Shown here: positions 1 to 64,000 of the stretch, piece by piece
How the letters are laid out: each line of letters opens with the position of its first letter
How positions within the stretch are numbered: position 1 is the stretch's first letter
Notes under the pieces: generated by a model
Seen by the model: the letters and a program-made list of their open reading frames with translations, nothing else
Databases searched by the model: none
What the model was told of the DNA's origin: nothing
Position numbers and translations under genes: made by a program
From: Tubiluchus corallicola
Taxonomy: Eukaryota > Animalia > Priapulida
Reading direction: 5' to 3'
DNA: 64,000 nucleotides
NCBI GenBank assembly: GCA_030141605.1
Contig: JAQGDQ010002379.1
Coordinates: forward strand, 310,001 to 374,000

Positions 1-514
1 AACTTTCAGACAGCCTGGTCCGGTATACTGTTCTGACTCCTGTAAATTTTTATACTGGAGTGTCTGTTATCTGGCTTTTGTTATAGTACCTCTAAAAAAC
101 TTTAATTATGCAAATAATGACCATTGAAATAAGATCACAAAATCAATTGTCGCACACGCTGTGTTCCAACAAGCTCTAGTACAGGTTGAATATATTGAAT
201 AAAAACAAAATTCTTTTGAATGAAGTTATACGAAGTTTGAATGTTTAAACTCTACTGATGAACATGATGCATATTCAACTGAACTGCTGCAAGCATTTAA
301 CTTCAGCATAGGGTCTTGGAACTATGTGCTACTCTAGATGTTACCTGAATGTAACATTGGGCATTGTACATTTGTTAAACATTTAAATTGTATATATAAA
401 CTGAGTAGGCTATACAAATTCTGCTTAAGTAGGTTGGCTGAAATCTTACAATGTTCACTTTTTTCGTACTATGAAAAAATATTTTGTGACAGACAAAGTT
501 ATTTTTCATTTCAG

Positions 515-33602
<33,088 letters not shown>

Positions 33603-33757
33603 TATCAGGTACATTGTTTTTTGTTTTGTTTTTGTCGTAATTTTTTTCTCCAGGGTGGCAAAGAAGTTACTTAAGTTGAATTGAGTTCTTTGAATTTAAG
33701 AAATGAGTGTTTAGTCCAATACGTACAATGACACATAAATCTTATAAAGTACTATAC

Positions 33758-33822
33758 TTTCTCCTCTTTCCCTCCCTCCCTCTCTCCCTTTTCTCCCTCT
33801 CTCTTCCTCTCTCCCTCTCTTC

Positions 33823-33853
<31 letters not shown>

Positions 33854-33864
33854 ACTCACTCTCT
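33758..33864. repeat. CT-rich microsatellite
   Basis: Direct inspection. Confidence 0.9.
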
Positions 33865-36800
33865 GTGATTTACTGTTTCTGATCTGCTAGTTTATAAATT
33901 CAAAATGCATTTTACAATTAATATCTGTTTTATTTTTATTTGTTGCAGAAACTTTCATTTCTGAGTTCCGTTTCACGTCATTCTGGTCACACTTAACAAC
34001 ACATGCACATTCACAATATTAATGAAATAAACAAAACAGATGTGGCATTCACTCGTGAAACATTACCAAGTATGGTCGAGCAGTGATGAAGCTACATCTG
34101 CCATCACGTACTGTGTTACTATGATCTGTTTTTTGTCTCAGAAAAGCTATTGTTTTGCTACGTTATTACGTTATTAGTCAGTTGTTGTTTTTGAGTTTTC
34201 ACTATTTGTACAGTGTTCACAACACTATAGTTTTAACTTGTTGAATTTATTCATGTCCGTCATGCTGAATGCACAAGGCTTTTGATTCACATCATCAAAC
34301 TAAAGCATTTTATGTATAACTTGTTAACATCTAGTAATTTTTAGTTTATTTATTTATATTTGCGTGCAGCTACCTCATTATTTCGCACTTGTTTTGTAAC
34401 ACAGTTTGTGAGTGGCTGGTATTGGGTGGCCCACTGGCCAATGGCCAGTCAGAAGTGCCTTTTCAGAATGTAGGCTGAATCAGCATTTCTGATTAATAGT
34501 TGTTAATAGCAACTGTCTTTAGTCAGTTAATTTTGACAGACATTACAAGAGTAGGTCACTTGTAAAATATTAGACAATTGAGCTGTGACATTGAATGTGA
34601 TTGGTTGATTTTGTGATCTGGAAACTGTATGATCAGCCACTGAACTTCATTTGCTATTTCATCATTAGTTATTATTATAAGTATTCTTATTGTAATTTTT
34701 CACCTATTCGCATGTGTCACCTTCCCCGTTCCCTTCAAAATGAGCTACTTCATTTCTTTCGACTGGCCAAGATGGAGCGTCTCATTTTGTCGAAGGGGTG
34801 TGACTGTTTTTTTATCATCACTTGGGTATTTAACTTACTTATTAACTTATTCATGGAAAACTAAAACAGTATACAAGGAATATTTCCATGATATTGTTAA
34901 TATTTCTTGCAAATGCATGCATGTTAATAAAGCCTTTCAGTTTATTAAAGGATTCTTTGTGATACTGGTGTAAAATGTCAGTTGTCACGGACTTGAGTGA
35001 ACAATATATATATGTCTGCGAAGGTGGGTAGCAAGTTATTTCGTAAGTTGCTTGAATATGGTGTTAAAGAACATTTCTATGAAAGTACGAATTACCATTA
35101 CCATTGTAAATTTTCTAATTATATTTATGAATATAATATATAATGTATAATTAATATATTAAAACTTCCACAATGCAAGGCGAAACTGTGCACAATATGC
35201 GTGCCAGGCTTTCTCGTTGCTACTAGCAATGTATGTGTGCCTCGTGTGGAAATCTTTTTATCATTTTTGGAATAATATATTATTGGTATTGAGAGGCCAG
35301 AGATCTATAAACTGAACTTGTTTAATATATAAATATAAATGGATTGTTCTCTTGTTTGCATTTCTATTTATTTCTCAAATTTTTGATGAACTTGTTTTCG
35401 ATTCTGATTTTCGTTATAAATTTTATAAATATTCTGGTCGTGTATGATGTCTTCTGTAAGAGAAGGTCTTGCAGGCTTGTTGCAGGAATTTAGCGAGTAC
35501 ACTCGAACGTTGCACTCACACACTACACTCACAGTGCCGTTACCGTTTAGGTTTCTGTCTTCCATTGTGAGTATAGTGAAGTAACTAAGGCAACAGAATT
35601 TGTTTATTACATAATTTTTAACCTATGCATTTTTTGGTGTGACGTGTATATGTGAATTAAATGTTCAGCATTTGAATTTTATACATGTTTTCCATCTGCT
35701 TTCAAGCTATTGTGTCATTGATATTGCAGCTTGTTATTTGGAATTTGATATTTAAATACTAGTATTTAGTAGTAGTGTCATACATAGTGTTTTTCTTGCT
35801 AACTTCTTAAGTGCACAATATATTGCCAGACTTCATCTTTAAATCGCAGATGAAAGCAGTAATTTCATGCCTGTGTATATACTTTGAATATTTTGATAAA
35901 AAGAAACAATTGGTGTACTAGCTTATTTTTAGCCAAACTTGTTCCGTTTATTCACACATTGTAAAATTTGTTGATTTATCATTACTTGCCTTTAATCTGC
36001 ATTTCGTTGTGGTTACCTGTTTACTTTTATACTAAAGTTCGTTGTTACATATAAAGTTCCCACATGTAAGTGGGAATTGTACAGTTTATTAATTTACACA
36101 TCAATTAGTGAAGCTGTCAAACTTGCCCAGTCAAAATTAATCTTTACTATCAAATTTTGTATATAGTTGGTTCATGTCTGAGTTTGGTTAGTATCCCATT
36201 TGTGTGATTTTTTTTCGTTTTACGTAAACTTTACATTTCAAAAGACGTCATGTGTTCTGGCTATCCGCAGTGTAATAAATACAAGATTTTTTGCTTATTT
36301 TTTGCAATTTGAATGTTGATAGAACTAAAGTACTCTTCAAAATTCGTAGATGCTATTCTTGTGTGAATTTTACCGCAGTTATTATAAGTGCTTCATAGTG
36401 TTTATCTTTCCATTTTGACACTTTCTTATACTGTTCTTTTAATTAAATAAGTAATGTGGTTAATTAATCGCAAAAATCTCTCATTATCAAAAGCCTGATA
36501 ACCTCAGCTGCCTAGATTTGAGATAGTTTATTCCAGATAGTTTAATCCTATATTCCAAAACAATATAAGATTAGTTTTTATTTGGCAAATCTGGAGTAAA
36601 GAGTAGTAGCTAAAGTTACTTAAGTAATATCTGTTCCATGTTTAGTTTTATGAAGCTCTTCCAGATTACTTTGCAATCATTTTTGCATGTCAGCTTGACT
36701 AGGTGCCTGTACAACTATGATTTGCTGAATATCAATGGGTGTTGAGCCATATGCTGAATTAGTCTGTGAAATTGTAGAGTTAATATAAAAAAGCTGAAGT

Positions 36801-36984
36801 ACACATGGTTGTCTTTTTAAAATGTTAAGATTTTTCTCCTACTTAACTTAAAATCTCTTCTTTGTCTAAATCTAAAACACACAACTTTAAAATGATGTCA
36901 GTAAATTGTAATTTTATGTGTTTGCTGTGTTGATACTGATAATAACAATTACACTGTATAAAACGTTTAGTGCATGCTGTTGTT

Positions 36985-38256
36985 TTATTCTTGTTTATTT
37001 AAACTTTAACTATATTTCTGTGTTACAATAAATGAACTCAAAACAGAAAATGCAATGCCTTATATGTTTAAAATTCCTGGCAAGAGCAAGGGGGTATTTT
37101 ACAGTACAATTCTAATGTTGTATATGATAGATATCATGAAGCAACATATTTTTATCATAATAGCTTATTGCCACACACACTAACATTTCTGGAAGTCAGT
37201 GATCAAAAGTTATATTACTGCATACCTAATTGCTCAGTTTAACAATATTAAATTATAAATCTACTCGTATTTTGCTTAATAAAAACTTTAATTTGCAAAC
37301 AATATGCAGCCAATAATATGCTAGAATCTGTTTTGTTTCTCGTGTCAAGTCAAACTCATGTACACAACCTTTTAAGATCACTCTCCACAGTAAGAACAGT
37401 GACACATGGGGACCTCGTGTTAAAATTAATGCTTTAGTATTTACAGTGAATTGCAGCTTTGTATTATGTATAACAAATAGATATCAGTTGTCAGAGTTTC
37501 ACAATGTAGTGAAATGAAAAAGTGAACTCATACAGTATCATGCTGAGTGCATTTGATGCTGCTCATTGTCTAATAATCAAAATACGAGAAAAAATTCACT
37601 AATAATTCTTGTTGCTGGTGTTGATCAAATGCACTAATCTTGTAATCTGATGTGACTTATCAAATGCACTTTCATTGTTTCTTTCATACACGTTCCTTAA
37701 TCATTGCCTTCTTTTTGGTTGTTAAATGTACGGTGTCATTTTGAGTAATTTATCTTACTTAGCTGTCCACATTGTTTTTCATTTGACAGGTAGTTTTGAT
37801 TTTTGTTAAGCGGCCATGCAATTTGTTTTTTTTACAGAAAAAGTGGCAATTTGTTAACATTCTACTTTATTTACTCTCATTTTATGTGTCTGTTTATGTG
37901 CGTAATGTATAGGTATTGTAAATTTTTTTCGTATTATGCTACTCTAATTTTTTTTCATTAAATTTCTATTTATGTGCAAGTTGCTGCAAATCTTTTAGGT
38001 GCTAATCGATGAAATAAAAGAAATGTTCACCTTCCATGCAAATAATTATATGTAAGTCTTAGTAAAATTAATAGTTGATCACTACAGCAATTTACCGTTA
38101 AAAATAATTAACAATGTTAATACTCAATTAAAAATTATTCGCAAATGAGCATAACCATTAACCAAGCCTAGCCCTAAGTGTCCAACGTGAGACTCGTCGT
38201 AAATATTCCGTCAATGTGTTACCAAGTGATTGGCTTTCCTGTTGAAGATATCCCGT
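36985..38256 (+). repeat. Start of tandem segmental-duplication unit 1 (diverged copy at 55526-56625)
   Basis: Colinear match from ttattcttgtttatttaaactttaac to gttgaagatatcccgt, with many substitutions and indels. Confidence 0.9.
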
Positions 38257-38284
38257 AATGCTTATTGGGGAATCGCGACGTGAC

Positions 38285-40380
38285 GTGCAGAAATTGCTGA
38301 AATTCTAAACAATATTTTAAAAACAGGCACATTTCCGCAGGATATTCATAAAGGAATACTTATCCCTTTACCCAAGCCAGGTAAGAAACGAGGTCCTATA
38401 TAAAATCTTAGACCATTGATGTTGCTTACACTACTATACTAAGGAAGATCTGTACCGTTACCGTCGAAGGATAGAGGTTAAGCATACATAGCTTATAAAC
38501 CTCTCCACTCTTCCTTGTTTACTTTGTCAATATTAAGAATACATAATGGGTGGCGACACTACGATCACGAAGCGAAGCATAGGGTTTCTTGTTGCCATTG
38601 TGGCAACCTGGGGTCTATATATTTTTCAGCATTGTTTTTCCAAAATCTATGGAGACGAGACTTAAACTGGGCAGGATTGGGTGCTTGTATTACATGGTCA
38701 GGCAGCTTGTTCCACTCATTAATTACTCGCCTTGCGAATGTGAATCTTCTTCTGTTCCACCTTTTGGGAACTGTTCTCTTCTTGATTTTGTAGGAGTGAC
38801 CTCTGGTACCATGATATGTCTGTCGGTGAAAAAATATTTCACTGTTGATGGTTTCTATGCCTTTAAGAATACGGAATGTTTGGATTAAATCTTGTCTTTT
38901 GCGTCTGTATTTCAGAGTTGTAAGGCCGAGAATCTTAAGTCTTGCAACATACGGTAAATGAGAAATGGCAGGTACAAGTCTAGTAGCTCGACGTTGTATA
39001 CTTTCAATTTTTCTTATCATGTCTTGACGATTTGGGCTCCAAATCACATCACCATAATCCAGAATAGGACGAACGATTGATTTATATAGTTTGGTCGCCA
39101 CTGTATGTTGACTAGGATCTATGACAGGTTACACACTTACATTCCAACAAGCCAAGCAGCATATCAACCAGGACGGAATACTACTGAATTAGTACAAGCC
39201 TGTAAATTACTAGCCGGAAAAGCCATCTCTTCTGCTGATTACTCAATACATATTCATGATCGATATGTCAAAGGCCTTTGATTGTGTGCGGAGAAAAACT
39301 CTGCTATGCTGCCTGGAAGAAATCCTTGAACCTGATGAAATATACATCATAAGTATAATGTTAGAAAATTTATTAATTCAAGTCAGGTGTGAAGGGAAAT
39401 TGAGTCAGCCGTTTTCTACAGACAAAGGAGTACCTCAGGGTGACTGCCTAAGCCCTGTACTTTTCACTTTATATCTTGCCATAGCTCTCACTGAGGACAA
39501 AGTTATACCATTGAAAGACCTAGAAGATCACAACTACACAATTCTTGATCCTGAATTAATACCGAATGAAGTAAGACAAGAATGCAGTTACAGTTCTCTA
39601 CAAAGTAAGTCAACTACTATATCTATGCAGTATGCTGATGATGTGGCATGGATTACAAGAAACAAAGAAGACGTAGATGAAATAAAAAACTCAATAGAGG
39701 AGAAACTGAACAGAATGGATCTCATTGTAAACAAAAATAAAACTGAAGAGTTTCACATAACACGCCATGGTGATGAATCATGGCAAAGATGCAAGTATCT
39801 CGGTAGTCTGCTGACAACAGAAGACGACATATCAAGACGGAAGATAATGGCATTATCAGTTTACTCAAAACTTAAAAAAATTTCTTTGGAAACAAAAATT
39901 AGAATATTCTCAGCCTTAGTTGAAACTGTATTTCTATATAACTCTGAGCTCTGGACATTAAAAGCAAATCATAAAGCTGAAATCGATGCGTTTCAAAGGC
40001 GAAATTACAAAAACATGTTGGGTATTAGATGGCCAAAGAAAATTTCAAACAAAGATCTATATGAAACAATAAAAGAAGAACCTTGGACAAGAAAAATAAA
40101 AAGACGCCGTTTAAGATGGATTGGGCATATGCTTAGACTACCTGATGATACTCCAGTGAAGATAGCTCTTCAACAAGCCATAGAACCAGCTAAAAAACCT
40201 GCAGGAGGACAAATGTTAACATATTTAGATTTTGCACAAAAAGATTTAAACACTTTAGCATTGATCCTTAGAAATAAATCTACTTGGGGCATTGCGGCGA
40301 GCAGGGAGTCCTGGCATAGGGAGGTGAACAGAATCATGTCACTGGATGTGTGATTCATTGGATCATGATGATGATGATGA
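38285..40380 (+). mobile_element. 5'-truncated RTE-group LINE, reverse-transcriptase region (ORF 39256-40353), interrupted by a CR1 fragment
   Basis: GILIPLPKPGK..NLRP, SQAAYQPGR, DMSKAFD, GVPQGDCLSP, YADD, KYLG, YNSELW, RLRWIGHMLR; (TGA)n tail; empty site gcgacatgacatagagg in the paralogous unit near 57526-57542. Confidence 0.92.
38455..39100 (-). mobile_element. CR1-clade LINE 3' fragment nested in the RTE-group LINE
   Basis: KLYKSIVRPILDYGDVIWSP..IESIQRRATRLVP..RLKILGLTTL..TRGHSYKI..RVINEWNKLP; short cggtaa-type tail; flanked by ctgta on both sides (38450-38454, 39101-39105). Confidence 0.92.
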
Positions 40381-41360
40381 CATAGAGGAATTACAAGATG
40401 CAGAATGTACGATCAGCTGCCGTTTAGAAAAATATAATCTTAAAGTCAGCAATAGAAAGACTGAAGAATACCATATTCGAAGAGGAGGTAATTATTCATG
40501 GAAATGATGTAAATACTTTGGTGGCTTGTTAGACACCGAAGCTGACATACAAAGAAGGAAATTTCTTACATTGTCTGATTATACAGATGTCAACGGTTTT
40601 TGAAAACAATAGACTGTCTCTTGAAACCAAAGCCCAGATCCTTTCATCTTAGTTGAATCTGTGTTTTTGTACAGTGTTGACCTATGGGCAATAAAATTTA
40701 AGTAACAGAAGGAAATTGGCACTTTTCAAAGACATCTCTATAGAAATTACTCGCAATTAAATGGCCTGACTGAATATCTGCTTTACAGTCTTTTTTACAA
40801 TGACATCAGGACCTAGAGTTCAACTCGTTAAGGTCCCTTCTCATATTCATTTTAAATTTATCGATAGCGTTTGATGATCAGTATAATGTGGTGAAGAAGA
40901 ATCCTTGGAGTAAACAAATACAAGTAAGAAGATTGCTTTGGTTTGGTGGCAGCAGTGCATAATGCGTGGCATCAACAAGTGAGATGGGCCGTGTTATTTT
41001 TAGAACATAGCAGCACAGAAACGACGACGAACATATTTTAATATTCCTTGGTTCAAACGACTTTAGTCCAAAAGTCGAGCTCCGAACATCAAGATGGCTA
41101 GCATATGTTCTCTAATTACCAAGTAAAGCATAAGTAAGAATTGCCTTAAAGGAATCCTTAAAGAACCTTGCAAAAAACCATATGTCAAATGAAAAACAAC
41201 GTGGACAGCTAAGTAAGATAAATAAAGATGTTCAATAACTTTAACCCATTTATCTTTAGGAGTAGAAGAACTTACCGCACTAGCTGCAGATAGGAGTAGA
41301 TGGAATGCTCTAATGAATGGTAATGCCTCAATGTCTACAACAGATGGAAGAGACTTTGAA
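40381..41360 (+). mobile_element. Older, decayed RTE-group LINE fragments (paralogous pieces at 57527-57640 and 58646-59120)
   Basis: LEKYNLKVS..KTEEY, KYFGGLL, LVESVFLY, IQVRRLLWFG remnants with stops and frameshifts. Confidence 0.7.
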
Positions 41361-43004
41361 GACCATCTTTTATTTTAGAATTCTGACTGCCTAGTGGGTC
41401 ACTGATTCAAACCCAGGCTCAGTGTAGTCAAGTTTGATACCAAAATTCAGCAGTTGAGGTTTTATATAAACACATTTTATTTTTCATGACCTTTAGTATT
41501 AAAAAAAATCTGATTGATAAACATTAGTAAGGAATTGTGCAGTTACTGTGTTTAGGTAAATACGAGGGTCAAGCACATATAAGCACATATTTAAAACAGT
41601 TTAAACAAGTGTCAGAAATAATGCTTGGGCCTTTATTTGCTTTAATTGTCTTCGAACATTGAGAAACGTCCAGCTGAGATTTAGTAGCGCTTAAACTGTA
41701 CAGACCGTGAAAAGAACCTACCGATCATTAAACTAGATCAGTGTCGTAATAAACTTGAATAATTTCCATTGTCAAATCTGTGGTGAAATTACAATCAAGG
41801 TGAATAAGGTAAATAACAAGTATGATTGATCTGCTCTCATCTGACCTACTAATTCGCGTTAATTAAGCGGTTCTTTAACATAATTGTGCTACGTTATTAA
41901 ATATGAGAGTCGTAATTAGGTTTAACGATAGGCTATTTGATTAATTCCGCCTTAGGAATGAGTAAGTACTATAATATAATGTTCACACATTTACATTCAG
42001 ATATCCACATTTTAACAGCGACAGTGCATCAACAACAATCTAGTGATACAAATGTTAAACTAAAACATTACTGAAAGTTTACGATTTTGTAGTTTTTATA
42101 AGTTTCTGTGCTATATATGCCCCCATCCCTCCCACTCCTAGCATTCATCAGACATTTCAACAGATAGTACATATACTTCATATACATCTTCGTCATTGAT
42201 TGGGATTGTAACACTTCATTAATAAATATTTATGCTGGTTTTTCAAAATGTTTATTTGTAACATAGTATTTGTTCTTCATTTTTGTATAGTCATTGACAT
42301 AAAACAGTGCAATAGCTTGTGCATATGAGCTAGTAGTGTAATCAGTGTCTGCCAAATTGAAGCCTGACTCAGACCTGAATAATAAAAGACTGTCGAAAGG
42401 TGTTTAGGACGATTGCCTTATACAGAGGGAGAGGAAAGGGATTACAAAGTAGAGTACACAGATGTCCTGTTCTCATAAAGATCTGAATAATTAGTATGTA
42501 GAGTAACATTCGTTTCTGGCTATTGAAGTTTGCCTTTACAAATACGCTGTATCAGTTTGCTACACGACACAGATTACATGCTCACCCCAATGCTCAACTC
42601 AAACCAGCAGTATGCTAAGAATCCAGAAGTACATGCCGCATACACGCCGTACATACATAACATACGTTCATAGATAGAATACATGTGCACATAGCTCCAC
42701 AATTGATTACCTGCATATGTTATCACAAGTGGTATTTCCAGCGATTTAATTTGCTCATCATTATTTTTTGTCTGTTTATCATTACCATGCCCACTAGAAC
42801 ATAAATATAATTTACATTTTTAAGTATGTCAACTTTAGAAATGTCGTGATCCACATAACAGCACCTCTTTGAACTTTTGGAAGTTTAAAATTAGAACATT
42901 GCACTGAGTGCAGTCAGAGTGCAAAAATCAGGCTTAAGGCGTCTGAAATCATTAGGTGAAGTGTTAAATGTTTTAAGTTTTTTGGTAGATGTTTACGATC
43001 TAAC

Positions 43005-43359
43005 TGTTGTGGAGATCGCTGACGTCAAGTAGAATTGCACAGAACGTCGTAGAATGTTCTGTCGGGATGACCGCTTTAGCGTCTGGATTGTTCTCGAACA
43101 TTTGTTCCAGAAGTTTCTGCAGTGCGCTATATAAGGCGAAGCAGGCTGCCGACAGGGGATCGCACGCAGATCTAACACGGACTTATACTTACGCATTTAT
43201 ACTTACTTAAACGTTTTCCAGATTTTCACGTTTATTGTAATCATTTCAACGTTCCTTCATCTTTTGTATAGTAGAATTCTCGCTAAATAAAGCAGTTTTA
43301 TTTGACGGCGTGTTTTCTGGTTTTCTCTACGAGCCTTTCGAGAGAAACTAAACACAACA
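43005..43359 (+). mobile_element. Solo LTR (355 bp)
   Basis: TGTTGTG...CACAACA termini; perfect 5-bp TSD ctaac (43000-43004, 43360-43364); TATATAA 43128; AATAAA 43286; single ctaac empty site in the paralog at 59153-59157. Confidence 0.9.
43020..43134 (+). promoter_or_regulatory. LTR promoter: CRE (TGACGTCA), heat-shock-element arrays and TATA box
   Basis: TGACGTCA 43020-43027; GAA at 43032/43042/43052 plus TTC 43057; TTCtcGAA 43091-43098; TTCcaGAAgtTTC 43105-43117; TATATAA 43128-43134. Confidence 0.65.
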
Positions 43360-43454
43360 CTAACTTGTATATTAAGTAATACGATACAGACAACATACTA
43401 GATTAAAAATTTCTAGCTTCATATTTGCATTTTGTTTCTACTCAACAGACCAAG

Positions 43455-46400
43455 ATGACAAGTTTAAATAAGGGATGCACGTTGCCTTTATATGTGGTGG
43501 ATGCTTTCACAAGCCAGGCATTTGCTGGAAATGCTACTGTTGTATGTCTAGTGTCACACAATCAGGTAAATTAATGATCTGTCATTAACAAACTTTTCGT
43601 CTTAATCTGTTGTCAGCTATTTTTATTGCACTGTTCTTCACTGCAAATAACTTGTGATCCTATAGCACAAAATCAAAGTCAATGTATGTGGCTTAATCGC
43701 ACTCTTATTTATGTAAAGATACGAGTTTTTAACTACTAACTGATAATGTTTCTTGTTATTTATTTATGCGATTAACTCAATTAATCTACTGTGTTACAAT
43801 AAATAAATCATTATATTATAATATTTAAATCACAGGCTTGCATAATAAAAATCACTGGTTTCCTTTTAGAAATATTGAAACAAATTTAACAAGTTAGATG
43901 AAAATAAAAGTGTCCATTTGGTCACAGCTGAAATCAATTTGTAATCAATTAAACTTATAACATCAGTCATAATAATGTCAGGATAATGGTGACTGTGCCT
44001 TTCAGTTATGTTTGTATTTGGATCTATTATAACAGTAGGTGTTTTTCATAAAGCGTTAGTATAATTTTAAGTGAGAATTACAATGAGTATCAATGCAGAA
44101 AATGCATTTTGTTGTTGTTGTTGTTTCCGTCTCTACTGAGGCTTTGTAGTTTCTTTTTGCAATTAGAATAGATATTCTGTGTATTATTTGAACTGTACAA
44201 AACAGCAGATATGTTATATGTTCAAAATGTATCCCAAACTGCCCAAAAGCTGTGTTGTTTTTATTAGTTGAATTGTGGTGTAATCTGCATTTCTTGGGTT
44301 ATATTATTAAATGGCTGTAGACATTGTGATGTATATAGTCCTTCGGTTATTCTATTTTAGGTAATCGACGATGCAAAAATGCAAAAAATTGCTTTCGAAA
44401 TGAACTTGCCGATAACCGGTTTCATTGCACTGCCAACAGAAAACGATTCGTTCAAGAATTCTTCCCGTTTTGGTCTACGATGGTTTACCCCTGCCTGCGA
44501 ATTCCAACTGTGCGGTCATTCCACTCTTGCTGCTGCCACGGTGCTTTTCTCTTGTGTTGGTAAATTTGCTAAGCAGGACAGAAATGTAAATCTAGAAGCT
44601 GAAGCTGAGTCAGTTGCTACTAAATCAGCTGAGTCACACAGTAAATCAGCTAGCTCGGCTGAAACTGAGTCAGTTGCTACTAAATCAGCTGACACTCACA
44701 GTAAATCAGCTAACTCGGCTGAAACTGAGTCAGTTGCTACTAAATCATCTGACACTCACATAGTAAATCAGCTAGCTCGGCTGAAGTAATTTTAATGTTG
44801 TAATTGTAATTTTAAACAAACAAGCATACAAAAACATACGTAAACTTGATAAAATCCTAAACAAAAAAATCTTTGCTTACGAATAGCCTAAATTGCTGCA
44901 GTTCAAGAATATGCCGGTACATGGTTTTTAAGAACGTGACAACTGACAACTGTGTGAGTGACAGTACTTTCTCTACCTTACTGCAGATGCTAGCAGTGCA
45001 GCACCATCATGTGCTCTGGTTCCGTACAAGTATAAAGAAAGAACTAAAGAAAAAAGACTTATTGTATTGAATATTATCGATAATATTGAGTGAAAATAGG
45101 GGGCGCTGCAGTTCTGATACTTATACACAACCGCCACTGTGCTGCATAAACACTAGGCCAAGTTGACCAAAACCTAAATTTTCCTAAGTGAACTTGGTTC
45201 AGGAATTGACACTTATGATTACTCCTTCAGTGGCTTACTTACTGGAGTTCACCATTACGAATGACAGATTGTGATTCTTATGTCCTGCAGCAACAATTTA
45301 GTGTTAGTTTGAATAGTTCTATTTGTGAACTGGTTTAAGTGATTCGACAGCACGCCCCTTTATATGCCATATATCTCTCATAATTTATGTACTCGCGATG
45401 TTAAAAAAATCTCCTGGCTTATAATCTGGCAACTCTAGCAATGGATTTATTGAAAATATAATTTAAATCCAACCCTTGGCAAGGCTTATCTGGATTACCA
45501 ACAAATCAATACTAAACACCAAAATGATCCCATACCTGTGGCTAATGTTGCCTATTTGTGCATTTTATTTAATTTTGAATTGACTGCTTTCTCATTCAAA
45601 AATTTCTGAAGTTTAGTATCTCTGCCAGCACACGTACAATATGACCGCATTGCAACCAGTGATTTCATCATCATCATAAGCCTGTTACATTATTTCTAGA
45701 CATTGGGCAGGCAAAATTCTAAAATAATAGAAATCTGTCCTCAAAACAGGTAAACACAGCAGTAATCTAACAAAAACTGGACACTGCTATGCCAGTGACT
45801 TTTTCGCAAGAGCAAAAATCATCACAGCCGGCAAAAATGTCAGCTACCTCGACTTCCGTCACCGAGCGGCTGGCACGACTAAAGCTGGGTTTCTTATCGG
45901 CTAGGTCGACTGTAGAAATAAACCGGCTGGAGCTGAGCTGAAGCGGTACGGCTCTGGCTTCTATGGCGATCCCATAAGTATTTTTCACGTTGTCTTGAAA
46001 ATCAGGGAGTTTTTATTTGCCAACCTAATACCAAACGAATTCACTGTGAATTTATTTGTGTGCTAATGTGTTTACTTCAAATAAGCTTCCATGCAGTTTT
46101 GCTTTTTTTTCTTCTATTGCTTGGAGATTGTGTGCCTTTTTTTGCATTTTAGGACTTAAAGCATTCCGCTGTTTTCAGTTCTCATCATATTTGGCATTTT
46201 CTTAGGAGACTGTCAGCTTTCCCTTCTTTTTATCTGCACTTTAAAAAATTGGAAAAGAAAAATAGTGCCTGTTAACCATATTCTAAACCATATTCTATTC
46301 AAATAATGAAATTACAATTAGGCATTGCAATATTTGATTGTATTGCTAATCCACTAATGCTACGATTAGGCTCTAAATATTTGTGAAATTGATAATCATT

Positions 46401-49400
46401 ATGATAGGCAGGTCTGAAATTAAAAGGCAGCTAGTGAATATATCTACAGCTATGTAAATTATTACAGGTAACGAATTTACAGAGATTACATTTGATACGC
46501 TGAGTGGACCACTTGTTGCCAGAAAAAAAGAGGACAATATGATTCTGCTTGATTTTCCTGCTAATCCAACTATTAGTGTTAACAAGGAAAATGTGAAAGA
46601 GCTTTTAAAGGTACCTACTCTTTTGAATGAGCTGTAAAACAAGTTTGCTTGGGTTTTTGTTGTAAGTAATTTTATCATTGAAGCTTTTAGCAGGTAGGTG
46701 GTTGACAGTTTGGAAGACATTCTGACACCTTGGTATATTTATGTATTTTAGGAAATTTCCAGGCTTACTCGTTTTAACTGTGTGTGCTGGCCATGTTTTT
46801 CAAATGTATCATATGGGCTGTTTTTTTGGTCAATAGCTAAATTGCAGCTTTGCACAGACTTTTTTGAAGGCATATTACTTAGTATTATCTTACTTGTATT
46901 ACTTAGTATTACGCTTTCTTGCCTGCAATACTCATGTAAATAGAAAAGACACATTTTCTAGCTTTATGTAAGTAAAGGGCTTTCTTGCCTGCAATACTCA
47001 TGTAAATAGAAAAGACACATTTTCTAGCTTTATGTAAGTAAAGGGCTTTCTTGCCTGCAATACTCATGTAAATAGAAAAGACACATTTTCTAGCTTTATG
47101 TAAGTAAAGGGCTTTCTTGCCTGCAATACTCTTGTAAATAGAAAAGACACATTTTCTAGCTTTATGTAAGTAAAGGGCTTTCTTGCCTGCAATACTCATG
47201 TAAATAGAAAAGACACATTTTCTAGCTTTATGTAAGTAAAGGGCTTTCTTGCCTTTTATGACAATTTTTTGGTGTTTTAATTAACCCTATTCAGTTTTTG
47301 AATTTACCTGAAGAGGGGGACAGCATGAGAGGAGCATGGAAATTATTCAAAGGTGGGACGGGGTGGGGTGGTTACAGTAATGGTGGCAGTGAAGCGCTTG
47401 CTGTTACTTTATTGTTTCTTTTTACTGGCTGTTACACACCCGTGCATGCATGCACACGCACGCACACACCCACACACACACACTGTTACATAATATAGTA
47501 AAGTATATCATATCACTCTTTTCGGTGATTCTAGATTGCATAGCACTCCTACAATAGGACTAGTTGAAGTTTAGCAAACAACTATCACAATTACTAACCT
47601 GACATTCTGTGCATTAAATTTAGAAATCCACAGATTAAAGATACGAGACAATGCCGCTATGATAAAACTAAGGGTGCATTCAGACTAGCGAGTTTTCTGT
47701 TGGGAGTTTTTCTCTAACACCAAACTTGCAAGTGTGAACTGCTTTGCGAGTTACTATCGACAAGTCATTGCACACTTTCAGACAGTTGCTACGAAATGAT
47801 TTCCTGTTTAGTGTGAACAGTCTCAGCGAGTTACTCTTGACACTGCTCCCAGTGAATAGAGGAGGAGTATCAGCTGGTGTTTACTTCATGCTGGAGAATT
47901 TTGTTCTTTAGTCTGAACGTGCTTGCGAGTTACTTGGCGAGAAAATTTGCTAGTATGAATGCTTCATTACTCTCAAAAGCAGTGCGACAAAATATCAACA
48001 TTCTTGCAACAGTCAAGTCATCTAAATTCTTCTTTGTAAAAAGTATTTTGGTCCAAACTTTAATACACTGTAGAATCTTACGTGAATGTTTTTTATAATA
48101 CAGGTACTTGTTGGAGATTTACCTATTGTTGATGTGGAGTATGCTCCTGTTATACAACAAATGATTGTGTGTCTTCAAGATTCTGTGTCCAGGTGTGCAT
48201 GTTGATAATTTTTTATTTGGTTTGTCGTGTGTCATTCGTTTTGCACTTTTCATTTGCTTTCATGTTATTATACATACTATAAAATTGCTGCAAATTGCAC
48301 AAATCTGCAATTAATCTCTATTTCTATGAAGTGTGTTTGTGTATGTTTGTTTATTTGTTTGCTATAAAGTCCTGTTTTATTTATTTAACTTAAAATTTGG
48401 TCTATTAAGTTGCTAATACATCACACTCCCCATTGAATTATGGGATATGTACAGTTATGTGCAGAAATCAATTAACAAAAGCTGAAGTCAGTCTACTTTT
48501 TAACTTTTGGCAGGAGTTCTACTTACATGAAAAAGAATTTAAAATACACTATGTTTCAGTCCATTGTTGGGTTCATTCTCTCATTGTCTCATTTTTCATT
48601 CATTAGTCATTGATGTTATTATTGTTGTAAGTATAAGGCTTCATGTGTGTGTGTGTGTTTTACCTTCAGGCAAGGACTACTATACAACAGGACGTGCACA
48701 GTCAGATCTCTGATTCCGCCAGCGGAGGCGATCAATACTTGTAATGAACGTAATCTAGAAATAGTGCGCTTTAGAGAGTAGTGATCTTGGAAATTAAAGA
48801 ATGGACGGATCGGTAGATAGCGAGTATTATTTTTCATTTAATTGGTTCTTTACATTACGGGAGAAAAGTTCCAATTGTTTATTTTATGTATCAAAGGAAA
48901 TTAGTGTTCATTTTTACTTCTTAAATAGCGCACTACTTTAGGCGTAAGTGTGTTTTACCGGAAGTAGTGCTTTGTCATTGTTAATGTGTCATTGTTCAAA
49001 GTCAAGTGAAGCGTTGTTTTCGTGCTTGTGTTTGTTTCTTTTGGGATTATTTTCAAAATTTCTCGTGGATTTTATACATCTGTGCTCAGCAGCATGCCTA
49101 ACAAGGTAACTATGACACGGAGAACAAGTGTCGTGTGTTCAGACTGCCAAGAGATCATGTAGAAAAACAGAAATGGCTAAGTGTTCTTCCCCCACGCGAA
49201 GGCTTTGTTGTTGATCCATCGAAATTTTTCATTTGCGAAAAGCATTGGCCATCGGATACTCAAATAGTCAAAATTCCAGGTGGTCACACCAGCCAGTGGA
49301 TCCACCCAGTATTTTCAACGTTCCAACATCATGCTTGCCCACTCCAAAGCCACCACCTCGCCCTCCAAAAACTGAGGACCAGCAGCTGAATTATTTCTTT

Positions 49401-52400
49401 AAAAAGGATAAAATAACTTATCTCAATGAATTCACTCCTGAGAAAGACCTGCATAAGACGTATCAGAACCTCATTATATCTCGCGCACAAGACAAATTTG
49501 TGTGCATGTTCATGGAAGAGGACCACAGTCAATGTTATATGTCAATTATTGTTCACAATAAGCCTACCTTGTGTTCCCCTCTTACTCTGTATGCTTTCAA
49601 AAACGGGATCAGTGTGCCATTAATTAAAATCCTCAGTCCGAACAATGGACTGTCCTCTTACTCACAATTTTTCGCGGTTGTGAATTCTGTTGTCAACCAC
49701 ATTCATCATGTTGATGATATTGTCAACAAAGTGACAAAGTCTCTTGAACTTGAACTAGCTCAAAATCGAGAACAATCTCCTAGTGTTAATGCTAAAGCCA
49801 AGAAGCTCAAATTTCTAACACGACAGCTTCGACTATTATGTGATAAGACTTTCACAGTGTCTGATTATTGCTTTGCAATAGAGTCATTTCCCCATTGCAA
49901 TTACGAACAACTGCGTGACTTTTTAGTGTTACCCAGCAAAAGAAAGCTGCAGTCAGTTATTTCATCGACAGATATTGACAAGGTGCTAGGTAAAACATTT
50001 CAGAAAGTAAAAAGCTCTGAGCAGAAACACTGTATGCTATTGGTGGATGAAGTGAAAATATGCCCAACAGTGGCTTAAGGTCCCATGTTGCTTAATTTTG
50101 CAGCTAAGGACACTGTGAGCAACAAGCTAATCCTGTCATTCGTGATAAAACAATAAAGAGACATTTATTTTCAGGGAGATCTTGGAAGCAAGGGCACCGG
50201 ATATTTTTGCTCTTCCTGCAGCTAACACATCCCTGATGAAACTGTACGGTGTCCACTTGACGGTTAAAGCTCCAGCCAACTCCGGCTATGACTTTTATTC
50301 CCGCAGTTTTTTTCCCTGGATTGGAACGTCTGAAGATCCAGTTTGTGGTAAACAATTTGCATTGTTTATGTAAGAATGAATGAATATACTATTGATATAT
50401 ATGAATTAATTATAATTATCTTTGCTTTAAAGTAAAGCTAAACAAAAGAAATTATGTTTATTATTCTTGATGTGCACCATTTTGCTGCGTCTGTGTTTGC
50501 CAGTAAGTGGCGTACTCTACTGGCGTTGTTTTGTAACTTTTCTTTCTCTTTTGAAATGCAGCACAACTAGGGTTGTGGTTTATACAGTAAAATAATTAAT
50601 ATTGGAACATACGATAATTTGAGGCTTCATGCCATACAAAAGAGGTAGCTATACGAAGATTGTTAATTAGTTAGTTAGCTATATAAGCTAGTCAGTTAGT
50701 CAATCAGTTAGTTTTGGCAAGTTTTCAGTATGGCATGTTGGGTTGGACAGCTGGGTGTTCTTGGCACTCTTGGCGGCTTTACATTCTTGGAGGCTTGGCG
50801 ATGGGGTGGAAGACAGAGGCAAGATTTGGAGTGGAAAACAGGTAGAGTGTCGGCAGTGGGACTGATGTAGGAAGATAGTAGGGTGTGAAGAGAACCACCT
50901 AAACTGCAAGAGTGCCCAAATCAATACCAAAACACTAAAATGATCCCATGCGTGTGTCTAACATTGCCTATTTTTGTGTTTAATTTTGAATTGACTGCTT
51001 TCTCATTAAAAAATTTTTCAAAGATAGTATCTCTGCCAGCACACGCACACAGTATGACCACGAATCCGTAGTGCATTCGCCAAATTTCACCCAGTGATTT
51101 CGTCATCATCACAAGCCTGTTATGTCAATTGTAGACATTGGGTAGGCAGAACTCTAAAATAAAAGAAATCTGCCCTCAAGACAGGTAAACACAGCAGTAA
51201 CCTAGCAAAAAACTAGACACTGCTTTGGCAGTGGCTTGTTCGCAAGAGCTAAAATCTTCGCAGCCGGCAAAAATGTCGGCTGGCTCCACTCATCTCTGAG
51301 TGGCTGGTGCGACTAAAGCTGGGTTTCTTATCGGCTAGGTCGACTGTAGAAGTGAATTGCCTGGAGTTCAGCTGAAACGACATGGCTCATGCCTCTAGTT
51401 TTAAGATGAAGATTAGTTTTAGTTTTGTTCTGTGTTAGTCTTGCATTTTCTGTCTTAAGTCTGACTGAAAATCACTATGTCACTGAAGGAGTTGCCAGTT
51501 TTATGGTTTTTCTGTTGAGGTGGTTTCTAACTTTGCAGTTTTTATGAGAATAATGAAATTTTGGCCACAAAATATTCTATCCAGTACAGAAGGACTTATG
51601 TGGTAATAGTTCCAGTGAATAAAGTATACATTGTAGGCCTGATTTTCAAAAACATGAAATGTTTTTTTTTCAAAAACATGAAAAGCCTATCTTAATTCAT
51701 TATATTTGCATGTTTAAAGTTTGCAATGTTTGATGCCAGTAATCTCCAACTAATTTCTGACTATGTTAGGGTCGGCTCACACTATATTTGGTTGTTACTG
51801 GCAAAAAGTGCTGGGAAAATCAACTTTTCAAGGTAGGATAATTTGCTGTTTTATGACGTTTGTTATAATTTAACTTATGATGCTTATTCGTTTATGATCT
51901 GATTTTGTATGTTTTTCAGTATGTCAGTAGATCTCAATTTAAATTCTGTGCAAGATTATTACCATGCTGACAAAGAGCGACATAGGTTTGATTTACTTAA
52001 TGTCGTACAGCACACTGTAATTTAATGTGTGTAAAGTCCTCGAAAGGTTAAAAAATGAAAATTTCCAGCCATTGTAAATAACTGCGTCTTAGTTTACATA
52101 ATTTTTCACAAAAAATTACAGAATGCTATAAAATATAATTGTTATTTTGAACAATATATATTTTTAGTGGCCAGTCACAAAGTATAATTACTGCCCTGCA
52201 ATACCATATCACATAGACTTGTGCAGCATATGTTACCGGAACAGTATCTTGCTTAACCCTTTTACCGCCTCCATGATGTACTATTATGTCTATTTTTTGT
52301 ATTGGCTTATGCCTATTTGATGTACATATTTATCATTAGTATCTAGCGCTCCATTTAAACTCTGGCGAAGTGTATTATCGCTTAGTTTAGTACGTTTAGA

Positions 52401-53424
52401 CAGCTAGCAGGGCCCAGCACAGCTCCAGGAATATGTGTAAACTGAGTTTGACCTTATTTCCTTGGCTACATAGCACATCTGCTACGTACATATATGTCTT
52501 CGACTGTGAATTCTGCATCATTTGAAATTTGCTGTTTTTGCACATTTTTATTATTATTAATAATAATCTTTTGTTCGTATAAAATTTTTTATACAGCAAT
52601 GTAGTTTTAGTATAAATAATTAATACAATGAAAAATAATTTTTGTTAGTAATTAAAAAACAAGAGATTTAGAGATTTTAAGACAATTTTCAGCAAAAAGC
52701 TTAAAGATTTGATAGTTTTGGAGGTTTTAATGCATATGCACACTCTCCCACTTATTTTAGAGATGATGGACCTATATATATATATATATATATATATATG
52801 TTCTAAACATTCTTGATAGATATATAAAAATGATCTGTAAAGGGATTATTATTCTTGTACACAATTCTACGTGATTTTAAGGCTTTTGGTTTTTGCATGT
52901 ATTTTACTTTTGATAAATGTATACCAAAACAAATATATTTTTAATTGTGACTTGCACAAGTTGATTTTCGGGCTGAATTTAGGGGCTGAAGCTGTTTTAC
53001 TTGCATGACACTATAATTTTGCTTTGGAGGTTCATTTATTGATCTAAATTCAGTTTCATGTGCAGTTTCATATCACCATATTGCCTCATTTGCAAATAAA
53101 TATAAAACTTAAACAAGTAAGTAAATATATAGGCCTAACAAATTTTCGTGAATGAATGTAATGATTGATTGATTGAATGAATGAATGAATAGGTGGGTGC
53201 ATGATTGATTTTTATTTGGCTTGTTGAAATCATATCTTTTTTTCTTATGAACAATATCAAAATAAAGTTGCAAAGTTGTTATTTTGTCATGTGCTTTGTG
53301 CGTTTTTGTAGCTCGTCAGTGCTCAAAAAGAGGAGGAGATGTCTACGTGAATGTACGAGAAGACAAGAGAGTCGAGATTGGAGGCAAGTCTGTAGTCGTT
53401 ATAGAAGGAAAGATCTATTTATAG
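43455..53424 (+). CDS. PBLD: PhzF/phenazine biosynthesis-like domain protein (PBLD/MAWBP family), copy 1; 7 coding exons, 296 aa, intact frame, non-canonical active site
   Basis: Exons 43455-43565, 44361-44559, 46468-46610, 48104-48192, 50175-50347, 51770-51832 and 53312-53424 total 891 nt. Motifs: VDAFT..AFAGN, LRWFTP..E.QLCGH.TLAAA, TLSGPL, LDFP, YDFYSR.F.PW.G..EDPVCGSAH, ARQCSKRGG, V.IGG. Confidence 0.93.
44593..45963. mobile_element. hAT-like composite MITE in PBLD copy 1 intron 2 (orthologous shorter version at 60392-61187)
   Basis: tagaagctgaagc ... gctctggcttcta imperfect TIR; flanks tgtaaatc versus tggcgatc (tgtcgatc in copy 2) resemble an 8-bp TSD. Confidence 0.5.
44598..44785. repeat. 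Three tandem ~60-bp units containing TGAGTCA
   Basis: gctgaaactgagtcagttgctactaaatcagctgacactcacagtaaatcagctagctcg x3; single unit in copy 2. Confidence 0.9.
46913..47254. repeat. 66-bp minisatellite, 5 near-identical copies
   Basis: gctttcttgcctgcaatactcatgtaaatagaaaagacacattttctagctttatgtaagtaaagg x5; one copy at ~62139-62216. Confidence 0.95.
47672..47966. mobile_element. PIF/Harbinger-like MITE (second copy at 62643-62937)
   Basis: taa|gggtgcattcagactagcgagttttct ... agaaaatttgctagtatgaatgcttca|tta imperfect TIR with TAA/TTA flanks. Confidence 0.6.
48671..50078 (+). mobile_element. 3'-truncated P-element/THAP9-type DNA transposon in PBLD copy 1 intron 4
   Basis: Begins caaggactactata exactly where homology with copy 2 ends. 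Degenerate THAP domain (VFRLP..KWL..FICEKHW..PPSIF) followed by the transposase N-terminus LRDFLVLPSKRKL..CMLLVDEVKI; frameshifted, no right TIR. Confidence 0.8.
50918..51398. repeat. Dispersed ~480-bp repeat, also at ~45503-45963 and ~60724-61187
   Basis: Colinear match aaatcaatac..aaaatgatccc ... gactaaagctgggtttcttatcggctaggtcgactgtagaa. Confidence 0.85.
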
Positions 53425-55525
53425 TCTAAATCATGGAATCGTACTTTATCTGATTGCTTTATCACAGTGTTGCCATTCTGGTTGATAAAGATTATTGTTT
53501 TGGAAGCTAAAAATTATAGTATTTTCCACCATATTATCGCATCTTCATGCAAAATTCAAAATTTCTGTGTATTTGCAGCAAATTGTTATTATTATTGTAT
53601 AATTATGCATTTAATAAGTAACCATAACACCAAAAAGTACTGTAGAAAACTGGCTATTTGTTTTACAGATTTTATTTTCCACTCATTGTAAAAAAGGTGA
53701 AACTGCAAGAGAAACAAGAAAAAAGAACATGAAACAAAAGTAAATCCATAACAGACATGCAAAAAATAAATAAAGGAACAAGCATTAGCAAATTAACAAG
53801 CATACTGAAGCAGAATTTACTAATAAATAAACTTCCTGACATATCACAAATCAGCATGCACGCCTACACAAAAACACGCATATGCATATGCAGTTGCAAA
53901 AAAAAAACAATAATTAGGCATCACCGTAACACTATTAGAAACTACCAAGCTGACAAATAAATTACTGCAAAGTTCTGCATAAAAATGAAGAAACATAAGA
54001 ACTTACAAACGTTTGAGGATCTGTAGAAAAAACTTTAAGCCAGTCTTCAGAAATTAACAGAGACATACTGATTCTACAACGGTGGCATACTGACTTCACA
54101 ACTACTATACCACTAAAAACACAATTTTTTCCTATTCTAAGGCTATCTAACCACTCATACAAGAGCGGCCAAGCATGTCAAACAAACTCTACAGGTAATG
54201 CAAAATGAATAATGACACTCTAGAATCAAAACACCTGGCTTCACTGTACCCAAGCTGGCCTGAGAGATAACAAGTACCATTAGCAAGTGTAAAATTAAGT
54301 TTATCAAAACACAGTAGAATGTCGCTACCAGTCTCTTTTGAAATTACTGCTTTTTTCTGAAAACTTTGACCACTAATTGCGACCAGCATGGTTTGGATTA
54401 CAACGAAGTCAAAATTTGTTTACTTTCCCCTGGTAAGCAGTAATGTTTTTTGTCTAAATTATCGTATAATTATCTGTTATCGTACAGTCTGTTTTTTTTG
54501 TATGGTATGAAGCATCAAATTATCGTATATTCGAATAATTATCATATAAAAAGCAACCCTGTTTATCATTTTCATGTCAGGTAAGTGCTAGAAAATAGAA
54601 CGAAGGTAGAACTGTAGCAGTGCGTAGTTAATATAAAAAAGAGTTCCTTTAAGGGAAAATAGAATGGTGTATAATGTTCTCTTATGATCAGTGATTATTT
54701 TATCATTGTTGTGTTTTTAATTAGAAATGCTCCTTTTAAGGGAAAATTAAAATAAGCTTTTAGCATGTAGTGAACTGAGTGGAATTCTGAAATAGTGTTG
54801 TTCCCTATAATAATTTTACAATTTTAGTCAAAGGATTATGTGCAGTTTTAATAGAAATATTATTTTATGTTCTATGCACTAAGTGGGATGGACGTTTTTG
54901 TTGTTGTTGATGTATACTATCTTTTCTCTATATACCAGCTAGACTACACCACTATTGTTATGCATTTGGGAAGTTTTACTTATGGACCAAAGTTGACCTT
55001 ACCTTTTTTGCCCATTTCTGAAGTTAATTATTGTAGGTTTTATATTTTAGAATTTAAATGTGCCACATTGTTGCTTTATTAGGGTAGAGGATTGAGTGAT
55101 ATTTTATCAATTGTGCCAAATAAATTAACTTGTTCTCGGTTAAAGCGGCTTAGGACTATAATAATGGCGGTTATATGCGCCATGCAATTTCTATATTTGA
55201 ATGAAAATACAGCATTATTGTGTAAATTGTGCCAAATAAGTTAATATGTTTCTGCTTAAAGTGGATTATCAAGTTACTGCTGTGTTATTTGATTACAGTA
55301 ATTTTTGTGGCTTTATAAATCGACCAAGTCCACATTAAGATGAAATTATATTTTTTGTAAACAGGATGAAACAGGATAGGAAATAAGTTAACAGGTTTCT
55401 GCTTAAAGCAGATTACGAAGTTACAGATGCGCTAAGCTATACTTTTTGATTACAGTTATATTTATAGCTGTATAAATCGTGGATTGAATAATTAAAATGA
55501 AATTATTTTTGTTTGTTTAATGAGA

Positions 55526-56625
55526 TTATTCTTGTTTATTTAAACTTTAACTATGTTTCTGTGTTACAATAAATGAACTCAAAGCAGAAAATGCAGTTCC
55601 TTATATGTTTAAATTCCTGGCAAGAATAAGGGGGCATTTTATAGTACAATTCTAATGTTGTATATGTTAGATATCATGAAGCAATATAAATTTATCAGAA
55701 TAGCTCATTGCCACACTTAAGATTTCTGGAAGTCAGTGATCAAAAGTTATATTACTGCATATTTTATTTAATAAAAACTTTAATTTGGAAACAATATGCA
55801 GCCAATAATATGTTAGAATCTTGCTTGTTTCTTTTGTCACATCAAACTCGCATGTACACAATCTCTAAGAACACTTAAATTGTTGCATGAGGTCTGTCTC
55901 AACAGTAAGAACAGCTACGTGTGAGAGTTTTCTATACAATAGCTTACAATAACTGTACGATAAAATGATTTACTATTACCAGTTGACAGAGTACCAAAAT
56001 GTGTAGAAATGAAGAAGTGAACTCATAAGATATCATACTAAGTGCAGGTGATGCTACTCATTGTATAATAAATAAAAATTGGAAAAAGTCAAAAAGTTGA
56101 TAAATCTTGTTGCTGTCTCAGTTGATGTGACTTATCAAATGCACTTTCACTGTTTCCTTCATGCACTTTACTTAATCACAGCCTCTTTTTGTTGTTAGCT
56201 GATGTTATTTTGCGTAATTTGTTGTGATTTTTGTTATAAAGTTATGCAATTTGTTTTGTTTTTTTACAGAAGAAGTGGTAGTTTGTTAACATTCTACTTT
56301 ATTTAATCTCATTTTAGGTGTCAGTTTATGTGCGTAATACATATTTATGGTAAAGTTTTTTCGTGTTAGGCTGCTTTAAAAAAATTTCTTATTGACAAAT
56401 AAGAGAAATGCTCACCTACTATGCAAGCAATTATTTAAGTCTTGCTAAAATTAATAAATGATCATGGCAGCAATTTATCGTTAAAAAAATTAACATTGTT
56501 AATACTAAATTACTAGCAAAATGAGCTTAACCAAGCCTAGCCCTAGGTGTCTGATATGAGAGTCGTCGTAAATACGCTGTCAACGCGTTGCCAAACGATC
56601 GGTTTTCCTGTTGAAGATATCCCGT
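55526..56625 (+). repeat. Start of tandem segmental-duplication unit 2
   Basis: Matches 36985-38256. Confidence 0.9.
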
Positions 56626-57385
56626 TGTGGGATGTGTGAAAAAGTGGGATGCATCGTGAGGGATATTTTAAATTTGAGTGATATAAACAAAATTGGTAGG
56701 TTTGCAATACAGATAAGGCTGAACCTCTTACAGTCAGTTATGATACTAGTGATTTATAATACAGAAACATGGAGTGAAGTAACAAAAGTAGAAATGGGTA
56801 GGATGGAAGAAATTCAGAAGGATATGTTACAAAAACTAGTAATTTATCACAGAAGGTGTCAACTAGTTATAGGGGTATGCTAATAGAACAGTGTACATAA
56901 GTATATACTGTAGGTATACACTTTGGGCATATTAAGACTCTTAAAAAGTTAACCTGGAAGAAACATGTAAAAGAAAACGTAAAAAAATTATTAAAATTAC
57001 TGCACATCACCAGATATACTCAAGAACTAAGTTAAGGTTTTTATCTTATGAGCTGAGCACGATAAACCCAAGCAGTATATAACTGAGTTAACACTAGAAC
57101 AGACAAAAAGGGTTTTAGAGATAAAGCTTAATATGCTACCACTAAAATGTAATTATAGAAGTAAGTTTAAAGGAGATATATGGTGTCCGCTATATGGTAA
57201 AGACAGGATCTATTTAGATTGTTATAAGAAATGTGCTACCAACTACAGAAGTAAATTTCCAAAGTCTGATTGAGTCAGAAGATGCACAAATAGCAAAGCA
57301 GTAGGTGGAATTTGTTCAAATAGCAATGGAAACAAGAAAAAGAAGAGGTGTCGTGCTGGAAATTTAGCTACAATAATAATAGTCA
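56626..57385 (+). mobile_element. Decayed LINE 3' fragment
   Basis: IRLNLLQSV..VIYNTETW..MEEIQKDML (YxxETW-type ORF2 motif), KLNML..KCNY; (AAT)n tail. Confidence 0.6.
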
Positions 57386-57640
57386 TAAATGGTTGATTAG
57401 CATCAATGCTGATTACGTTACTTGTGTCTTGCGCGGTAACATTCCTTTGTGCCTATCTAACCAGATAGAGTTAACACCGAGGAAACAACGAAACAACATG
57501 TGCTTACTGGAGAACCGCAACTGCCGCGACATGACATAGAGGAAGTTGAGGAACTGCAAGATGTAAAATGTACAACAGTCGTCGTATAGAAAAATATAAT
57601 CTTAAAGTGAACAATACAAAGACCAAAGAATACGTTATAC

Positions 57641-58645
57641 CCACTGCTAATTTAAACATCAACAATTCTTCCTAAATATCTTTTAATGACACAGATAAAG
57701 TCAAGGAATACATTATTTAAAAATGTGTATAGTTACCAGTCTCATGAAGAAGTGAAACAGCTTTGTACAAAAATGGGCAAATTTTCCAGGATTTCAAACA
57801 TGTGGTGTAGATGAAATTGATAAAATGCATCTGAATTGCATATTAAAAGAATTTTGTAATAAACTTAAATCAATGTACAGAAAACTATTTTTTACAAAGC
57901 TACATAATGATCCTAGACACAGTGATGGCAAAAACAAACTAAGATTTTATAGATATGTAAAAATCAATAATGAATTAGAAGATTATTTCAAAATTATTTC
58001 TAATGAGAAACAGCGACAAATGATTACGAAATTACATAACAGCGAATATGACCTGGAAATAGAACGATTTAGATATCAAAATAAAAAAGGGCATGAAAGG
58101 CTTTGTCAATACTGTCACAACAATAGCTCAAAATTAGTAGAAAACAAATTATATTACCTTTTTACTTGTCTTTTGTATAAAGATATTAGACAAAAATATG
58201 AGCATAAATATATCTTTGCAAAAAGGTAACATATACTCAGTAATGTGGTTTTTTTCTAATTGCAAACCCAGAAGACCTTATTCACTTTGGAAACTGCTTA
58301 AATGAATGTGATAAAAAAGGCAGTTATATCTTGGTGGTAATCTGTGAGTGCTGGATAAACCTTGTGCTGTGATTGTGTAATTTAATCTCGTTTGTGATTA
58401 TATTAATTATTTAGGTTTTGTGTTTTTACTACTACTTTGTAGTTGTAGCATAAAGTTTTATTTCGTAAGAGCACATAATTTCTTATTAGATTTAAGTAAG
58501 TTGTACAAACTCGTGGTTTTGCAATGTTGCATAATTGCATCTGTATTTGTTGTTTTTCGTGTTTCTTGTACTTTGACTTTTTTGCAATTGTAATTTTTTG
58601 CCATGATACGCTATTGTATTTGTGCAATAGAACAAAATTGAAATT
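57641..58645 (+). mobile_element. Decayed LINE 3' fragment with a C-terminal Cys-rich region, inserted in the old RTE-group copy
   Basis: KNKLRFY..RQMITKL..LEIERFRY..ERLCQYC..VENKLYYLFTC..YKDIR; attgaaattgaa tail; host LINE resumes at 58646. Confidence 0.7.
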
Positions 58646-59247
58646 GAAGATGCGGTAATGATTCGTGGAAAAGATGTAAATAACTTGGTAACTTGTAAGA
58701 CACCGATGCCCACATACAAAGAAGGAAAATTCTTAAATTGTCTGCTTATTCACATATCTCAATGATTTTTGATAACAATAGACTTTCTCTTGAAACCAGA
58801 GTCCGGATTCTTTCAACTTTAGTTGAATCTGTGTTTTTGTACACTGCTGAGCTATGGACAATAAAAGTTAAGCAACAGAAGGACAGTTGATGCTTTTCGA
58901 AGACGTCTCTATAGGAAATTACTCGCAATTAAATCGCCTGATAGAATATCCAATGATGATCTGTATAATGCAGTCAAGAAGATTCCTGGTAGTAGACAAA
59001 TACAAGTAAGAAAATTGCTTTGGATTGGGCACACACTAACAGTAAGATTACCTCCTCTTCCTATGGTATTGCATAAAGCTCTTGAAACGACAAAAAACCA
59101 AGAGGCTGTCAACTAGGCTGACGTATTTAGGTTTTTGGTACAGATTTATGATCTAACATGTACATTAGGCAATTTGATACAGACATCATACTATATTCAA
59201 AATTTGTAGCTGCATATTTGCCATTAGTTTCTACTCAACAGACCAAG

Positions 59248-62200
59248 ATGACAAGTTTAAATAAGGGATGCACTTTGCCTTTATATGTGGTGGATGCTTT
59301 CACAAGCCAGGCATTTGCTGGAAATGCTGCTGCTGTATGTCTAGTGTCACACAATCAGGTAAATTAATGATGATCTGTCATTAACAAACTTTTCGTCTTA
59401 ATTTGTTTTCAGCTATTTTTATTGCACTGTTCTTCACTGCAAATAACTTGTGGTCCTGTAGCACAAACTCAGTCAATGTATGTGTCTTAATCGCACTCTT
59501 ATTTATGTAAAGATATGAGTTTTTAACTACTAACTGATAATGTTTTTGTTATTTATTTATGTGATTAACTCAATGAATTAACTGTGTTACAATAAATAAA
59601 TCATTATATTATAATATTTAAATCGCAGGCTTGCATAATAAAAATCACTGGTTTATTTTTAGAAATATTGAAACAAATTTAACAAGTTAGTTGAAAACAA
59701 AAGTGTCCATTTAGTCACAGCTGAAATCAATTTGTAATCAATTAAACTTATAACATCAGTCATAATAATGTCAGGATAATGGTGACTGTGCCTTTAAGTT
59801 ATGTTTGTATTTGGATCTATTATAATAGTAGGTGTTTTTCATGAAGATTTAGTATAATTTTAAGTGACAATTACAATGAGTATCAATGCAGAAAATGCAT
59901 TTTGTTGTTGTTGTTGTTGTTGTTTCCGTTTCTACGGAGGCTTTGTAGTTTCTTTCTGCAATTCGAATAGATATTCTGAGTATTATTTGAACTGTACAAA
60001 ACAGGAGATATGTTATATGTTCAAAATCTATTCCAAACAGTCCGAAGGCTGTGTTGTTTTTATTAGTTGAATTGTGGTGTAATCTGCATTTCTTGGGTTA
60101 TATTATTAAATGGCTGTAGACATTGTGATGTATATAGTCATTCGGTTATTCTATTTTAGGTAATCGACGATGCAAAAATGCAAAAAATTGCTTTCGAAAT
60201 GAACTTGTCGGAAACCTGTTTCATTGCACTGCCAACAGAAAACGATTCGTTCAAGAATTCTTCCCGGTTTGGCCTGCGATGGTTTACCCCTGCCTGTGAA
60301 ATCCAACTGTGTGGTCATGCCACTCTTGCTGCTGCCACGGTGCTTTTCTCTTGTGTTGGTAAGTTTGCTAAGCAGGACAGAAATGTAAATCTAGAAGCTG
60401 AACCTGAGTCAGTGCTACTACATCAGCTGACACTCACAGTAAATCAGCCAGCTGGAGTTCACCATTAAGAATGACAGATTTTGATTCTTATGTCCTGCAG
60501 CAACAATTTAGCGTTAGTTTGAATAGTTTTATTTGTGAACTGGCTTAAGTGATTCGACAGCACACCCCTTTATATGCCATATATCTCTCTATATCTCTCA
60601 TATTTTATGTACTCACAATGTTAAAAAAAATCTCCTGGCTTATAATCTGGCAACTCTAGCAATGGATTTATTGCAAATATAATTTAAATCCAACCCTTGG
60701 CAAGGCTTATCTGGATTACCAACAAATCAATACTAAAATACCAAAATGATCCAATACGTGTGGCTAATGTTGCCTATTTGTGCATTTTATTTAATTTTGA
60801 ATTGACTGCTTTCTCATTCAAATATTTCTGAAGTTTAGTATCTCTGCCAGCACACGTACAATATGACCGCATTGCGACCAGTGATTTCATCATCATCATA
60901 AGCCCGTTATGTCAATTGTAGACATTGGGCAGGCAGAACTCTAAAATAAAAGAAATCTGCCCTCAAAACAGGTAAACACAGCAGTAATCTAGCAAAAAAA
61001 CTGGACACTGCTATGCCAGTGACTTGTTCGCAAGAGCAAAAATCTTCACAGCTGGCAAAAATGTCAGCTACCTCGACTTCCGTCACCGAGCGGCTGGCAC
61101 GACTAAAGCTGGGTTTCTTATCTGCTAGGTCGCCTGTAGAAATAAACCGACTGGAGCTGAGCTGAAGCGGTATGGCTCTGGCTTCTATGTCGATCCCTTA
61201 AGTATTTTTCACGTTGTCTTGAAAATCAGGGAGTTTTTATTTGCCAACCTAATACCAAACGAATTCACTGTGAATTTATTTGTGTGCTAATGCGTTTACT
61301 TCAAATAAGCTTCCATGCAGTTTTGCTTTTTTTCTTCTATTGTTTTTTTAGATTGTGTGCCTTTTTTGCATTTTAGGACTTAAAGCATTCCGCTGTTTTC
61401 AGTTCTCATCATATTTGGCATTTTCTTAGGAGACTGTCAGCTTTCCCTTCTTTTCATCTGCACTTTAAAAAATTGGAAAAGGAAAATAGTGCCTGTTAAC
61501 CATATTCTAAACCATATTCTATTCCAATAATGAAATTACAATTAGGCATTGCAATATTTGATTGTATTGCTAATCCACTAATGCTACGATTAGGCTCTAA
61601 ATATTTGTGAAATTGATAATCATTATGATAGGGGGGTCTGAAATTAAAAGGCAGCTAGTGAATATATCTACAGCTATGTAAATTATTACAGGTAACGAAT
61701 TTACAGAGATTACATTTGATACGCTAAGTGGACCACTTGTTGCCAGAAAAAAAGAGGACAATTTTATTCTGCTAGATTTTCCTGCTAATCCAACTATTAG
61801 TGTTAACAAGGAAAATGTTAAAGATCTTTTAAAGGTACCTACTGTTTTGAATGACCTGTAAAACAAGTTTGCCTGGGTTTTTGTTGTAAGTAATTTTATC
61901 ATTGAAGCTTTTAGCAGGTAGGTGGTTGACAGTTTGGAAGACATTCTGACGCCTTGGTATATTTATGTATTTTAGGAAATTTCCGGCGTTACTTGTTTTA
62001 ACTGTGTGTGCTGGCCATGTTTTTCAAATGTATCATATGGGCTGTTTTTTTTTGGCCAATAGCTAAATTGCATCTTTGCACAGACTTTTTTGAAGGCATA
62101 TTACTTAGTATTATCTTACTTGTATTACTTAGTATTACGCTTTCTTGCCTGCAATACTCATGTAAATAGAAAAGACACATTTTCTAGCTTTATGTAAGTA

Positions 62201-63163
62201 AAGGGCTTTCTTGCCTTTTATGACAATTTTTTGGTGTTTTAATTAATCCTATTCAGTTTTCGAATTTGCCTGAAGAGGGGAGACAGCATGAGAGGAACAT
62301 GGAAACTATTCAAAGGTGGGATGGGGGTGGGGGGGTGGGGGGTTACAGTAATGGTGGCAGTGAAGCACTTGCTGTTACTTTAATGTTTCTTTTTACTGGC
62401 TGTTACACACACGTGCATGCACGCACGCGCACACACACACCCACACACACGCACTGTTACATAATATAGTAAAATATATCATATCACTCTTTTCGGTGAT
62501 TCTAGATTGCATAGCACTCCTACAATAGGACTAGTTGAAGTTTAGCAAACAACTATCACAATTACTAACCTGACATTCTGTGCATTAAATTTAGAAATCC
62601 ACAGATTAAAGATACGAGACAATGCCGCTATGATAAAACTAAGGGTGCATTCAGACTAGCGAGTTTTCTGTTGGGAGTTTTTCTCTAACACCAAACTTGC
62701 AAGTGTGAACTGCTTTGCGAGTTACTATCGACAAGTCATTGCACACTTTCAGACAGTTGCTACGAAATGATTTCCTGTTTAGTGTGAACAGTCTCAGCGA
62801 GTTACTCTTGACACGGCTCCCAGTGAATAGAGGAGGAGTATCAGCTGGTGCTTACTTCATGTTGGAGAATTTTGTTCTTTAGTCTGAACGTGCTTGCGAG
62901 TTACTTGGCGAGAAAATTTGTTAGTATGAATGCTTCATTACTCTCAAAAGCAGTGCGACAAAATATCAACATTCTTGCAACAGTCAAGTCATCTAAATTC
63001 TTCTTTGTAAAAAGTATTTTGGTCCGAACTTTAATACACTGTAGAATCTTATGTGAATGTTTTTTATAATACAGGTACTTGTTGGAGATTTACCTATTGT
63101 TGATGTGGAGTATGCTCCTGTTATACAACAAATGATTGTGTGTCTTCAAGATTCTGTGTCCAG
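59248..63163 (+). CDS. PBLD: PhzF/PBLD-family protein copy 2, first four coding exons (gene continues beyond the window); canonical motifs
   Basis: Exons 59248-59358, 60160-60358, 61692-61834 and 63075-63163; GNAAAV, EMNLSETCF, EIQLCGHATLAAA. Confidence 0.92.
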
Positions 63164-63802
63164 GTGTGCATGTTGATAATTTTTTATTTGGTTTGTCGTG
63201 TGTCATTCGTTTTGCACTTTTCATTAGCTTTCATGTTATTATACATACTATAAAATTGCTGCAAATTGTACAAATCTGCAATTAATCTCTATTTCTATGA
63301 AGTGTGTTTGTGTATGTTTGTTTATTTGTTTGCTATAAAGTCCTGTTTTACTTATTTAACTTCAAATTTGGTCTATTAAGTTGCTAATACATCACACTCC
63401 CCATTGAATTATGGGATATGTACAGTTATGTGTAGAAATCAATTAACAAAAGCTGAAGACAGTCTACTTTTTAACTTTTGGCAGGAGCTCTACTTACATG
63501 AAAAAGAATTTAAAATACACTATGTTTCAGTCCATTGTTGGGTTCAAATTCTGATTGGATGAAAATTTTTCATTGTCTCATTCTTCATTCATTAGTCATT
63601 GATGTTATTATTGTTGTAAGTATAAGGCTTCATGTGTGTGTGTGTTTTACCTTCAGGTAAAAGGAAAAAGTTATGTGAGTAGCAAGTACATGTTTGCTGC
63701 ATGTCTGGTGCTCTTAGCATTGTGCTAAAATGTGTTATTTTTAGTCTACTTCTTTTGTAATCTTTGCTGTGCTGCTTGTGGTTGTATTGTACAGTGTCCA
63801 GA

Positions 63803-64000
63803 AAGGTAATCCCCCACTTTGCCAGTTATCTTTTTGCCAGTCTACTTTTTCACCAGTCTACTTTTTTGCTAGTCTACTTTTTTGCCAGTCTACTTTTTCG
63901 CTAGTCTATTTTTTGCCAGTTTTCTTTTTCGCCATTCCACTTTTTCACCTCTCCACTTTTTCGCCAGTCTTCTTTTTTGCTAGTCTATTTTTTGCCAGTT
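63803..64000. repeat. ~17-bp tandem repeat (gccagtctactttttt), possibly the terminus of a DNA transposon
   Basis: Direct inspection; runs to the window end. Confidence 0.85.

What the first reader, a model, noticed from the sequence alone, without database searches (positions are those of the whole stretch)
43455..44559. PBLD paralog with an intact ORF but a rewritten active site (catalytic Glu lost)
Seen: the two copies are nearly identical, including introns, yet exons 1-2 differ at 7 residues, all in family motifs. These are GNAAAV>GNATVV, NLSETCF>NLPITGF (GAA>ATA, two base changes) and EIQLCGHAT>EFQLCGHST. I count 6 synonymous changes in the same exons; exon 3 differs at 2 residues and exon 4 is identical. 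Copy 1 keeps all 7 exons, its splice sites and a 296-aa frame. Known: the Glu of the SET motif is the catalytic acid/base of PhzF (E45), and the physiological substrate of animal PBLD is not well established. Inference: clustering at the pocket rather than random decay suggests neofunctionalisation, either a new substrate or a ligand-binding pseudoenzyme that may use the Cys pair of LCGH and EDPVCGS as in the related DAP-epimerase fold.
Basis: partly seen in the sequence, partly recalled or inferred. Interest (0 to 1): 0.75.

Follow-up and report, generated by a model that had tools for sequence, protein, structure and literature searches.

The report
Duplicated enzyme with rebuilt active site
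One of this invertebrate's duplicate PBLD genes keeps an intact reading frame but has swapped residues at motifs predicted to form both halves of its active site, including the family's catalytic glutamate, so it likely binds or converts a different small molecule than its sister copies, although no RNA shows that it is expressed.

Summary
Copy 1 is a 296-aa, 7-exon frame; it differs from copy 2 by 7 residues and 6 silent changes in exons 1-2, by 2 residues in exon 3 and by none in exon 4. Position 55 maps to PhzF E45. Seven of the 9 changes fall on conserved columns (P 0.001-0.005; 0.035 if clusters count as single events).

New here: public runs show at least three paralogous forms, and 7 more copy-1-derived changes in exon 5, four of them in the second active-site loop (C225S, N230I, V232T, P233S). 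These four also occur in a second sample, and a sister paralog changed three of the same codons differently. Cys88, His90, Asp235, Cys238 and Ser240 stay. The Cys pair is shared by all exon-5 forms, so it is no innovation of copy 1, and the Glu may not be the catalyst in this subfamily.

Against: overall dN/dS is not above 1, there is no divergence peak, no RNA is available, E55I was not seen in any contig, and 6 of 244 homologs also lack this Glu.

Verdict: likely selected pocket remodelling (0.5); a new variant of a known kind.

The parts
43455..43565 (+). PBLD copy 1, coding exon 1; A28T (43536-43538) and A29V (43539-43541), just after the conserved Asn26
   Evidence: Thr28 in 0 of 104 and 1 of 119 homologs
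44361..44559 (+). Copy 1, coding exon 2; S54P, E55I, C57G (44409-44420), I85F (44502-44504), A91S (44520-44522); Cys88 and His90 kept
   Evidence: PF02567; E45 register; a 209x contig of X1 lacks the copy-2 letters at 44468-44520
46468..46610 (+). Copy 1, coding exon 3; differs from copy 2 at 128 and 148, both variable columns
48104..48192 (+). Copy 1, coding exon 4; identical to copy 2
50175..50347 (+). Copy 1, coding exon 5; derived Q201L, H205Y, D216N, C225S, N230I, V232T, P233S; Glu234, Asp235 and Cys238 kept
   Evidence: PF02567; D208/S213 register
51770..51832 (+). Copy 1, coding exon 6 (Ser240, His242)
   Evidence: one contig of run X6 (RNA by guess, a relative about 90% alike) holds exon 6 and exon 7 side by side (record 30)
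53312..53424 (+). Copy 1, coding exon 7 with stop codon
59248..63163 (+). PBLD copy 2, coding exons 1-4 with family-type motifs; the rest lies beyond the window
43005..43359 (.). 355-nt solo-LTR-like insertion (TG...CA ends, 5-nt target duplication) 95 nt before the ATG of copy 1, absent from copy 2
   Evidence: very high depth in this bin
48671..50108 (+). High-copy transposon-like remnant in intron 4 of copy 1 (287-codon open stretch 49215-50078); right end approximate
   Evidence: no Pfam hit
36985..38256 (+). Upstream flank of copy 1, homologous to 55526-56625 upstream of copy 2; likely the start of the duplicated unit and perhaps the promoter
   Evidence: 75-92% in blocks; promoter role is inference

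Best explanation
Copy 1 is an intact member of a small PBLD (PhzF-like) gene family whose likely active-site pocket was likely remodelled by selection, so that it would bind, and perhaps isomerise with its retained cysteine pair, a different small molecule than its sister copies. Shown: the intact frame, the substitutions, their place in the family's motifs, at least three paralogous forms, and the exon-5 changes in a second sample. Inferred, step 1: an older duplication whose 5' halves were later homogenised by gene conversion (gene body 95-98% alike, flanks 75-92%, exon-5 forms 12-31% apart at silent sites). Inferred, step 2: the ancestral enzyme here carries two Cys at the positions recalled for the acid/base pair of the DapF fold, so Glu55 may hold the substrate or a water rather than catalyse. 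Inferred, step 3: copy 1 replaced the residues around the core (equivalents of PhzF S44, E45 and Y203, and neighbours) and kept N26, C88, H90, D235, C238 and S240, which would make a less charged pocket. Of the 0.5, about 0.3 goes to a new-substrate enzyme and 0.2 to a selected non-catalytic ligand binder.
For: All 7 exon-1/2 residues are absent from about 105 homologs and seen in 0-2 of 119-142 more, while the two exon-3 changes sit on variable columns. Replacement changes: 8 of 123 N sites on conserved columns against 3 of 294 on variable ones, P 0.003. Exon 5 was not part of the finding: it has 8 replacement against 1-2 silent changes on the copy-1 line, versus 6 against 10 between form C and the outgroup (P 0.051). 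Seven of 16 changes lie within 3 residues of PhzF site residues named in PMC5524880 (27 of 237 codons, P 0.0006), and 3 hit such residues directly. Form B changed codons 230, 232 and 233 by other substitutions (P 0.005), which a single multi-base mutation does not explain. A second sample and study (X4) carries all seven exon-5 residues. Chance of an intact frame and splice sites under neutrality is 0.02-0.10. [quoted passage not shown]
Against: dN/dS over exons 1-4 is about 0.35, and the 11 replacement changes do not exceed a neutral one-lineage expectation (P 0.11). Counting clusters as single events, significance falls to P 0.035 and 0.02-0.12. Exon 5 taken alone gives P 0.05-0.15. The McDonald-Kreitman-type table is not significant (P 0.13), and exon 2 is no divergence peak (P 0.27-0.55). 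If conversion made the introns look young, the neutral baseline is higher and the pocket rate may be merely neutral. X4 shows only copy-2 letters in exons 1-2, and E55I appears in no contig. A solo LTR and a transposon remnant sit in copy 1's introns. The window sizes were chosen after seeing the data, and the homolog sets were picked by score to copy 2's exon 2, which inflates conservation there.
Confidence: 0.5

Rival explanations
1. Copy 1 is a redundant duplicate early in decay. Its changes are neutral, several arose together as multi-base mutations, and the frame has not yet been hit.
For: Overall replacement rate fits neutrality on one lineage (P 0.11). Four changes lie within 10 nt and two within 5 nt. 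No divergence peak. Insertions in two introns. Multi-base mutations are reported to mimic positive selection (bioRxiv 10.1101/165969, search listing and start of abstract only).
Against: Neutral decay predicts about 2 of 9 changes to be family-unseen residues on conserved columns; 7 were seen (P 0.0009; 4 of 6 events P 0.035). An intact frame is unlikely (0.02-0.10). Form B changed the same loop independently. The exon-5 residues are shared by a second sample.
Confidence: 0.25
2. Copy 1 is a pseudoenzyme kept for a non-catalytic job (scaffold, or partner of the active copy in a dimer). The fold is under purifying selection and the unused pocket drifts.
For: Outside conserved columns, exons 1-4 differ at only 3 of 294 N sites. 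[quoted passage not shown] DapF/PhzF-fold proteins are homodimers (PMC13728532, passage). Older divergence hidden by conversion would make the pocket rate neutral.
Against: C88, H90, E234, D235, C238 and S240 are all kept. Against the intron baseline the conserved-column rate is above neutral (P 0.002-0.005; 0.09 against silent sites). A28T, C57G and A91S are small-residue swaps rather than destructive ones (inference).
Confidence: 0.2
3. Copies 1 and 2 are two haplotypes of one gene placed in tandem by the assembler, or the motif changes are assembly errors.
For: Copy 1 and copy 2 differ by about 3.5%, as much as copy-1-like forms differ from each other in exon 5. E55I is seen in no contig. 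Copy 2's exon 5 lies outside the window, so it cannot be assigned to a form.
Against: No N in the window. One sample holds four exon-5 forms, at depths of about 78, 91, 198 and 163 (sum 506), which fits three loci with copy 1 heterozygous. The copy-1-type path in exon 2 stands at 209x and a copy-1-exact intron contig at 184x, each two or more haploid doses. Flanks are only 75-92% alike. Depth from contigs is a rough guide only.
Confidence: 0.05

Closest known systems
Animal PBLD / MAWBP (PF02567)
   Same: Same family and length; 42-45% identity to vertebrate and other animal members over about 285 residues; CGH and EDP motifs kept.
   Different: Copy 1 lacks the Glu that 238 of 244 homologs keep and has family-unseen residues at 57, 91, 225, 230 and 232. 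All forms here have Cys at 238, where most homologs have Thr (94 of 106).
Pseudomonas PhzF (PDB 1U1V, 1T6K, 5IWE; PMC5524880)
   Same: Same fold and register: H74, D208 and S213 equivalents kept (the H74 match is inferred from the motif).
   Different: The E45 proton shuttle is Ile. The two residues whose carbonyls hold the catalytic water in PhzF (S44, Y203) are both replaced. PhzF-type isomerisation of DHHA is not expected in either copy.
Two-Cys PLP-independent racemases and epimerases (DapF, proline racemase; plant DAAR1/DAAR2 within the PhzC/PhzF family)
   Same: Shared fold (stand-in model, Z 20-23). Cys in both central-helix motifs, as in 13 clean rows of 180 homologs and in PDB 1S7J. 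DAAR2 is listed as a PhzC/PhzF protein (PMC7215989, passage); DAAR1 is tied to D-allo-isoleucine (bioRxiv 2022.12.07.519424, passages).
   Different: No activity is shown for either copy. That the DAAR proteins use both Cys is recalled, not checked. The residue-level match of C88/C238 to DapF C75/C219 was not computed.
Duplicates diverging at selected sites under gene conversion (primate red/green opsins; PMC3924837)
   Same: Tandem copies, introns more alike than functional exons, differences at functional residues.
   Different: The defining peak of divergence is not significant here, and function is untested.

Membership tests
PhzC/PhzF-like family (PF02567), PBLD | Pfam PF02567 match above the curated cut-off | tested here: met
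   Exon 2: 63.2 bits; exon 5: 32 bits; cut-off 27
PhzC/PhzF-like family (PF02567), PBLD | Two-domain DAP-epimerase-like fold | tested here: inconclusive
   Only a 44%-identical homolog (P0005) was folded: pLDDT 93.5; best match 1S7J, Z 34.7, rmsd 1.6, 260 aligned. Copy 1 itself was not folded.
Active PhzF isomerase | Catalytic Glu45 | tested here: not met
   Ile55. Copy 2 scores wild-type PhzF above the E45Q chain (25.4 against 24.0 bits), copy 1 scores both 18.2 (E45Q named).
Active PhzF isomerase | His74, Asp208, Ser213 | tested here: met
   H90, D235, S240. Profile position 236 pairs with PhzF 220, which puts D at 208 and S at 213 if the stretch has no gap.
Two-Cys racemase/epimerase (DapF-like) | Cys at the start of both central helices | tested here: met
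   C88 and C238; in the stand-in model the helices begin just after the two motifs (H91-104, H245-259)
Two-Cys racemase/epimerase (DapF-like) | Measured racemase or epimerase activity | not testable with these tools
   Needs purified protein
Pseudoenzyme | Expressed, folded protein without catalytic activity | not testable with these tools
   No RNA holder listed; no assay
Neofunctionalised duplicate under gene conversion | Peak of divergence around the selected sites | tested here: not met
   Shuffle test P 0.27-0.55 for three window sizes
Neofunctionalised duplicate under gene conversion | Excess of replacement changes at functional sites on one lineage | tested here: inconclusive
   P 0.0001-0.005 per codon; 0.02-0.12 per mutation cluster
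Pseudogene | Stop, frameshift or broken splice site | tested here: not met
   891-nt frame, 6 of 6 introns GT-AG

The most novel reading that the evidence does not exclude
This animal lineage has a small PBLD family whose two-cysteine pocket is under repeated diversifying selection: copy 1 is a Glu-free racemase or isomerase for a new small molecule, and form B is a second, independent respecification of the same loop. Comparing the forms would expose the unknown substrate class of animal PBLD.
Probability: 0.3. Interest if true: 0.7.

Novelty: new variant of a known kind. Interest (0 to 1): 0.5.

Why it matters
Animal PBLD is studied almost only as a signalling and tumour-suppressor protein (30 of 94 papers listed; titles and abstract starts seen), and I found no paper that gives it a substrate. 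Paralogs about 95% alike in exons 1-4 that differ mainly at the pocket are a ready-made experiment: a ligand or activity screen of copy 1 against the ancestral-type form could name the natural substrate class and test whether Cys-pair chemistry works without the PhzF glutamate. If copy 1 is merely decaying, it is an ordinary young duplicate.

Tried and rejected
Expression: no RNA holder listed; this is no evidence either way. Run X6 (RNA by guess, about 90% alike) gave pieces of exons 3, 6 and 7 only.

Whole genome: none is held for this window, and the genome index gave no answer, so copy 2's exons 5-7, the place of the third form and a full-length outgroup stay unknown.

Close relatives: a protein search with exon 5 found none (0 of 14 candidates). 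A search with copy 1's exon 2 gave 1 hit of 55 candidates. The best exon-2 relative is 75% identical.

Divergence island around exon 2: not significant.

A third copy inside the window: tblastn shows only two. The match at 29851-30325 is a repeat in calcineurin intron DNA.

A micro-inversion or hairpin repair as the source of the four changes at 44409-44418: checked by eye, does not fit, because both arms changed.

Earlier notes: nothing near this place, by words or by sequence.

Literature: no listed paper describes a Glu-less PBLD paralog (25 of 381 listed; 15 of 15) or (0 hits). The library lacks most subscription papers.

Rows dropped before counts: 13 of the 120 listed hits outside 230-360 aa; 8 of 150 representatives over 360 aa; 2 of 15 two-Cys rows are misaligned fragments. 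One variant row and 547 rows were not shown by the tool.

Full report
Observation. The window holds two tandem PBLD (PF02567) genes downstream of a calcineurin A gene (exon translations; the name is from my own knowledge of the motifs). Copy 1 has seven coding exons, six GT-AG introns and a 296-aa frame; copy 2 is cut after exon 4. A contig of a related RNA-like run holds exon 6 beside exon 7, which supports that splice. Other agents' unchecked notes call the organism a likely priapulid; I did not test this.

Is position 55 the PhzF glutamate? Copy 2's exon 2 scores wild-type PhzF higher than the E45Q chain (25.4 against 24.0 bits); copy 1's exon 2 scores both alike (18.2). So position 55 is E45. 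PMC5524880 (parts 1-2 of 6 and passages read) names E45 as proton shuttle, models H74, D208 and S213 in the site, and says the backbone carbonyls of S44 and Y203 hold the catalytic water. By profile register (assuming no gap) D235 is D208, S240 is S213 and residue 230 is Y203.

Is the clustering more than chance? Each of the seven residues is absent from about 105 homologs and occurs in 0-2 of 119-142 further ones. Seven of 9 changes fall on conserved columns (P 0.004; 0.0005-0.005; 0.045-0.096 at the strictest cut-offs). A simulation of nine random replacement mutations reaches 7 such hits with P 0.0009. If neighbouring changes are single events, 4 of 6 has P 0.035. Both homolog sets were chosen by similarity to copy 2's exon 2, which inflates conservation there but not in exon 1. 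The overall rate is unremarkable: 11 changes at 417 replacement sites, 9 at 123 silent sites, 3.4% in introns.

Real paralogs? The window has no gap. In runs X1 and X2, one sample that may be the source of the assembly, exon 5 appears in four forms: copy 1 exactly (74-78x), a near form D (91x), form B (198x) and form C (120-163x), 506x in all. This fits three loci with copy 1 heterozygous, though contig depth is rough. In exon 2 a 209x contig lacks the copy-2 letters at 44468-44520, beside a 234x contig that has them. All 28 rows I checked in exon 1 to exon 2 match copy 2 (28 of the 40 rows shown). No contig shows E55I or the exon-1 changes. These assemblies drop minority paths, so E55I rests on the window alone. 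The second sample X4 also shows only copy-2 letters in exons 1-2.

New evidence from exon 5. Against forms B, C, E and the outgroup run X5 (about 86% alike, one contig at depth 3.8), copy 1 has seven derived residues: Q201L, H205Y, D216N, C225S, N230I, V232T and P233S (H205 by B and the outgroup; C and E have Asp). That is 8 replacement against 1-2 silent nucleotides. Four lie in the loop just before the EDP motif, the second half of the site. All seven are also in form D and in a copy-1-like contig of X4, a different sample and study. Form B changed codons 230, 232 and 233 to other residues by other substitutions (P 0.005). Variants in this stretch lie under 31 nt apart, so they are phased within a contig; the 5' end of exon 5 is mosaic among forms. 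No form changes Cys238, His208 or Phe227, so these are lineage features. Which form is copy 2 is unknown. Over 237 codons, 7 of 16 changes lie within three residues of the PhzF site residues (P 0.0006) and three hit them directly; per mutation cluster P is 0.02-0.12, and exon 5 alone gives 0.05-0.15 (windows chosen after seeing the data).

History (inferred). The gene bodies are 95-98% alike from the ATG to intron 4, the flanks 75-92%, and the exon-5 forms 12-31% apart at silent sites. This suggests an older duplication with later gene conversion. PMC3924837 (passages) describes a peak of divergence at selected sites in such pairs; here the peak is not significant (P 0.27-0.55). Using intron indel rates, a neutral gene with 16-19 replacement changes would stay intact with probability 0.02-0.10.

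Mechanism. Copy 1 keeps N26, C88, H90, E234, D235, C238 and S240 and replaces their neighbours. DapF uses two cysteines at the N-termini of its central helices as the acid/base pair (PMC13728532, passages), and a folded homolog matches PhzF and DapF structures. Both cysteines occur in 13 clean rows of 180 homologs, among them plant proteins. Plant DAAR2 is listed in this family and DAAR1 is tied to D-allo-isoleucine (passages); their use of two cysteines is recalled. I therefore think it most likely (0.5) that selection remodelled the pocket around a kept core, giving a new substrate (0.3) or a new ligand without catalysis (0.2). Rivals are early decay (0.25), a scaffold pseudoenzyme with a drifting pocket (0.2; human PBLD binds IKK, PMC8166876 passages) and an assembly artefact (0.05). 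No three-dimensional mapping of the changed side chains was possible.

Novelty. Loss of this Glu is rare but not unique: 6 of 244 homologs. Neofunctionalised duplicates and pseudoenzymes are known kinds. My searches listed no description of such a PBLD paralog. No supplements were read. It is a new variant of a known kind, of moderate interest, mainly as a handle on the unknown substrate of animal PBLD.

Noticed in passing
window 43005-43359: Solo-LTR-like element with TG...CA ends, TATA and AATAAA motifs and a 5-nt target duplication, inserted 95 nt before copy 1's ATG; it could alter or supply a promoter.
   Followed up: partly
window 48671-50108: High-copy transposon-like remnant in intron 4 of copy 1 with a 287-codon open stretch; it looks THAP/P-element-like from memory but has no Pfam hit.
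   Followed up: partly
window about 300-33950: Calcineurin A (PP2B catalytic subunit) gene on the + strand directly upstream; its 3' region may overlap the start of the duplicated unit at 36985.
   Followed up: no
window 38565-40350: Two LINE-type reverse-transcriptase remnants on opposite strands (RVT_1 hit at 39214-40350) between the putative promoter and the first coding exon of copy 1.
   Followed up: partly
window 43533-43535 and 59326-59328: Both copies have Ala27 where 101 of 104 homologs have Pro, so copy 2 also departs from the family next to Asn26.
   Followed up: no
window 50320-50331 (form B in runs X1 and X2): A further paralog carries its own changes N230D, V232L and P233L in the second active-site loop; its place in the genome is unknown.
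   Followed up: partly
window 46913-47254: A 66-nt unit is repeated about five times in intron 3 of copy 1 and present once in copy 2.
   Followed up: no
proteins P0039, P0170, P0179, P0181, P0194, P0267: Other family members lack the Glu (Asp, Asn, Ala or Thr); P0181 also alters the EDP motif. Glu loss recurs in the family.
   Followed up: no
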